Shown piece by piece: positions 1 to 59,004 of a DNA stretch of 59,004 bases. Position 1 is the stretch's first letter, and the number at the start of each line of letters is the position of its first letter. The translations under genes and the position numbers were made by a program. The DNA comes from Thermoleophilia bacterium (GTDB taxonomy: Bacteria > Actinomycetota > Thermoleophilia > BMS3ABIN01): NCBI GenBank assembly GCA_014874265.1, contig JACWAM010000118.1, positions 1 through 59,004 of the forward strand, given 5' to 3'. The notes under the pieces were generated by a model. The model had not been told where the DNA came from and made no database searches. It was given only the letters and a program-made list of their open reading frames with translations.

Positions 1-60
1 GCAATCTTCCTCCGTTTTGTACATCTCCATAAATTCCATGAGTGTCTTGGGGCCGATCAT
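1..60 (-). CDS. IS1595-family transposase, N-terminus only (runs off the window edge)
   Basis: AGGAGG RBS at 72-67 and ATG at 60-58 give MIGPKTLMEFMEMYKTEEDC, which resembles the EF..F.TEE.C start preceding the IS1595 zinc ribbon. A 24-bp terminal repeat lies upstream. Confidence 0.7.
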   Translation of the reverse strand, partial: MIGPKTLMEFMEMYKTEEDC

Positions 61-138
61 GAGATACCTCCTGTTTTTGTTTACTAACAGAAGATATCAG
101 CCGGTTCGGACGGAACCTGAACGAGTTGTATGATCAGT
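1..138 (-). mobile_element. Left end of an IS1595-like insertion sequence; TIR ACTGATCATACAACTCGTTCAGGT (138-115)
   Basis: The same 24-bp terminus recurs as the ends of three short elements with 8-bp flanking duplications elsewhere in the window. Confidence 0.7.
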
Positions 139-175
139 TAATCCAAAGTCAAATATACAAAATCAAAATCCGCTT

Positions 176-466
176 TTACTTGACGTGCTGGATATATTTC
201 ATAAAAACTTCAAAAGCTTCATCAACCGCCAGATCATCGAGGCCCAATTCTTCCGTGCTCTGTCGGAGGCACTCTTTCATTCTGTTGCTGATCAGGAAGA
301 CCCCGACCCGGTCGAGGGCCGCCCGGGTGGCGACCAGTTGCGTTAGCACGTCCTCACAGCGTTTGTCTTCGGAAATCATCCTCTGAAGGCCGCGCACCTG
401 ACCTTCAATCCGCCTCAGCCTGTTGAGCACTTTCTCTGTGTCTGTCTTTGCTTCCGCTTCGATCAC
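176..466 (-). CDS. CsoR/RcnR-family repressor, CstR-like (two Cys, no metal-ligand His)
   Basis: NRLRRIEGQVRGLQRMI..C.DVLTQLVATRAALDRV..ISNRMKECL. GTG start at 466; an in-frame upstream TTG is possible. Confidence 0.9.
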   Translation of the reverse strand: MIEAEAKTDTEKVLNRLRRIEGQVRGLQRMISEDKRCEDVLTQLVATRAALDRVGVFLISNRMKECLRQSTEELGLDDLAVDEAFEVFMKYIQHVK

Positions 467-607
467 CTCATCACTAAATGTTAAACGAGCATAAGAGTCT
501 ATCCCGGCAGGTGCATCCTGCCGGAACAATCCCTTCGCTTCTTCGCAGGAAGTAATGCCAATCGAGCGCAGTGCAGGCTGTCCCAATTGCCTCCCTGACC
601 CCGGTCT

Positions 608-650
608 TACCCCTGCGGGTATTATCACACGAGGTTTCCGGAGGCGTCAA
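608..650 (-). promoter_or_regulatory. Promoter TTGACG-N18-GATAAT with adjoining CsoR/CstR-type operator TACCCCTGCGGGTA (608-621)
   Basis: A TAC-C-tract/G-tract-GTA pseudo-palindrome typical of CsoR-family operators abuts the -10 element upstream of the repressor gene. Confidence 0.65.
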
Positions 651-708
651 GAATGAAAACACCGGCAATGCTACAATCAATCTGGCTTTCCACGAAGATG
701 ACACGATC

Positions 709-1581
709 ATGTTCAAGGTTCTGGACCCGCCAAGCAACAGGAATCATGCCGATAAAAAGGTAATCAGCTGTTCACGGCGCACCGACATCCCCAGGTGCCA
801 TTCCGGATGGCTGGAAGAAGCTCTCCGCGCCGGCAGCGTCAACTTTCGTTCTCCGAGAGGAATGGAAAAGGAGGTTTCTTTAAGGGAAGAGAATGTTCAT
901 TCGATTGTCCTCTGGTCGAAAGGCTACCGGCCGTTGCTTTGCCGCGCCGGGCTGGTTAACCGGCTGCATAATCTGAATCCATTTTTTCACTTCACCATAA
1001 CCGGTCTTGGCGGGACAGGGTGGGAGCCGGGGGTTCCACCGTGGACGGAGGCCATTATGGAAATGGCTGACCTGGTGAATATCTTTGGACCCGCACGCGT
1101 GAAATGGCGTTTTGACCCAGTGATTCACTGGCGCGATGAAAACGGCGCCCTCAAATCAAATCTGCCTCTTTTTTCCGTCATCGGAGAACGAGTCGCGGCT
1201 CTGGGCGTTCCGGAATGCACCTTCTCTTTTATCCACTGGTACACCAAAAGTAAGCACAGGGCTCAAAGAAGCAGACGTGAGTATCTCGAACTGACGGCTG
1301 AATCAAAGCTGGATGCGGCCCGTCAGCTTGCTCGTGAAGCCGGCCTCCTTGGAATAGGCTTAAGCAGCTGCTCAAACGATGACCTGCTGACAGTGGCGGG
1401 AATCACCAAAGCCAGCTGTGTTAACGGCCGTTTTCTCGCCGGGCTAAGAGAAGACGGGGAAGCCGTTTCCGTTGCCAAGGACCGTTCCCAGCGAGAGCAG
1501 TGCGGCTGCACCGTGAGCATCGATATCGGGAGCTACCAGCAATGCTGCGAAGCCCCCTGCGTTTACTGTTACGCCAACTAG
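709..1581 (+). CDS. DUF1848 family protein (radical SAM-like, Fe-S)
   Basis: ISCSRRTDIP N-terminal signature, WRFDP, QREQCGC..SIDIG.Y..C...CVYCYAN C-terminus. Confidence 0.85.
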   Translation: MFKVLDPPSNRNHADKKVISCSRRTDIPRCHSGWLEEALRAGSVNFRSPRGMEKEVSLREENVHSIVLWSKGYRPLLCRAGLVNRLHNLNPFFHFTITGLGGTGWEPGVPPWTEAIMEMADLVNIFGPARVKWRFDPVIHWRDENGALKSNLPLFSVIGERVAALGVPECTFSFIHWYTKSKHRAQRSRREYLELTAESKLDAARQLAREAGLLGIGLSSCSNDDLLTVAGITKASCVNGRFLAGLREDGEAVSVAKDRSQREQCGCTVSIDIGSYQQCCEAPCVYCYAN

Positions 1582-1602
1582 CCCGCAGGTGGCTGAGAAA
1601 AA

Positions 1603-1785
1603 CTATCTCTTCGCCGTCAGCAGGCTAAAGGTGGCGATTCCGATCAGCACGGTCACAAATCCAAAGATATACAGAGCGGTCGTTTTCTGGCTGTCAGAAA
1701 GCCACCAGGCGCTCGTGAAGATAATAATGCCGAAAATTATCTGAGCTGCTGCAACAATCGTAGCGCGGTCGGTTTTCATCGCCAC
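1603..1785 (-). CDS. Small two-TM membrane protein
   Basis: GGAGG at the start region and two hydrophobic helices. Confidence 0.6.
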   Translation of the reverse strand: MAMKTDRATIVAAAQIIFGIIIFTSAWWLSDSQKTTALYIFGFVTVLIGIATFSLLTAKR

Positions 1786-1953
1786 CTCCGGTTGGTTTGG
1801 AAAGTAATTCTAAAAGGATGCTATTTTTTCCTCTACAATCTGGCAGTTTCACCAGTCTCTTAAACATGACAGCTTAAGCCTTTCCCCAACCGGAGGGCCG
1901 TCTCTGATAATATATGCCTCTGCTAAAGGTATATTTTTTAAGACGTGGATTAA

Positions 1954-2508
1954 TTGGCAGACGTTAATCATAAATATGAGCGGCTCAGGGCGCTCCTGCT
2001 GGAGAAGGCTTACCTGACAGGCGATTTTGTTCTCACCTCCGGCAGGCACAGCAGGCATTATTTCGACTGCAAGCGTGTCACGCTCGATCCGGAAGGGCTC
2101 TCCATCGCCGCGGAGCTGATCGTTGAAAAAATGAAAGCGGCTGAAATTACCGTCATTGGCGGCCTTGCCATCGGGGCTGATCCGATTGTGGCCGGAACCG
2201 TCGCCGCCAGCTGGCGGATGGGATATCCGATATCAGGAGTGATAGTCAGGAAAGAACCCAAATCGCACGGGACCAGCAGATGGATCGAGGGCCCGGCGGC
2301 CCCAGGCGTTAAAGTCGCCGTGGTGGACGATGTTGCTACCAGCGGCGGCTCCATCATCAAGGCAATTGAAATCTGCCGCCAGGAAGGACTTCTGCCCGTG
2401 GTTGCTTACTCCCTCGTCGACCGCGAGGAAGGCGGCGCCGGCGCGATCATGTCAGACGGTAAGGTTCCGTTTGATCCTTTGTTTAAATTTGGTGATCTTT
2501 TTAAGTGA
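1954..2508 (+). CDS. pyrE: Orotate phosphoribosyltransferase
   Basis: GDFVLTSGRHS.HYFD, RKEPK.HG and PRPP motif VVDDVATSGGS. Confidence 0.95.
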   Translation: MADVNHKYERLRALLLEKAYLTGDFVLTSGRHSRHYFDCKRVTLDPEGLSIAAELIVEKMKAAEITVIGGLAIGADPIVAGTVAASWRMGYPISGVIVRKEPKSHGTSRWIEGPAAPGVKVAVVDDVATSGGSIIKAIEICRQEGLLPVVAYSLVDREEGGAGAIMSDGKVPFDPLFKFGDLFK

Positions 2509-2551
2509 CGTTTACGCTGCGTCACAGGTAAAGACCAGGTTAAAAATCCGG

Positions 2552-3112
2552 TCAAACCGGCCCCTGGAAAAGCAGCCGGCTGCAAACGGCGCAGAACCCA
2601 GGCCCCTTGCGGTCAGTATCTTCAATCGTGTTGGAGAAGTGCATGATACATGCCGGGTTGGGACAGTGGGCGAGCCCAAAGACGTGGCCCAGCTCATGCA
2701 CCACCTCCTTTTCAGTTCTTTCCTCAAACAGCTGTCTATTGGGCGGCTTTGCGTAAAACTCAGGCCGCAACCGCGCCAGTGAGACAAGGGCGCAGCCTCT
2801 TGCCTGATCGGTCTGGCCAAACACGTAATTAAGGCGGGGGACAAATAGGTCCAGGTCCGTGATGCCGAGAAGGGCAAACGGTCCCCCGGTTAATTCATCC
2901 GCTGCGGGCATTCGGGACAGCAGGGAGCCAGACCGGTACTGGCGCCGGCCCTTGTCGAGAGCGCCCCATGGGGGTTCCAGCAGATCGCCGGTGCGCGCAG
3001 TCAGGTTGAAAGTTGCGGCGGCGCTGCGTCCTACCATGGCGGCAAAATCCGCTCCGATCCCGGAAAATGGATATACGATCAATCCCCGGGCGTTCTTGAG
3101 AAACAACGTCAT
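2552..3112 (-). CDS. Archaemetzincin (M54) zinc metalloprotease
   Basis: LNYVFG, HELGHVFGLAHC..CIMHFSN..DTDRK..FC..C. Confidence 0.9.
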   Translation of the reverse strand: MTLFLKNARGLIVYPFSGIGADFAAMVGRSAAATFNLTARTGDLLEPPWGALDKGRRQYRSGSLLSRMPAADELTGGPFALLGITDLDLFVPRLNYVFGQTDQARGCALVSLARLRPEFYAKPPNRQLFEERTEKEVVHELGHVFGLAHCPNPACIMHFSNTIEDTDRKGPGFCAVCSRLLFQGPV

Positions 3113-3297
3113 GTTAGCCCTGGCTATTTTCTTCCTCTGACTCTTGTACTCTAACACGGCGGCGAAGATGCGGCCGGCACCGGCGCCATTCCAGGCAAAG
3201 GGGTAGAACATGGCTTAAAGTAAATGAAAGGATCCGTCATCTTGCTTTGCTAAACTGAATTCAGGTCTTCGGGTCTTAAATTCATTTCCATTTATCC

Positions 3298-4467
3298 ATG
3301 CATAATGCCGACAAACTCGACCTTTTAACTTCGGGCGCCAGCTATGACCTGGCCTGCGCCTGCGGAGGCGAGCAGCAAGCGCGCATCCGCGGCTCGTGGG
3401 GCCGCTGGATATATCCTGCTGTTCTTCCCGATGGAAGAAGGGTGCCTCTTCTTAAAATTCTGCTGTCTAATTCATGCTCGCAAGACTGCGCCTATTGCGC
3501 GAACCGGAGGGGAAGGAAATTCGTCCGGACCTCATTTCGTCCCAAAGAGATGGCGCAAATTTTTATGGAGCTCAACCGTCAGGGGCGCGTCGGCGGCCTG
3601 TTTCTCAGCTCGGCGATTAGCGGCAGCGCAATTAACAGCATGGAGCAGATGCTCAAGACGATCGAGCTGGTCCGGTTCTGGCGCGGATACAAAGGCTGGG
3701 TGCACCTGAAGATCCTTCCCGGCGCTTCCCGCCAACAGGTCGAGCGCGCCGCCAGGCTTGCCAACCGCCTTTCCCTGAACCTGGAAGCTCCAAGCCCGGC
3801 ACGACTTAAGGCCATCTCATCGAAAAAGCGATTCACGGAGGATATTTACCGGCGGATGGAGTGGATTAAAAATCTGGCCAGCTCCGGCGGTTACCGTTGC
3901 CGCGGGCAGACAACCCAGTTTGTCGTGGGCGCCGGCGAGGAAACAGATCGTGAGTTTGCTTTCCTGTCCGGCAAACTTTACGGCAGTCTCGGTCTGTCGC
4001 GCGTCTACTTTAGTGCTTTTCAACCAGTAAAGAATACGCCCCTATGGTCCAGGCCGCCGGCGGCTTTTGAGCGGGAGCACCGGCTTTATCAAGCAGATTT
4101 TCTGCTGAGAAAATATGGATTTACCGCAGACGAACTCGTTTTTGACCGAAACGGAAATCTTCCTCTGGGAAATGATCCGAAAACTTCCTGGGCGAGCATC
4201 CATCCTGAGGCATTTCCGGTGGAAGTTAACACGGCGCCGCGCCAACAACTTTTAAGGGTTCCGGGAATTGGACCTGTCGCCGCGGCCCGAATCATCAGGA
4301 GCAGAAGACAGGGAAAACTTTTGACCCTGGATCACCTAAAATCCACTGGCGCCCGGGCTGACTGCGCTCCTTTTATCCTGCTTGACGGCAAGCGTCCAGC
4401 GGATGTTCGCGGCGCCCAACTTAGCCTGTTTGTGCCGGCCGCGGGCTTCAGCGCGGTTTCGGGCTGA
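3298..4467 (+). CDS. Putative DNA modification/repair radical SAM protein (TIGR03916-like) with HhH
   Basis: LLKILLSNSCSQDCAYCANR, REHRLYQADFLLRKYGF, FPVEVNTA..LLRVPGIG. Confidence 0.9.
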   Translation: MHNADKLDLLTSGASYDLACACGGEQQARIRGSWGRWIYPAVLPDGRRVPLLKILLSNSCSQDCAYCANRRGRKFVRTSFRPKEMAQIFMELNRQGRVGGLFLSSAISGSAINSMEQMLKTIELVRFWRGYKGWVHLKILPGASRQQVERAARLANRLSLNLEAPSPARLKAISSKKRFTEDIYRRMEWIKNLASSGGYRCRGQTTQFVVGAGEETDREFAFLSGKLYGSLGLSRVYFSAFQPVKNTPLWSRPPAAFEREHRLYQADFLLRKYGFTADELVFDRNGNLPLGNDPKTSWASIHPEAFPVEVNTAPRQQLLRVPGIGPVAAARIIRSRRQGKLLTLDHLKSTGARADCAPFILLDGKRPADVRGAQLSLFVPAAGFSAVSG

Positions 4468-4794
4468 GTTTGAACTGATAATATAACTTGCCTCCCGCGT
4501 TTCTCTCCTGCAGGAAAGGTTATGATATAAATTAGGCCAGGGATATTATCATTCGTCCACTAATCAAAGGATAACTTTATCAACCGGCAGAAACAACATA
4601 TTGTTGCCGTCCATTACTTCTTCCTTCTAAAGCAAGATGAAGAGGACCTCCGAAAGCTCTGGAGCGCTCTTGGCTCTCAAGCAGGTCCTGCTGGCGGCGA
4701 GTCTCATGTAAATGCCGGTGCCGCCGAACTGGTCTCGGCAGGCCGGTGCCGCCTGATTCACCGCGCTTACGGCTCCGACAAGGACTTTTGTCTG

Positions 4795-6021
4795 ATGATG
4801 CTTGCCGATTTGGCTCTGGTGGAGGTTTTATACCGGCGCAGTTCTCCCGTGGTTTCCGACCAGGAGTGGCGGCAGGTTCTAAATGAGATCGAAGCGGGCC
4901 GCTCGCTGGTTGAAAAAGAGAATATCACGCTTTACGGGGAAACGACCGCGCTAGCCGTGGACGCGGGCGGCGCCCGGGAAGCGCTCATACTGGCGGTATC
5001 AAGGGAGCGACGCGGCGGCCAGAGCGATTTCGAGACAGGTCTGCCTCCCATGGAACCGTTGCTTGGAAGCGAGCTGGACCCGGATCTCGGCAATGGCGCC
5101 GCGGTTCTTTTCAACATCCCTCAAGCCTCGCCGGCGACTCGCGATTATTATGCGGTTTCGGGCGGGGATCCTGACCGGGTGCTTACACTAGTATTGCCGG
5201 AGATCGACGCCGCCATTAAAAACTTGCGGTATCAAGTTGCTTACTTTTCCCACCAACGGCTGACGATCGCGGATGAGCGCGCCCAGATCGATGAAAAGGT
5301 GGGCGGGCTGCTTCACGAGCGAGTAGTCAGGGTAATTGATGAACCCGAGGGCGCCGGTCATCTGGAAGAAATGATCGCGAGCCTTTCCCGTATGTTTGGA
5401 ATGCTGGCAACTGATTCTCTGCTTGTCCGCCGTTCTGAGGACAACCTGAAAATGAGGAAGCAGGCGCTGGAATCGGTGCTGAATCTGAACTTGAACAGGA
5501 AGAACGGCGCCAGGGACGAAATCGGAGCATATTGCCTGCAAGCAGCGGCTAGCGACCTGGAAGGGGTACACGCAGAGGGGAAAAAACTTGAGCTCTCCAG
5601 GCAGAACGCCGCGGCGGCCATCGAGGTTGTCAGAACCCAGGTGGAGCTGCTCAGGACCAGAGAAGAAGCCGTTATCCAGGAGCAAACGAAAGAACTGCTT
5701 TCGCGTAGCCTGCTGGTGCAGCAGGAGCGGCTTGCCCTCCAGGTCGCGGCCGGCCTTGTCGAGTTTGTCCTCATTTTTTACTACGTGCTAAAATCTTGGG
5801 AAGGAATTGCCGGACAGGCAGTGTTTGACCGGGCGCCGGCGATGATACGGCTGCTTGCCGTTGGCGGCATGAGCACCGGAGCAGCGATTGGCACGCACTT
5901 TCTGGCCCAGGCGCTTTACAACCGTGCCTGGAAAGCTGCTGGTCTGTGGATCTCGGCAGCAGTTTTGGCTGCGTCTTTTACGGCAATGCTTGTATTGACG
6001 CTCGTGTCGCAACGGGGTTAA
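4795..6021 (+). CDS. Hypothetical protein with coiled-coil and three C-terminal TM helices (CorA/DUF3422-like architecture)
   Basis: Long ORF with a heptad region followed by hydrophobic helices. The frame is open upstream to 4564, so the true start may be earlier. Confidence 0.75.
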   Translation: MMLADLALVEVLYRRSSPVVSDQEWRQVLNEIEAGRSLVEKENITLYGETTALAVDAGGAREALILAVSRERRGGQSDFETGLPPMEPLLGSELDPDLGNGAAVLFNIPQASPATRDYYAVSGGDPDRVLTLVLPEIDAAIKNLRYQVAYFSHQRLTIADERAQIDEKVGGLLHERVVRVIDEPEGAGHLEEMIASLSRMFGMLATDSLLVRRSEDNLKMRKQALESVLNLNLNRKNGARDEIGAYCLQAAASDLEGVHAEGKKLELSRQNAAAAIEVVRTQVELLRTREEAVIQEQTKELLSRSLLVQQERLALQVAAGLVEFVLIFYYVLKSWEGIAGQAVFDRAPAMIRLLAVGGMSTGAAIGTHFLAQALYNRAWKAAGLWISAAVLAASFTAMLVLTLVSQRG

Positions 6022-6041
6022 ATTCTGGCAGGGAGAGGTTT

Positions 6042-6239
6042 TTGGACGCAATTGAGCTCATCGAGCAGGCAATCGAGAACGAGAGGCTCGCGGCACAGCG
6101 ATACCGCGAAGGCGCCGGGTCGGCGGATGATCCTGAAACCAGATCGATGTTTGAACAGCTGGCCAGATGGGAGCAAGATCACGAGCGCGTTTTACGGGAA
6201 CGGCTGGCAACACTAAAGCTGATTCGCGGCCAGCGCTGA
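6042..6239 (+). CDS. Small ferritin-like/rubrerythrin half-domain protein
   Basis: GGAGAGG RBS and TTG start. AIENE..A..Y...F..LA.WE.DH (E...ExxH diiron half motif). Confidence 0.8.
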   Translation: MDAIELIEQAIENERLAAQRYREGAGSADDPETRSMFEQLARWEQDHERVLRERLATLKLIRGQR

Positions 6240-6256
6240 AAGTTCAGGACTCTCGC

Positions 6257-6460
6257 TCAGCGCTGACGGCCAAAAAGAGCCAGAAAACCAACCGGCGCCA
6301 GCCACAATAAGACCCAAAAACCAACAGTGATGGCAAGAGGAAAGATGGCGCCGCCGCCATCCGAACCGGGGCCAACCGCCTCAAACAAAAACACTCCGGC
6401 ACCTGACAGGCAGATGACAGACCATACGATTATTAGCTGAATTCTGTTTTTTGCTGACAT
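6257..6460 (-). CDS. Small two-TM membrane protein
   Basis: ATG start and two hydrophobic helices. Confidence 0.55.
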   Translation of the reverse strand: MSAKNRIQLIIVWSVICLSGAGVFLFEAVGPGSDGGGAIFPLAITVGFWVLLWLAPVGFLALFGRQR

Positions 6461-6542
6461 GAATTACCTAAGCCCCGTCAATCCCGACTGAAATAAAACA
6501 TCCTGACTCATTGGCCGCGGCTGTTGCGGTCATCCCGCGTTC

Positions 6543-7247
6543 TTAAAAATAGCCCAGATCGCGCAGTTGCGCCATTATCTGCTCTTTTTCCTGGGCTCTG
6601 CCTTCGCGTTCCGGTCCGTCGCCGCGCGGGCGCGAACTCTTGACCGTGCAGGGCTGGCAGCCGAGACTGCGGTAACCCTGATCATATAGGGAGCAATAGG
6701 GAAGGTTATACTTCTTGATGTATGCCCAAATGTCAAGCTCGCTAAAATGAAGAATTGGCTGCACCCGGGTATGCTCCGTCCGGTCCGAGAAATATTCCTC
6801 ATCCTCACGAGCCGGCTGCTCGTCCCAGCGAACGCCCGTGATCAGCGCTTTCCATCCGTTTTTTGCAACCGCCATGTCGATTGCCTCCGCCTTTAGCACC
6901 AAGCAGCATTGCTCATGGTCTTCGGCAATCTTGATTTTTTTAAGCCCTTCGTGATTCGTGGTAATAACCAGAACAAGGTTCCACTCCCGGGCCAGGCGGT
7001 CACGGAACTCGATAACCTCTTTGAATTTAACAGTGGTGTCAAGGTTAAGCACCGGGATGGGGACGTTGCCTGCACCGATGCGCTTTAGCATATGCAAAAC
7101 AGTGAGCGAGTCTTTCCCGCCGGTGAAGGTAGTCGCTATCTTTCCCTGGAAGCGCTCCAGCGCCTGCCTGAGCACCTCGAGGCTTCGCGCTTCTTTCTCT
7201 TCCAGAGCCTGTTCCTGCTCTGGGAGGCCGCCTGCTTTGTCAGTCAT
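6543..7247 (-). CDS. cysH: APS/PAPS reductase family protein (Fe-S type)
   Basis: FTGGKDS, LDT..KF.E, EQCC..LK, ITGVRWDE, GYRSLGCQPCT. The CC plus CxxC motifs indicate the APS-reductase type. Confidence 0.8.
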   Translation of the reverse strand: MTDKAGGLPEQEQALEEKEARSLEVLRQALERFQGKIATTFTGGKDSLTVLHMLKRIGAGNVPIPVLNLDTTVKFKEVIEFRDRLAREWNLVLVITTNHEGLKKIKIAEDHEQCCLVLKAEAIDMAVAKNGWKALITGVRWDEQPAREDEEYFSDRTEHTRVQPILHFSELDIWAYIKKYNLPYCSLYDQGYRSLGCQPCTVKSSRPRGDGPEREGRAQEKEQIMAQLRDLGYF

Positions 7248-7360
7248 TTTTTCCCTAGAACTCTGGCCGGTCAGTCTGTGGAGGCCGGCTGCTTTATGAA
7301 TTATTGTACCGCAACCGGAACAATTAGTCGCCATTTTTTTGGAATCTAAGCATTCAGAAA

Positions 7361-7502
7361 ATTGATCATACAAATGGCTCAGGTAAGCCTGTCATCCTAA
7401 GCAAAAGCGAAGGATCTGGGGTTTAATCCCATATTCTTCACCGCCTGCAGCGACCCAGAATGACAAATCATTATCTGTCCTTTAGTGAATTGTATGATCA
7501 TG
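7361..7502. mobile_element. MITE copy A (IS1595-like TIRs, perfect 8-bp TSD TTCAGAAA)
   Basis: Left end ATTGATCATACAAATGGCTCAGGT, right end ...ATTGTATGATCATG. TTCAGAAA at 7353-7360 and 7503-7510. Internal TGTCAT...ATGACA hairpin at 7390-7465. Confidence 0.85.
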
Positions 7503-7590
7503 TTCAGAAAATTTATCAGGCAACCCTGGTAGACGAACGGATTAAACTGTTTCCCATTGCCGCAGGCGGATTTGCTAAAAAAGTGTTTTT

Positions 7591-9384
7591 CTACTTTACC
7601 TGCAGGCTGCGCATCCGGTTAAAGGCAGCCGCGATCTCGAAACGGCGCGGAAGCGCATAGTCTCCGGGATGCCCATCCGGGGAAGCCGCGGCCGGGGCAC
7701 CGGCCTCGCCACCAGACTCAGGTCGGAATCCGTTAACTGCCCCGCCGGGGCCGCCAAAGGGACTGATGATCCCCAGGCCGCCAAGCTCAACATCGGCAAG
7801 CAGCCTGTCAAGAATCTGCTTTATGTCTGTCTGACCATCATAATAGCCGCGCCTGAGCCCATACAGGATCAGATCGCCGATAGCGCGGGTTTGGCTTAGA
7901 TCAACGAGCTGTTCCAGACCATCAAGGTTTACAACCTGTCCTCCGAAATGGATCGTCTTCAGATCCCGGGCTCCTACTTTTTCCCGCCGGCCGCGGCGGG
8001 GATCGATGCCATGAGCGAGCGGCACTCTGGCAGTTAGCGCTCCAAACCCTTGCGGCGCCTCAACTCTACGTACATCTTGGCGGGAAGCAGCCACCCGGTG
8101 GGCTTCTGCGGTGATTATTTCCGGCCGGTAATTTTTCATGGCAATTACCGTATCTGCAACTTCAAAATAATCCCCCGATCCGCCCATCACCAGGACCGTA
8201 GAGACGCCATGCTCTTTCTTGAGATCACGAACCCTGTCAATAAACGGCGTAATCGGCTCTGAGCTTTTGGGAATCAGCCTTTGCATAAGCTCGTCACGAA
8301 TCATGAAATTGCTGGCCGACGTATCTTCATCGATCAGAAGCAGCCGCGACCCGGCTTCCAGGGCCTCGATAATGTTCGCCGCCTGGGAAGTGCTGCCGCT
8401 GGCATTTTCAGTACGGAATCGGACTGTATCAACGCCAAATGGGAGATTGGATATGAAAGGACTGATATTCACGCGCTCAACGCGGCGCCCGTCCTCCGCT
8501 CTTATTTTGACAGCGTCGCCGCGGGTGACGACGCCTTCCCGCCCATCCCCCGGAATATGGCAATAAACCGAGCGTTCGAGCGCATTCATCAGCGTTGATT
8601 TGCCGTGGTAGCCGCCGCCTACTATTAACGTTACCCCTTCCGCAATTCCCATTCCGCAGGTCCGGCCGCCGTTGGGCAAATCAACACATATTCGTAACTG
8701 TTCCGGGCTTTGAAAGCCCACCACCGGATCAGCCGCAAGCGGCCGGTCGCTAACCCCGCTTTCGCGGGGCAGGATTGCGCCGTCCGCCACAAAAGCAATC
8801 AGTCCCAAGCCGGGCAGCCGGCCGCGCAGCCACTCCTGGTCCTCGGCGGCCTCCACGTGAGCTTTAAGACCGGCTGCGGTATGTCCCTCGAAATAAAGAG
8901 ATGCGTCAACCAGGAGAGGAAGCTCCCCCAGAAGAATGGCTGCCGCGTCTTTCCCGCGGCAGCGCCGGCCCGAAGCAGGCAGCCCGACTGCAAACCTGAC
9001 CTCAACGAAGGATTCATTTACAACCGCCGCCGTGCGCTCGAGAATCTCCTGGCCGCCGCTGTCGACGGTGACCAGGCCTGACTTGCCTGTTCCCCGGTGT
9101 CCTTTGACATAACGGCTGACTGCTGAATCAAATGCCCGGGCAATGTAATCTTCCAGCGCGGTCTTGCGCACGTCAGTGCAGTAAAGCCGCGGCTCAAAAC
9201 CAGCGTCAGGCTGATGGACACGAACCCGCATCCGGGAAGGAGCCGCAAATGGATCCGACTGGACGTGATCCACAAAAAAGGTGAAACGGGGAAAAAGATA
9301 AGACCCTTTAATTTTGCGGTACGCTTTGTAGCCACCGCCATCGAGCTGTTCAAGTTTCTGTTTGAGGCCAGCTGCATCCATCAT
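7591..9384 (-). CDS. ABC-ATPase domain protein (COG3044-like)
   Basis: DHVQSDPFA, Walker A GGGYHGKST, RAEDGR, ASGSTSQA, LLIDEDTSASNFM. Confidence 0.9.
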   Translation of the reverse strand: MMDAAGLKQKLEQLDGGGYKAYRKIKGSYLFPRFTFFVDHVQSDPFAAPSRMRVRVHQPDAGFEPRLYCTDVRKTALEDYIARAFDSAVSRYVKGHRGTGKSGLVTVDSGGQEILERTAAVVNESFVEVRFAVGLPASGRRCRGKDAAAILLGELPLLVDASLYFEGHTAAGLKAHVEAAEDQEWLRGRLPGLGLIAFVADGAILPRESGVSDRPLAADPVVGFQSPEQLRICVDLPNGGRTCGMGIAEGVTLIVGGGYHGKSTLMNALERSVYCHIPGDGREGVVTRGDAVKIRAEDGRRVERVNISPFISNLPFGVDTVRFRTENASGSTSQAANIIEALEAGSRLLLIDEDTSASNFMIRDELMQRLIPKSSEPITPFIDRVRDLKKEHGVSTVLVMGGSGDYFEVADTVIAMKNYRPEIITAEAHRVAASRQDVRRVEAPQGFGALTARVPLAHGIDPRRGRREKVGARDLKTIHFGGQVVNLDGLEQLVDLSQTRAIGDLILYGLRRGYYDGQTDIKQILDRLLADVELGGLGIISPFGGPGGAVNGFRPESGGEAGAPAAASPDGHPGDYALPRRFEIAAAFNRMRSLQVK

Positions 9385-9675
9385 TTACTTTAACCTTTGG
9401 CTTCTAAAAATCCGGACGCGATTTAATATATCACCCGGTGTGGACGGACAATCTGTCTGTAGCAGGGATCTCTACAACACAAAAAGGCCTCAGGCACAAC
9501 TCTATAAGCGCCTTGGGGCCCCCTTATTTGATGATATCAGTTCGCAGGTCGCCCGTCGTCGAACTTCAGTTCGATCTTTTTCCGTAAAAAGGTAGTATTT
9601 TTTTCCCGGCGCCAGCTGAAAGCTTCCGGGCTTGCCGATCTTGTTTTTGCCTTCAGCTGGGTAGATATTATTATT

Positions 9676-10137
9676 GTGTTTGCCAGGCTGCTGATACTCT
9701 TCATAATCGTCCCTCTGCTTGAGCTGCTGGTGATCATCCAGATCGGTTCAAGGATCGGGTATTTTTATACAATTCTGCTGCTGGTGCTCATCAGCTTTTC
9801 CGGAGCGGCGCTCGCCAAGCGCGAGGGTTACCACGCGGTGTCCCAGATACAGTCCGAAGTCGCCGCGGGCCGCATGCCCACCGATTCACTCATCGACGGA
9901 GGCCTAATTTTAACGGCGGCGGCGCTTCTGATTACCCCGGGATATCTAACCGACGCCGCCGGCCTGGCACTCCTGACTCCTCCCGTCCGCCGGCTGGTGC
10001 AGATTTATGTTCGCCGGCGCCTAAAAAAAGCCGTTGCCGACCGGACCGTTCATTATTGGACAAGCGGCCCACCGCCTGACGCGAGCGGAGGAGCACCCCG
10101 CGAGCCGGAGCAACGGCGCAAAGAGATAGATCGCTAG
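9676..10137 (+). CDS. fxsA: FxsA family membrane protein
   Basis: LFIIVPLLEL..., LLITPGYLTD. Confidence 0.85.
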   Translation: MFARLLILFIIVPLLELLVIIQIGSRIGYFYTILLLVLISFSGAALAKREGYHAVSQIQSEVAAGRMPTDSLIDGGLILTAAALLITPGYLTDAAGLALLTPPVRRLVQIYVRRRLKKAVADRTVHYWTSGPPPDASGGAPREPEQRRKEIDR

Positions 10138-10141
10138 GTCA

Positions 10142-11629
10142 ATGAACCGCTTCCTGCTATACGTCATAGTCTTTACCGGTGGTATGACGACGATGGCCGT
10201 GGAGATGTCGGCGTCGCGGCTGCTTGGCCCTTACTTCGGGAATTCACTCTTTATCTGGGCGAATCTCATCGGCCTGATCCTGATTTATCTGACCGCCGGC
10301 TACTACCTGGGAGGCCGGGTCGCGGACCGGTGGCCGCAGCCGCGCCTGCTTTTTACCCTCACACTCTTTGCTTCGGTTGCTATTGCGATTGTGCCGTTTA
10401 TTGCGAAACCGATCATGAGCGTGGCCATCCGCGGCATTGATCAAGTAAACGCCGGCGCTTTTCTCGGCTCGTTTGGCGTCACGGTGCTTCTTTTTGTCGT
10501 CCCCGTCACTGTCCTGGGCATGGTGGCGCCATTCGCCATCCGGCTAAATATCACCAGCATTGAGACATCGGGAAACGTCTCCGGCAGTCTTTACGCCCTC
10601 TCGACGGTGGGAAGTATAATTGGCACATTCTTACCCGTTTTTCTGTTCATCCCCTGGATCGGCACCAGGGATACGATGCTGCTGTTTGCGGGGGCGCTGG
10701 CTGTGATCTCAGCAGCCGGCCTCAGACGTGGTTACCATGTGGCAGCGCCGATCCTGATATTTGCCGCCTTGCTGATACCCACGGGGGAGATTAAACCGAC
10801 GCCGGGAGCAATTTATGAGGGAGAATCGCCCTATCAATACGTTCAGGTGATCCAGAAAGACGGCACCCGCTACCTGCAGCTGAATGAAGGCTGGGCGGTT
10901 CACTCGGAGTATAACCCGAGCCAGCCGCTGACGGGAGGCTACTGGGATTACTTTCTGGTCGCGCCCTGGTTTGGATCGAGCCGGCCGCCGGGGGAAGTGT
11001 TAAATATCGGCAGCGCCGCCGGCACCATCTGCAAAGAGTTACTCGATGTATACCCCGCAGCCCATGTAGACGCTGTGGAACTCGATCCCGACGTCGTTGC
11101 GGTAGGGCGCAAATATTTTGGCATGAATGAAAAAAACCTGACAGTCTATATTGGCGACGGCCGGCCGTATATCAAGACCTGCCGGAAGAGTTATGACATG
11201 ATTGCCATTGACGCTTTCCGCCAGCCTTACATCCCTTTCTATCTGACGACGAGAGAATTCTTCCAGGAGGTCAATAATCATCTCAATCCTGGCGGCACAG
11301 TGATGATCAATGTGGGCACCGTTCCGGGCGATACGAAGCTGGCCGACGCCATCGCAGCCACCATGCGTGATGTCTATCCGTCTGTCTACTCATTCTCTGC
11401 CGGCGAGTTCAACCAGTTGATCGTGGCGACAAAAAACCCGTCCAGGGCCGGCCAGCTGGCCGCCAGAAAGAACGCCATGCCGGCCCCGGTGGCCTCGCTG
11501 GCGGATGACGCGCTGGCTCATCTATCGGTGGTGCGTCCTGGCGGCACCATACTCACCGACGACAAAGCGCCGGTGGAGTGGCTTACAGATCAGATGATTG
11601 TGCACTACGCTGAAAGCGGCAGCCCCTGA
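10142..11629 (+). CDS. Fused membrane domain / spermidine synthase-like SAM-dependent transferase
   Basis: About 7 N-terminal TM helices, ESPYQ, VELDP.V, DGR, DAF, LTTREFF, LTDDKAPVE. Confidence 0.85.
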   Translation: MNRFLLYVIVFTGGMTTMAVEMSASRLLGPYFGNSLFIWANLIGLILIYLTAGYYLGGRVADRWPQPRLLFTLTLFASVAIAIVPFIAKPIMSVAIRGIDQVNAGAFLGSFGVTVLLFVVPVTVLGMVAPFAIRLNITSIETSGNVSGSLYALSTVGSIIGTFLPVFLFIPWIGTRDTMLLFAGALAVISAAGLRRGYHVAAPILIFAALLIPTGEIKPTPGAIYEGESPYQYVQVIQKDGTRYLQLNEGWAVHSEYNPSQPLTGGYWDYFLVAPWFGSSRPPGEVLNIGSAAGTICKELLDVYPAAHVDAVELDPDVVAVGRKYFGMNEKNLTVYIGDGRPYIKTCRKSYDMIAIDAFRQPYIPFYLTTREFFQEVNNHLNPGGTVMINVGTVPGDTKLADAIAATMRDVYPSVYSFSAGEFNQLIVATKNPSRAGQLAARKNAMPAPVASLADDALAHLSVVRPGGTILTDDKAPVEWLTDQMIVHYAESGSP

Positions 11630-11727
11630 GCCGGCAAGAATTGAGGCCAAGCTGGCCGAATCTGATTGATACCATAAGGAAATCCGTTTTTCTGAGAGCC
11701 GCACCGCTGCTATAATTTTCTCAACAT

Positions 11728-11774
11728 GGTGATGAAGCTCACCCAAATGCGCCGGCGGCGCTGATGGCTTCTAC
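11728..11774 (+). promoter_or_regulatory. Fluoride riboswitch (crcB motif) #1
   Basis: GGTGATGAAGCTCACC-AAA...GCTGATGGCTTCTAC matches the fluoride aptamer. TATAAT at 11711; directly upstream of crcB. Confidence 0.92.
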
Positions 11775-11797
11775 AGATTTTCTGTAGGAGTTTTTTT
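11768..11797 (+). terminator. Riboswitch-controlled intrinsic terminator
   Basis: CTTCTACAGA-loop-TCTGTAGGAG followed by T7; the stem overlaps the aptamer 3' end. Confidence 0.85.
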
Positions 11798-11842
11798 ATG
11801 CCCGCATCCAGTTTGATGACTAGACGAAGTAGTTGATTTGAT

Positions 11843-12217
11843 ATGGAAAACATTCTGGTAATAGGGACTGGCGGCTTCTTCGGCGCCGTCAGCCGCTACG
11901 CCGTCGCCCTCTGGATCGGCGAGCGCTGGGGGCGCAGCTTCCCACTGGGAACGCTGGTGATCAATGTCAGCGGCAGCTTCCTCATCGGTCTGCTGATGTT
12001 CATTCTCAGCCAGAAGGTGCTGGTCAATCCCCTCTGGCGTTCGCTGCTGGTGATCGGCTTCCTGGGCGCCTACACCACTTTCTCCACCTTCGAGTACGAA
12101 ACAGGTAATCTGTTGACCGATGGCGAACTCCTCTACGCAATGGTAAATGTCGTGGCCAGCGTGCTGGTCGGTTTAATGGCGCTGAAGCTCGGCGAGCTGA
12201 TTGCGAAAATAATATAG
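11843..12217 (+). CDS. crcB: Fluoride efflux channel Fluc/CrcB
   Basis: GG.FGAV.RY, FPLGTL.IN..GSF, GFLGAYTTFSTF.YE. Confidence 0.97.
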   Translation: MENILVIGTGGFFGAVSRYAVALWIGERWGRSFPLGTLVINVSGSFLIGLLMFILSQKVLVNPLWRSLLVIGFLGAYTTFSTFEYETGNLLTDGELLYAMVNVVASVLVGLMALKLGELIAKII

Positions 12218-12224
12218 GAGCAAG

Positions 12225-12566
12225 GTGTTCACGGGTCCCGCGAAAAAACTGACAATTTATGTGGATGAAAGGGACAAATTTCATCATAAGCCGGTGTACG
12301 AGGCTGTGGTCGATATCCTTTACCAGAACCACATCATGGGACTGAGCGTCTTTAGAGGGATCGGCGGCTATGGCTCCAATGGCGTCCTGCACACTGCCAA
12401 GATCCTCGAACTTTCAACCGATCTGCCGGTAAAAGTGGAGGCAATCGATGCCGCGGACAAGATCTACGAAGTGCTGCCGGAGATCGCCGAGGTCGTCGAA
12501 AAGGGTCTCATTGAAGTTTCTGACACAAATGTAATCAAGTGCTGCCGTTCGAAAGAGGATACCTGA
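12225..12566 (+). CDS. DUF190 PII-like protein (CrcB-associated)
   Basis: LTIYVDE.D....PVYE, VFRGIGGYG, LSTDLPVKVE. Confidence 0.9.
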   Translation: MFTGPAKKLTIYVDERDKFHHKPVYEAVVDILYQNHIMGLSVFRGIGGYGSNGVLHTAKILELSTDLPVKVEAIDAADKIYEVLPEIAEVVEKGLIEVSDTNVIKCCRSKEDT

Positions 12567-12649
12567 CCGGGAGATAGAATCAAATTACAGCTGATCCCGG
12601 GCAGGGCTGTTTTGCCGGCCTGTTTTCAGGGAAAAAACCAATAAAAAGC

Positions 12650-12699
12650 GGCGATGAAGCTCGCCCTTAAGCGTCCTCACGGGGACTAATGGCTTCTAC
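12650..12699 (+). promoter_or_regulatory. Fluoride riboswitch (crcB motif) #2
   Basis: GGCGATGAAGCTCGCC-TTAA-GC-GTCC-TCACG-GGGAC-TAATGGCTTCTAC. Confidence 0.9.
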
Positions 12700-12728
12700 A
12701 GACCGGCAGATCTGTGGGAGCTATTTTT
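12692..12728 (+). terminator. Riboswitch terminator hairpin that also contains the RBS
   Basis: GCTTCTACAGA...TCTGTGGGAGC-TATTTTT lies directly before ATG 12729. Confidence 0.75.
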
Positions 12729-14492
12729 ATGGAAAAACTGGATACATACTCATCGACCAGACAGCGCCTTGAAGAGATTCTGGCCCACCTGGCGGGAAGC
12801 GTCAGGGAAGAATCTTCCCGTCAGGCACTGGCGGATGTCAGCAGCCAACTGGCTGACAACCGCTTTTCGCTGGTCGTGGCCGGGCAGTTCAAGCGGGGCA
12901 AGACTACCTTTATCAACGCACTTCTGGGCAGCAACCTGCTGCCGGTCGCCATCATTCCGGTGACCTCGATCATCACCGTCGTTGGTTATGGCGAAGAGCT
13001 GAAGATCGAGCTGTTTCTTAAAGACGGCTACCACCAGGACATTGACCGGGATCAGCTGCCGCAGTACATCACGGAAAAACAGAACCCGGACAACATGAAG
13101 CAGGTCGACCGGGTCGAGATCCTCTATCCGTCACCATATCTCAAAAATCATGTTCAGCTGATCGACACCCCCGGCGTCGCTTCCATCCACAGCCACAATA
13201 CGGAGACAACATACGGTTTCCTGCCCAAGGCCGACGCCGCGGTCTTCATGGTCAGCGTCGACCCGCCCCTGACCGAGGCCGAGCTCCACTTCCTCGCGGA
13301 CCTGAAGGAGTACGCCGCCCGCATCTTCTTTGTCCAGAACAAGATCGATACCGTGGATGAAAAGGACCGGGCCGAGTCGCTGGCCTTCACCCGCAGCGTC
13401 ATTGGGGAACGGCTGGGATTTGACAATGCCACGATCTATCCGCTTTCGGCAAAAAACGCTCTGGAGGGCAAGCTGTCGGGCGATCCGGAGATGGTTACCG
13501 GCAGCGGCCTGCCCGTGTTCGAGGAAATGCTGGACCGGTTCCTGATGAATGAAAAGGGCAGTGTAATCCTGGCTTCTGCCGCCGGCAAAACGCAGAACAT
13601 CATCGCTCAGGAGACCTTTTCATCACGCCTGATGCAACAATCGCTTCAGGAACCGCTAAGTAACCTGGAAGAAAAGATCGCCCTCTTCCAGGAGTCCCTC
13701 AAGGAAATCAGCCTGGAACGATCCGACAGCAAGCTTTTAGTCAGGCAGGAGGCCAACCGCCTGGTCAATGAAATTCTTCTGCCGGATCTGGAAGCGTTGA
13801 AGGAGCGGGAAACGCGGCAGCTTCAGACAGAGCTTGACATTATGGCAGAAACAGCAGGCGATCTGGGCAATCGCGATTTTGCCGAGGCGCTTGATGAACT
13901 GCTCAGGGAACGGGTCCATGACATCTTCAACCACTGGCGCCTCCACGAACAGGAGCAGCTTAACGGCAGCCTGGCCCGGATGCTCAGGCGGCTGGTGGAG
14001 CGGACCAACCGCATCATCGAGCGTCTGGCGGCGGTCTCTTCAGAGCTTTTCGGCACTGAGATGAGCGGCTTCACCGTCGACGAGTCCCTGGCGGGGGAAT
14101 CTTCTTTCAGCTTCAAGCTTGATGAGGATGTGAAGATCGCCCTGGAAAGCATGACGGAAGCAGCAGCGCTGATGCTGCCGAAGCGGCTGGCCCACCGCCG
14201 CATCCTGGGCGAGGCGCGGGAGCGCGCCGCCAAGCAGATCGACCGTCACTGCGGCCGGATGCGCCATGACCTCACCGGCAGGATTGAGGTGACGGTGGCG
14301 GATTTTAGCCGGCGGCTGGACGGCGCTGTCGACGCCGCCATCCGCGGCATCGACGAGGCGCTTATGGCAGGCCAAGAGGCACGCACGAAAAGCGCGGCCG
14401 AGCTGGAAAGCTTTGAAATCGAACTGGCCCGGCGGCTGAGCGCTCTGGAGGAGGCGTCGGCGGAAATCAGGCAGCTGGTGCGGGAACTTTAA
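12729..14492 (+). CDS. Bacterial dynamin-like GTPase
   Basis: G1 GQFKRGKTT, G2 P.T, G3 DTPG, G4 NKID, followed by a long helical stalk. Confidence 0.9.
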   Translation: MEKLDTYSSTRQRLEEILAHLAGSVREESSRQALADVSSQLADNRFSLVVAGQFKRGKTTFINALLGSNLLPVAIIPVTSIITVVGYGEELKIELFLKDGYHQDIDRDQLPQYITEKQNPDNMKQVDRVEILYPSPYLKNHVQLIDTPGVASIHSHNTETTYGFLPKADAAVFMVSVDPPLTEAELHFLADLKEYAARIFFVQNKIDTVDEKDRAESLAFTRSVIGERLGFDNATIYPLSAKNALEGKLSGDPEMVTGSGLPVFEEMLDRFLMNEKGSVILASAAGKTQNIIAQETFSSRLMQQSLQEPLSNLEEKIALFQESLKEISLERSDSKLLVRQEANRLVNEILLPDLEALKERETRQLQTELDIMAETAGDLGNRDFAEALDELLRERVHDIFNHWRLHEQEQLNGSLARMLRRLVERTNRIIERLAAVSSELFGTEMSGFTVDESLAGESSFSFKLDEDVKIALESMTEAAALMLPKRLAHRRILGEARERAAKQIDRHCGRMRHDLTGRIEVTVADFSRRLDGAVDAAIRGIDEALMAGQEARTKSAAELESFEIELARRLSALEEASAEIRQLVREL

Positions 14493-14546
14493 CGGCATCC
14501 CCATGCGGCTTTGACCCGCATGGCGGCAACGCCGGACAGGAGCCTT

Positions 14547-15497
14547 GTGGCAGACAGAATCGCATTTAACATGATACAGGTACTGGTTGTCATGGCGTTC
14601 GCGCCGCTGGCCTCCGGCGTGCTCTCCCGCCTCAAGGAATTGGTTCAGTCCAAACGCGGTCCGAGCATTTTTCAGCCCTATCGCGATCTGTGGAAACTAT
14701 TTCACAAGGATGAGATTGTTTCCGAAGACAGTTCCTGGATCTTCCTGTTTACGCCTTACATGATTTTTATCACACCCATTTTCGTGACGCTGCTGATCCC
14801 GGTGCTGACTAATTATCCGCTCTTCTTTGCTTTCATGGGCGACATGATCGGCGGCGGGTTCGTACTGGCACTGGGCGGATTCTTCGCCACCCTGGCAGCG
14901 ATTGACACAGCCAATCCCTACGGCCCCATGGGCGCCAGCCGCACGCGGATGGTGGGCTTCCTGGCCGAGCCGGTGTTCATGATCGTTTTCTTCACCGTCT
15001 CATTTGTCGCCGGCTCCACCATTCCCTATATCGTCCAGGAAAAATGGGTGACCCCGGTGGCGAATTTCTTCATGCCGTCGCACGTGCTGCTGATGCTGGC
15101 ATTCCTGATGCTGATCCTGGCCGAAGGCGGCCGCATCCCGGTGGATAATCCCACCGGCCATTTTGAGTTGGCGATGATTGACGAATCTAAATCGCTCGAA
15201 TACTCAGGCCGGGGGTTCGCGCTGGTGAAGTGGGGCGGCTTCATGAAAATGTTCGTGCTGATGTCCATCTTCCTCAACGTCCTCGTGACACCCTGGGGGC
15301 TGGCTGCTGAAGTGTCGGCCGGCGACATTCTGTTGTCCATTCCGCAAGTGCTGCTGAAGATCTTCATCTTTTTGTTACTTCTGGTTGTCATCGAGTCTTC
15401 GCTCTCCAAGCTGCGGCTGTTTCGCATCAGCGAATTTCTGGGAGCCGCGTTCATTATCTGCGTAGCGGCGATGATCGCGCAGGTTTTTACATATTGA
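14547..15497 (+). CDS. hyfC: Ehr/hydrogenase-4 membrane subunit (HyfC/NuoH-like)
   Basis: AGGAG RBS and GTG start. GPSIFQPYRDLWKLFHK, GASR, RIPVDNP.GHFELAMI.E. Confidence 0.9.
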   Translation: MADRIAFNMIQVLVVMAFAPLASGVLSRLKELVQSKRGPSIFQPYRDLWKLFHKDEIVSEDSSWIFLFTPYMIFITPIFVTLLIPVLTNYPLFFAFMGDMIGGGFVLALGGFFATLAAIDTANPYGPMGASRTRMVGFLAEPVFMIVFFTVSFVAGSTIPYIVQEKWVTPVANFFMPSHVLLMLAFLMLILAEGGRIPVDNPTGHFELAMIDESKSLEYSGRGFALVKWGGFMKMFVLMSIFLNVLVTPWGLAAEVSAGDILLSIPQVLLKIFIFLLLLVVIESSLSKLRLFRISEFLGAAFIICVAAMIAQVFTY

Positions 15498-15515
15498 CCG
15501 ATTATTAATGGAACC

Positions 15516-16220
15516 ATGAACTCGACCAATCAGCTACTGGATAACCTCAATGCCCTGGCAGCAGCGTTGTTTCTGCTGACTGCTTTTGGCATGGTGGCGA
15601 TGCGCCAGGCGCGGGGCGTTCTCAACCTGTTCATCGCTCAGTCCCTGCTGCTGTCCGCCTCCGCTCTGTTTTTGGGTCTGCGTTTCCACTCGGACCATCT
15701 TTACGGCGTTGCTCTGGTGGATATCATCATCAAGCCGGTAATCATTCCCTGGCTGCTGAGGCGGACAGCGCCGGCAGAGATCTATACGCGCCGGGAGGTC
15801 AACCAGGCGCTGAATATCCCCACCGCCTTGCTGGCCGCGCTGGCGCTGGCAATCCTCGCCTACTTTCTGGCACAGCCCATTCTTGGCGCAGTGGCGCCTC
15901 AGTTCCGCAACCCCAACGTTCCGATCGGCATCGCTGGTTTGCTGCTGGGGGCATTCACGATCACGGTCCGGCGAGAAGCCGTGCCGCTGCTGGTTGGCCT
16001 CCTGGCCATGGAAAACGGCGCCTTCCTGGCGGGCATCGCCATCGCCCGCGACCTGCCGCTGATCGTCGAACTGGCCGTGGCCTCGGATGGTCTTATTGTC
16101 GTCTTCATCATGGGGGTACTCACCCGTGCCGTCTATCGGCAGATTGGTTCGACGGCGGTCGGCGAGCTGGCGAGCCTGAAAGAGGCTCCGGAAACGGCGG
16201 GAGAGGAGAGGACCGCATGA
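15516..16220 (+). CDS. hyfE: Ehr/hydrogenase-4 membrane subunit (HyfE-like)
   Basis: QSLLL, IK..IIP.LL, GLLAMENG, C-terminal LASLKE. Confidence 0.9.
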   Translation: MNSTNQLLDNLNALAAALFLLTAFGMVAMRQARGVLNLFIAQSLLLSASALFLGLRFHSDHLYGVALVDIIIKPVIIPWLLRRTAPAEIYTRREVNQALNIPTALLAALALAILAYFLAQPILGAVAPQFRNPNVPIGIAGLLLGAFTITVRREAVPLLVGLLAMENGAFLAGIAIARDLPLIVELAVASDGLIVVFIMGVLTRAVYRQIGSTAVGELASLKEAPETAGEERTA

Positions 16221-17710
16221 GCGTCGTCCTCCTTCTGCTGCTCCCCGTGATTGCCGCGGCCCTGGTGTTGCTTCCCTTCAGGAAATTATGGGCGCCAGCC
16301 GTAACCATTGCTTCCTCGCTGGTGATCCTGGTCCTGGCAGCGCGGATCGCCTGGCAGGCTTCACAAGGGGAATCCGTGACCTCGGTTCTGGGAACCGGCT
16401 TTTTCAAATGGATTAATGTAGACAGCCTCAGCGCTCTGATCCTGCTGCTCATCGCCTTTGTCAGCACCACGGCGGCCATTTACTCCGCCGGTTATATGGC
16501 GCATGGAGATTACTCATCCTGGAGGCTGCGCATCTACTATGTCAACTTCAACGCGTTCGTCTTCTCCATGCTTGCCATTCCCGTTCTTTCCGAACCGACG
16601 CTGGTCTGGATCGCCGTCGCCCTGACAACCCTGACGTCGGCGCTGATCGTCTCTTTTGAAAACACACGCGACGCGCTGGAAGCGGCATGGAAGTACGTGG
16701 TGCTGTCACTCATGGGAGCCGGCATGGCGCTATTCGGTTTCCTGCTGCTGTTCGCCGCCTTTGAGGCCTCCGGCAGCACGGCGGCGTTTACCTGGAATGA
16801 TCTGGGCAACGCCGCGCCCGGGATGCCGCCGGTCCTGCTCATGACCGCTTTCCTTTTCATCCTCATTGGCCTTGGCACTAAAACCGGTCTGGTGCCGATG
16901 CACGCGTGGCTGCCGGATGCTCACAGCCAGGCGCCCTCGCCGGTCTGCGCCCTGCTTTCCGGGATCGAGACGTCGGTCATCCTTTACGTGATCATGCGCC
17001 TGTTTCCAATCATGCGGGCGGTGCCGGGGTCCCATGCCGCGACATGGGCAATCGTGCTGGGCCTGATATCTGTGGGTACCGCCGCGTTCCTGCTCTTGCA
17101 GGTAAACGATTACAAGCGCATGTTTGCCTTTTCCACGGTGGAGCACATGGGCATCATCCTGACGGCGATCGGGCTGGGCGCCAGTAACGCCAATTACGGG
17201 GCGCTTGAGCAGGTCGTCAGCCACAGCGTCACCAAGTCATTTTGCTTTTTTGCCGCCGGCGCCGTTTTGCTGGCGGTGGAAACGCGGCAGATCGCCTCGG
17301 TGCGCGGGCTCATCCGCCGCTCGCCCGCGGCCGGGGCGGCCCTCGTTTTTGGCGGCCTGGCCATAGCCGGAGCGCCGCCCCTGGCCGTCTTCCTCAGCGA
17401 ATTCTCCATCATGAAGGCCGGCCTGGCAGAGGGCAGCTACGCAGTCATCGGCCTGCTTTCGTTTTTTATCCTGATCGCGTTTTTTGGCGTCATGATGCAG
17501 ATCAACCGGATGGTCTTCAGCGCCGGGAATACTGAATCAGCGGGCGTGGCTTCGGGAGTTTCTTCCCGCCCTGGCAAGAAATTTCATCTGCCCTTTAGCT
17601 GCCGGCTGGCGCTTGCCATTTCCGGCGCACCTGTCATTTTACTTGGCTTTTATATTCCCCCGCCCATGCAGGACCTGCTGGCTCACGCGACCGCTATTTT
17701 GACAAAATGA
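16217..17710 (+). CDS. hyfF: Ehr/hydrogenase-4 antiporter-like subunit (HyfF-like)
   Basis: LEAAWKY, GTKTGLVPMHAWLPDAHSQAPSPV.ALLSG, KRMFAFSTVEHMG. Confidence 0.9.
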   Translation: MSVVLLLLLPVIAAALVLLPFRKLWAPAVTIASSLVILVLAARIAWQASQGESVTSVLGTGFFKWINVDSLSALILLLIAFVSTTAAIYSAGYMAHGDYSSWRLRIYYVNFNAFVFSMLAIPVLSEPTLVWIAVALTTLTSALIVSFENTRDALEAAWKYVVLSLMGAGMALFGFLLLFAAFEASGSTAAFTWNDLGNAAPGMPPVLLMTAFLFILIGLGTKTGLVPMHAWLPDAHSQAPSPVCALLSGIETSVILYVIMRLFPIMRAVPGSHAATWAIVLGLISVGTAAFLLLQVNDYKRMFAFSTVEHMGIILTAIGLGASNANYGALEQVVSHSVTKSFCFFAAGAVLLAVETRQIASVRGLIRRSPAAGAALVFGGLAIAGAPPLAVFLSEFSIMKAGLAEGSYAVIGLLSFFILIAFFGVMMQINRMVFSAGNTESAGVASGVSSRPGKKFHLPFSCRLALAISGAPVILLGFYIPPPMQDLLAHATAILTK

Positions 17711-19278
17711 TCAATTTAACCGATCAGATTGAAGAACGCTGGGGAGGCAAGGCCCAGGCGGGTTTTAACGTTATCAATTCCGCCTGGGAAGTAACCTGCT
17801 CTCAAACGGCGCTGGTGGAGATATGCGAATGGATTTTTGCTGATCTCGATTTTAGTTTTGCCACTCTGGTTGTCGAGGAAGAAGCGGATGAGTGGCGCCT
17901 GCGTTACATCTTTTATGGGGGGAGTAACGGTTGGGTCCACGTGCTGGCCAGCTCGCCTCGTTCAGAACAGACCTTTCCCAGTATCGTCGGTCCCGTGCAC
18001 GCCGCCGACTGGCATGAGCGTGAAGCCGAGGACATGTTCGGCCTCAACTTTGAGGGCCATCCTCGCCTGGGAGATTTTATCCTCCACGATGACGCCTGGC
18101 AGGAGGGCGTCGAGCCGATGCGCCATCAGTTTGACCCGCAGATGGCACTGCTTTACCGCAAGCCGGTTGAGGACTGGCGGCCACGGCGCATCGTCCAGGA
18201 GCCCGGCGCCTTTATCATGCCCGTCGGACCAAAATATTCCGGAGTCGCCGAGTCGGCTCAGTTCCTGCTCGAGACCGTCGGCGAAGACGTCATTCGGTTC
18301 TCGCCGCGGCTGTATTACAAGTGGCGCGCGGTAGAGAAGCTTGCTGAGGGAAAGACAGCAGATGAAGTCCTGCTGCTTGCCGAGCGCTTTGCGGCCACGA
18401 CGGCGTTTGCCCATGGCCTCGCCTTCTGCCAGGCAGTCGAGAAAATCTGCGGCGCAAAGGTCCCGCAACGGGCCAGGGCGCTGCGCGTGTTTTTGGCGGA
18501 GCTGGAGCGGCTGCGGCAGCACACCGGCCAGGTTCAGGCGATCTGCGAATCGACGGCGCTGGTGGTCGCGGACAGCCAGAGCGGCATCCTGGAGGAAGAC
18601 CTGCTCCGCATCAGTGGCGAGCTGGCCGGCCACCGTTACCTCTTCGGCCTGCTGGCGCCGGGCGGTCTGACTACCGACCTTTCGGATCAGGCATGTCAGC
18701 ATGCGCTTGAGCGTTCGCGAGAGGCGCTGGCCGGCCTGGATGAGCTGGAAACGCAGCTGCGCGTCTCCAGCAGCTTTCTTGACCGCCTGGAAGAGGTTGG
18801 TTTCGTGCCGACCGGCACCGCCCTGGATTATGGCCTTCTAGGGCCGGTGGCGCGCGCGGCCGCGGTCACCGACGACCTGCGCCGCAAGCAGCCCTACCTG
18901 GGATATGACCTGTTTCAGTTCGAGGTGCCCAGCGAGCGGGAGGGCGACGGTTACGCGCGGCTGCGGGTGCTGTTCTCAGAATGCCGGCAATCCGTGCTTA
19001 TCATGGGACAGGCGCTGGCAGCGCTCGCGGAGGGCAGGGTGCGCGAACCGGTCCGGTTTCATGCAGGCGCCGCGCTGGGTTATGTAGAGGCGCCGCGCGG
19101 CGGCGCTTTCCACTGGGTGCGACTGGACGAAGGGGGAAGGGTGCTTCGCTACCATATCACTTCGCCTTCTTTTGTCAACTGGCACGGTTTTCACCTCGCC
19201 GTGGAAAATTTTGCGTTTCAGGACTTTCCCATCATGCTCGCTTCTTTCTACCTTTCCGTCGCGGAGAATGACAGGTGA
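17707..19278 (+). CDS. hyfG: Ehr large subunit (NuoC+NuoD/HyfG-like) lacking NiFe-binding cysteines
   Basis: WHERE..DMFG..FEGHP, ELERL, EAPRG. The L1 site reads ERFAATTAFAH and the L2 site SFYLSVAENDR. Confidence 0.88.
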   Translation: MINLTDQIEERWGGKAQAGFNVINSAWEVTCSQTALVEICEWIFADLDFSFATLVVEEEADEWRLRYIFYGGSNGWVHVLASSPRSEQTFPSIVGPVHAADWHEREAEDMFGLNFEGHPRLGDFILHDDAWQEGVEPMRHQFDPQMALLYRKPVEDWRPRRIVQEPGAFIMPVGPKYSGVAESAQFLLETVGEDVIRFSPRLYYKWRAVEKLAEGKTADEVLLLAERFAATTAFAHGLAFCQAVEKICGAKVPQRARALRVFLAELERLRQHTGQVQAICESTALVVADSQSGILEEDLLRISGELAGHRYLFGLLAPGGLTTDLSDQACQHALERSREALAGLDELETQLRVSSSFLDRLEEVGFVPTGTALDYGLLGPVARAAAVTDDLRRKQPYLGYDLFQFEVPSEREGDGYARLRVLFSECRQSVLIMGQALAALAEGRVREPVRFHAGAALGYVEAPRGGAFHWVRLDEGGRVLRYHITSPSFVNWHGFHLAVENFAFQDFPIMLASFYLSVAENDR

Positions 19279-19282
19279 CCGC

Positions 19283-20044
19283 ATGAGCCGCTGGGTTATA
19301 AAAGGGATTCGCACAGGAATAAAAACCACCACATACCCGCGCGGCACTGAGAGTGCACCCGGCACGACCCCTGGCCTCCCCGGCAGCGGCGCGCCTGATA
19401 GCGAGGCAGCACAAGCACTAGTGGAAATTTGCCCCACGGGTGTATTCACGGTCGCCGGCGGCGAACTGGTGGCGGACGTGCGCGGCTGTATTCATTGCCT
19501 GCGATGCGTCCGCCTGACCCATCAGCCGGCGAACTGGCAAGCCGGTTCTTTTGAGTGGGCAGCGGAAACAGTGCCGGTAAATAAACTTCCGGGCGCATTT
19601 AAAAAATCCGTACATATCTGCGTCGTTGACACCGGCGACTGCGGCGCCTGCTTAAACGAAGTAAGGCAGCTCAACAATCCCTACTACAACATGCATCGCC
19701 TGGGACTCTTCATCACGCCCACGCCGCGCCACGCCGACATCCTGCTGATAGTGGGCCCGGGCACCGACCACATGCGGTACGCCCTCCAGAAAATCTACGC
19801 CGCCATGCCCTCCCCAAAGCGCGTGGTGGCTGCCGGCGCCTGCGCGCTTTCAGGCGGAGTTTTTGCCGGGAGCTTTACCTGCAGTGAGGGTATTGGTGAA
19901 ACAATGCCGGTGGACGTGGAAATTCCCGGATGTCCGCCGCCGCCTCTGGCAATTTTGCACGGCTTGCTGGTGGCGGCCGGGCGCAGACCGCCAGCCGGCA
20001 GCCCCGCTACCACGGCAAAGACGGAAACGCCCGGAACGGCATGA
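19283..20044 (+). CDS. hyfI: Ehr small subunit (NuoB/HyfI-like) with N-terminal ferredoxin-like segment
   Basis: CPTG..CIHCLRC, then DCGAC.NE, PRHADIL, GAC, PGCPP.P. Confidence 0.88.
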   Translation: MSRWVIKGIRTGIKTTTYPRGTESAPGTTPGLPGSGAPDSEAAQALVEICPTGVFTVAGGELVADVRGCIHCLRCVRLTHQPANWQAGSFEWAAETVPVNKLPGAFKKSVHICVVDTGDCGACLNEVRQLNNPYYNMHRLGLFITPTPRHADILLIVGPGTDHMRYALQKIYAAMPSPKRVVAAGACALSGGVFAGSFTCSEGIGETMPVDVEIPGCPPPPLAILHGLLVAAGRRPPAGSPATTAKTETPGTA

Positions 20045-22236
20045 TGGACGCCTTGATGCTCATCATCATTTTTCTGGGGCTTTGCGGCGCCGGCGTCTTG
20101 CTGTCCCTCCTGGCGCCGCCGGCGAGGCAGGGAAGTGTGCTAGCCTGGACGGGGTGCCCGGCGGCCCTGGCGCTGGTCCTGGCGGGAGGGGCAGCGCTGC
20201 TGGCGGGAGATACCTTTAGTCAGGCGCTCTGGTCGCTGCCGGGATTGTCAACCCTGACTCTCAGCCTCGATCCGGTGTCGGCGCCGTTTCTGGTCGTGAC
20301 CGGCCTGGTGCTGTTCCCGGCTTCAATCTTTGCCGCCAGCGAGCTAAACCGCGAACCGGGACGGGGCGGCTCTGCCAAACGTTTGCTTCCTTTCTCGTTT
20401 TCTTATCACAAGCGCGCCTTCACCGTGATGCTGCTGGGGCTGTACGCCGCCATTGGCCTGATCTTCGTGGCCGGAGACGTTCTCTTGTTTATGCTCGCCT
20501 GGGAAGTCATGTCAATTCTGGCGTATCTGCTGATCGTATCCTTAAGCAGCGGGGAAAAAGACGGGGCGGGCGCCGGCTATCTTTTGCTGGCCATGGGTGA
20601 AGCGGGGACCCTGGCCGCAGTTGTTGGTTTTCTGCTCATGGCCGCCGGCGCCGGGTCGCTTGATTTCGGCGCGATCCATGCCGCGGCTCCAGGTTTTAGC
20701 AACGGACTGAAGTGGTCGGTCTTTCTGCTCTCGTTTTTTGGTTTTGGCGTAAAAGCAGGTTTGCTGCCGGTTAATTTCTGGTTGCCCAGAGCTTATGTTG
20801 CCGCATCCCGCGCTTTTGTCCCGGTGCTGGCCGGGGCCACTCTCAACCTGGGCCTGTACGGGATTATGCGGGTAAACGCCGGCCTGATGCCGGCGACCAG
20901 CGCCGGGCCGGGCCTGATCGCGCTCGTCATCGGCGCGCTCACAGCCCTGATTGGCATCCTTTATGCGACCATAGACAAGGATCTCAAGCTCGTGCTGGCG
21001 CATAGCTCAATTGAAAATGCCGGCATTGTTATCGCTGGTTTTGGCGCGGGGATGGTGTTTGTGGCCACCTCACACCCGGTGCCGGCCGCGATTGCTTTTA
21101 TGGCGTCAATCTACCATCTGATCAATCATTCGCTTTACAAGACGCTTTTGTTTTTCGGGGCCGGCGTGGTGGAGACCGGGACCGGCATCCGCAATATCAA
21201 CAAGCTTGGCGGCCTCATCAAGTGGATGCCATGGACGGCGGCCGCCTTCCTTGCCGGGGCCCTGGCGATCTCGGCCCTGCCGCCACTTAACGGCTTTGTC
21301 AGCGAGTGGCTCACGCTGCAGACTTTGCTGCGCGCCGCCGATTTGTCCTCGGCTGCAGAAAAGCTGTCTTTCGCGCTGGCCGGGGCCGGCCTGGCGCTGA
21401 CGGCGGCGCTGGCCGTTACCTGCTTTGTCAGAACCTTCGCCATGAGCTTCCTGGGCATGCGGCGTACAAGAGAAAATCAGCCTGTCCAGGAGGCTAAAAT
21501 GGGCGCGCTGGCGCCAATGTTTATTCTCGCCGTTCTCTGCCTCGGCCTGGGCGTTTTGCCCACGTATGTGATTTCCGCGCTCAGTCCGGCAACGACCCAG
21601 CTGGCCGGCGCCAGCGCCGCTGATGCCCTGGTGCCGCCCTTCTTCTCATCCAATCCGGAGCATAGTCAGCTGCCGGCCGGTTTTGTTCAGGACTTTCATA
21701 ATCTGGGAGCCCAAGTGGGGCAAAGCCTCTTGCCCGGCCGCGGCCTGGTGGTGCTTCACCGCGGTGGTGAGGACAACCCGGTGGTTTTTGCCATGTCAAC
21801 ATCTTACATGGCAGTTGTTTTAATCATCCTGCTGGGCGCGACTTTCGTTGTTACCCGGGTCTGGTTAACTCGCAGGCGGAGGCTGCTTAGGCGAAAGCGC
21901 TGGGATGGGGGGATGCGCCGGCTGCTGCCGGAGATGACCTACACGGCGACCGGCTTCTCCAACCCGGTGCGAGTGATTTTCGACGCCGTCTTCAGGCCCA
22001 CAACCGTGGAGGACACCCGCGAGACGGTTAGCAGGCATTTCCGCACCGCCATACTGCGCGAGCGTGATCGAACCTATCTCGCTGATAAGCTTGTTTTTCG
22101 CCCGGCAAGAGCGGCGCTGTTAAAAGTCGCGCGCGCACTGGCATATCTACACCAGGGCAAGCTCAACGCTTACGCGGCTTACGCGCTTTTTGCGCTCCTG
22201 GCCGTGCTCGTCGTCTATTTAATCCAGACATCATGA
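20041..22236 (+). CDS. hyfB: Ehr/hydrogenase-4 antiporter-like subunit (HyfB/NuoL-like)
   Basis: AWEVMS, GFGVKAG..P...WLP, LAHSSIEN.G, LPPLNGFVSEW, MTYTATGFSNP. Confidence 0.9.
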   Translation: MMDALMLIIIFLGLCGAGVLLSLLAPPARQGSVLAWTGCPAALALVLAGGAALLAGDTFSQALWSLPGLSTLTLSLDPVSAPFLVVTGLVLFPASIFAASELNREPGRGGSAKRLLPFSFSYHKRAFTVMLLGLYAAIGLIFVAGDVLLFMLAWEVMSILAYLLIVSLSSGEKDGAGAGYLLLAMGEAGTLAAVVGFLLMAAGAGSLDFGAIHAAAPGFSNGLKWSVFLLSFFGFGVKAGLLPVNFWLPRAYVAASRAFVPVLAGATLNLGLYGIMRVNAGLMPATSAGPGLIALVIGALTALIGILYATIDKDLKLVLAHSSIENAGIVIAGFGAGMVFVATSHPVPAAIAFMASIYHLINHSLYKTLLFFGAGVVETGTGIRNINKLGGLIKWMPWTAAAFLAGALAISALPPLNGFVSEWLTLQTLLRAADLSSAAEKLSFALAGAGLALTAALAVTCFVRTFAMSFLGMRRTRENQPVQEAKMGALAPMFILAVLCLGLGVLPTYVISALSPATTQLAGASAADALVPPFFSSNPEHSQLPAGFVQDFHNLGAQVGQSLLPGRGLVVLHRGGEDNPVVFAMSTSYMAVVLIILLGATFVVTRVWLTRRRRLLRRKRWDGGMRRLLPEMTYTATGFSNPVRVIFDAVFRPTTVEDTRETVSRHFRTAILRERDRTYLADKLVFRPARAALLKVARALAYLHQGKLNAYAAYALFALLAVLVVYLIQTS

Positions 22237-22254
22237 AGGCCATCTGCGACTCAA

Positions 22255-22488
22255 ATGAATTCTTCCGGACATGAAAATTTGCTGGCGTTGTTTCTTGTCT
22301 TAGGCCTGGTATTCGGTGTTCTTGCGGGATTGATGGCTTTTCTGATTACTTATAACGAGTACAGTCACCATTATCATGAAAGCAGAGCGCCGCTCTCTGC
22401 GTCGTTACGTACGGCCCTTTTCGCATTTGCGGTCATGTTCGCCGTGACTATCATCGCGGGTTATGTTTTAGCCAGCTACATTCTTTAG
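22255..22488 (+). CDS. Small two-TM protein at the end of the Ehr operon
   Basis: Starts 18 nt after hyfB. Two hydrophobic helices flank ITYNEYSHHY. Confidence 0.7.
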   Translation: MNSSGHENLLALFLVLGLVFGVLAGLMAFLITYNEYSHHYHESRAPLSASLRTALFAFAVMFAVTIIAGYVLASYIL

Positions 22489-22628
22489 ACTGGTCATGCA
22501 GGTAACTCAGGTAAACTGTCGTTCTTGAGGAGCGCAGCGACGAAGAATCTGATTTTTAAACCGGATATCCTTCGGCTTCGCCTCAGGATGACGATCAGGG
22601 CAGCACCTGAGCCAATTGTATGATCAGT
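22489..22628. mobile_element. MITE copy B (IS1595-like TIRs)
   Basis: Left end ACTGGTCATGCAGGTAACTCAGGT, right end ACCTGAGCCAATTGTATGATCAGT. Flanks TTCTTTAG / TTCTTAGT form a degenerate TSD. Internal GTCGTT..GATGAC hairpin. Confidence 0.8.
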
Positions 22629-22717
22629 TTCTTAGTTAGGGTAGGCCGGCGTGGGAAAGCCGGGACTGCGTTGACAGATTTACAAACCGCAAACCACGGG
22701 AAATTCAAGGAGTCATA

Positions 22718-23416
22718 ATGCGCACTCTGGTTTTATCCGACATCCACGCCAATATTGACGCCCTTGAAGCCATTGATGAACCCTGCGACGCGGTCCTGTT
22801 TCTGGGGGACGTGGTTGACTACGGCCCCGAACCGGCCGCCTGCATCAACTGGCTGCGGGAGCGCGGCGCCAAACGCGTGCGCGGCAACCACGATAACGCC
22901 GTGGCCTTCCGGATGGACTGCGGCTGCGGTGAAGCTTACAGGCATCTTTCGGTGCAAACGCGAGAGTACATGTGGCAAGTGCTGGATCAGGAAAGGCTCG
23001 ACTGGCTGGGGGCGGCGCCCATCAGCCTGGAGCTGGAAAGCGGCGGACACCGCGTCCTTGCCGTCCACGCCGCGCCCAGCGATAACCTGTTCAGGTATGT
23101 AACTCCGGAGGCCAGCGACGCCGATCTGGCCGCCGAAGCAGCGCTGACGGATGCGGACATCATCCTCATGGGCCATACCCACCGTCCTTTTATCCGCGAA
23201 GCCGGCGGCAAACTGCTGGTCAATGTCGGCAGCGTTGGCCAGCCCCGGGACGGCATTCCCATGGCTAGTTACGCCGTCATCGAGGGCGGCCAGGTGGAGC
23301 TAAACCAGGCGCAGTACGATGTCGAAGCTGCCGTGGCCCGGCTCAGGCGCCTGCCCCTTGAGGAGAGGGCGATCAACGAACTCGCCTATATCCTTAGGAA
23401 CGCCGGCATGCCCTGA
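22718..23416 (+). CDS. Metallophosphoesterase (YfcE/calcineurin-like)
   Basis: SDIHAN, GD.VDYG, GNHD, GHTH, NVGSVGQPRDG. Confidence 0.92.
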   Translation: MRTLVLSDIHANIDALEAIDEPCDAVLFLGDVVDYGPEPAACINWLRERGAKRVRGNHDNAVAFRMDCGCGEAYRHLSVQTREYMWQVLDQERLDWLGAAPISLELESGGHRVLAVHAAPSDNLFRYVTPEASDADLAAEAALTDADIILMGHTHRPFIREAGGKLLVNVGSVGQPRDGIPMASYAVIEGGQVELNQAQYDVEAAVARLRRLPLEERAINELAYILRNAGMP

Positions 23417-23552
23417 AGCGCATATTGGATTTAGGATATTAATATTGATGGAAAAAGACGCCCGAATAATTAAAATCTGCCAACCCTTGCAGATTGAAAA
23501 TTGGTAAATCCCCTTGTAGCAATAAGTGCCGTGCCCGTGTTTTAATCCATGG

Positions 23553-24797
23553 ATGGCCGAGAATAAGGAAACGGGGCTACCTGATGAGGCCCTCCCCGAT
23601 GCGGTAGCAGCGATGGTGGGCGAGAAGTCTCCCGTTCCCGGCATCAGCCGCAATGTCTTCATCCTGGGCATCACCAGCTTCTTTACCGATCTTTCGACCG
23701 AGGTTGTCTATCCACTGGTGCCACTGTTTCTGACCTCCGTTCTGGGGGCGCCTTTTTTTGTGGTTGGCTTGATCGAGGGCATCGCCGAAAGCACGGCCAG
23801 CCTGCTTAAGATCTTTTCCGGCTGGATATCTGACCGCATGCGCCGGCGGCTGCCGCTGACGGTGATCGGGTACAGCGTTTCCGGATTTGCCAAGCCTCTC
23901 CTCGCGCTAGCCACCGTATGGCCGGTTGTGCTTGTGCTCCGCTTTGGCGACCGCTTGGGAAAGGGGATCCGCAACCCGCCGCGCGACGCCCTCATCGCCG
24001 ATTCTTCCGAACCATTGAGGCGCGGCCGCGTCTTCGGCTTTCACCGGGCGATGGATACAGCCGGCGCCTCTTTAGGCGCGATCGCCGCACTGGCGGCGCT
24101 GGCGATCCTGGGCGAGCGGTACCGGATCATCTTCCTTCTTTCCGCGGTACCGGCGGTGCTGGGTGTGGTCAGCCTCTTTTTCATCCGTGAGCGCGTCCAC
24201 CCGCACCGGCAGACGCTGCCGCCCCGGCTCTCACTATCACAACTCGACCATCGCTTCAAAATATTCCTGCTGGCCAGCGCTATTTTTGCCCTGGGAAACT
24301 CCAGCGACGCTTTCCTGATTTTACGAGCAAAAAACCTGGGGCTCTCGGCGCTTGGAGCGGTGATGGCTTACGTGATTTACAACCTTGTTTACGGTTCCCT
24401 GTCGATGCCGGCGGGTTCGCTCTCCGACCGGATCGGCCGCCGGCTAGTGATCGCTGGCGGATTTGTCATCTTTTCATTGGTTTACGCCGGTTTTGCCCTG
24501 GCGGCGGGAGCCCTTTTTGTCTGGCCGCTGTTTGCTGTTTACGGCATCTACATGGCAATGACTGAGGGAGTCGGCAAGGCATTTGCCGCCGATATGGCGC
24601 CGGCCGGCGTCCGCGGCACCGCTTTGGGAGCTTATCAGACCGTGACCGGAGCCCTGACTTTTTTCTCCAGCCTGATCGCCGGGATCCTTTGGGATACGAT
24701 CGGGCCGTTTGCTCCCTTCCTTTTCGGGGCCGCCGCCGCGATCGTGGCGGCAGGCGTGCTCGTAAACGCTACACGGGTCCGCCCGTCAGCCTCCTGA
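23553..24797 (+). CDS. MFS transporter
   Basis: About 12 TM helices, G.ISDR.RRR, DRLGKGIR..PRDALIADS, GNSSDAFL. Confidence 0.92.
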   Translation: MAENKETGLPDEALPDAVAAMVGEKSPVPGISRNVFILGITSFFTDLSTEVVYPLVPLFLTSVLGAPFFVVGLIEGIAESTASLLKIFSGWISDRMRRRLPLTVIGYSVSGFAKPLLALATVWPVVLVLRFGDRLGKGIRNPPRDALIADSSEPLRRGRVFGFHRAMDTAGASLGAIAALAALAILGERYRIIFLLSAVPAVLGVVSLFFIRERVHPHRQTLPPRLSLSQLDHRFKIFLLASAIFALGNSSDAFLILRAKNLGLSALGAVMAYVIYNLVYGSLSMPAGSLSDRIGRRLVIAGGFVIFSLVYAGFALAAGALFVWPLFAVYGIYMAMTEGVGKAFAADMAPAGVRGTALGAYQTVTGALTFFSSLIAGILWDTIGPFAPFLFGAAAAIVAAGVLVNATRVRPSAS

Positions 24798-24928
24798 GCG
24801 GTGGGAAGGCCAGACACTGTTCACCAGCCTTGCGCAGGTCCGGCATTTGTTTCAGCCAACATCCGTGCGGGGTATATAATGTTCGCGTCAGAAATGCCGA
24901 TTAGGTCTCGCAAAGGTGGAGCTACTAG

Positions 24929-25258
24929 ATGGCCTTAGAGCAAAGCAAAGATGAAAATAAAACTCCGGCAGAGGCCGGCGAAGGAGGCGCGGCCGCTGGC
25001 AAGAATGCCGACACGCCGATAAAGGTTTACAGCCATGCCGGCTATAAACGCGATGAACGGCCGCGCGCTTTCGAGCTGGAAGGCAGGCGTCTGACAGTTC
25101 TTCGGGTCAAGAAGACCTGGCAGGAAGAATCCGCCACGAGCGGGCGCCGCAAGACCGTTTTTCGTGTGCATGCGCATGACGGCCGCAGTTACGACATCGC
25201 CCTGGACGGCGCCACCGGCCAGTGGACATTGGAGCCCTTTAATCGCAAGCGAACCTGA
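24929..25258 (+). CDS. Conserved hypothetical protein (small beta-rich domain)
   Basis: GGAG RBS; Y..DERPRAF...F.V...DGR.Y......W.L. Confidence 0.7.
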   Translation: MALEQSKDENKTPAEAGEGGAAAGKNADTPIKVYSHAGYKRDERPRAFELEGRRLTVLRVKKTWQEESATSGRRKTVFRVHAHDGRSYDIALDGATGQWTLEPFNRKRT

Positions 25259-26258
25259 GGAACAGACGCCATCACAGCCGCAGCCGGAGCTGCGGCGAGA
25301 TCCGATCACCGGCGAATGGGTAATTCTCGCCGCCGGCCGGCTTAAGCGCCCTCGCCCCCCGGTAATTCCCGCACCGGCTCAACCCCGTGAGGAGTGTCCT
25401 TTCTGTCCCGGGCGCGAGGACTGCACGCCGCCGGAAATCTGCTCCGTGCGTGGCCACGGCCAGCGCAACGGACCGGGCTGGAGCGTCCGGACGCTACCAA
25501 ACAAATTCCCGATCCTGGTGAGTGAGGCTCCCCGCGCCGGCTTGGAGCGGGCGCTTTCCCCGGACCGGCGCCCGGCGCTGGGAACCAGCGAAGTAATCGT
25601 AGATACCCCCGAGCATGATCTGACACCGTGGGAATTGGGGCCCGGTCAGGTCAAGGAAATGCTGGCGATGTACCAGGAGCGGATACAGGCGCTGGCGAAG
25701 GAAGGGCGGACAAGCTACGTCCACCTTATCCGCAATCACGGCGCCGGCGCCGCCTCATCGCTAGAGCATCCACATTCCCAGCTTTTCGGCCTTCCCTTCA
25801 TCCCACCGACGATCGACGCCGAACTGGACGGGTTTGTCTCCGCCCACCCCGGGGAAGCCGGCTGCGTGCTTTGTGACATTGTCCGGGACGAGGAGGAAAC
25901 TGGCACGCAACTGGTGATGACTTCGGAGAACTTTGTTGTATTTTGCCCGTTTGCCTCGAGGCTGCCGTATGAGACCTGGATCGTACCTCGCCGGCATCAA
26001 TTGAGGTTTGAGAAGTGCCGGGAACTGGACGATCTGGCTGAAGTTTTCACGGACGTGCTCATGCGGTTCAAGGAACGGCTGAACGATCCTCCTTTCAATT
26101 ACTGGGTGCACACCTATCCTGTGAGCGGCGAGTCGCGCCCGTTTCACTGGCACATCGAAATCTTGCCGCGCCTGACGGTGCCGGGCGGCCTCGAGCTTGG
26201 CGCCGGCGTCTGGGTTAATACAGTGCCGCCCGAGGAAGCAGCCGCGCTGCTCAGGTAG
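25242..26258 (+). CDS. galT: Galactose-1-phosphate uridylyltransferase (GalT/HIT family); start uncertain
   Basis: ELRRDP.TG.WVI, CPFCPG.E, NKFP, ASSLEHPHSQ, HWHIEI.PR. Confidence 0.9.
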   Translation: MASEPEEQTPSQPQPELRRDPITGEWVILAAGRLKRPRPPVIPAPAQPREECPFCPGREDCTPPEICSVRGHGQRNGPGWSVRTLPNKFPILVSEAPRAGLERALSPDRRPALGTSEVIVDTPEHDLTPWELGPGQVKEMLAMYQERIQALAKEGRTSYVHLIRNHGAGAASSLEHPHSQLFGLPFIPPTIDAELDGFVSAHPGEAGCVLCDIVRDEEETGTQLVMTSENFVVFCPFASRLPYETWIVPRRHQLRFEKCRELDDLAEVFTDVLMRFKERLNDPPFNYWVHTYPVSGESRPFHWHIEILPRLTVPGGLELGAGVWVNTVPPEEAAALLR

Positions 26259-26277
26259 CCGGAGTTAAAGGACCGGG

Positions 26278-26850
26278 ATGACTGACAACGCCTTTGAACG
26301 TTTCCTGCTGACGGGCGAAGACCTGGCTAGGAACCGCCTGACGACCACACACGGTGGCAACATGAGCTTGCGCCATCGGGGCCGGATGGCAATCACTACC
26401 CACTTTTCCATGCCGGGACGGCTGCTGCCTGGTAACGTGGTCGAGATCCCGCTCAGGGAAGAGCCGGACCGCTTCGCCAGCGATGCATCGTGGGACGCGC
26501 CGCTGCACCAGCTAATCTATAAATTCACGCCGGCAATGGCCATAATTCACGCCCATTCAGCTTATGTCGTTGCTATTTCGTTGAGAAGTGACATTATTAC
26601 GCCCATCGATACCGAGGGCTCGGTACTGCTCAGGGAAGTTGCGGTAGTGGCTCCGGAGGATGCCTCCAGCCGGCTTCCCCAGGTGCTGCAAACAACAGTT
26701 GTCGCGATCGTGAGGGGGCATGGCAGCTACGCCGTAGGACGCACCTTGAACGAGGCGCTGGCCTTCACGGCGGCCATGGAATTCTCCTGCAAAGTATTGA
26801 TGCTAACCGCGCCAGAGGCAAAGATTTACCAGCGGCAGGCCGGCAGCTGA
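26278..26850 (+). CDS. Class II aldolase/adducin family protein
   Basis: GGNMSLR, H..IY, IIHAH, RGHG. Confidence 0.85.
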   Translation: MTDNAFERFLLTGEDLARNRLTTTHGGNMSLRHRGRMAITTHFSMPGRLLPGNVVEIPLREEPDRFASDASWDAPLHQLIYKFTPAMAIIHAHSAYVVAISLRSDIITPIDTEGSVLLREVAVVAPEDASSRLPQVLQTTVVAIVRGHGSYAVGRTLNEALAFTAAMEFSCKVLMLTAPEAKIYQRQAGS

Positions 26851-26978
26851 AAACAGGTTTAAGCCTGGCGAAACATCAGCAGATGAAACACGAAATAATG
26901 ATATCCTCACGACTTGAGAAAACTGATCGGTTTAATGATAAAGTGACGCAGGGTAAAAGACCGAGGTGGTGAGAAGTA

Positions 26979-28040
26979 GTGGCAACCGGTAAGAAGATCA
27001 GGCTTACCCGCCTGGCGCATGGCTCCGGCTGAGCCTGCAAGCTAAGTCCGTCGGACTTGGATGTGATTTTAAACACTCTGGCATTGCCGGCCGATCCGCG
27101 CGTTCTCGCGGGCATTCGCACCGGCGAGGATTGCGCCGTTTTTCAGATCTCGGAGGACACCGCGATCATCCAGACGGTCGATTACTTTACGCCGATTGTC
27201 GATGACCCCTATCAGTATGGCGCCATCGCCGTCGCCAACGCTTTAAGCGATGTCTACTCCATGGGAGCCGCGCCGCTATTTGCCTTGAACGTGGCCGGCT
27301 TTCACACGGAGGATCTGCCACTTGACACGCTTGCCGAAATTTTACGAGGCGGCGCCGACAAGGCCCGGGAGGCGGGAATCGAGATCATTGGCGGCCACAC
27401 CGTCGATGACAGGGAGCCAAAATACGGAGTCTCCGTAACCGGCGTTAGTGATCCGGGCAAGCTGATTTACAACTCAACGGCGCAGACCGGCGATGTGCTT
27501 TTTCTGACAAAGCCACTGGGGCTCGGCGTCATCACGACCGGCATCAAGCGCGGCACCTCCAGCGATGCCGCCATCAGCCGGGCGGTCGAAGTGATGATGC
27601 GTCTTAACCGCGACGCCTCCGAAGCGATGGTGGATGTTGGCGTCAACGCCTGCACTGACATCACCGGTTACGGCCTGCTGGGACACATGGGCGAGATGAC
27701 CCGGGCCAGCGGCGTCGGCGCCCGCGTCCATTCCCGCGCCGTGCCGGTCATTCAGGCAGCCAGGGATATGATCGAGGCCGACCTGGGCGCCGTCCCGAGA
27801 GGCTCGAAAAACAACCTCGAATACGTCAAGCGCTTCGTGAACTTCGATCCGGGAATCACGCAAGCGGAGAGGCTGCTGCTGGCCGACGCCCAGACTTCTG
27901 GCGGCCTGCTGATATCGTGTCCACCGGAAAAAGCAGACCGCCTGGAAAAGGCGCTTCGGAACGCGGGCACGATCACCGCAGCCCGCATCGGCGTCATGGA
28001 AGCGGAAGACGATACCGGGCGTATTGATGTAGTGCCTTAG
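26979..28040 (+). CDS. selD: Selenophosphate synthetase, selenocysteine-containing (UGA at 27030-27032)
   Basis: GTG start gives ..IRLTRLAHGSG-U-ACKLSP, in frame with TVDYFTP, NALSDVY.MG, GGHT, TDITGYGL.GH, DAQTSGGLL. Confidence 0.93.
27042..27060 (+). promoter_or_regulatory. Candidate bacterial SECIS hairpin
   Basis: CTAAGTCC-GTC-GGACTTGG stem-loop with a G-containing loop, about 10 nt after the UGA. Confidence 0.7.
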
Positions 28041-28110
28041 AGTTGTTAGAACCTCCGGAGTTTAGCCTTCGCCTCGGACTTTATCACAAATCATCTGCCG
28101 AGCCAGGCTC

Positions 28111-31100
28111 TTATGACGCTTTGCGCTGCCGCCCTTCGCTGCCAAGAATCGCCTGGATATGCTTTCCCAGCTCGCTCGGGTCAAAAGGCTTTACCAGATA
28201 CGGGGTCCCCAGCTTGCTTAGGTAAGTCTGGGTCTTTGGATTTACGGAATCGCCCGAGATGAAGATAAACCTGCGGGCCAGCTCCGGATTCATCTGCCGG
28301 ATCGCTTCCAGCAAAGTTGGGCCATCCATCCGCGGCATCCGCACATCACTGACGACGCAGTCATAGCGCTCCCGCTTAAGCATCTTCAGGGCGACGTTGC
28401 CATCCCTGGCGGTATCAACGCTGTGGCCCATCTTGCGCATGGCTTCGGCCAGCACCTTCCGTACCGTCGCCTCATCATCCACCAGCAATACCTTTCCCGA
28501 AGCCCGGCCGTCCGCCGGCGTTTGAGCATCAGAAGGCTTCTGCTCGCTGACCTGTACAATCGGCAACTCCACTAACATCTTCGCCCCCGCGTCGCTGCCC
28601 GGCTCCAGCCAGATGCGGCCGTTGTGCTCCTCGATGATTCCGTAACAGATGCTCAAGCCGAGGCCGGTTCCCTTGCCGACATCCTTGGTGGTAAAGAAGG
28701 GGTCAAAAACTCTGTCTCTTAGCTCTTCCGGGACCCCGGGACCGCTGTCGCTGAATTCAATCCGGATCGCGCCACGGGAAATGCCGGTGGAAATCACGAT
28801 TCTGCCGGAGCCCTGACCCTCCAGCATTGCCTGCTCCGCGTTTGTGATCAGATTGAGAAACACCTGCTGCATCTGGTGCGGATCGGCCATTGTCAGCGGG
28901 AGGCCCGCCTTCAGTCTGGTTTCAACGGTGATGTTGTTGACTTTCAAGTCGTAAGCTTTGAGCTCTATTGATTCCCGGACCAGATTGTTAATATCGACAG
29001 CTTTCTGCTCTGGAGCGTGCTTGCGCGCAAATGAAAGCAGGTGCCTGACGATCTTGGTCGCTCGCTGGGCCTCACTGTAAATCGCCTCGGCATCCTTCTT
29101 TGCCTCCTCGCCAATTTCCTGGGAAAGCAACAGCTGGGAGTAACCGATAACGCCCGTGAGCGGGTTGTTGATCTCGTGGGCGACTCCTGACACTAGCTGT
29201 CCCACGGCCACCATCTTCTCCGACTGGATCAACTGCTGTCGCAACCTCTTGGATTCGGTAATATCGCGGAGAAAATGAACGGCGCCGATTTTTTGGCCGT
29301 CTGCATCGAACATGGGATCAACGGTCAACTCCAGCGTACGCCCGTCGGGAGTCACCTGCTCCGCCTTTGACGGCGAATCTCCCGGCGCCGCCTTGTACAG
29401 CGGACAGCTGGGCGGCTCGCAGCAGAGATTGTGAATCACCTTGTGACACCTCTCACCGAGAAGGTCATTGATCCGCCCACCGAGCATCCGCGCCGCCGCT
29501 TCATTCATCCGTTTGATGCGGCGGTCCTGACCAACGATGACGATTCCGTCGGTAACGCTGTCAAAGGTGGTCTCCCATTCTTTCTTGGCCCTGGAAATGT
29601 CCTCAAACAGCCTCTGGTTCGCAATCGACAGGGCCATGTGCGCCGCAATCGGGCTCAGCTCGTCCAGGTCGTCCTTGCTGAAAGCATTTCTGTCCTTGCT
29701 CGCGAGATTCAGGGTCCCGATCACTTCACCCTTGGCAAACAACGGGATGATCAACTGCGAGTGGTAGCCCGTCGCCGCCAGCTGCTTTTGCCTTTCGCAA
29801 ACCGGGGCTCGGGTGATATCGCCGGACAGGTACGGCTTGCCCGTCAGCATGACGATTCCCGGGAGCGAATCTTTAGCGGGAAAAGCCGACTCGTCTTTCC
29901 ACTCTTCGGGTCTATCGCCGTTTTGAGCAAGCAGCCTGACCATCCCCCCATCCGCAACGGTGGTCACGCTGATCCGGTCAAAGGTGATCAGCTTCTTTGT
30001 CTGCGCCAGGAAATCATCCCAAACGGCGCTCATGTCGAAGCTGGAGGACAGAGCCATGATAATGTGGTTCTTGGCCAGCGCTTTTCTGGCATGCTTGACT
30101 GACTCCAGGTACAGCATCGAGTTCTCAATCGCCACGCCGATCTGGTTTCCAATCAATCTCAACAGACGAGCGTCATCCTGGGAAAAGTAGCCGACGGCGC
30201 TTGACGCAAGAACCAGGCTTCCGACCACTTTGTCGCTTGCCGTCAAAGGGATGCCCAAAACCGACCGAATCCCTGTGTCGATAATTGCGGGAACCATCTT
30301 TTCTTCATCAAGCGTGTCCTTGATGATCTCCACTTCACCGCTTTCATATACTTTCCAGGCAACACCCATGCCTGACGCGGCCTTTTCCAGGCCATCTCTT
30401 GTTTCATCTGAGAGATTGCTCCACGCTATCAGCTGTAGCTGTCCGGTAGTACGATTCATGATATGAACCCCGCCGGAATAAGCTTCCCAGGCATCGAGCA
30501 GTTTATCCAGGACGGTCGCGAGCATGCGGTCCAGGTTAAGCGAGCTGGAAACCGCCTCGCCGATCTCATTTAGCAGCTCCTGCTCGGCTCGCTTATGTTC
30601 CAAATCTTCATTGGCGTGTTGCAGTTCCGTGACATTATGCATGACGATCGTACGGCCGCGCTCCTGCCCTTCGTTATCGAGGATGGGCACTATCTCGATG
30701 CTGTAATAACGGTCGTTGATCTTTGTCTCCAGTTTCTGGACCGCGTTATGATGGAAAACGTCGCAGCGCTCGCAGGCATCGCGCTTCTGCCGGAATGTTC
30801 CCTGTATCTGATTATTGCAATAGGTGCCGCATTGTAGCCAGCAGCGCTGATCCGTGCTATGAAATGCGGGACAACCGGCCTTGCTGCACTGTTTTGCCTC
30901 CCAGCAACTGACCATCTCTGCGGACTTGATCTCGCGGCAGATCTCTTCCTGCAGCTCGGCGACGCCTGTATCACGGCTTCGCTCCAGCTCCAGCGCCGTC
31001 TTTCCCAGCGCCGCTTCCGCGGCCGGATTCGCTGAAATAATGATTCCGTCGCGGTCAACCACCACGATGCCGTCACCAATGCTCTGGTGAATCGATCTGA

Positions 31101-31968
31101 TGCGAGCCCGTTCCTGCTCCTGCTGTTCGATCTGCTGCTCGAGCGACGCGGCCATATTGTTGAAGGAGTTGGCCAGCACTGCCATCTCGTCGCGCCCCCT
31201 TCCGGCGGGAATCCGGTGGTCGAGATTGCCGCGAGAAATTTTTTCCGCTCCTTTCACCATGTTCTTCACGGGTATCAACAGCCGCCTCGTTAGCAAGCCG
31301 GCGGCCAGCAGGCCGAGCAAAACGCCGCCGATGGCGCTAAAGAATCCCCAGGTCTCAAGGGCTTCCCGATGGTCGGATTGTGACCGGAGGGTGGCATCCC
31401 TATCCGCATTAAAAGAGCTGAGCAACTTCGTATGGATTCCGAGCATGGTGTTAAAAATACCGTCGAGCCTTTTTTCCAATGAATCCAGATCGGCACCAGG
31501 ATGCGCCGACAGCGGCACGAGCTGATTGGAAAATATATCCTTGAATTGATGGTCTAACGACTGGCAACTGTCCAGCTGCTTTCGCTCGGAGGCCGTCACG
31601 GCGTAGCGGTAGGACTCGCTCCGTTTTTCCTCAGCTTGAGCCGCCGCAGCGTTAAAATCACTAACGAACTGCCGGCTGTCAAACCTGCCCTCGTAATGAT
31701 CGAGAAGGACCTCGTGGACGTCGAGCATCTCCTGCCGCGACTGCGTGTCCATCGCCGAAACGCTCGTAACCGCCTTCTCGCTGACAGCGATTGCTCCCTG
31801 GGATGAAAGATCAGCGTTGCTCTCGAAATGAAAATAAAAGAAGACGGGCGTCATGAGGGCCGCCATGGCGATAACCAGCGGCAAGGAGAGCTTGAGTCCC
31901 AGCCGGCTGCGGAATACGCCGAGAAATTCTTTCAGCAGCTTCACCTTTGAATGTCCCCCCACACTCAC
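28111..31968 (-). CDS. Hybrid sensor histidine kinase (TM-HAMP-PAS with Cys-rich insert-GAF-GAF-PAS-HisKA-HATPase-REC)
   Basis: [36 protein letters not shown]; C-terminal receiver VDDE..D..MP.MDG..KP. Confidence 0.93.
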
Positions 31969-31992
31969 CCGTGTTTTTTAACCTACTCCCTG

Positions 31993-32019
31993 ATATCGAC
32001 CTTCATGGCAGTACCTTTA
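31993..32019 (-). promoter_or_regulatory. Sigma-28 (FliA/SigD/WhiG)-type promoter
   Basis: TAAA-N15-GTCGATAT upstream of the kinase. Confidence 0.6.
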
Positions 32020-32033
32020 CAGGATTAAGGGCG

Positions 32034-32057
32034 AAAAAGCCGGCAAAGGAGCCGGCT
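32034..32057 (-). terminator. Intrinsic terminator after proA
   Basis: AGCCGGC-TCCTTT-GCCGGCT followed by TTTT. Confidence 0.55.
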
Positions 32058-32086
32058 GGAAGTCGCCTTAGGTTTTTTTCTGCGGG

Positions 32087-33337
32087 TTATTCCCTGACCT
32101 GGCCGCTGCCCCGGATAATGTAGCGGGTGCCGGTCATTTCCTCGAGTCCCATCGGACCCCGCGGGTAGACCCTGTCGGTGTTGATGCCGCTGGCCGGGCC
32201 GATTCCGAAGGGAAGGCCGTCCGTGAGGCGGGTAGAGGCGTTCCAGTAGGTGGCGGCGCTGTCGACCTGCGCCAGAAACTGCTCCGCGGCGGCGCTGTCT
32301 TGGGAGATAATTGCGTCCGCCAGGCCCGAGTGATATTTGTGGATGTGGTCGATTGCCTCATCCAGGCCGGACACGATTTTGAGCGAGAGGATGAGATTGA
32401 GGTATTCCGTGTCCCAGTCGGCATCTGTCGCCGGCTGCCAGGCCGGAACGATTGCCCGCGCCGCCTCGTCGGCCCTCACCTCAACACCGGCAGCGCCCAG
32501 GCTTGACGCGAGCAAGGGCAGTATTTTTACCGCGGCCGCCTCAACGACAAGAACCGTCTCCACCGAATTACAGGTACTGGGCCGGTTGACTTTGGCGTTT
32601 AGCACGATTTTTTCCGCCATGGCGGGATCGGCCGTCGCATCGATGTAAATATGACAGAGGCCCCGGTAATGCTTCATTACGGGGATTTTCGACTGCTCCG
32701 TGACCGCCGTGATCAGCCGGTGGCTGCCGCGGGCAATCACCAGGTCGATCAGCCCTGCCAGACCGAGCAGCTCGCTGACGGCGGCCCGATCGGTGGTATC
32801 AATAAACTGGATGGCGCCGGCGGGGAGGCCCTCCCGCTCGCCCGCCTCGTGCATTAGCCTGGCCAGCACCCTGTTGGAGTGGATCGCCTCCGAGCCGCCC
32901 CGCAAGATGATGCAGTTGCCGGCCTTGATGCAAAGGCCGGCGGTCTCCGTCGTTACATTTGGTCTGGACTCATAGATGATGGCCATCACGCCGATGGGGC
33001 TTCGTACCCGGGACATGTGCATGCCGTTGGTCGCCGTCCACGATTTGACCACCTGCCCGACCGGATCGTCCATGGCGGCAATATTACGCAAGTTGCTGGC
33101 CATCAGCGCTACCCGGGCCCGGTCCAGCATCAGCCGGTCCAGCATGGCGATCGTCAGGCCCTTGGCTTTACCCGTACCCACGTCCTTGGCATTGGCCTCC
33201 TCGATCTCCGCCAGATTCTCCTCCAGGGCATCCGCCATTGCCATCAGGACCGCCTGCTTGGTCTCTGGCGCCAGAACTGAAAGCTGATGAAGCGCCCGGC
33301 GCGCCGCCTTTGCTTTTTCCGTTACTGATTCAGCCAT
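32087..33337 (-). CDS. proA: Gamma-glutamyl phosphate reductase
   Basis: IIYESRPNVT, LRGGSEA, catalytic CN..E, NASTR.TDG, RGPMGL. Confidence 0.93.
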   Translation of the reverse strand: MAESVTEKAKAARRALHQLSVLAPETKQAVLMAMADALEENLAEIEEANAKDVGTGKAKGLTIAMLDRLMLDRARVALMASNLRNIAAMDDPVGQVVKSWTATNGMHMSRVRSPIGVMAIIYESRPNVTTETAGLCIKAGNCIILRGGSEAIHSNRVLARLMHEAGEREGLPAGAIQFIDTTDRAAVSELLGLAGLIDLVIARGSHRLITAVTEQSKIPVMKHYRGLCHIYIDATADPAMAEKIVLNAKVNRPSTCNSVETVLVVEAAAVKILPLLASSLGAAGVEVRADEAARAIVPAWQPATDADWDTEYLNLILSLKIVSGLDEAIDHIHKYHSGLADAIISQDSAAAEQFLAQVDSAATYWNASTRLTDGLPFGIGPASGINTDRVYPRGPMGLEEMTGTRYIIRGSGQVRE

Positions 33338-33534
33338 CTAATGTATTGTCGCGAACCTTGAGATTTGCCTGTTTAACATGTGATGAACCCGCATATTATA
33401 TAAAAAGTTGGACTTCCCGTTGGATTTTACCCGGTAGATAAAATATCCTTGACGACGGAAACCTTGCGGGCAGCGTCCAGCCTGTGTGGGACCTGCAAGA
33501 GGCAATATCGAATCGTTTGGAAAGGAGTTTTGTC

Positions 33535-34491
33535 ATGGCTAATGGAATGGACGTGCAGATACCGCTTGACGTTCCGAAGGAAAAGCGGGACGAATACGCG
33601 GAGAACTTCGCGGCGATGACTCACGGCACCGGCCGGCTGATGCTCTTTGCGGGAGATCAGAAAGTCGAGCATCTTAACAAGGATTTCGTGGGCAAGTACG
33701 AGCTTGGTGAAATTCCAGCCGACGACGCCGACCCGGAGCACCTCTTCCGTATCGCCCGGCAGGGAACCATTGGCGTATTTGCCACCCAGATTGGCATGGT
33801 CGCAAAATATGGCAATGATTATCGTGATGTAAACTACCTGGTCAAGCTCAACTCCAAGACCAACCTCGTCAAAACAGATACGATGGATCCTTTCAGCAAC
33901 CTGTGGCTGGAGGTTGACGCCGTTGCCCGCTTCAAACAAGACTCAGGCCTGCGGATCCCGGCAGTGGGTTACACGATTTACCTGGGCAGCGCCTATGAGC
34001 CGCAAATGCTTGAGCAGGCGGCCAGGCTGGTAAACGACGCCCACCGGCACGGGATGCTGAGCGTTCTCTGGATCTATCCCCGCGGCAAGAGCGTTGCCGA
34101 TGAAAAAGATCCACACCTCATCGCCGGCGCCACGGGCGTGGCGCTGACTCTGGGCTCTGATTTTGTTAAAGTCAACTATCCCAAAGCCGAGGGACAGGAG
34201 TCGAGCGAGATATTCAAGGAGGCGGTCGTGGCCGCCGGACGCACTCGCGTCGTGGCTGCGGGCGGCTCCTCAACCGACGCCCGCAGCTTCCTGCAGCGGC
34301 TGTATGACCAGATCCATATCAGCGGCGCCATTGGTAATGCCACAGGCAGGAACCTGCATCAAAAGCCGCTTGATGAAGCGGTAAGAATGTGTGACGCCAT
34401 CTCCGCCATCACCCTTGCCGATTATCCAGTTGATGAGGCAATCAAGGTATACGAAGGCAGCGAATGCCTCGATTTCAAAACGTTAGTTTAA
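33535..34491 (+). CDS. Class I fructose-bisphosphate aldolase (FbaB/DhnA-type)
   Basis: DQKVEH, KLNSKT, GYTIYLGS, W.YPRG, Schiff-base DFVKVNYP, AGG, GRN.HQ. Confidence 0.88.
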   Translation: MANGMDVQIPLDVPKEKRDEYAENFAAMTHGTGRLMLFAGDQKVEHLNKDFVGKYELGEIPADDADPEHLFRIARQGTIGVFATQIGMVAKYGNDYRDVNYLVKLNSKTNLVKTDTMDPFSNLWLEVDAVARFKQDSGLRIPAVGYTIYLGSAYEPQMLEQAARLVNDAHRHGMLSVLWIYPRGKSVADEKDPHLIAGATGVALTLGSDFVKVNYPKAEGQESSEIFKEAVVAAGRTRVVAAGGSSTDARSFLQRLYDQIHISGAIGNATGRNLHQKPLDEAVRMCDAISAITLADYPVDEAIKVYEGSECLDFKTLV

Positions 34492-34535
34492 GCGGCCGGG
34501 CGGATATTGGGTTTCGGGTTTCGGGTTTTGGATTT

Positions 34536-34672
34536 AATAATCATATAACTTGCTCGGGAAACGCCCGAACATTGTCTTTCCGGGACAGCGAGCACCGGGG
34601 ATTCTGCTTAAAAAGCAGATCTCTCGCTGCGCTCGGGATGACAATTCTCCGTAACCTGGTTGTATGATCAGT
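34536..34672. mobile_element. MITE copy C (IS1595-like TIRs, TSD TTGGATTT/TTGGACTT)
   Basis: Left end AATAATCATATAACTTGCTCGGGA, right end ...GTTGTATGATCAGT. TSD matches 7/8. Internal hairpin at 34573-34643. Confidence 0.8.
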
Positions 34673-34769
34673 TTGGACTTTGGAAATTGACATATAATTT
34701 ATCAAGATCAAGATGCTGGTTTTTATCCAAAGCCCGGCATCCAAGATTCATTATCTGCTTTCTGGCAGT

Positions 34770-35609
34770 ATGATCATTGATTTTCACACTCACATCCTGC
34801 CTCCGGAGATCATCGGACGCCGTGACGAGATTGCTGGCCGGGAAGAGTGGTTCGACGCCCTGTATAGTGATCCGGCGGCCCGGCTGGCGACGGCCGAAGA
34901 GCTGATCGCGGAAATGAACCGCACCGGCATTGACAAATCGGTGGTTTGCGGGTTTGCCTTTGACAGCCTGGACCTCTGCCGTGAATGCAATTCTTATGTT
35001 GCCGACGCTGTCAGGCGCTGGCCCGGGAGACTCTATGGCTTCGCGGTTATTCCTCCCCTGGTTCCGGGCTCTGGCGCCGAGCTGGAGCGCTGTGCCGCTC
35101 TCGGTTTTCGCGGCATCGGCGAGTTGATGCCGGACGGGCAGGGGTTTGACCTTGACGAACCTGAGCATTTAAGACCACTGGCGGAGACGGCTGAGTCGCT
35201 GCAGCTGCCGCTGCTCATCCACATGAGCGAGCCGGTTGGCCACCATTATCCGGGAAAGGGGCTGACCACGCCGGAGAAAGGGATCAGCTTTTCCCGCGCT
35301 TTTCCCGAACTGACTTTGATCTTCGCCCATTGGGGCGGCGGCCTTCCCTTCTATGAGCTGATGCCAGAGGTGCGCCGCGACCTGATGCGCGTATATTACG
35401 ATTGCGCCGCGGGGCCGTATCTTTATGAAAGCGCCGTCTTCCCCATTGCTGTGAAGATGGTAGGGCATGAGAAAATCTTGCTGGGAAGCGATTTTCCTCT
35501 GATGCCGCCGGATCGGTACCTCCGCGAGCTCGACGAGGCCGGCCTCGGAGAAAAGGAACTGGCGGCGATAACGGGAGGAAACGCCATGAGAATACTTGGT
35601 GAAGATTGA
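34770..35609 (+). CDS. Amidohydrolase family 2 protein
   Basis: IDFHTH, GIGEL, AHWGGG, GSDFP, GGNA. Confidence 0.9.
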   Translation: MIIDFHTHILPPEIIGRRDEIAGREEWFDALYSDPAARLATAEELIAEMNRTGIDKSVVCGFAFDSLDLCRECNSYVADAVRRWPGRLYGFAVIPPLVPGSGAELERCAALGFRGIGELMPDGQGFDLDEPEHLRPLAETAESLQLPLLIHMSEPVGHHYPGKGLTTPEKGISFSRAFPELTLIFAHWGGGLPFYELMPEVRRDLMRVYYDCAAGPYLYESAVFPIAVKMVGHEKILLGSDFPLMPPDRYLRELDEAGLGEKELAAITGGNAMRILGED

Positions 35610-36382
35610 TGAACGCGCGTGAAATTCTCGGGCAGCTGGCCGGTGGCGAGATCAGCATCGACGAAGCCGAGTCTCGCCTGTCCCTGGCCGGCCTGATGGC
35701 TATCGGCGAGTTTGCCCTCCTGGACACGGGCAGGCAGTCCCGCAAGGGCGTCCCGGAAGTTATTTTTGCTCCCGGCAAAACCAGCGGGCAGCTGATTCCA
35801 ATCTGTGAGGGGCTGTTGCGGTCAACAGGAAAGGCAATAGTTGCCAACTTCAGCGCCGACCAAAGGGAGGCCCTTGAGGACAGGTTTCAATCACAGCTGG
35901 CGCTGGTTTCGCAGGAAGCGAAAACGATGGTGCTTCGCGCTGCCGGCGGCGAACCGCAACGTTCCGGGGGCATGATCGGGATTCTCTCGGCCGGAACCGC
36001 GGACATTCCGGCCTCGGAGCAAGCGCGGATCATCGCCGAGGAAATGGGCTGCGAGGTGATCCGCTCCTTCGACGTCGGAGTCGCCGGAGTCCACCGGCTG
36101 GTGAAGCCGCTCGGCGGGATGATCGAGAACGGCGTCGCCGCGATCGTGGTTGCCGCCGGTATGGAGGGGGCGCTGCCCTCTGTTGTCACCGGCCTGGTTC
36201 CGGTGCCTGTGATCGGGCTGCCGACATCCGCGGGATACGGACTGGGCGGAGGCGGCGTCGCCGCGCTGCTGGCTATGCTGCAAAGCTGCTGCCCCGGGAT
36301 GGTCGTTGTCAATATCGACAACGGCGTCGGGGCCGGAGCCACGGCCGCGCTGATCGCCAACCGGTGCGCGGCCGGAGCTTGA
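35606..36382 (+). CDS. larB: Nickel-pincer cofactor biosynthesis protein LarB
   Basis: R..RKG.PEVIF..GK, AGTAD.P, DVGVAG.HRL, AGMEGALPSV, PTS.GYG, VVNIDNG. Confidence 0.92.
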   Translation: MMNAREILGQLAGGEISIDEAESRLSLAGLMAIGEFALLDTGRQSRKGVPEVIFAPGKTSGQLIPICEGLLRSTGKAIVANFSADQREALEDRFQSQLALVSQEAKTMVLRAAGGEPQRSGGMIGILSAGTADIPASEQARIIAEEMGCEVIRSFDVGVAGVHRLVKPLGGMIENGVAAIVVAAGMEGALPSVVTGLVPVPVIGLPTSAGYGLGGGGVAALLAMLQSCCPGMVVVNIDNGVGAGATAALIANRCAAGA

Positions 36383-36485
36383 GAAGGTACTCGAGCAACC
36401 CGACATCCAAAGTCCAATACCGGGTTTAGGTCCTGACCGGGCACACCGATACTACAAACAAGCCGGCAAACTTCCTTGCTTTCCC

Positions 36486-36971
36486 ATGATATCGCTAACT
36501 TTTGCCAACGTCATCCGAGAGAATCATGAAGAGACGATTCAGCGCTGGCTCAAATCCATCCAGGGGCTGGTAGCGGAAGACTACCAGCAGGTGCTGGAGA
36601 CGCCGATGGGCAGGGCTGTGGCGACAACGCTGCTGGGACTTGTCATGGAGCTGCTGAGTGCGGAAGAATATCAGCGCGCCGAGATTCTACACAGAGTCCG
36701 CGACGCCGCCAATGATGACGCTTTTCGCCGCACCGCCGTTGGTTTTTACCTGCCGGACCTGATCACGGATGCCATGCTTTTTCGGCAGGCGCTCGAGGAG
36801 ACGCTCTTCAATCATGTAAATCCGGCATCGGCCGAAGAGTTTGCCGGTTTCCGCGACGCGTTTATGGCGCTTAACAAGCTCGGCGACGCCATGATCTCAG
36901 GCAAGGTGTCCGGTTACTTCACCTACCGCGATTTCCGGGACGAAAATGAGGAAGACTCCCGGCCGGTTTGA
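36486..36971 (+). CDS. Hypothetical all-helical protein (RsbRD N-terminal/globin-like sensor, tentative)
   Basis: I.EN.E..IQRW and R...GF...DL pattern. Confidence 0.65.
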   Translation: MISLTFANVIRENHEETIQRWLKSIQGLVAEDYQQVLETPMGRAVATTLLGLVMELLSAEEYQRAEILHRVRDAANDDAFRRTAVGFYLPDLITDAMLFRQALEETLFNHVNPASAEEFAGFRDAFMALNKLGDAMISGKVSGYFTYRDFRDENEEDSRPV

Positions 36972-36995
36972 CCAAAGGGCCACCAGCTTCTGTCC

Positions 36996-37994
36996 CTAGA
37001 AAAGGGTAAGACCCCCCTCAGACCAGACGCCCATTTGCCGAAATTTTTCCAGCCTCTGCCGCTTGCGGGCCTGCGGATGCATCGCTTCCAGCTCGCGCAG
37101 GTTATCTTCCAGCGCCTGCTTGATTATCGACGACGCCGCCGCGTGGTCTCGGTGTGCGCCTCCGCGCGGCTCGGGAAGGACCGCGTCCACAGCTCCGAGC
37201 TCGCTTAGATTCGCCGACGTCAGCCTGAGCGTCTGGGCGGCCAGATGCGCCTCTTCCGCGTCCTTCCACAGGATGGCCGCGCATGACTCCGGGGAAATTA
37301 CGGAATAAATCGCGTTCTCCAGCATTATCACCCGGTCCGCGAGAGCGAGGGCAAGAGCCCCGCCGCTACCTCCCTCTCCAATAATCACAGCGACGGTCGG
37401 AACGTCAAGGCGCGCCATGCAAAGCAGGCTCTGGGAGATCGCCGCTGCCTGCCCGCGCTCCTCCGCGGCGACGCCGGGATAAGCGCCCGCGGTGTCAATC
37501 AGGGTGAGAACAGGGATGCCGAATTTGTTCGCCAGATTCATCAGCCGCTGTGCCTTGCGGTAACCCTCCGGCCGTGGCATGCCGAAGTTCCGGCGCGTAC
37601 GCGCGGCCAGATCGCGCCCCTTCTGGTGGCCGATGACCATGATCGTCCTTCCCATATAAGCCGCCAGGCCGCCGACGATCGCCGGGTCATCGGCAAAACA
37701 TCTGTCCCCGCGCAGCTCGATAAACCCAGGGAACATGTGATGGATGTAATCGAGCGTGTAAGGGCGCTCCGGGTGGCGGGCCAATTCAACCCTGTCCCAG
37801 ACAGCCTTGTCAAGCCGCCGGTCATGGTTCAGCTCAATCAGCCTATGACTGATTTTGGCTATCTCATCTCTTAGATGAACGCCGGGAAGGGTTGGCAAGC
37901 GCTTTAATTCTGTCAAGCGCTTCCGCAAACGCCCCTCTTCGTCCTGGACTGCTTTTTTCTTCTTCCCAAAGGGGCTCAATGGCACAGGCGACAC
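36996..37994 (-). CDS. accA: Acetyl-CoA carboxylase carboxyltransferase alpha
   Basis: ARHP.RP, GHQKGR, PEGYRKA, IDT.GAYPG, GEGGSGGA. Confidence 0.95.
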   Translation of the reverse strand: MSPVPLSPFGKKKKAVQDEEGRLRKRLTELKRLPTLPGVHLRDEIAKISHRLIELNHDRRLDKAVWDRVELARHPERPYTLDYIHHMFPGFIELRGDRCFADDPAIVGGLAAYMGRTIMVIGHQKGRDLAARTRRNFGMPRPEGYRKAQRLMNLANKFGIPVLTLIDTAGAYPGVAAEERGQAAAISQSLLCMARLDVPTVAVIIGEGGSGGALALALADRVIMLENAIYSVISPESCAAILWKDAEEAHLAAQTLRLTSANLSELGAVDAVLPEPRGGAHRDHAAASSIIKQALEDNLRELEAMHPQARKRQRLEKFRQMGVWSEGGLTLF

Positions 37995-38823
37995 CCCCTT
38001 CCAGCATTCCCAGAACCTGCACCAGCCTGTCCTTAAGCTCCGGGCGTGGCACGATCATGTCGATCTGGCCGTGGTCCAGATTCTTCTCGGCGCGTCCGAA
38101 ATCCGCCGGCAGCTTTTCCTTGATTGTCTGCTCGATCACGCGGGGTCCGGAGAAACAAAGCAGTGACCTGGGCTCGGCGATGACCACATCGGCGAGCGTG
38201 GCAAAGCTTGCCATCACACCGCCTGTGGTCGGATCGGTAAGGACGGAGACAAATGGCACCGCCGCCTCGCCCAGTATTTCGACCGCGCAGGTTGTCTTTG
38301 CCATCTGCAGCAGAGAGATAATTCCCTCCTGCATGCGGGCGCCGCCGGATGCGCAAACAACCACGAGAGGGTACCTGGTCTCGATAGCGGTATCAACTGC
38401 GCGCCAGAATTTTTCGCCCACGACGCTGCCCATGCTTCCTCCCATGAAGCCAAAATCCATCACCGCCAGCACTGTATCCATTTTGTGAATACGGCAGGTT
38501 CCTGCGATCATCGCTTCCGGCAGGCCTGTGTCGTATTCCGCTTCCTCAAGCCGGTCCGGATAGGGTCTGAGATCGAAGAAGTGCAACGGATCGGCCGAGC
38601 GAAGGCTGGCGGCGATCTCGTTCCAGGTTCCCCTGTCCGCCAGCTGGGCAACACGCTCGGCAGCGCTTATGCGGAAGTGATAATTGCAATGAGGACAGAC
38701 CTTGTAGTTGGCTTCCAGCTCCTCCGTGCTCAGGAGCTGCTTACAGGCAGGGCAGCTTTCTGCCCCCCTGAAGCCTGTGTCGCCGTTTCGGCGGCTTATG
38801 TCTATCGAGACTTTCTGCGCCAA
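37864..38823 (-). CDS. accD: Acetyl-CoA carboxylase carboxyltransferase beta
   Basis: CxxC..CxxC zinc finger, GGSMGSVVGE, SGGARMQEG, PTTGGV.AS. Confidence 0.95.
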   Translation of the reverse strand: MAQKVSIDISRRNGDTGFRGAESCPACKQLLSTEELEANYKVCPHCNYHFRISAAERVAQLADRGTWNEIAASLRSADPLHFFDLRPYPDRLEEAEYDTGLPEAMIAGTCRIHKMDTVLAVMDFGFMGGSMGSVVGEKFWRAVDTAIETRYPLVVVCASGGARMQEGIISLLQMAKTTCAVEILGEAAVPFVSVLTDPTTGGVMASFATLADVVIAEPRSLLCFSGPRVIEQTIKEKLPADFGRAEKNLDHGQIDMIVPRPELKDRLVQVLGMLEGGVACAIEPLWEEEKSSPGRRGAFAEALDRIKALANPSRRSSKR

Positions 38824-38835
38824 GGCTGCCTCGCA

Positions 38836-40068
38836 TCATGGTGCCTGGAAGACCAGGGTGACATTATGGCCGCCAAAGCCAAAGGAGTTAGAAGCGGCGA
38901 CCCGCACTTTCTGCTCGCGCGCCCGGTTGGGCACATAGTCAAGGTCGCATTCCGGATCCGGGTTTTCCAGATTGATGGTGGGAGGAATAATATCATTCTC
39001 GATTGCCAGGATACAGGCCGCCGCCTCCAACGCACCGGAAGCTCCGAGGCAGTGGCCCATCATTGATTTGGTGGAGCTGACCGCGATCTCGCGGGCGTGT
39101 TCGCCCAGGGCGATCTTGATGCTCTTAGTCTCAATGGTGTCTCCCGGCGGGGTCGAAGTCCCGTGCGCGTTAATGTAGCCGACATCTTCCGGCCTGAGTC
39201 CTGCCTCCCTCAACGCCGCCAGAAGGGCCCGGGCCTGATTTTCGCCGCTTGGCTCGGGGTTTGTAATGTGGAAAGCGTCGCCGCTCATGCCATAACCGGA
39301 AATTTCCGCCCAGATACGGGCCCCCCGGGAAAGCGCCCGCGCCCGCTCTTCCAAAATCAGGATTGCCGACCCCTCGCCCATGACGAAGCCGTCGCGCTCA
39401 AGATCAAACGGACGGCTGGCCCGCTCCGGCTCGCCGTTGCGCATCGATAGCGCCCCCATCTGGGAAAATGCGGCGATGCTTACCGGGCTGATTGAAGCCT
39501 CGCTGCCACCGGCAAGCATGACATCGGCCGCCCCCCGCTTGATAATCTCAAAGGCGTCACCGATCGCGTTAGCCGCCGCGGAGCATGCTGTACAAGTGGT
39601 GCTTACCGGCCCCCTTGCTCCGAGGTGGATCGAGACCTGGGCGGAGGCCATGTTCGCTATCTCCATCGGGATGAAAAAAGGGCTGATCCGGTCCGGTCCC
39701 TTTTCCAGCAGGACGCCGGTTTCTTTCTCAAAGGTCTTGACGCCGCCGATGCCGCTGGCGACCAGGACACCGATATTCTCGGCGTCGGCCGCCACGTCGA
39801 GGCCGGCATGTTCCGCCGCCATTGCCGCCGCCACTACCGAGAGCTGGGCGAACCGGTCCATCCGCCGGGAGCTTTTCCGGTCGATGAAATCAGTCGGTTC
39901 AAAGCCTTTGACTTCACCGGCGATGCGCACCTTGTAGCCGCTTGTGTCAAACTGGGTGATCGGGCCGATTCCGGACCGGCCGGCGGCGAGCGCGCTCCAG
40001 TACTCCTCCACTCCTGTCCCCAAGGGGGAGATTATCCCCATGCCGGTGACTACGACGCGGCGGCTCAT
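38836..40068 (-). CDS. fabF: Beta-ketoacyl-ACP synthase II
   Basis: RRVVVTG, TACS, NAHGTST, STKS..GH, NSFGFGG.N. Confidence 0.97.
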   Translation of the reverse strand: MSRRVVVTGMGIISPLGTGVEEYWSALAAGRSGIGPITQFDTSGYKVRIAGEVKGFEPTDFIDRKSSRRMDRFAQLSVVAAAMAAEHAGLDVAADAENIGVLVASGIGGVKTFEKETGVLLEKGPDRISPFFIPMEIANMASAQVSIHLGARGPVSTTCTACSAAANAIGDAFEIIKRGAADVMLAGGSEASISPVSIAAFSQMGALSMRNGEPERASRPFDLERDGFVMGEGSAILILEERARALSRGARIWAEISGYGMSGDAFHITNPEPSGENQARALLAALREAGLRPEDVGYINAHGTSTPPGDTIETKSIKIALGEHAREIAVSSTKSMMGHCLGASGALEAAACILAIENDIIPPTINLENPDPECDLDYVPNRAREQKVRVAASNSFGFGGHNVTLVFQAP

Positions 40069-40820
40069 ATTCCTAACCCTCCGTCAACCGGAATGACGGC
40101 GCCGGTAATGTAGCCGGCCGCCGGGGACGCCAGGAATGCGATCACTCCGGCAATTTCATCTGGCGCCGCCAGCCGTCCCAGCGGCGTATTTTTACGGATC
40201 TGTTCTTTCCTCTCTTCCGGCAAAGCCGCGGTCATGTCAGTTTCCACGTATCCGGGGGCCACAGCATTTACCCTGACGCCGCGCGGTCCCAGCTCGCGCG
40301 CCATCGATTTGGTGAGGCCGATAAGCCCTGCCTTGGCGGACGCATAGTTTGCCTGGCCGGCGTTGCCCCGGCGGCCGATGACACTGGACACGTTGATAAT
40401 AACGCCGAACCGCGCTTTCATCATCTGGCGGGAGACAGCCTTGCTGCACAAAAACGCTCCCCGGAGGCTGGCCGCGATGACGGCGTCGAAATCATCGGCG
40501 CTCATCCGCGCCAACAGCCCGTCCCGGGTGACGCCAGCGTTATTAACCAGGATGGAAACGGGACCAAGCTCTTCCTCAACCCGCCTGATCATCGCGCCGA
40601 CCTGGTCCGGATCGGCGACATCCGCCTGCACCGGAATCGCCCGGTTCCCATCTTGAACGAGGGTGCGGGCCATCTCTGCCGCCGCTTCGCCGCTACCAAG
40701 ATAATTAACCGCCACGGCGGCGCCGGCGCCGGCGAGAGATGCCGCCGTCGCCCGGCCGATTCCGCGCGAAGCGCCGGTCACCAGGGCCACCTGTCCATCC
40801 AGGCTGGCGCCGTTATTCAT
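40065..40820 (-). CDS. fabG: 3-oxoacyl-ACP reductase
   Basis: TGASRGIG, NNAG.TRD, YASAK. Confidence 0.95.
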   Translation of the reverse strand: MNNGASLDGQVALVTGASRGIGRATAASLAGAGAAVAVNYLGSGEAAAEMARTLVQDGNRAIPVQADVADPDQVGAMIRRVEEELGPVSILVNNAGVTRDGLLARMSADDFDAVIAASLRGAFLCSKAVSRQMMKARFGVIINVSSVIGRRGNAGQANYASAKAGLIGLTKSMARELGPRGVRVNAVAPGYVETDMTAALPEERKEQIRKNTPLGRLAAPDEIAGVIAFLASPAAGYITGAVIPVDGGLGI

Positions 40821-41754
40821 TTTTTAACTTCCCTTCCGACAATATCTCCATTGCTTTATCCAGGCTCTTCGGGTCGGAAGCATTGACCGCGGTCACGCTC
40901 TTGTCTATCCTGTGGATGAGCCCGCACAGCACCTTTCCGTTTCCCACTTCGAGAAACCTGTCAAAGCCGTCGGCAACCAGCGCTTGTACTGCCTGGCGCC
41001 AGCGAACCGGCGACACGATCTGCCCCGCGAGCAATCCGGCCATTCCTTTCACCGGCTCGTTCCGGCAGCTTATGGATGAGAAAAAGCCCGGCGCGGCCGC
41101 ACTGAAATTAACCGCCGCCAGGCGCTGCTCCATTTCTTCTGCTGCGGACTGCATCAGCGGCGTATGAAACGCGCCGCTGACCGGCAGCTTCACGACTTTG
41201 CGGGCGCCGGCATCCCTGGCCTTATCCATAGCCTGCCGCACCGCCTCGGCCTCGCCGCTGATTACCAGCTGTCCGGGGCAGTTATAGTTTACGGGCCAGA
41301 CCGCGCCCGATCCGCCGCAAATCCTTTCCACTTCTTCATCCGCAAGACCCAGGACGGCGGCCATGGATCCGGGCCGCCTGGCGGCCGCGGCGGCCATGGC
41401 GCTGCCCCGGCGCGATACCAGCTCCAGGCCTTCTTCAAAACTTATGACCCCGGCCGCGGCCAGAGCGCTGTATTCACCCAGGCTGTGGCCCAGGACAGCC
41501 TCTCCGGAAACTCCCCGCTCCGCGAGCACCGCCGCCACGGCGGCGCTGTTAACATATAGCACCACCTGAGCGAATTCAGTCTGGCTGAGCCGCTCTCCGG
41601 GTCCGCGGAAGGAAAGGTCCGCAACATCCCAGCCGACGACGCCAGCAGCGCGCCGGTAGAGGCTGGCGGCAGCCGCAAACGCAGCCGAGAGCTCCGCGCC
41701 CATGCCAACAGTCTGGGAGCCCTGGCCAGGAAAGACCAGCGCCAGCTTACCCAT
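40813..41754 (-). CDS. fabD: Malonyl-CoA:ACP transacylase
   Basis: FPGQGSQ, GHSLGEY, VSGAFH. Confidence 0.96.
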   Translation of the reverse strand: MGKLALVFPGQGSQTVGMGAELSAAFAAAASLYRRAAGVVGWDVADLSFRGPGERLSQTEFAQVVLYVNSAAVAAVLAERGVSGEAVLGHSLGEYSALAAAGVISFEEGLELVSRRGSAMAAAAARRPGSMAAVLGLADEEVERICGGSGAVWPVNYNCPGQLVISGEAEAVRQAMDKARDAGARKVVKLPVSGAFHTPLMQSAAEEMEQRLAAVNFSAAAPGFFSSISCRNEPVKGMAGLLAGQIVSPVRWRQAVQALVADGFDRFLEVGNGKVLCGLIHRIDKSVTAVNASDPKSLDKAMEILSEGKLKNE

Positions 41755-41763
41755 TGGCGGCTT

Positions 41764-42726
41764 TCACCGGCTTAACACCATTCGCGACGGCAGGCCCCTG
41801 GCCACAGCTTCGGCTTCGGCGATGATCTCGGCAATAATTTCCGCCGCCGGCTGCGCTTTTTCCACGAGGGCCACACACTGTCCCGCCATCATGGATCCGT
41901 CTCTGACGTTGCCCTCACACATTGCCTCGCGCAGCTTTCCGAGGCCGAGGTTCTCCACATCCATGGCGGTGCACTTGCCCGCCATGTATTTCTTTTCCCA
42001 CTCGCTGTAAGAGTTTGCCAGCTTGTTCTTGATCGTTCGGACCGGGTAACCGATGCTCCGAGCCGTTACTACCGTGGCCCGGTCCCCGGCTCTGAGAAAC
42101 TTTTCCTTGACGGCGGCGTGAACGGTGCATTCTTCCGCGACAACAAAGCGCGTCCCGAGCTGAACGCCTTCGGCGCCTAAAGCGAAGACGGCCGCGATGG
42201 CGCCGCCGCTGGCGATTCCACCCGCCGCAATCACAGGAATATCCACCATCCGGGAAATCAAAGGCGTCAGCACCATCGTCGTCGTCTCTCCGATATGGCC
42301 GCCGGATTCGGTCCCTTCCGCGATCACGGCGTCCGCCCCGTGCTGTTCGGCTCGGCGGGCAATCGCCGCGGCCGCCACAACGGGCAACACCTTGATCCCC
42401 CGCGACTTGAGCTCGCGGATGACGGCTGTGCTTTGCACCGCCCCCAGGGTAACAACCGGCGGCGCTTCGGCCATGACGACCTCCAGCTGCCGCTCGAACT
42501 CCGGGTTAATCATGATCAGATTGACCCCGAAGGGGCGGCTCGTCAGATCACGCGTCTTGCGGATCTCTTCCTTGAGCAGTGCGGCCGGCATGGCGCCGGC
42601 GCCGATGATGCCGAGACCGCCGCCGTTGGAAACTGCCGAAGCCAGGCTGGCGTCACTGACCCAGGTCATGCCTCCCTGAAGGATGGGATGATCGATATCC
42701 AGGATGTCACAGACTCTGTTTGGCAT
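41764..42726 (-). CDS. fabK: Enoyl-ACP reductase FabK (nitronate monooxygenase family)
   Basis: QGGM.W, EG.ESGGHIG, AAGGI, MAGQ; sits inside the fab cluster. Confidence 0.88.
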   Translation of the reverse strand: MPNRVCDILDIDHPILQGGMTWVSDASLASAVSNGGGLGIIGAGAMPAALLKEEIRKTRDLTSRPFGVNLIMINPEFERQLEVVMAEAPPVVTLGAVQSTAVIRELKSRGIKVLPVVAAAAIARRAEQHGADAVIAEGTESGGHIGETTTMVLTPLISRMVDIPVIAAGGIASGGAIAAVFALGAEGVQLGTRFVVAEECTVHAAVKEKFLRAGDRATVVTARSIGYPVRTIKNKLANSYSEWEKKYMAGKCTAMDVENLGLGKLREAMCEGNVRDGSMMAGQCVALVEKAQPAAEIIAEIIAEAEAVARGLPSRMVLSR

Positions 42727-42800
42727 AACTCAGTTCAAAGTTTAAAAACATAGTGATTATTTGTAACTTGTCAAATGATCCGCCATCTTCCATCTGCCTT

Positions 42801-43787
42801 CTACCACCGGGCCAGGCATGAGCCCCACGACAAGCCGCCGCCGAACCCAACCATCAGCACCAGATCTCCGCGCCTCAGCCGCCCCCCCGTTGCCGCCTCG
42901 TCCAGGCAAAGCGGGATCGAGGCGCAGGAAGTGTTGCCGTAGCGCTCCAGGTTGGAAAAGACCTTTTCGGGGGGAATGCCCAGCCGGCGCGCCGCCGAGT
43001 CAATGATCCTGATGTTGGCCTGGTGGGGGACAAACAGATCGACATCCTCCACCCGGCGCCCGTGATCCTGCAGCACTTGCCGCGCCGAAGATACGATAAT
43101 CCGGGAAGCAAACTTGTATACTTCGCGGCCGTTCATCTGTATAAAATGCATATGCTCAGCCACCGTCGTCTCTGTGGCGGGCAGGCGCGAGCCCCCGGCA
43201 GGGATGCTTAGCTGGTCCACACCGGCAGGATCGTTTCCCAGTGAAAAGCCGATGATTCCCTCCTCTCCCTCGCCGGCAGGCTCCAGCAGAACCGCGCCGG
43301 CGCCGTCGCCAAATAACACAGCGGTGCGGCGATCAGTCCAGTCTACCATTTTGGACGCTACGTCGGCACCTATAACCAGCACCCTTCCTGCCTGCTCCGA
43401 TGCAATATAAGCGGCGCCAACCGATAGCGCATAAATGAAACCGGTACAAGCGGCGGACAGGTCGAAGACGGGCGCCCGGCCCGCTCCGATGGCTGCCGAA
43501 ATATAGGATGCCGTAGGTGGAAACAGCGCGTCCGGCGACAGGCTAGCGACAATGATCAGATCCACCTCGCCAGCCCCAACACCGGCGGCATCGAGCGCCC
43601 GGCGGGCGGCTGCGGCGCCGAGGTCAGAGGCGGCTTCTTTGCCGGCAATATGCCGCTCACGGATGCCCGTGCGGGTAGCGATCCATTCGTCGGAGGTGTC
43701 CAGCGTCATGGAGAGCTCATCATTCGTGACGATTCTTTCAGGCACGAAGGTGCCCACAGCTGTGATTTTGGCTCGGCGAAGACTCAT
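42801..43787 (-). CDS. fabH: Beta-ketoacyl-ACP synthase III
   Basis: AACTGF, HQAN.RI, GNTS.AS, GFGGG. Confidence 0.96.
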   Translation of the reverse strand: MSLRRAKITAVGTFVPERIVTNDELSMTLDTSDEWIATRTGIRERHIAGKEAASDLGAAAARRALDAAGVGAGEVDLIIVASLSPDALFPPTASYISAAIGAGRAPVFDLSAACTGFIYALSVGAAYIASEQAGRVLVIGADVASKMVDWTDRRTAVLFGDGAGAVLLEPAGEGEEGIIGFSLGNDPAGVDQLSIPAGGSRLPATETTVAEHMHFIQMNGREVYKFASRIIVSSARQVLQDHGRRVEDVDLFVPHQANIRIIDSAARRLGIPPEKVFSNLERYGNTSCASIPLCLDEAATGGRLRRGDLVLMVGFGGGLSWGSCLARW

Positions 43788-43811
43788 GGTCGTGAATTTA
43801 TCGGGTTGCGC

Positions 43812-44249
43812 TCAGGCTTTCCTGCCGGTTACGGCGAAGGTCAGTTCGGCGCGGCAGGCAAGCTCGTCGTCTACAAACGCACTGGCTTCGGCGCGGCCCA
43901 CAGGCCCGCGAATTCTGGTCATCTCCACTTCGAGCCGCAGGGTATCTCCGGGAATGACCTGGCGCTTGAAACGGGCCCCGTCGATGCCGGCGAACAGGAC
44001 CAGCTTGCCCCGATTCTCCGGCAGGGAAAGTGCGGCGACCGCTCCCGCCTGCGCCAGCGCTTCCACGATCAGGACGCCCGGCATGATCGGCTGGCCGGGA
44101 AAGTGTCCCTGGAAATGCGGCTCATCGGCGCGCACGTTCTTGACCGCGATTACGCTCTTTCCCGGCTCGAGATGCGTTACCTCGTCCAGCAACAGAAACG
44201 GCTCGCGGTGCGGAATTATCTGCTTGATTTGTTCTTGTGAAAGCTTCAT
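43812..44249 (-). CDS. fabZ: 3-hydroxyacyl-ACP dehydratase
   Basis: PHR.PFLL.D, GHFP..PIMPGV.IVEALAQ. Confidence 0.96.
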
Positions 44250-44517
44250 AAACCGGATCTTGGATATTGGGATTCGGATCAGAAATTTACTGCGCTTCTT
44301 AAGTCCAAAATCCGAGATCCAGGGTTTCAGGGTCCGGGTTTTGGAGCTTACAAGAAGATTATCACAAAGGCAACACGTGTGGGTTCGCGCTATTTTACGG
44401 AGTCTGAGCAGCGAGACGGCGCTCCGTGGGACTACCGACCGCTAGGCGCACGGGCTAGGAAAAACCAAGCGTGACAACGTGCCGCGGGCGTTGAAGACCG
44501 CTTGCCCCCGGGCAGGG

Positions 44518-46986
44518 CTATTCGGCTTCTATTTCTTCTTCCTGCGTGCCGGTCTGGCTCGCGACGACGCGGGCCACGGCGCTGACATGGTCTCCCTCGC
44601 GCAGATTCATCACGCGAACTCCCTGTGTGGCGCGGCCCATGACGGAAACGTCTTTTACCGGGATGCGGATGACTGTGCCAAAACTGGAGATGAGCACCAG
44701 TTCGTGGTTGTCGCGCACGGCCCGGGCGGCGATCAGTGAACCCTTGCCCTCGGCGGGCTTAATCGTCTTGACGCCGATGCCGCCCCGGTTGTGCCGCGGG
44801 TACTCGCTGATATGCGTGCGCTTGCCGTAGCCGCCGTCAGTGACTACGAACAGGTCGGCATCATCCTGGGCCACAATCATGGAAAGGAGGCGGTCGTCCT
44901 TTCGCAGCTTCATGCCCTTGACGCCACTGGTGGCCCGGCCAGTCGGCCGTACCTGGCTCTCATTGAAGCGGATCGCCTGTCCTCCCTCGCTCACAAGCAG
45001 GATATCATCGCTGCCTTTGGACAGCCGCACCCCGATTAACTGGTCGCCCTCCCGGATGTTGATGGCGATGATGCCATCAGCCTTGAGCACAGTGTTGTAT
45101 TCCTTAAACGCGGTTTTTTTGATCATGCCGCTGCGGGTCGCCATCAGCAGGTACTCAGCGTCAGTGTAATCTCGGGTAGCGATAACGGCCCTGATTCTCT
45201 CGTCGCTTCTGAGGGGCAGCAGGTTGACCACGGCGCGGCCCTTGGAGGCGCGGCTACCGAGGGGAATCTCGTGCACCTTGAGGCGGTAAACCTTGCCAAC
45301 ACTGGTAAAGAAAAGCAGGTAGTGATGGGTAGTAGTGATAAACAGGTGCTCTAGGAAGTCTTCTTCCTTGACATCCATGCCCATGACGCCGACGCCGCCG
45401 CGGCGCTGCTTGCGATAGGTGTTCAAAGGCAGCCGCTTGATGTAGCCGGCATGCGTAATCGAGATTACCATCTCTTCCTCGGCGATCAGGTCTTCGATCT
45501 CGAAGCCGCTCTCGTCGGGAGCAATCTGCGTCCGGCGCTCATCGCCATACATCCGTTTCAGCTCAAGCAACTCTTCCTTGATCAGTTTGTAAACCTCTGC
45601 CTCGTCGGCCAGGATTCCCTTCAGCCAGGCGATTCGCTCCACAAGGTCTTTATGCTCGGATTTGATCTTGTCCCGCTCCAGGCCCGTCAACCGCTGGAGG
45701 CGCAAATCGAGGATGGCCTGAGCCTGGACCTCGGTGAGCTTGAACTTCTTTATCAGGCCCGAGCGCGCCGTCTCCGCGTCGCGGGCGGCACGGATCAGTT
45801 TAACAACCGCATCGAGATTTGACAGGGCGGTAAGCAGCCCCTCCAGAATATGCGCTCGTTTTTGCGCCTTTTCCAGCTCAAAACGCGTTCGCCTGACGAC
45901 GACTTCGCGCTGATGCGCGATATACGCTCTCAACATCTCGCGCAGCGACATGTAACGCGGCACGCCGCCCAACAGCGCCAGGTTGATGATGCCGAAAGTG
46001 CTTTGCATCGCCGTGTGCTTGTAAAGCTTGTTTAGAACAACCTTGGAGATCGCCTCACGCTTTAGCTCTACCACAACCCGCATACCGCTCCTGTCAGACT
46101 CATCGCGCAGATCAGAGATTTCGGTGATCTTCCTCTCCCGCACCAATTCAGCGATCTTCTCAATCAGCGAGGCCTTGTTGACCTGGTAGGGCAACTCGGT
46201 GACAATGATGGCGTTGCGATTCCCCTTGATCGGCTCCGTGTGGGCCTTGGCCCGCACCTTGACCAGGCCGCGACCGCTGGTGTAGGCGTCACGGATGCCC
46301 CGGCTGCCGAGGATGATGCCGCCGGTGGGAAAGTCAGGTCCAGGAACGTGCTGCATCAGCTCGCCTACGGAAACGCCGGGATTGTCGATCATCATCACCG
46401 CGGCGTCGATCACCTCGCCAAGATTGTGCGGCGGAATATTTGTGGCCATGCCCACGGCGATGCCGCTGGAGCCGTTCACCAGCAAATTGGGAAAGCGGGA
46501 CGGGAGGACCGTCGGCTCCGAGGTGCTCTCATCGAAATTAGGCACGAAGTCAACTGTGTCCTCATCAATGTCCCGCAGCATCTCCATCGCCAGCTTCGAC
46601 AGGCGGGCCTCGGTGTAACGGTAGGCGGCGGGACTGTCGCCATCGACGCTGCCGAAATTGCCCTGTCCGTCGATGAGGGGGTAGCGCATGGAAAAATCCT
46701 GCACCAGGCGCACCATGGTGTCGTAGACGGCCGCGTCGCCGTGCGGATGGTACTTGCCGATGACATCGCCGACGATGCGGGCGCTTTTCTTGTATGGCTT
46801 GTTGTAGGCCAGCCCCAGCTGCTGCATGGCGTAAAGCACGCGCCGGTGCACCGGCTTGAGGCCATCGCGAACGTCTGGCAGCGCCCGGCCTACGATTACA
46901 CTCATGGCATAATCGAGGTACGAAGACCTCATCTCTTCTTCGAGCTCTCTGGGCTCTATTCTTCCGTCAAGATTGGAAACAGCCAT
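44518..46986 (-). CDS. gyrA: DNA gyrase subunit A
   Basis: [13 protein letters not shown], GyrA-box QRRGGVG. Confidence 0.98.
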
Positions 46987-46995
46987 AAAATCTCA

Positions 46996-47016
46996 GTTCA
47001 AAGTTCAAAGTTCAAA
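46996..47016. repeat. Heptamer tandem repeat (GTTCAAA)x3
   Basis: Read directly from the sequence. Related 7-mer arrays occur in several other intergenic spacers. Confidence 0.7.
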
Positions 47017-47149
47017 AATGGGCTACAACTTATTCGATTGTGACAAGCCTGTCTGCGGAAAGCATTATTTTTTTCTTCTGGTTCACACGATCGGTTCGGT
47101 ATCCGGATTCCGGGTTTTCAACTTGTAACCTTGAACCCGGAACCTGGCG

Positions 47150-49582
<2,433 letters not shown>

Positions 49583-49760
49583 TCAGCAAGCTCATTCAAA
49601 CTGCGGGGACCCCGAAAGACCGGGAAGCACTGGAAACAACCGCGATTCAGATAGAGTCTAACTTCCGGCCTCCCCCGGGGCTGAAATCTGCGGAAAAATC
49701 ACTTTTTTATTATACCATATTCTTGTATTTGCTCCCAGCGACGGTCAGTAAACTTTCCCG

Positions 49761-50072
49761 CTATTTGCGTGATTTCCAGGAGGTGGCCGCCTGATGAACA
49801 AAGCGTATTTCCGTGATTTTCTCCGGTGGCTCCAGCCTGTTTAACCGCCGGGCGATGGCCGTGGCGGACAGTTTCAGCTCGCACGCCCATCCCCCGGAAG
49901 AACAACCAACGATCATGATGCCCTGCCGCATGTAGATTATGGATGTATTAGCGGCTATATCAGCTCCAACAACCTGCTGCCAGAGGCCTTGCAGGCCCAG
50001 CCCCGGGCTCCTCTTCCAGAGTCGTCGCCGCTCGCCGCTGACAATTGCCCCAATTTGTTTAAATTCAGACAC
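49761..50072 (-). CDS. DUF721/DciA family protein
   Basis: W..VVG..IA..T...W..EL motif; located between recF and gyrB. Confidence 0.8.
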   Translation of the reverse strand: MSEFKQIGAIVSGERRRLWKRSPGLGLQGLWQQVVGADIAANTSIIYMRQGIMIVGCSSGGWACELKLSATAIARRLNRLEPPEKITEIRFVHQAATSWKSRK

Positions 50073-51171
50073 CTGCCACTCCAGCGCCGATTGACCCGGC
50101 CTCAAGCTCCAGGACGAGGGCGCCGCTAAGCTCCTCGCGGGAAAACAATGATGAGTCAGTGGCGGTTATGATCGCCTGACCTTCGCCACCGATAGCGGCC
50201 ATCAACAGCCGGCGCCGCTCCGGATCCAGCTCGCTCATGACATCGTCAAGCAGCAGCAACGGCAGCGTCAGCCCCTGGTCACGGGCCAGATTCCGGGAAG
50301 CGAGCAGCAGCGCCAGCACCGCTCCGCGCTGCTCTCCCTGCGAGCCGTACTCGCGCAGGGGTTTACCTCCCAGTAAAAACTTCAGGTCGTCGCGGTGGCT
50401 GCCAAAGCTCGACGAGAGGCGCTCCATGTCTGCCGCCCAGGCGTCCGTGATCAACCTTACCGCCTCAGCTTCCGGATCGGGAGCCGCCGCCGGCTGCTCC
50501 AGCTGAGATTGGTAGATCATCTCAAGACCCTCCTTACCGCCGGCTATCTCCTTCCAGGCCAGATCCAGATAATCCGATAGAAGTGAGCAGTACTCCCGCC
50601 GGAAGCGGTAAATTTCCAGAGCGGCCGCCGCCGTCTGCCTGTCCCAGGGAGAAATGGCAGCGATGGGTACGAACCCGGCGCGGGCCCGCCCCAGAAAACT
50701 GTTGCGCTGCGCCAGGATTTTCCGGTAACTGGCCGTGATTTCCCGGTATCGCGGGCGGTTTCTGGAAATACTCTCATCCAAGAAGCGGCGCCGGAGCGCC
50801 GGGGGTCCTTTGATCAGCTGCAGGTCGTCGGGCGAGAAACACAGCACAGCACCATGGTTCAGCCATTCGGGGCCACCGCCGGGATCGATTCTTGCCGCCG
50901 ATCCCCTCGGCAGGCTGACGGAGCGGCTGAATGGAGCGCCTCCGTAGCTGCCTTCTGCCTTCAACCTCATAAAGTCTGCGTCCGCAGCCACCATCTCCCC
51001 GAGCTGCTTCGTCCGGAATGACCTGCCGCAAACCGCGTACTGCGCCGCCTCCAGCAGATTCGTTTTACCGGCTCCATTGGCGCCGGTAATTATGGTGATA
51101 TTTTCACCAAATTCCAGCGAGGCGGCAACATGATTTCTGAAATTGGTCAGCTTTAGATAGTTAAGCAGCAC
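50065..51171 (-). CDS. recF: DNA replication/repair protein RecF
   Basis: G.NG.GKTN.LEA, SQGEQR, LLDDV.SELD. Confidence 0.96.
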   Translation of the reverse strand: MLLNYLKLTNFRNHVAASLEFGENITIITGANGAGKTNLLEAAQYAVCGRSFRTKQLGEMVAADADFMRLKAEGSYGGAPFSRSVSLPRGSAARIDPGGGPEWLNHGAVLCFSPDDLQLIKGPPALRRRFLDESISRNRPRYREITASYRKILAQRNSFLGRARAGFVPIAAISPWDRQTAAAALEIYRFRREYCSLLSDYLDLAWKEIAGGKEGLEMIYQSQLEQPAAAPDPEAEAVRLITDAWAADMERLSSSFGSHRDDLKFLLGGKPLREYGSQGEQRGAVLALLLASRNLARDQGLTLPLLLLDDVMSELDPERRRLLMAAIGGEGQAIITATDSSLFSREELSGALVLELEAGSIGAGVAGV

Positions 51172-51186
51172 CCTGATTCAAACCGA

Positions 51187-52296
51187 TCAGCTCGTTAAAC
51201 GCACCGGCATCACCAGGTAAAGAAAATCATCTCCGGAACCCTTGATCAGCCCCGGCCGCAGAGGACTGATAATCCGGATAAAGATATGCTCTTCATCAAC
51301 ACTCTCAATTCCTTCTCGCAAGTATTCTGCGTTAAAACCAATCTCCGTTTCCTCTCCGTCAAATGCGATCGCCAGCGTCTCTTGCGCCTCTCCCACCTGG
51401 GGAGTCTGCGCCGAGACATTTAGCTCTCCGGGTGAAAATTTAAGACGGAGAGGTACATTTTTCTGAGCCATAAGCCCGACTCTGCCAACAACCTCAAGTA
51501 ACTCCTCCTTTTCAAATTCCACTTCATGCTTTAACTCGTCCGGCAACAGTTGCTGGTAATTGGGAAACTGTCCCTCAATCAGCCTCGAAGTCAAAAGGGT
51601 ATCCCCCGCGGCAAACAGAATCTGCCCGTCGGCAGCACCAACGCTAATTTTTTCCGCACCCGATATGGTTCCCAGGCGGGCCAGCTCTTCCATGGAGGAC
51701 TTGGGCACGATGACTTCTTTTTTCTGCGTCAGCGTGCTGTCTACCTTTGTTTCCCTGACGCTGAGGCGGTAGCTGTCAGTAGCCACCATCTTGACACTGT
51801 CACTGCCAAACTTGACAAGTATTCCTGTCAGCACCGGTCTGGTCTCATCACGGGAGGCTGCCCTGGCAACCGTATTGATGGTCGCCAGCAAAGGCTCTGC
51901 CTTAACCTGAAATACGTCATCTTCCGGCATGTCTACCAACCGCGGAAAGTCAGACGCCGGCAGGCAGTTGAGCTTGAAGCTGACTTGCGCGGAAGTGATC
52001 AGAGCCTGCTGCTCTTTTTCGTCAACTTCCACTCTGATGTCTCCTACCGGCATGCTTCTGATCACATCTGTGAGCAGACGTCCCGGAAGAACCGCCGACC
52101 CCGGCCCTTCCACTGTTGCCGGCAGCTTCAACCTCAGAGACAGCTCCATATTCGTGCTTGCCAGCTCCACCGGTTCGTCTCCGGCCGCAGTGAACTTGAT
52201 TCCCGAAAGAACCGGTAGCGTGCTCTTGGTGGCTACTGTCTTGAGAACTATTTGCAGCTTCTCCAGCAGTATGTCTTTCGGACATATCAGTTGCAT
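51187..52296 (-). CDS. dnaN: DNA polymerase III beta clamp
   Basis: ATDSYRL, G.FPNY, MPVR. Confidence 0.97.
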   Translation of the reverse strand: MQLICPKDILLEKLQIVLKTVATKSTLPVLSGIKFTAAGDEPVELASTNMELSLRLKLPATVEGPGSAVLPGRLLTDVIRSMPVGDIRVEVDEKEQQALITSAQVSFKLNCLPASDFPRLVDMPEDDVFQVKAEPLLATINTVARAASRDETRPVLTGILVKFGSDSVKMVATDSYRLSVRETKVDSTLTQKKEVIVPKSSMEELARLGTISGAEKISVGAADGQILFAAGDTLLTSRLIEGQFPNYQQLLPDELKHEVEFEKEELLEVVGRVGLMAQKNVPLRLKFSPGELNVSAQTPQVGEAQETLAIAFDGEETEIGFNAEYLREGIESVDEEHIFIRIISPLRPGLIKGSGDDFLYLVMPVRLTS

Positions 52297-52545
52297 TAAC
52301 CTGCCTCCAACATCAAAGAGTTATTTTAAAAAATCACATTCATAGCAGTATGGTCGCCAAAACTGGGGAAAACGCAAATTTCCCTCGAAACGGGAGGGAT
52401 TTTCTCCATGCTTCCTGTGGGAAGGCCGGCGGAAAAAAAGCCCGTCCAGAGGATAACATTGATCAAACCCGTCGTGGTAAAAAAAGTGGGGAAAAATAAG
52501 GCAAATTTAAACAGGATTTCCCCGCCTTATTCACAACCTTTTTAT
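52297..52545. other. oriC, dnaA-dnaN part: degenerate DnaA boxes plus probable DnaA-trio/unwinding region
   Basis: TTATTCACA at 52527-52535 and TGGGGAAAA-type boxes. The minus strand reads TTTTCCCCA..GGCGACCA-TAC-TGC-TAT, then an AT-rich run at about 52320-52372. Confidence 0.75.
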
Positions 52546-53901
52546 CTACCGCGTGTTCTTCAGCTTGGAGGTAAGCTGCTGCACCCGAGTATATACTTCC
52601 CGCTCTTGTTTAATAAGCTTGGCGATCTTATTGACGGCATAAAGTACAGTTGAGTGATCGCGTCCGCCAAACTTCCTGCCGATATGCGGCAAAGAAGAAT
52701 CGGTCAGTTCCCGGCACAGGTACATAGCGATCTGACGGGGATAGACAATGCTCTGGCTTCGCTTGTCGCCCTTGAGATCACTCATGGAGATGCCGAAAGT
52801 GCGGCAGATTTCATTCTGGATCATGTCGATGGTGATTCTTGTTTCCATGTTTGCCGGCAGCAGATTTTTCAGTGCTTCCTTGGCTAGCGGCAAGGAAATC
52901 TCCGTGCGCGTCAGGGAGGCAAGCGCGACGACGCGGATCAAAGCTCCTTCGAGCTCGCGAATGTTTGAGGGAACACCACCTGCGATAAAACCTAGCACTT
53001 CATCAACAGACGTTTCCGGGATGACAATTCCGTCTGCTTTCACCTTCTTTTTCAGGATGGCGATACGGGTCTCGATATCGGGAGGTTGAATATCAGTAAT
53101 CAACCCCGATTCAAAACGGCTGCGAAGCCTCTCCTCAAGGGTGGCGATCTCCTTGGGAGGCCGGTCGCTGGCAATGGCAATCTGGTTGCCGGCCTCGTAT
53201 AAAGTATTGAAAGTATGAAAAAATTCTTCCTGCGTTCCTTCCTTATCTTCCAGAAACTGGATGTCGTCAATGAGAAGGATGTCGTTGTTACGGTACTTGC
53301 GCTTGAAGCTCTCCATCTTCTTGTCCATGACCGAGTTGATAAAATCATTGGTAAACATTTCCGTCGTCATGTACTTGACTGACATCTCAGGGTTGTTAGT
53401 AGCGGCATAGTGGCCGATCGCCTGCAGTAGATGCGTCTTGCCTAAGCCAACGCCGCCGTAGATGAACAAGGGATTGTAGGCACGCGCGGGCGCTTCGGCA
53501 ACTGCGAGCGCGGCTGCATGAGAGAAACGGTTGCTGGACCCGATGACAAAACTGTCAAAAGTATATTTTGGATTAAGTTCTTTGAGAATCGCCGGCTCGG
53601 AGACGGGGGGGAGGGGAATGGGAGCCGCCGGCTCTCTGGGATTGTCGGCGCGAGGCGGGACTACCACCAGCCGCACCGGCATTTCCTCGCCCAGGACCTC
53701 CTGCAGAGAATCTTCAATTAGAGGCATGAACCGGCTTTCAATGCGGCTTTTGGTAAAGTCATTCGGCACCGAGAGGAGAAACGTATTTTCCTCCATCCCG
53801 GCCGCATCGGCTCTTTCAAACCAGATCTCGTAGGCAGAGGTGCTGAGCGTCTCGCGGATTGATTCCTTGGCGCGGCGCCAGATGGTTTGTGGTTGTTCCA
53901 T
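52546..53901 (-). CDS. dnaA: Chromosomal replication initiator DnaA
   Basis: [32 protein letters not shown]. Confidence 0.99.
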
Positions 53902-53984
53902 CAAGGGCTCCTGTTTTTATGTGTTATCAGAAAAAAGCTCCCTAGCGGTGCACGGGGCGTGGGCATCAGTCACCGATGTCCTTA

Positions 53985-54237
53985 ATATCCACAACTAGGA
54001 AGAAGCGCCGCTGGAGGATGTGGGCGAAATTTTACAAGCCGACGCAGAAGAAAACAAGATGGAAGAAGAGGGGTCCACCAGGGAAGTTATCCACAGTCTC
54101 TGTGGAAAATTCTGGTGGGAAATATTCGCAAAAAGCGGCGAAAAAGGAACCATGAAAGAATGTGAAAAATACGTTTATTTGCAGGAAGAAAAACTAATTT
54201 ATCAATTTATCCACAGGTGTTGAAAGTCTGTGGAGAA
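53985..54237. promoter_or_regulatory. DnaA box cluster upstream of dnaA (oriC part / autoregulation)
   Basis: TTATCCACA at 54087 and 54207, ATATCCACA at 53985, TGTGGAAAA at 54101, TGTGGAGAA at 54229. Confidence 0.85.
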
Positions 54238-54373
54238 AAAAATGCCGCTGCCGGCCCGGTATCCAGAATTGACGACGGATTTCCGCAGGGAAAAGGAATT
54301 TTAATGTCCGGCTAGAAGAAATAGCGGCAGGAGTGTCCTCCAGGCGGAATTCCGCGCTAACCGGGAGAGTCAC

Positions 54374-55186
54374 GTGACGACAATTTTAGTCTTTGCCAAT
54401 CAAAAGGGCGGGGTTGCCAAGACCACCTCGACCCTGAATACTGGTGTTGCCCTGCGGGAGATGAATCACAAGGTTTTGGCGGTGGACCTGGATCCCCAGG
54501 GAAATCTCTCCATGAGTCAGGGAATCGATCCGGATTCGTTGACAAATAGCATGTACAACGTGCTCATCCAGCGCGAATCGATCGACGGTATAATTCAGAG
54601 GCGAGAAATTGAGGTGGCGCCTGCGAGTATTGATCTTGCCGGCGCGGAGCTGGCTCTCTCGAGCGCAATCGGCCGCGAACGGGCCCTTGAGAAGGCGTTG
54701 ATGGAAGTAAAGCACCGCTACGATTTCATCCTGATTGACACGCCGCCGTCCTTGGGACTTTTAACCATCAATGCTTTTACCGCGGCCGACGGCGTCATCG
54801 TGCCGGTGCAGTGCGAGTATCTTTCTCTCAGAGGGCTGGCACAGCTGGAGAAAACACTGGAGATGATTCGGGAGAACCTCAACCCGCACGTCGAGATCAA
54901 AGGCATCTTGCCGACCATGTTCGATGCGCGGACCGTCCACGGCCGCGAGGCGATTGAGATCCTCCGGGACAGCTTCGGCGGCCTCGTCTTTAATACCGTG
55001 GTGAGAAAAACAATAAAGTTTGCGGAAGCTCCGGTTCAAGGCCGTTCAATCCTGTCATACGAGCCGGAGGGGAAAGCCGCGGAGACCTACCGTACCCTGG
55101 CAAAGGAGTTGCTAAATGGGAACACGAGCCAGCATGAGGAAAGGCGTTTTAGCGAGCCTCTTCCAGTCCACGGAGCATATATCTGA
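54374..55186 (+). CDS. parA: ParA/Soj family ATPase
   Basis: NQKGGVAKTT, DLDPQGN, DTPPSLG, PVQCEY, EAP..G. Confidence 0.93.
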   Translation: MTTILVFANQKGGVAKTTSTLNTGVALREMNHKVLAVDLDPQGNLSMSQGIDPDSLTNSMYNVLIQRESIDGIIQRREIEVAPASIDLAGAELALSSAIGRERALEKALMEVKHRYDFILIDTPPSLGLLTINAFTAADGVIVPVQCEYLSLRGLAQLEKTLEMIRENLNPHVEIKGILPTMFDARTVHGREAIEILRDSFGGLVFNTVVRKTIKFAEAPVQGRSILSYEPEGKAAETYRTLAKELLNGNTSQHEERRFSEPLPVHGAYI

Positions 55187-56240
55187 AGATTTAAGCATCG
55201 AGGAAAAAAGGCCGGCGCCGCGGGAAACCACATCTCCACGGCGGGAAGAAGCTTACATTGCGGCCATCAAGGTAGTCGGAGTCGGCGGTGGGGGAACCAA
55301 TGCTGTCAACAGGATGGTGCGCGCCGGCATCAGGGGCGTGGAGTTTGTAGCTGTCAATACTGACGCTCAGTCGCTGGCAATGTGCGAGGCCGACGTGAAG
55401 ATACACGTCGGTGGCGAACTGACTCGCGGCCTGGGCGGGGGCGCCGACCCCAAAGTGGGCATCGAGGCGATGGAGCGCAGCCGCGATGAAGTCAAACAGG
55501 TGCTCCGCGGCGCGGATCTCGTTTTCGTCACCGCCGGTGAAGGGGGCGGCACCGGCACCGGGGCGGCGCCGGTAATTGCCGCGGCGGCCCGCGAGAGCGG
55601 CGCGCTGACGGTCGGAATCGTCACCCGGCCGTTCAGTTTTGAAGGAACCAGGCGCAACATCCAGGCGGAAGAGGGAATCCGCCGCCTGCGCGAAGCCTCT
55701 GACACCGTAATTATTGTTCCCAACGACAGGCTGCTCCAGGTGGTTGAGCCGGGCACCAGCCTGCTGGACGCCTTTGCCGTGGCGGACGACGTGCTCCGGC
55801 AGGGCGTGCAGAGCATCTGCGACCTTATCAATCTTCCGGGACTTATCAACCTTGATTTTGCCGACGTCCGCACGATCATGCGCGGCGCCGGCAGCGCCCT
55901 GATGGGGATCGGCACAGCCGGCGGCGAGAACCGCGCCGTCGAGGCTGCCCGGCAGGCAATCGGGTCGCCGCTTCTGGAGACCTCGATCGAGGGAGCGAGG
56001 GGTATTCTGTTAAATGTGAAGGGAAGCGGCGACTGTGCCCTTTACGAAGCCAACGAGGCCGCCCAGGTTGTGGCGGAGGCCGCCACCGAGGACGCCAACA
56101 TCATCTTTGGCACAGTGGTTGACGAAAGCATGGGCGACATGATCCAGGTCACCGTCATCGCCACGGGATTTGATCGGGCACAGCCGGGCGAGAGGGAGCA
56201 GAGGGACGTATTCGAGATGCCCCATTTTCTCAACGGCTAG
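55116..56240 (+). CDS. ftsZ: Cell division GTPase FtsZ with N-terminal extension
   Basis: AAAGGAG RBS. GVGGGG.NA, NTDAQ, GGGTGTG, INLDFADV, VIATGF; C-terminal peptide FEMPHFL. Confidence 0.95.
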   Translation: MGTRASMRKGVLASLFQSTEHISEDLSIEEKRPAPRETTSPRREEAYIAAIKVVGVGGGGTNAVNRMVRAGIRGVEFVAVNTDAQSLAMCEADVKIHVGGELTRGLGGGADPKVGIEAMERSRDEVKQVLRGADLVFVTAGEGGGTGTGAAPVIAAAARESGALTVGIVTRPFSFEGTRRNIQAEEGIRRLREASDTVIIVPNDRLLQVVEPGTSLLDAFAVADDVLRQGVQSICDLINLPGLINLDFADVRTIMRGAGSALMGIGTAGGENRAVEAARQAIGSPLLETSIEGARGILLNVKGSGDCALYEANEAAQVVAEAATEDANIIFGTVVDESMGDMIQVTVIATGFDRAQPGEREQRDVFEMPHFLNG

Positions 56241-56309
56241 AGCAAATTCGCGAAAAACGACAACGCTCAAGCAGGGTAGCCTGCTCTCAGCGCGACGCCG
56301 GGCTCCTCG

Positions 56310-57512
56310 TCACACCAGGTATGCCAGCCCGCGGCGCGTTTTCCACAGGAAGTACTTTTCCAGCATCTGTTTGCCAAGGTCAGCCACCGGGATGGGAATC
56401 ATCAGCGCAAGCTGCCGCGGCTTCAGCAGGTGGTTGGACAGGATGACCACCTCCTTGTGGCCGGCGTCCAGGACGCACAGGCCAGGAATCTTGCCCCAGG
56501 GTTTAACCTTGAGCTCGCCGGCCTTGCCGCTTACCAGGCTGACGATGTTGCTCGCTGCGATCTTGGCGCTCTTCTCGGAGGGAAAGCCGGTCTTGGGCAT
56601 GCCCATCGGCACCGGTGTCGGCAAGCCCGCCACCGCCACGGCCAGGCCGGCCGCAAAGATGTTGCCGTACTTTTTGTGACGGAAACTGACGTCGACCGGG
56701 ATGAAACCCTTTTCGTCGCCCAGATCGCCGGAGGACTTAACAAACCCGGCGCCGTTGAACGGGGGCACGATCATCGAGTATTTAAAAGGAAGGCGGCGAC
56801 CATCCTTGAGCATAACCGTGTCCCCCGTAATCGTCTCAATCTCCGAGTTGGCGACATAGTTGATGTTGAACCTCTTCATGAATGTCTTCAGCATTGCCTC
56901 GCCGCCGGCCATGCCGCCGATGCCAAAGTGACCCAGAAACGGCTCGGGGGTGATCCAGGTGATGTCAACCTTGTCGCGGATTCCTCCCTTGCGCGCCGCG
57001 TATTCCAGGTTGAAAAGGAACTCATAGCCGGCGCCAATGCAACTGGCCCCCTGGCTGGCGCCGACGACCACCGGACCTGGGTCCTGGACCAGCTTTTCCC
57101 AGCCGCGTCGCGCCTCTTCCGCATGCCCCGGCGTGCAGATGGAGTAAGTGTTTCCGTCTGGCCCCAACCCTTCGATGAGGTCAAAGCGGAGGCTGACCCC
57201 GGAAGCAACCAGCAGGTAGTCGTAAGTGATTTCGCCTTCGCGAGTGTAAATTGTGTTGCTATCCGGGTCTACCCGTGTTACCTCGTCATGAACGAACTCG
57301 ACGCTGGCTTTTTCCAGAACCGGCTTCAGGGGGACGGTTATGTCCTTGACTTCGCGCCAGCCGAACGGGACCCAGATGAGAGAGGGAATGTAAACAAAGT
57401 TGGCTGACCGTGAGATGAGCACCACATCGTGCTCCGGACCCAGCTTGCGCCGGGCCTCCAGGGCGCCGGTGATCCCGGCAAAGTTTCCTCCAATTACGGC
57501 AATTTTCGCCAT
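56310..57512 (-). CDS. sqr: Sulfide:quinone oxidoreductase (type III-like)
   Basis: GG.FAG, SIC, SC.G..YE, PKTG, C..DAG. Confidence 0.85.
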   Translation of the reverse strand: MAKIAVIGGNFAGITGALEARRKLGPEHDVVLISRSANFVYIPSLIWVPFGWREVKDITVPLKPVLEKASVEFVHDEVTRVDPDSNTIYTREGEITYDYLLVASGVSLRFDLIEGLGPDGNTYSICTPGHAEEARRGWEKLVQDPGPVVVGASQGASCIGAGYEFLFNLEYAARKGGIRDKVDITWITPEPFLGHFGIGGMAGGEAMLKTFMKRFNINYVANSEIETITGDTVMLKDGRRLPFKYSMIVPPFNGAGFVKSSGDLGDEKGFIPVDVSFRHKKYGNIFAAGLAVAVAGLPTPVPMGMPKTGFPSEKSAKIAASNIVSLVSGKAGELKVKPWGKIPGLCVLDAGHKEVVILSNHLLKPRQLALMIPIPVADLGKQMLEKYFLWKTRRGLAYLV

Positions 57513-57769
57513 CGTCTTTCACTCGACCGCAAGGCGAATCTCCTTTTAAAAATGTTTTCACAAAGTCCGCAGAGCCTTGACCCCTTGGTAAGAAACGCGG
57601 CCGCAAGGGCCGCGCATCAGGGAATTCAGTGCCTTGCTGTTGGGGCTGAATCTAACTGCGTGCTGTCATCATTAAGACGATTCGCAAACGGGGAGGGTTC
57701 GAAAAATCGAAAACCCTAAGGGTTTAATGGGCCCGCGTGGAGACCCGGCCGGAGTCATTCCGAGGGGCG

Positions 57770-58006
57770 TCAGGGAAGCTCGACAACCACGCAGGTCATC
57801 GTCTGTGTCACCCCTTCAATTGACTGGATCTGGGAAACAACCTTGTTGCCCAGTTCGCTGATATCCAGACCCTCGATGTGAACGATGATGTCGTATGCTC
57901 CCGTGACCGCTTCGGCGCTCTTCACGCCGGGAATTTCCCGCATCTGGTGACGGGCGTCACCGGTCCGCCCCGGAGCGGCATTGACAAGCACGTATGCGGC
58001 TGCCAT
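57770..58006 (-). CDS. Stand-alone Lrp/AsnC ligand-binding domain protein
   Basis: AYVLVN, VTGAYDII, I..I.GV..T.T. Confidence 0.88.
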   Translation of the reverse strand: MAAAYVLVNAAPGRTGDARHQMREIPGVKSAEAVTGAYDIIVHIEGLDISELGNKVVSQIQSIEGVTQTMTCVVVELP

Positions 58007-58170
58007 TTTGACCCCTCCTTTCTCGAATTCATGGTTCGCCTACAGATAGCTCGGCCAAGAAAATATTTCCATAAAGTTCGGGGACGAAACTTTAGCCGCC
58101 GCAAGACCAATGACGTTAAAAAGAAAATAATGAGCAGGAGCGTGCTGCCCTTGGGTGCCGTCCCGGGTGT

Positions 58171-58671
58171 TCAGGCAGACTGGTTGAAGTCTTCGGGCGC
58201 GACGTTGTTGAGAAATTCGCGGAATTTTTCTACGACCTCATCCACAATTTCCTCCGAGTCTTCAACCTCGTGGTCAAACTCGATGGCGTTCTCTTCGATG
58301 AGCTGCTCCGAAGCAAAAATGGGGGCATTGGTTCTGACCGCCAGCGCCAGAGCATCGCTGGGGCGTGAATCGACATCGACATCGCCGCCGGCAAGCCGCA
58401 ACGTCAAAAGGGCGTAAAACGTGTTTTCCCGCAACTCGGTGACGGTTACCCTGAGAACTTCAGCATCCAGGTTGGAGATGATGGCGGTCATTAAATCGTG
58501 GGTCATCGGCCGCGGCAACTCGGTTCCCTGTAGCTTCATCAAGATGGCCGCTGCTTCTTGATGGCCGATCCAGATCGGGAGGAACTTATTGGCATCAGTT
58601 GTTTTGAGCAGAATGATCGGCTGTTTTCCGATCACATCAAAGCTGATACCGTAAAGAATCATTTCTATCAT
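58171..58671 (-). CDS. Bifunctional nuclease (DUF151) family protein
   Basis: LPIWIG..EA, RPMTHDL, DSRPSDA.ALA.R. Confidence 0.92.
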   Translation of the reverse strand: MIEMILYGISFDVIGKQPIILLKTTDANKFLPIWIGHQEAAAILMKLQGTELPRPMTHDLMTAIISNLDAEVLRVTVTELRENTFYALLTLRLAGGDVDVDSRPSDALALAVRTNAPIFASEQLIEENAIEFDHEVEDSEEIVDEVVEKFREFLNNVAPEDFNQSA

Positions 58672-58959
58672 GGCGCTAACCCTAGTATTTCATTATAGTG
58701 CAGAGCCCGAATCCATGCCAGACCATTATAATTAATTTCCCGTTTCTCGCATTAATGAAGCCAAGAATCTGTCTCAGCGAGCATATTCTGCTGGAACACG
58801 ATTGGAGGAGGGGCCAAGGGCAAGTTGTTGCAAGTTTATTTGCCAGCGTCCGCCGGCAGTATGCTAAACTACAGACTGCCGTAGTGCGCCTGCGCTTTTA
58901 AGCGAATGGATTTACGCTGCGGTATTTGTGTCCGGCATTCAGCACCCAGCGAACGTTTA

Positions 58960-59004
58960 GGGCGTATAGCTCAGTTGGTTAGAGCGCATCTCTGATAAGG
59001 ATGA
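58960..59004 (+). tRNA. tRNA-Ile(GAT), truncated by the window end
   Basis: GGGCGTATAGCTCAGTTGGTTAGAGCG-CATCT-CTGATAA-GGATG. Confidence 0.92.

Follow-up and report, generated by a model that had tools for sequence, protein, structure and literature searches.

The window analyzed here, a 59,004-nucleotide stretch from a Thermoleophilia bacterium, carries what we interpret as a fluoride-stress island of two riboswitch-gated units, and we lean toward the view that the Ehr complex encoded in the second unit is a redox-driven H+ or Na+ pump offsetting the acid load of HF/F−. Unit 1 would express the Fluc fluoride channel CrcB together with a DUF190 protein, and unit 2 would express a dynamin-like GTPase of the BDLP/IniA type followed by a six-subunit, complex-I-like Ehr complex. 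All features lie on the + strand. Below, G000 is the window's own genome and G001 to G023 are related genomes.

Two complete fluoride aptamers had been proposed in a sequence-only reading of the window, and both are confirmed as genuine. Searched with Rfam model RF01734 (gathering score, 34 bits), as that reading had suggested, aptamer 1 (11719 to 11780) matched full length over model positions 1 to 64 at 39.8 bits (E = 1.4e-7), and aptamer 2 (12641 to 12705) matched full length at 43.0 bits (E = 1.3e-8). The model has no further match anywhere in the genome (2,015,490 bases, 2.0 Mb). Each aptamer had also been credited with its own terminator, and the 3′ tail of each indeed overlaps a strong terminator hairpin with a U-run. 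The intrinsic terminator of switch 1 (11766 to 11799; terminator scan and fold) comprises a hairpin at 11766 to 11792 (−14.2 kcal/mol, z −5.7) followed by U7, and GGCUUCUAC is common to this terminator and the pseudoknot strand of aptamer 1. The expression platform of switch 2 (12688 to 12728) folds as a 15-bp hairpin at 12688 to 12725 (−20.8 kcal/mol, z −5.5), then U5, and abuts the dynamin ATG at 12729; its 3′ arm sequesters the Shine-Dalgarno sequence of the dynamin gene (GGGAG, 12716 to 12720), and the platform is kept in 8 relatives with compensatory changes. ON-switch logic is established for the fluoride riboswitch class and agrees with the sequence of both leaders. Without fluoride, each leader would form its terminator, and the unit 2 hairpin would also hide the ribosome-binding site; with Mg-fluoride bound, the aptamer pseudoknot would hold the shared GGCUUC strand, so that transcription and translation could proceed.

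A −10-like box read from the sequence directly 5′ of switch 1 (TATAAT, 11711 to 11716) is a candidate promoter; it is absent from the sigma-70 scan list because no −35 match accompanies it. Unit 1 then encodes CrcB (11843 to 12217; 124 amino acids; Pfam CRCB, 98.5 bits) and the DUF190 protein (12225 to 12566; 113 amino acids; Pfam DUF190, 111.6 bits). The absence of a clear promoter before the second switch, noted earlier, stands to the extent that our scan of this genome found no sigma-70-type site there, but a weak candidate is present, TAGAAT at 12575 to 12580, the sole −10-like sequence 5′ of switch 2 in G000. It had further been proposed that both switches act in series on one transcript. 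With no promoter of its own for switch 2, dynamin and Ehr would be expressed only from transcripts that had passed both fluoride checkpoints, giving a sharper response or a higher threshold. We consider this possible but doubtful. Consistent with it, terminator scan and folds found no convincing terminator after DUF190 in this genome, only a weak terminator-like hairpin; G000 has GC-rich sequence where relatives have the −10 box of switch 2; and the order switch-crcB-DUF190-switch-dynamin recurs in G004, G012, G015, and G020. However, −10-like boxes (TATAAT or TATATT) precede switch 2 in relatives, with TATAAT in G004, G012, and G015, and in G001, G002, and G003 the second-type switch occurs by itself, preceded by an unrelated gene; in G001 no other fluoride riboswitch is present in the genome. 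In other phyla a riboswitch lies directly before Ehr, and the TAGAAT of G000 itself matches the loose −10 pattern of actinobacteria. Since switch 2 is an independent unit in relatives, control in series is unproven.

The first gene of unit 2 (12729 to 14492, start corrected to ATG 12729) encodes a 587-amino-acid dynamin-like GTPase of the BDLP/IniA class (Pfam Dynamin_N, 95.6 bits). Its best PDB comparisons are BDLP (2j68, 1.9e-23) and IniA (6j72, 7e-18), which are also the top Foldseek matches to its AF2 model (pLDDT 81.6); identity to solved proteins is below 20%, and motifs G1, G3, and G4 are present. The membrane remodeling first ascribed to this GTPase is suggested by homology only; no hydrophobic paddle was found, only a low-confidence loop at residues 442 to 470 of the helical domain. 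The suggested co-occurrence of riboswitch and dynamin held in the window's family, where 12 of 17 dynamin loci scanned have a riboswitch match, which in 11 immediately precedes the gene; in other phyla, too, fluoride riboswitches repeatedly precede genes of the dynamin family. No paper in the literature we searched joins a dynamin-like GTPase to a fluoride riboswitch. The GTPase seems to be a conserved, co-regulated partner whose role is the least certain in the island, with membrane maintenance or repair suggested by homology.

Pfam annotation of the two units returned the gene content first listed for them, with CrcB, DUF190, and Dynamin_N followed by NADHdh, a HyfE-like protein, two Proton_antipo_M proteins, Complex1_30kDa plus 49kDa, Oxidored_q6, and a 77-amino-acid protein; neighboring genes of unit 2 overlap by 4 bases at the closest and are ~27 bases apart at the widest. 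The NuoH/HyfC-like membrane subunit (14511 to 15497, starting at TTG 14511 or ATG 14520; NADHdh, 112.9 bits) is 73 to 89% identical across loci of other phyla. It is followed by a HyfE-like membrane subunit (15516 to 16220; NCBIfam "hydrogenase 4 membrane subunit," 85.9 bits, below the cutoff of 136; weak Oxidored_q2) and a HyfF/NuoN-like antiporter-like subunit (16217 to 17710; Proton_antipo_M, 152.7 bits) with nine clade-invariant charged residues in hydrophobic surroundings. The large subunit (17707 to 19278) is a NuoC+NuoD/HyfG-like fusion. The small subunit (19283 to 20044, start corrected to ATG 19283) fuses a one-cluster NuoI/HyfH-like remnant, missing from the first list, to a NuoB/HyfI-like domain, as read from its translation, alignment to HycG and MbhJ, and cysteine conservation in the clade. 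The last subunit, antiporter-like and of the HyfB/NuoL type (20041 to 22236, start corrected to ATG 20041; 731 amino acids), scored 142.3 bits for Proton_antipo_M and 467 bits for NCBIfam "hydrogenase 4 subunit B" (cutoff, 667), and its hydrophobic segments at 579 to 611 and 706 to 731 would allow space for a lateral helix of the NuoL type. Each Ehr membrane subunit has 8 to 11 clade-invariant buried charges.

The small membrane protein that had been counted with the Ehr genes (22255 to 22488; 77 amino acids, two hydrophobic segments, co-directional, no Pfam or NCBIfam match) is not a conserved Ehr subunit, and we rejected it as such: in G001 and G002 its gene is flanked by the downstream phosphoesterase gene on one side and the MFS gene on the other, and no copy was detected in Ehr loci of other phyla. 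In the window, those two genes, annotated by Pfam as a metallophosphoesterase (22718 to 23416) and an MFS transporter (23526 to 24797), may be a downstream extension of the island (22718 to 24797). No convincing terminator was found in 22489 to 22717, and in survey loci L036, L057, L061, and L072 the gene immediately after a riboswitch encodes a homologous phosphoesterase.

The description of the complex as Ni-less is borne out by alignment of its large subunit to E. coli HycE (7z0s_E), which places AATT where HycE has CGIC. The C terminus (...YLSVAENDR) has no Cys where the C-terminal pair, canonically DPCxxC, is expected. None of the four NiFe cysteines is present, and the complex is therefore of the Ehr type; judged from these alignments, it is not a hydrogenase, and without a NiFe site no H2 production would be possible. 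No large subunit among the 79 of its clade has an intact CxxC at the N-terminal site or a Cys at the C-terminal one (one Cys is kept in 3), and the NiFe site is replaced by ERFAATTAFAHG in 65. The Fe-S ligands are largely retained across 70 members, with NuoI-like Cys50, Cys69, and Cys75 kept in 70, Cys72 in 66, NuoB-like Cys120 and Cys123 in 70, and Cys187 in 69. A fourth Cys, canonical for NuoB-type clusters (PGCPP), occurs in this genome alone; its replacement by N, Q, H, or S in the other 69 implies that the cluster may be atypical in the clade. Where complex I has its quinone ligands (T. thermophilus Nqo4 His38 and Tyr87), the aligned residues are Ala or Thr at the first position and Ala at the second.

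Linkage of this clade to fluoride riboswitches extends far beyond the window's family. Survey loci were picked solely by large-subunit similarity (the best 80 of 275 relatives examined, giving 79 loci in at least nine phylum-level groups, with large subunits 60 to 74% identical), and 69 were testable, having the first gene present and 150 or more bases upstream. Riboswitch matches were assigned by coordinates and our own sequence rule, with seven accepted by eye. A same-strand riboswitch at or above the cutoff lay upstream of 68 of the 69 testable loci, related genomes not being independent samples, which bears out the linkage that had been put up for a cross-genome check. The exception has a 31.5-bit match at the expected spot. 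The distance was within 450 nt in 52 loci and 451 to 1,600 nt in 14, of which 13, from other phyla, have crcB plus DUF190 (9) or DUF190 alone (4) in between; the remaining 2 have the riboswitch ~1.9 kb upstream with dynamin in between. No recurrent redox partner, whether electron donor or acceptor, was found in the neighborhoods of the 79 loci. A link between the riboswitch and "formate hydrogen lyase" is not itself new, since a passage of Weinberg 2010 (PMC2864571) already lists genes so named downstream of the crcB motif. New here is that those genes are recognized as a single Ehr clade, NiFe-less and nearly always riboswitch linked, and we also newly report the Ehr/exchanger swap described below and the dynamin genes behind riboswitches in other phyla. 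Nearly all other genomes examined have Ehr downstream of a fluoride switch, which hints at the role of an orphan enzyme family.

Within the window's family, Ehr and a Na+/H+ exchanger are mutually exclusive at the position after dynamin. Only G000, G001, and G004 of the 24 genomes have an Ehr-clade large subunit, and no exchanger of this type was found in those three. In sister genomes the dynamin gene keeps its riboswitch and the exchanger takes Ehr's place, directly after dynamin in G002 (broken by stops), G003, G012, G015, G020, and G023; in G006 it lies ~5 kb downstream of a distant dynamin gene. Enolase, a classic fluoride-regulon gene, is next in line after the exchanger in G015. The ion and pH homeostasis role first suggested for Ehr gains indirect support from this exact substitution. 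Passages of a review (PMC11139923) rank Na+/H+ antiporters as the second most common riboswitch-linked class and describe weak-acid accumulation of HF as lowering pH and proton-motive force.

The Ehr complex keeps an Fe-S relay, a NuoH-like subunit, and two antiporter-like subunits, and its most likely function would be that of a redox-driven H+ or Na+ pump needing no ATP. As HF diffuses in and F− leaves via Fluc, one proton would be left behind per cycle; Ehr would re-export it, restoring cytoplasmic pH and membrane potential, and in sister species the exchanger would do the same job. Counting against this explanation are the lack of an evident electron donor or acceptor, with no recurrent redox partner among the 79 neighborhoods, the quinone-ligand positions that are not His and Tyr, the NuoB-type fourth Cys found in only 1 of 70 members, and the dynamin without a hydrophobic paddle.

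A rather unlikely alternative is that Ehr works independently of redox chemistry, as an Mrp-like cation/proton antiporter whose Fe-S domains are no more than structural remnants, and substitutes directly for the single-gene exchanger. The swap at one position would fit this, as would two antiporter-like subunits with invariant buried charges, the lack of any donor or acceptor module in the locus or recurring around it, and the fourth Cys lost in 69 of 70 members. However, seven Fe-S cysteines are kept in 66 to 70 of 70 members across many phyla, and the replacements at the NiFe site are nearly invariant, which points to a pocket conserved for catalysis or sensing. Moreover, we know of no Mrp antiporter with a NuoB/NuoD-like arm. 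The database name "formate hydrogenlyase" implies yet another role, metabolic rerouting. That Ehr disposes of or redistributes reducing equivalents to an unknown acceptor under fluoride inhibition of enolase and other phosphoryl-transfer enzymes, rather than serving ion homeostasis, is improbable: the conserved Fe-S relay, enolase genes in 20 of the 79 neighborhoods, and a review passage that sees in the link a move toward fermentative metabolism (PMC11139923) speak for it, but no formate dehydrogenase, HycB/HyfA-type, or NuoEFG-type gene was found in the locus or recurring in the 79 neighborhoods, the missing NiFe site means no H2, and the exchanger swap points to ions.

The island can be compared with several known systems. 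Both leaders resemble the fluoride riboswitch class (crcB motif RNA, RF01734) in the pseudoknot strand common with the terminator, and the regulon is matched by crcB here and by Na+/H+ exchanger, enolase, MutS-domain-V, and Usp proteins in relatives. As in tandem riboswitch arrangements, the same strand carries two aptamers of a single class, spaced 920 bases apart, but here two genes separate them, each has its own terminator, and the second is autonomous in relatives. The GTPase shares a GTPase domain and long helical bundle with Nostoc BDLP, mycobacterial IniA, and B. subtilis DynA, and is closest to BDLP and IniA in sequence and fold; unlike these bacterial dynamin-like proteins, it lies behind a fluoride riboswitch, is a single gene rather than a pair, and lacks the paddle. 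With respiratory complex I the present complex shares a NuoB/C/D-like arm and a set of NuoH-, NuoK/J-, NuoN-, and NuoL-like membrane subunits in which buried charges are conserved, but it differs in having no NuoEFG input module and in its quinone-ligand positions; Mrp antiporters, to our knowledge, have no peripheral arm at all. The subunit set resembles HyfB, C, E, F, G, and I of the group 4 [NiFe]-hydrogenases (E. coli Hyf/Hyc), with the E. coli FHL complex 7z0s as best PDB match. Passages of two papers (PMC6349859, PMC10284858) define Ehr complexes by missing NiFe cysteines, as here, and either describe their function as unknown or pair them with a proposed formate dehydrogenase, a partner that this complex lacks. 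It differs further from Ehr and Hyf in that its HyfH-like ferredoxin retains just one cluster and is part of a fusion with the small subunit, and in that its clade is tied to fluoride riboswitches.

Both fluoride riboswitches that had been described from sequence alone, each as a complete aptamer with its own terminator, were recovered with the Rfam covariance model RF01734. The matches lie on the plus strand at 11719-11780 (39.8 bits) and 12641-12705 (43.0 bits), cover model positions 1 to 64 at full length, score above the gathering score of 34, and are the only two in the whole assembly (2,015,490 bases, 126 contigs, 97% complete). Switch 1 precedes crcB and a DUF190 gene, while switch 2 precedes the dynamin gene and those of an energy-converting hydrogenase-related (Ehr) complex. 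The aptamer P1 pairs as GGCG/CGCC or GGUG/CACC, and the pseudoknot between P1 loop and 3' tail is kept by covariation, being GAAGC/GCUUC in the window and GGAGU/ACUCC or GGCAU/AUGCC in other phyla. In both switches, the 3' pseudoknot strand GGCUUCUAC is common to the aptamer and its downstream hairpin, so that aptamer and hairpin overlap. The switch 1 terminator hairpin (11766-11792, plus strand; -14.2 kcal/mol, z -5.7) is followed by seven U, as in a textbook terminator, and a pattern scan agrees. The switch 2 hairpin (12688-12725, plus strand; -20.8 kcal/mol, z -5.5) is followed by five U and the start codon. Since its 3' arm holds the Shine-Dalgarno sequence GGGAG (12716-12720) and the U-run follows, this hairpin can stop transcription and also keep translation from starting. 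The design is kept in eight relatives with compensatory stem changes (CUACAG/CUGUGG versus CUGCAG/CUGCGG or CUGCAGG). In this riboswitch class, bound fluoride shifts folding toward the aptamer and switches on the genes behind it, and the predicted regulation of both switches through competing terminator and Shine-Dalgarno hairpins appears sound.

A perfect TATAAT (11711-11716) stands directly before switch 1. Before switch 2, the sole -10-like box in this genome is TAGAAT (12575-12580), and neither a terminator scan nor folding revealed a convincing terminator after DUF190. Within the same family, genomes G001 to G003 have no crcB unit upstream of the second-type switch, which must therefore own a promoter there; the G001 genome holds just one fluoride riboswitch. 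The boxes before the second-type switch are TATATT in G001 to G003 and TATAAT in G004, G012, and G015, three further members of the family.

Pfam assignments agreed with the gene content first read from the sequence, from CrcB to the HyfB-like protein. crcB (Fluc; 11843-12217, plus strand) encodes 124 aa scoring 98.5 bits against a CRCB cut-off of 32.9; a simple hydropathy scan resolved its helices only in part, the expected form having four transmembrane helices. The DUF190 gene (12225-12566, plus strand) is followed by genes for Dynamin_N, NADHdh (NuoH/HyfC-like), HyfE-like, and Proton_antipo_M (HyfF-like) proteins, a large subunit fusing Complex1_30kDa and 49kDa (17707-19278), Oxidored_q6 (NuoB/HyfI-like), a second Proton_antipo_M (HyfB-like), and a 77-aa protein without a family. 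Reading the junctions corrected the starts of the dynamin gene (ATG 12729), the small subunit (ATG 19283, five bases past the large-subunit stop), and the HyfB-like gene (ATG 20041, within an ATGA overlap); 18 to 27 bases separate the dynamin stop from the NuoH-like start. The genes flanking the locus are unrelated housekeeping genes, and the G+C profile has no sharp island boundary. At the window's end (58960-59004) lies the 5' part of a tRNA gene (Rfam tRNA, 32.9 bits), cut by that end.

The 77-aa protein had been counted as a small membrane component of the tightly coupled unit, a placement that did not hold. In G001 and G002 its gene lies between metallophosphoesterase and MFS genes, away from Ehr, and among 80 Ehr-clade loci it was detected in one, G001's own contig; because of this separate position and the failure to detect it in the other loci, we do not regard it as an Ehr subunit. 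No convincing terminator was found between the 77-aa gene and the phosphoesterase gene, and in other phyla, four loci have homologous phosphoesterases directly behind riboswitches, for which reasons the fluoride island may extend to 24797.

We then considered what the six Ehr genes encode. A protein search with the large subunit scored 8,000 sequences, of which 2,452 were homologues at E <= 1e-20; the 120 matches listed are 66-74% identical, and their source labels include "formate hydrogenlyase subunit 5," "Ni,Fe-hydrogenase III large subunit," and "NADH-quinone oxidoreductase subunit C." One genome per GTDB species gave 275 relatives, of which the best 80 loci (60-74% identity) were kept, and clade counts refer to 79 of these, one from an unpublished genome being left out. 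By record title, the best 80 of 275 come from Verrucomicrobiota, Gamma- and Betaproteobacteria, Acidobacteriota, Nitrospirota, Planctomycetota, Desulfobacterota-type lineages, Parachlamydiaceae, "Candidatus Aquilonibacter," and two "Actinomycetes bacterium" MAGs that are congeners of the window, with bog, palsa, or peat samples named in many of the titles. tblastn maps gave the six-gene order H-K-F-CD-IB-B in every one of the 79 loci; all six genes were present in 69, and the order was consistent by best match in 72, the other seven being taken as matches confused among HyfB-like paralogues. Many clade loci carry one or two extra HyfB-like genes.

None of these large subunits retains the site of a hydrogenase. 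Aligned to E. coli HycE (7z0s_E, E 4.5e-50), the window's large subunit has AATT at the place of HycE CGIC, and its C terminus (...YLSVAENDR) has no Cys at the expected C-terminal pair, the canonical motif of which we take to be DPCxxC. The two Ni-Fe-binding Cys pairs of group 4 [NiFe]-hydrogenases are thus missing in the window, and neither a complete N-terminal pair nor any C-terminal Cys occurs in the 79 clade members, 65 of which have the replacement motif ERFAATTAFAHG. The Ni-less character proposed for this complex extends to these 79 members. Three of the most distant members (L106, L109, and L114, at residues aligned to 226-237) keep one Cys, as RFCxTS, which suggests a trace of hydrogenase descent with stepwise loss of the metal site. 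The absence of NiFe maturation genes was considered as further backing and rejected as uninformative, since another contig of the genome encodes HypD and a true NiFe hydrogenase distinct from this complex. There, the hydrogenase large-subunit gene (C55:46100-47569; NiFeSe_Hases, 487 bits), near which HypD lies (C55:39153-40178), contains one in-frame TGA that could be a selenocysteine codon or the mark of a broken gene.

The complex also lacks two marks of complex I (Nuo). By the residue numbering that we assume for the quinone-ligand His and Tyr of Thermus thermophilus Nqo4, the aligned positions are Ala181 and Ala230 in the window and T/A and A across the clade, and Pfam found no genes of the NuoEFG NADH module in the locus. 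NCBIfam matches to the Ehr subunits all fell below the curated cut-off, so that no name was assigned; the nearest were hydrogenase-4 subunits B, E, and F and NuoH, NuoD, and NuoB. Homology to group 4 hydrogenases, antiporter-like subunits, and missing NiFe ligands together agree with the definition of Ehr in passages of PMC6349859 and PMC10284858. The former also describes Ehr as possibly partnered with formate dehydrogenase; neither formate dehydrogenase nor an input subunit of the HycB/HyfA type was found in the operon or recurring in the 79 neighborhoods.

The small subunit keeps Fe-S ligands. In the window it retains the NuoB-type ligands DCGAC, GAC, and GCPP, and its first ~100 residues are a NuoI/HyfH-type ferredoxin remnant with four Cys in all (CP...CxxCxxC), which suffice for a single cluster. 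Seven small-subunit Cys are kept in 66 to 70 of 70 clade sequences. The canonical fourth NuoB-type Cys occurs in 1 of the 70, the window's own, and is N, Q, H, or S elsewhere, while the nearby Cys200 occurs in 54 of 70. At residue 217 of the small subunit (19283-20044), the window has PGCPP and even its congeners PGNPP; this Cys seems either to have been regained or to have been kept from an ancestor. Each membrane subunit has 8 to 11 clade-invariant charged residues in hydrophobic surroundings.

We asked whether the association of Ehr with fluoride riboswitches extends beyond the window. Infernal was run over whole Ehr-clade genomes in two sets, and RF01734 matched at least once in all 50 genomes of the first and in 26 of 28 of the second. 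Matches were assigned to loci by contig coordinates with a sequence check on the spot; a pseudoknot rule verified 118 mapped matches, and seven more were accepted by eye (six, plus one in locus L087). An nhmmer profile from 18 family-level aptamers, with 17 matches in 13 of 80 loci, proved too family-specific and was replaced by Infernal. Of 79 loci, 69 were testable, having the start of the first gene and at least 150 bases upstream, and the other ten were cut by contig ends. Upstream on the same strand, a riboswitch that reaches the cut-off is present in 68 of the 69 testable loci, a sample of genomes related to one another and drawn from the best 80 of 275 relatives. It lies within 450 nt of the first Ehr gene in 52 loci and at 451-1600 nt in 14, with crcB and DUF190 between in nine, DUF190 alone in four, and nothing detected in one; in two further loci, both from the window's congeners, it lies ~1.9 kb off with the dynamin gene between. 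The remaining testable locus has a 31.5-bit match (cut-off 34) at the expected position. Chance cannot produce this linkage, since these genomes hold 0 to 16 riboswitches among thousands of genes. The control genomes with a fluoride riboswitch do not include E. coli, which carries NiFe-containing Hyc and Hyf. On comparative evidence, a linkage that the sequence-only reading saw at one locus, and that might have been a curiosity, is a clade-wide rule.

Recurrent neighbors in the 79 loci were enolase (20), MutS domain V proteins (17), dynamins (16), metallophosphoesterases (7), and Usp (4), with AAA_16 ATPases and MFS proteins also among them; no recurrent redox partner was found in these neighborhoods. 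Length-based ORF picking in GC-rich loci gave spurious antisense clusters, which were disregarded. The Ehr loci (L035 to L114) belong to "fluoride islands," each of which has several riboswitches, and up to 16 occur per genome.

The gene directly behind switch 2 encodes a dynamin-like GTPase (Dynamin_N, 95.6 bits versus 27) with intact G1, G3, and G4 motifs (GQFKRGKT at 52, DTPG at 146, and NKID at 204). Among proteins of solved structure, the closest to it are Nostoc BDLP (1.9e-23), Mycobacterium smegmatis IniA (7e-18), and the Campylobacter jejuni DLP pair. An AlphaFold (AF2) model from a 16-sequence alignment (mean pLDDT 81.6) combines a GTPase domain with a bundle of long helices from 241 to 586, as in a neck and trunk, and Foldseek placed BDLP (2.1e-23) and IniA (1.0e-22) at the top, both over the full length. 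The Pfam helical-domain match is below cut-off (20.5 versus 28.3), and no hydrophobic segment that might serve as a paddle was found outside the GTPase core, the helical domain of the model having a low-confidence loop at 442-470. Dynamin homologues occur in 18 of 41 genomes of the window's class. The co-occurrence of riboswitch and dynamin, which the sequence-only reading had proposed to survey, was found in 12 of 17 loci fetched, directly upstream in 11 and ~600 nt upstream of one distant homologue; the five without RF01734 hold weak or truncated matches. Furthermore, 41 of 77 Ehr-clade genomes hold 80 Dynamin_N genes, for which the nearest same-strand upstream riboswitch on the contig, measured from the GTPase domain and in genomes chosen for Ehr so that the fractions are not unbiased, lies within 700 nt in 16, at 701-2500 nt in 26, at 2.5-6 kb in 12, and farther in 6, and is absent in 20. 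Most of these 20 are low-scoring dynamins, probably of other subfamilies. In Verrucomicrobiota and Acidobacteriota, a small AAA_16/STAND-like P-loop ATPase (140-242 aa) stands between the fluoride riboswitch and the Dynamin_N protein and forms a recurrent pair with the latter, as in L036 (18237-21158), L041 (17264-20288), L047 (16876-19810), and L113 (7892-10814).

What follows the dynamin gene differs within the family. The six Ehr genes do so in the window's genome, G001, and G004, which alone among 24 family genomes have a large subunit of the Ehr clade, while a 383-419-aa Na_H_Exchanger takes this place in G003, G012, G015, G020, and G023. No exchanger of this type was found in the three Ehr-bearing genomes. 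Since the two are never found in the same genome, we regard them as mutually exclusive alternatives for a single regulated slot. In G015 the exchanger is followed by genes for enolase and a PAP2 protein. In the congener G002 (L024, C16:40780-41921), the same exchanger follows the dynamin gene but is interrupted by several stop codons and is an apparent pseudogene. A third slot variant occurs in G010, of genus g6 (L029, 5009-6592), where a PMT_2 glycosyltransferase-like membrane protein follows the dynamin.

Altogether, these results are compatible with a cycle in which HF would enter by weak-acid diffusion and Fluc would release F-, while the proton left behind would acidify the cytoplasm and drain the proton-motive force, effects of HF that are treated in a review (PMC11139923). 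The Ehr complex, or in sister species the Na+/H+ exchanger, would then restore the balance. Since Ehr keeps an Fe-S relay, redox-driven pumping is the favored mode, though no donor or acceptor is visible in the 79 neighborhoods. Ion pumping by Ehr is a plausible functional reading. We can only tentatively go further, to a scheme that we rate as somewhat less than an even bet: the Ehr clade would be a dedicated, ATP-independent, Fe-S-driven ion pump derived from hydrogenase, closing the HF-in/F--out cycle with Fluc by expelling protons, and the dynamin subfamily would be a third, hitherto overlooked arm of fluoride resistance. For the dynamin, homology with bacterial dynamin-like proteins, whose part in membrane maintenance under stress is discussed in PMC6715688 and PMC12998192, suggests a similar role, and this is the weakest link of the scheme. 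Considered together, the 68 of 69 linkage and the alternation with an exchanger yield a hypothesis testable at the bench through fluoride tolerance, cytoplasmic pH, and membrane potential.

Our literature search found no paper joining fluoride riboswitches with dynamin-like proteins, which the supplements of Baker 2012 and Weinberg 2010 may list, and a search by title found none linking them to Ehr, hydrogenase-related, or hyf terms, with Baker 2012 and McIlwain 2021 outside its scope. The known set of genes under fluoride control is extended by these GTPases, which in other phyla often stand beside a small P-loop ATPase. That "genes encoding formate hydrogen lyase" lie behind the crcB motif was stated in 2010 (PMC2864571), and the 2024 review (PMC11139923) repeats that link, citing Baker 2012. 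Judged by its residues, the complex behind these riboswitches cannot make hydrogen, and its long-standing label within the fluoride regulon, formate hydrogen lyase, is corrected accordingly. Related to complex I and the membrane-bound hydrogenases, Ehr complexes are widespread, and their function is called unknown in PMC10284858; if the proposed role in fluoride resistance is true, it would be the first physiological role for this orphan branch of the complex I family.

What the first reader, a model, noticed from the sequence alone, without database searches (positions are those of the whole stretch)
54374..56240. Origin-adjacent parA-ftsZ operon; FtsZ carries a ParB-like ParA-activating N-terminal arm
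Seen: parA and ftsZ overlap by 71 nt and are divergent from dnaA. No parB, ftsA, ftsQ or sepF is in the window. FtsZ has about 45 extra N-terminal residues starting MGTRASMRKGVLASLF plus a charged linker, and only a very short linker before the FEMPHFL C-terminal peptide. Known: ParB/Spo0J N-termini (basic residues then LG(R/K)GLxAL) stimulate ParA ATPase, and ParA partners usually lie right after parA. Inference: FtsZ itself is the partner/cargo of this ParA, which would be a direct ParA-driven Z-ring positioning system distinct from Min, MipZ, PomXYZ and SsgAB.
Basis: partly seen in the sequence, partly recalled or inferred. Interest (0 to 1): 0.85.

Follow-up and report, generated by a model that had tools for sequence, protein, structure and literature searches.

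The report
ParA-coupled second FtsZ in Thermoleophilia
A whole class of actinobacteria carries, besides its normal division genes, a two-gene unit in which a ParA-type positioning ATPase is coupled to an extra FtsZ whose N-terminus looks like the short peptide by which ParA partners switch on their ATPase, so FtsZ itself may be the thing ParA positions.

Summary
In detail: parA-like 54374-55186 and ftsZ 55116-56240 overlap by 71 nt, divergent from dnaA across a DnaA-box cluster. This is not the only FtsZ or ParA: the genome has a canonical murC-murB-ftsQ-ftsA-ftsZ cluster with sepF and divIVA, and rsmG-soj-parB, on other contigs. The window pair (ParA2/FtsZ2) is a second, paralogous pair. It is near-universal in class Thermoleophilia (ParA2 in 116 of 121 genomes; two or more FtsZ in 117 of 121) and always overlapping (39 of 39 pairs read). 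FtsZ2 keeps its GTPase motifs and usually the C-terminal peptide. Its N-terminus carries a class-wide motif, [KR]-[AP]-S-M-[RK]-[ED]-G-x-L-[AS]-x-L-F-[RQ]-x-T, followed by a 37-167 residue linker. A closely similar N-terminal motif (RRASLPGADELFRxT) heads a small, unannotated protein with a ribbon-helix-helix-like fold. That protein is encoded directly downstream of related orphan ParA-like genes (xerD/scpA context) in other Actinomycetota. I read FtsZ2 as ParA2's cognate partner or cargo (confidence 0.55); binding is not shown. I found nothing in print. Origin adjacency is specific to this family.

The parts
52546..53904 (-). dnaA, divergent neighbour (followed by dnaN and recF on the same strand)
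   Evidence: ORF list; tblastn self-hit; dnaA lies upstream of the pair in 21 of 21 same-family loci
53985..54237 (.). cluster of 5 DnaA-box-like sites in the dnaA-parA2 spacer (probable oriC or dnaA control region)
   Evidence: sites at 53985, 54087, 54101, 54207 and 54229; both perfect TTATCCACA matches of the window are here
54374..55186 (+). parA2: ParA/Soj-type deviant Walker A ATPase (KGGVAKTT at residues 11-18). It is a paralogue of the genome's soj; its last 24 codons overlap ftsZ2.
   Evidence: The two are alike at about 41% (tblastn over 244 residues). One orthologue found in 116 of 121 Thermoleophilia genomes.
55102..55107 (+). Shine-Dalgarno AAGGAG for ftsZ2, lying inside the ParA2 codons for A-K-E-L-L
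   Evidence: a GGAG-type SD stands 7-9 nt before the start in nearly all of the 39 pairs
55116..55186 (+). 71-nt overlap of parA2 and ftsZ2 (translational coupling)
   Evidence: overlap of 4-71 nt in 39 of 39 pairs; variation is highest at ftsZ2 codon position 3.
55116..55175 (+). FtsZ2 N-terminal peptide (residues 1-20, MGTRASMRKGVLASLFQSTE): candidate ParA2-interaction / ATPase-activating motif
   Evidence: M1, L12, L15 and F16 invariant; R4, S6, M7 and T19 at >= 90% in 39 sequences; likeness to the N-termini of the small partner proteins.
55176..55250 (+). charged linker between the peptide and the FtsZ core (residues 21-45). It is conserved only within this family; in other families the linker runs up to 167 residues.
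55251..56171 (+). FtsZ2 globular core with intact GTP-binding motifs (GVGGGGTNA, GGGTGTG) and T7 motif (NLDFAD)
   Evidence: T1 in 38/39, T4 in 38/39, T7 in 39/39 orthologues
56172..56240 (+). short C-terminal linker plus conserved C-terminal peptide (DVFEMPHFL, 56205-56231) and stop codon
   Evidence: CTP-like motif in 32 of 39 orthologues (one of the 7 without it is cut by a contig end)

Best explanation
The window holds a two-gene, translationally coupled module, parA2-ftsZ2. It is a class-wide accessory to the normal division and segregation genes of Thermoleophilia (Actinomycetota).

FtsZ2 is a polymerisation-competent FtsZ paralogue. It arose by duplication near the base of the class and acquired, at its extreme N-terminus, a short basic peptide on a flexible linker. 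I propose that this peptide is the ParA2-docking, ATPase-activating module. It would be of the kind that ParB, ParG, MinE and PomX carry at their N-termini. FtsZ2 filaments, alone or mixed with FtsZ1, would then be the partner or cargo of ParA2.

ParA2 lacks a conserved C-terminal membrane helix and keeps the DAR-T segment, so it is probably an ATP dimer bound to the nucleoid. The pair would then couple where FtsZ assembles to where the nucleoid (in this family, the origin region) lies. The organism has no MinC and no true MinD.

Shown: gene order, overlap, conservation, intact FtsZ motifs, conservation of the peptide, and a like peptide on the downstream partners of related ParA-like ATPases.

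Inferred: binding, ATPase stimulation, DNA binding by ParA2, and the sign of the effect (recruiting FtsZ or keeping it off the nucleoid).
For: 1. Linkage. ParA2-like and a second FtsZ are adjacent in 21 of 21 same-family loci and in 17 of 17 genomes of other families of the class. Adjacency also holds in 22 of 22 further genomes for which both coordinates were printed. All 39 pairs read in detail overlap by 4-71 nt, with the SD inside parA2.

2. Co-occurrence in 121 genomes that are >= 90% complete. ParA2 is found in 116 and two or more FtsZ in 117. The 4 genomes with a single FtsZ also lack ParA2.

3. Peptide. It is conserved class-wide, while the linker after it varies from 37 to 167 residues. 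No alternative start codon lies downstream of it. In the overlap, the ftsZ2 frame is the more constrained: pairwise differences are 412/521/736 at ftsZ2 codon positions 1/2/3.

4. Outside the class, related ParA-like genes are followed directly by a small protein with the N-terminus M..RRASLPGADELFRxT, a disordered linker and a C-terminal domain. This protein is found in 38 of 151 phylum genomes and lies next to the ParA-like gene in 38 of 38. It is found in 0 of 11 Thermoleophilia. The structural neighbours of its C-domain are almost all ribbon-helix-helix DNA binders, among them ParG, omega and pCXC100 ParB (Z <= 5.6). This is the architecture of type Ib ParA partners.

5. In gapped local alignment to these N-termini, 15 of 17 FtsZ2 N-termini from other families beat all 4368 ORF N-termini of this genome. 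The window's own is exceeded or equalled by 29 of 4368.

6. In one family ftsZ2 lies between parA2 and scpA, where the small gene lies elsewhere.

7. FtsZ2 forms one clade beside the class's FtsZ1 (SH-like support 0.959). Five of 5 other Actinomycetota searched have one FtsZ.

8. GTPase motifs are intact.

9. No MinC was found, and no MinD scores above its cut-off.

10. [quoted passage not shown]
Against: - No direct evidence of binding or ATPase stimulation exists.
- A profile HMM of the small proteins' N-termini did not single out FtsZ2's N-terminus in a six-frame search of this genome or of the class loci. The motif likeness rests on gapped alignment and on position, and it is weakest in the window's own family (29 to 127 of 4368 null sequences score as high for some members).
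- The ParA tree does not put ParA2 with the ParA-likes that carry the look-alike partner. It puts ParA2 with a third clade (UFBoot 100). The downstream partner in that clade is a zinc-ribbon protein with a different N-terminus (..GK.ALYS.T..). The peptide and the ATPase therefore do not tell one simple story.
- The peptide has few basic residues (one or two K/R before and one after the Ser-Met). It keeps an invariant Ser and, in 17 of 17 sequences from other families, an acidic residue. This is unlike the most basic known activator tails.
- Conservation among kin is not independent evidence.
Confidence: 0.55

Rival explanations
1. The N-terminal peptide is not a ParA2 contact but a short amphipathic anchor or a docking site for another partner (membrane, SepF/FtsA, ScpA, or FtsZ itself). 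On this reading parA2 and ftsZ2 are only co-expressed. ParA2 might still act on FtsZ2 through its globular domain, as MipZ or MinC/D act on FtsZ.
For: The conserved residues (x-L-x-x-L-F) give a small hydrophobic face. A conserved N-terminal peptide needed for FtsZ polymerisation is reported for filamentous cyanobacteria (PMC6175996; title and abstract in the listing only). The HMM test of likeness to the small partners was negative.
Against: The same kind of peptide heads a soluble small protein with a ribbon-helix-helix-like domain, whose only constant neighbour is a ParA-like gene (38 of 38). The motif carries a conserved acidic residue in 17 of 17 sequences from other families and is only about 8 residues of helix, which is poor for membrane binding. 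Strict stop/start overlap with parA2 in 39 of 39 pairs points to stoichiometric partners.
Confidence: 0.17
2. The module is a DNA-handling system rather than a division-site system. FtsZ2 filaments would serve as a cytomotive element for origin or chromosome segregation or compaction, having replaced the DNA-binding adaptor of an ancestral ParA-adaptor pair.
For: The homologous position in other Actinomycetota is held by a protein with a ribbon-helix-helix-like fold, next to scpA and xerD. In this family the pair lies at the DnaA-box cluster. In one family it lies next to scpA.
Against: FtsZ2 has no DNA-binding domain (only Tubulin and FtsZ_C in Pfam). It keeps the C-terminal peptide that links FtsZ to division proteins in 32 of 39 orthologues. 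It is about 70% identical to FtsZ1 in the core, so mixing with the Z-ring is likely. A canonical soj-parB pair is present for segregation.
Confidence: 0.13
3. FtsZ2 is a redundant or stage-specific spare FtsZ. On this reading its N-terminal conservation is a by-product of overlapping parA2 and of signals for translational coupling, with no protein-level function.
For: In this family 24 codons of parA2 overlap the peptide, so the DNA is doubly constrained.
Against: In 17 of 17 pairs from other families the overlap is only 4-29 nt, yet the peptide is kept well beyond it. Variation peaks at ftsZ2 third codon positions. A similar peptide heads the non-FtsZ partners outside the class.
Confidence: 0.05

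Closest known systems
ParA/MinD ATPase with an ATPase-activating partner (ParB, ParG, MinE, PomX, McdB)
   Same: A deviant Walker A ATPase gene is followed at once by a gene whose product begins with a short conserved peptide containing K/R on a flexible linker. The published rule is that such a peptide grafted onto any interaction domain makes an activator (PMC7993993, passages read).
   Different: Here the interaction domain is a complete FtsZ. I found no described activator that is itself a tubulin-family polymer. The peptide is less basic than those described. Activity is untested.
PomXYZ of Myxococcus xanthus
   Same: A nucleoid-bound ParA-like ATPase positions a cargo that decides where the Z-ring forms, and an N-terminal peptide of the cargo protein activates the ATPase (PMC7993993).
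   Different: In Pom the cargo is a PomX/PomY scaffold that recruits FtsZ. Here FtsZ2 would carry the peptide itself, so two genes would do the job of three plus FtsZ. There is no homology to PomX or PomY.
PldP (Cg1610) / Rv1708 / MSMEG_3743: orphan ParA-like 'division' ATPases of Actinomycetota
   Same: These are non-Soj ParA-like ATPases of the same phylum. PldP is enriched at septa, its loss misplaces septa, its ATPase is stimulated by DNA and not by ParB, and its partner is stated to be unknown (10.1101/2025.07.02.662783, introduction and discussion read; PMC3989709 passages). MSMEG_3743 lies next to scpA (MSMEG_3742; PMC10482377 passages). The ParA-likes that carry the small partner show the same scpA context, as does parA2-ftsZ2 in one Thermoleophilia family.
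   Different: I could not fetch the named proteins, so membership of PldP in either clade is untested. In my tree ParA2 groups with a different ParA-like clade that has a zinc-ribbon partner (UFBoot 100). None of the papers read mentions an FtsZ fusion or the small partner protein.
MipZ of Caulobacter
   Same: It is a ParA-family ATPase that acts directly on FtsZ to place the division site.
   Different: MipZ is held by ParB and inhibits FtsZ through its own surface. There is no peptide on FtsZ and no FtsZ paralogue. The Pfam MipZ model matches ParA2 only over its N-terminal half (49.6 bits) and matches the genome's Soj about as well (43.8 bits), so it does not discriminate.
Type Ib plasmid partition (ParF-ParG, delta-omega)
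   Same: The small partner found outside the class has the same architecture: a flexible N-terminal tail plus a ribbon-helix-helix-like domain, encoded right after the ATPase.
   Different: The pair is chromosomal and lies next to xerD/scpA. There is no sequence match to any solved chain. The fold call rests on low Z scores (<= 5.6). In Thermoleophilia the DNA-binding domain is replaced by FtsZ.
FtsZ paralogues (archaeal FtsZ1/FtsZ2, plant FtsZ1/2, truncated FtsZ of Hyphomicrobiales)
   Same: A duplicated FtsZ is kept beside the main one.
   Different: In the listings I saw, none is coupled to a ParA gene or carries an N-terminal ParA-partner-like peptide.

Membership tests
FtsZ (TIGR00065 / Pfam Tubulin + FtsZ_C) | Score above the curated cut-off over the whole GTPase and C-terminal domains | tested here: met
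   407.7 bits against a cut-off of 295.2. Tubulin 159.5 bits and FtsZ_C 111.2 bits.
FtsZ (TIGR00065 / Pfam Tubulin + FtsZ_C) | GTP-binding T1 and T4 motifs and the T7 synergy loop (N-x-D-x-x-D) intact | tested here: met
   GVGGGGTNA, GGGTGTG and NLDFAD in the window protein. In 39 orthologues: T1 in 38, T4 in 38, T7 in 39 (motif definitions recalled).
FtsZ (TIGR00065 / Pfam Tubulin + FtsZ_C) | Conserved C-terminal peptide for membrane tethers (FtsA/SepF) | tested here: met
   DVFEMPHFL, against DVLDIPTFL in FtsZ1. A CTP-like motif is present in 32 of 39 orthologues. Binding was not tested.
FtsZ (TIGR00065 / Pfam Tubulin + FtsZ_C) | Location in the dcw cluster as the cell's principal FtsZ | tested here: not met
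   the dcw-cluster ftsZ is a different gene, on contig C27.
ParA/Soj-type deviant Walker A ATPase | Signature-lysine Walker A (KGGxxK[ST]) and the ParA-type P-loop domain | tested here: met
   KGGVAKTT; AAA_31 at 194.1 bits. These residues are invariant in 39 orthologues.
ParA/Soj-type deviant Walker A ATPase | Cognate ParB with parS (chromosomal ParABS) | tested here: not met
   the only ParB_N match lies next to the other ParA (Soj), on contig C68. NCBIfam ParA_partition scores 109.8 bits, below its cut-off of 180.
MinD | Score above the equivalog cut-off; MinC partner | tested here: not met
   49.6 bits against a cut-off of 212.9; no MinC in the genome (97% complete).
ATPase-activating partner (AAP) of a ParA/MinD ATPase | Encoded next to the ATPase | tested here: met
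ATPase-activating partner (AAP) of a ParA/MinD ATPase | Short conserved N-terminal stretch with functionally needed K/R, on a flexible segment | tested here: inconclusive
   K/R at position 4 in >= 90% and K/R at position 8; the linker is variable. The stretch is less basic than the described tails. Whether the residues are needed is untested.
ATPase-activating partner (AAP) of a ParA/MinD ATPase | Binds the ATP dimer and stimulates hydrolysis | not testable with these tools
   Needs biochemistry.
ParB | ParB_N and HTH domains; LG(R/K)GLxAL N-terminal motif | tested here: not met
   no ParB domain in FtsZ2. The motif is only loosely alike (the genome's own ParB has KGLGRGLEALF).
PldP/Rv1708-type orphan ParA | Orthology to Cg1610/Rv1708 | not tested
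   The named sequences could not be fetched. In my trees ParA2 is sister to a different ParA-like clade.
PldP/Rv1708-type orphan ParA | Chromosomal context next to scpA | tested here: inconclusive
   Met in one Thermoleophilia family (4 of 4 loci L034, L040, L041, L044). Not met in the window, where the neighbour is dnaA and scpA lies on contig C52.

The most novel reading that the evidence does not exclude
FtsZ2 filaments are at once the cargo and the activator of a nucleoid-bound ParA. This would give a self-contained two-gene system that reads the nucleoid or origin position and writes it directly into FtsZ assembly. The same N-terminal module would identify the long-sought partner of the orphan PldP/Rv1708-type ParA-like ATPases: a small, unannotated protein with a ribbon-helix-helix-like fold and over 6000 database relatives. 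On this reading one ancient actinobacterial ParA-partner peptide was moved from a DNA-binding adaptor onto a tubulin-family polymer.
Probability: 0.4. Interest if true: 0.9.

Novelty: new variant of a known kind. Interest (0 to 1): 0.78.

Why it matters
How Actinomycetota, which lack Min and Noc, place their septa is an old open question. The orphan ParA-like PldP/Rv1708 has been linked to septum placement, and its partner was still called unknown in 2025.

This module gives a concrete, testable link between a ParA-like ATPase and FtsZ itself, fixed by gene fusion and kept across a whole class. It also points to a candidate partner family for the related orphan ParA-likes.

If the peptide does activate ParA2, it would be, to my knowledge and in the searches I ran, the first case of a cytoskeletal polymer carrying its own ParA-activating tail. 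It would also be a minimal system for reconstituting Z-ring positioning in vitro.

Tried and rejected
Complex prediction. ParA2 x2 + ATP/Mg + FtsZ2 residues 1-45, both given as alignments. Result: 'no answer' (score 0.01, mark 0.32). This is neither for nor against binding.

Profile HMM of the small partners' first 24 alignment columns against six-frame translations. The targets were this genome (55402 segments) and the 20 class loci (3733 segments). FtsZ2's N-terminus was not among the top 8 hits in the genome. In the class loci it appeared only at 4-5 bits among noise. This route gave no support for the motif likeness.

Sequence search of the small partner. The profile search against solved structures gave 0 matches at E <= 10.

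Foldseek of the small partner's model against PDB. No match at E <= 0.001.

Pfam and NCBIfam on five small partners. No family; one chance-level Sushi_2 hit at E 0.086.

Idea that ParA2 is simply the orthologue of the ParA-like gene that carries the small partner. The trees reject it as stated: ParA2 is sister to a third clade.

Idea that the 71-nt overlap is a frameshift artefact. Rejected: the same overlap occurs in 20 of 21 other same-family genomes, and 68 nt in one.

Sequencing runs. 8 DNA holders from 3 studies, no RNA holder listed, so nothing on expression.

Literature. (terms: FtsZ + Thermoleophilia; 'FtsZ paralog' + ParA; FtsZ with five genus names; FtsZ + 'N-terminal extension' + ParA-like; FtsZ2 + Actinobacteri) gave nothing on this pair. 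PMC9871819 (passages) does not mention Actinobacteria. Supplements were closed and not seen; they might list FtsZ duplicates.

I did not test ParA2 DNA-binding residues against a reference. The statement rests on recall of Soj R189 and on the invariant D184/R186/T187.

Unpublished genomes. G041, G057, G085, G117, G123, G152 and G178 are flagged unpublished. They are included in the counts. They give two rows of alignment A3 (L151, L155) and rows of the ParA trees. No conclusion depends on them alone.
Full report
WHAT IS THERE

The window (contig C109 of a 2.0-Mb, 97%-complete genome) holds recF-dnaN-dnaA on the minus strand. After a 469-bp spacer come a parA-like gene (54374-55186, +) and an ftsZ (55116-56240, +) that overlap by 71 nt.

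The spacer holds 5 DnaA-box-like sites at 53985-54237. They include the only two perfect matches in the window, which has 20 sites with <= 1 mismatch against 5.9 expected.

The first protein is a ParA/Soj-type deviant Walker A ATPase (KGGVAKTT; AAA_31 at 194 bits). It stays below the NCBIfam equivalog cut-offs for ParA_partition and MinD. The second protein is an FtsZ by the curated model (407.7 bits against 295.2), with the match starting at residue 43.

The ATG at 55116 has AAGGAG 8 nt upstream. The only other ordinary in-frame start before the core is M7, so the N-terminal arm must be translated. The C-terminal tail is 22 residues and ends in a CTP-like DVFEMPHFL.

The genome has a second FtsZ, on contig C27. 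It sits in murC-murB-ftsQ-ftsA-ftsZ, with sepF and divIVA a few kb on. The genome also has a normal rsmG-soj-parB on contig C68, and this ParB begins ..KGLGRGLEALF. None of FtsA, FtsQ, SepF or ParB has a homologue on the window's contig.

The window pair is thus an extra pair, which I call ParA2/FtsZ2. FtsZ2 is about 71% identical to FtsZ1 over the core. ParA2 is about 41% identical to Soj. No MinC was found, and no MinD scores above its cut-off.

CONSERVATION

Record titles of close relatives name the group: Thermoleophilia/Gaiellales MAGs, Actinomycetota.

- Among 41 genomes (own, 23 of the same family, 17 of six other families of the class), 39 have two or more FtsZ matches. One genome has a single match, and one 69%-complete genome has none.
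- In 21 of 21 same-family loci the order is dnaA, then divergently parA2-ftsZ2.
- In 17 of 17 genomes of other families a ParA2 orthologue (61-73% identical to ParA2, about 42% to Soj) lies directly upstream of one of the two FtsZ genes. No dnaA lies within about 5 kb there.
- The other FtsZ copy has ftsQ upstream where I looked (L046, L048).
- All 39 pairs overlap: 71 nt in 21 of the 22 same-family pairs (own included), 68 nt in one, and 4-29 nt in the 17 others. A GGAG-type SD sits inside the ParA2 codons for A-K/R-E-L/V-L.

In a wider sample of 121 genomes of the class (all >= 90% complete):
- ParA2 (E <= 1e-85) is present once in 116.
- Two or more FtsZ are present in 117.
- The four genomes with one FtsZ also lack ParA2.
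- One genome (G245) has an FtsZ2-like match but no ParA2 hit at that threshold.
- For 22 further genomes both coordinates were printed, and the genes are adjacent in all 22. Ninety matches were not listed, so adjacency in the remaining genomes was not checked.

Kin are not independent, and these counts describe distribution, not statistics.

THE FtsZ2 PROTEIN

All 39 FtsZ2 form one clade (SH-like 0.959) beside the class's FtsZ1 sequences, on longer branches (FastTree LG+gamma, 62 sequences, 333 columns). Five of 5 other Actinomycetota genomes searched have a single FtsZ. This indicates a duplication near the base of the class.

The T1, T4 and T7 motifs are present in 38, 38 and 39 of 39, and a CTP-like end in 32 of 39. 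One of the 7 without it is cut by a contig end, and four belong to one family with acidic tails.

The N-terminus reads M-x(1-5)-[KR]-[AP]-S-M-[RK]-[ED]-G-x-L-[AS]-x-L-F-[RQ]-x-T. M1, L12, L15 and F16 are invariant, and R4, S6, M7 and T19 are kept in >= 90%. A linker of 37-167 residues follows and is not alignable between families.

In the 69-nt overlap of this family, pairwise differences are 412/521/736 at ftsZ2 codon positions 1/2/3. The third ftsZ2 position is the first ParA2 position, so the ftsZ2 frame is the better protected.

THE KEY COMPARISON

I scanned 151 genomes of the phylum with ParA2. The 11 Thermoleophilia give 63-100% identity. The best hits elsewhere give 45-54%.

Reading those loci showed that many of these ParA-like genes lie in xerD - parA-like - small ORF - scpA (or a thymidine-phosphorylase-like gene). 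The small ORF begins M..[RK]RASLPGA[DE]ELFRxT. Thirty-eight such proteins were aligned (A3). They share that N-terminus, a variable disordered linker and a conserved C-terminal domain of about 65 residues.

The family has 6151 database relatives, all unnamed or misnamed, and no Pfam or NCBIfam model. Its AF2 model is confident only in the C-domain. Foldseek found nothing. VIA-align's top 50 are almost all ribbon-helix-helix DNA binders: TraM, PutA, CopA, NikR, ParD, omega, ParG and pCXC100 ParB, at Z 3.3-5.6. These scores are low, but the list is consistent.

A profile of A3 finds the protein in 38 of 151 phylum genomes. Comparing coordinates, it lies directly downstream of the ParA-like gene in 38 of 38. 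It is found in 0 of 11 Thermoleophilia.

The architecture is therefore that of a type Ib ParA partner: a flexible N-terminal tail plus a ribbon-helix-helix domain. Its tail resembles the FtsZ2 tail.

In one Thermoleophilia family (4 of 4 loci) scpA follows ftsZ2, which is the place the small gene holds elsewhere.

HOW STRONG IS THE MOTIF LIKENESS?

A profile HMM of the small proteins' N-termini did not pick out FtsZ2 (negative).

Gapped local alignment (BLOSUM62) was then run against the 34 distinct small-protein N-termini. The first 30 residues of all 4368 ORFs of >= 100 aa in this genome served as the null. It put 15 of 17 FtsZ2 N-termini of the other families above every null sequence, and the other two had 1-2 null sequences as high.

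In the window's own family the motif has drifted (Q for R, N/S for D/E). Between 0 and 127 null sequences score as high there, and 29 do so for the window's own protein.

The likeness is therefore good for the class and modest for this very gene.

A COMPLICATION

ParA trees were built with FastTree (75 sequences) and with IQ-TREE LG+G4 (43 sequences after dropping near-duplicates and 25 of 39 ParA2 rows, 244 columns). Both put ParA2 as sister to a third ParA-like clade (UFBoot 100). That clade also has KGGVAKTT. It is flanked by an upstream acidic CxxC protein and a downstream zinc-ribbon protein beginning ..GK.ALYS.T...

The clade with the small ribbon-helix-helix partner joins next (UFBoot 88), and Soj is outside. 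So the ATPase tree and the partner peptide/scpA synteny point to different nearest relatives.

All three partner types share a basic residue followed by ..L-[FY]-[RS]-x-[TS] near the N-terminus. The simplest reading is an old peptide-ATPase pairing whose partner domains were exchanged. I leave the order of events open.

MECHANISM

Published work holds that activators of ParA/MinD ATPases are modular: a short N-terminal stretch with essential K/R, grafted onto any interaction domain (PMC7993993, passages).

PldP of Corynebacterium (homologous to Rv1708, PMC3989709 passages) is an orphan ParA-like ATPase. It is enriched at septa, its loss misplaces septa, and its ATPase is stimulated by DNA but not by ParB. 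Its partner is 'yet to be identified' (preprint 10.1101/2025.07.02.662783, introduction and discussion). MSMEG_3743 lies next to scpA (PMC10482377 passages).

Against this background I read ParA2-FtsZ2 as a ParA-activator pair in which the activator's body is FtsZ. ParA2-ATP dimers would sit on the nucleoid. This is inferred from the invariant D184/R186/T187 together with recall of Soj's DNA-binding arginine, and from the absence of a conserved C-terminal helix. The peptide of FtsZ2 would dock and trigger hydrolysis, and many peptides on one filament would make a multivalent cargo.

Whether this draws FtsZ to a nucleoid landmark (as in Pom) or clears it from the nucleoid (as in nucleoid occlusion or MipZ) cannot be told from sequence. 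In this family the operon's place beside the DnaA boxes may add origin-linked expression or position. That feature is not general.

VERDICT

The pair is real, ancient within Thermoleophilia, not described in the papers I could search, and mechanistically suggestive, but no interaction has been shown.

Noticed in passing
L147:1086-1499 (-), L160:1023-1547 (-), L146:2249-2617 (+) and 35 more rows of alignment A3: A large unannotated actinobacterial protein family (6151 database relatives, no Pfam or NCBIfam model). It has the N-terminus RRASLPGADELFRxT, a disordered linker and a ribbon-helix-helix-like C-domain. It is always encoded right after an orphan ParA-like gene near xerD/scpA, which makes it a candidate missing partner of PldP/Rv1708-type ATPases.
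   Followed up: partly
L169-L176, L179, L181, L182 (other Actinomycetota): A third ParA-like clade (KGGVAKTT). It is flanked by an upstream acidic protein with an FYCPDC..EDHYL motif whose end overlaps the parA start. Downstream lies a small zinc-ribbon protein (C..C ... CP.CG) that begins ..GK.ALYS.T.. This is another conserved three-gene ParA module without a name that I know.
   Followed up: partly
window 55116-55186: In this family ParA2 runs 24 codons past the usual LAKELL end, reading the ftsZ2 peptide region in another frame. The tail ends at a TGA embedded in ftsZ2's conserved E-H-I-S-E codons. The tail is absent in other families (ParA2 there is 249-282 aa), so it may have no function of its own.
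   Followed up: partly
window 55176-55250 and same-family loci L005-L025: The FtsZ2 linker is conserved within this family only (TEHISED..IEEKRPAPRE), unlike the free-varying linkers of other families. No explanation.
   Followed up: no
G000 contig C27:21376-23439 (outside the window): ORFs whose N-termini look like dissimilatory sulfite reductase DsrA and DsrB (by eye, from recall). The organism may respire sulfite or sulfate.
   Followed up: no
G000 contig C27 against L046, L048: This family has ftsA between ftsQ and ftsZ1 (Pfam FtsA + SHS2). In two genomes of other families ftsQ is directly upstream of ftsZ1, with no FtsA hit in the locus. FtsA may be unevenly kept within the class.
   Followed up: no
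L035-L038 (one family of the class): FtsZ2 of this family lacks the C-terminal peptide and ends in long acidic tails, while keeping the N-terminal motif. This suggests the N-terminal contact matters more than membrane tethering there.
   Followed up: no
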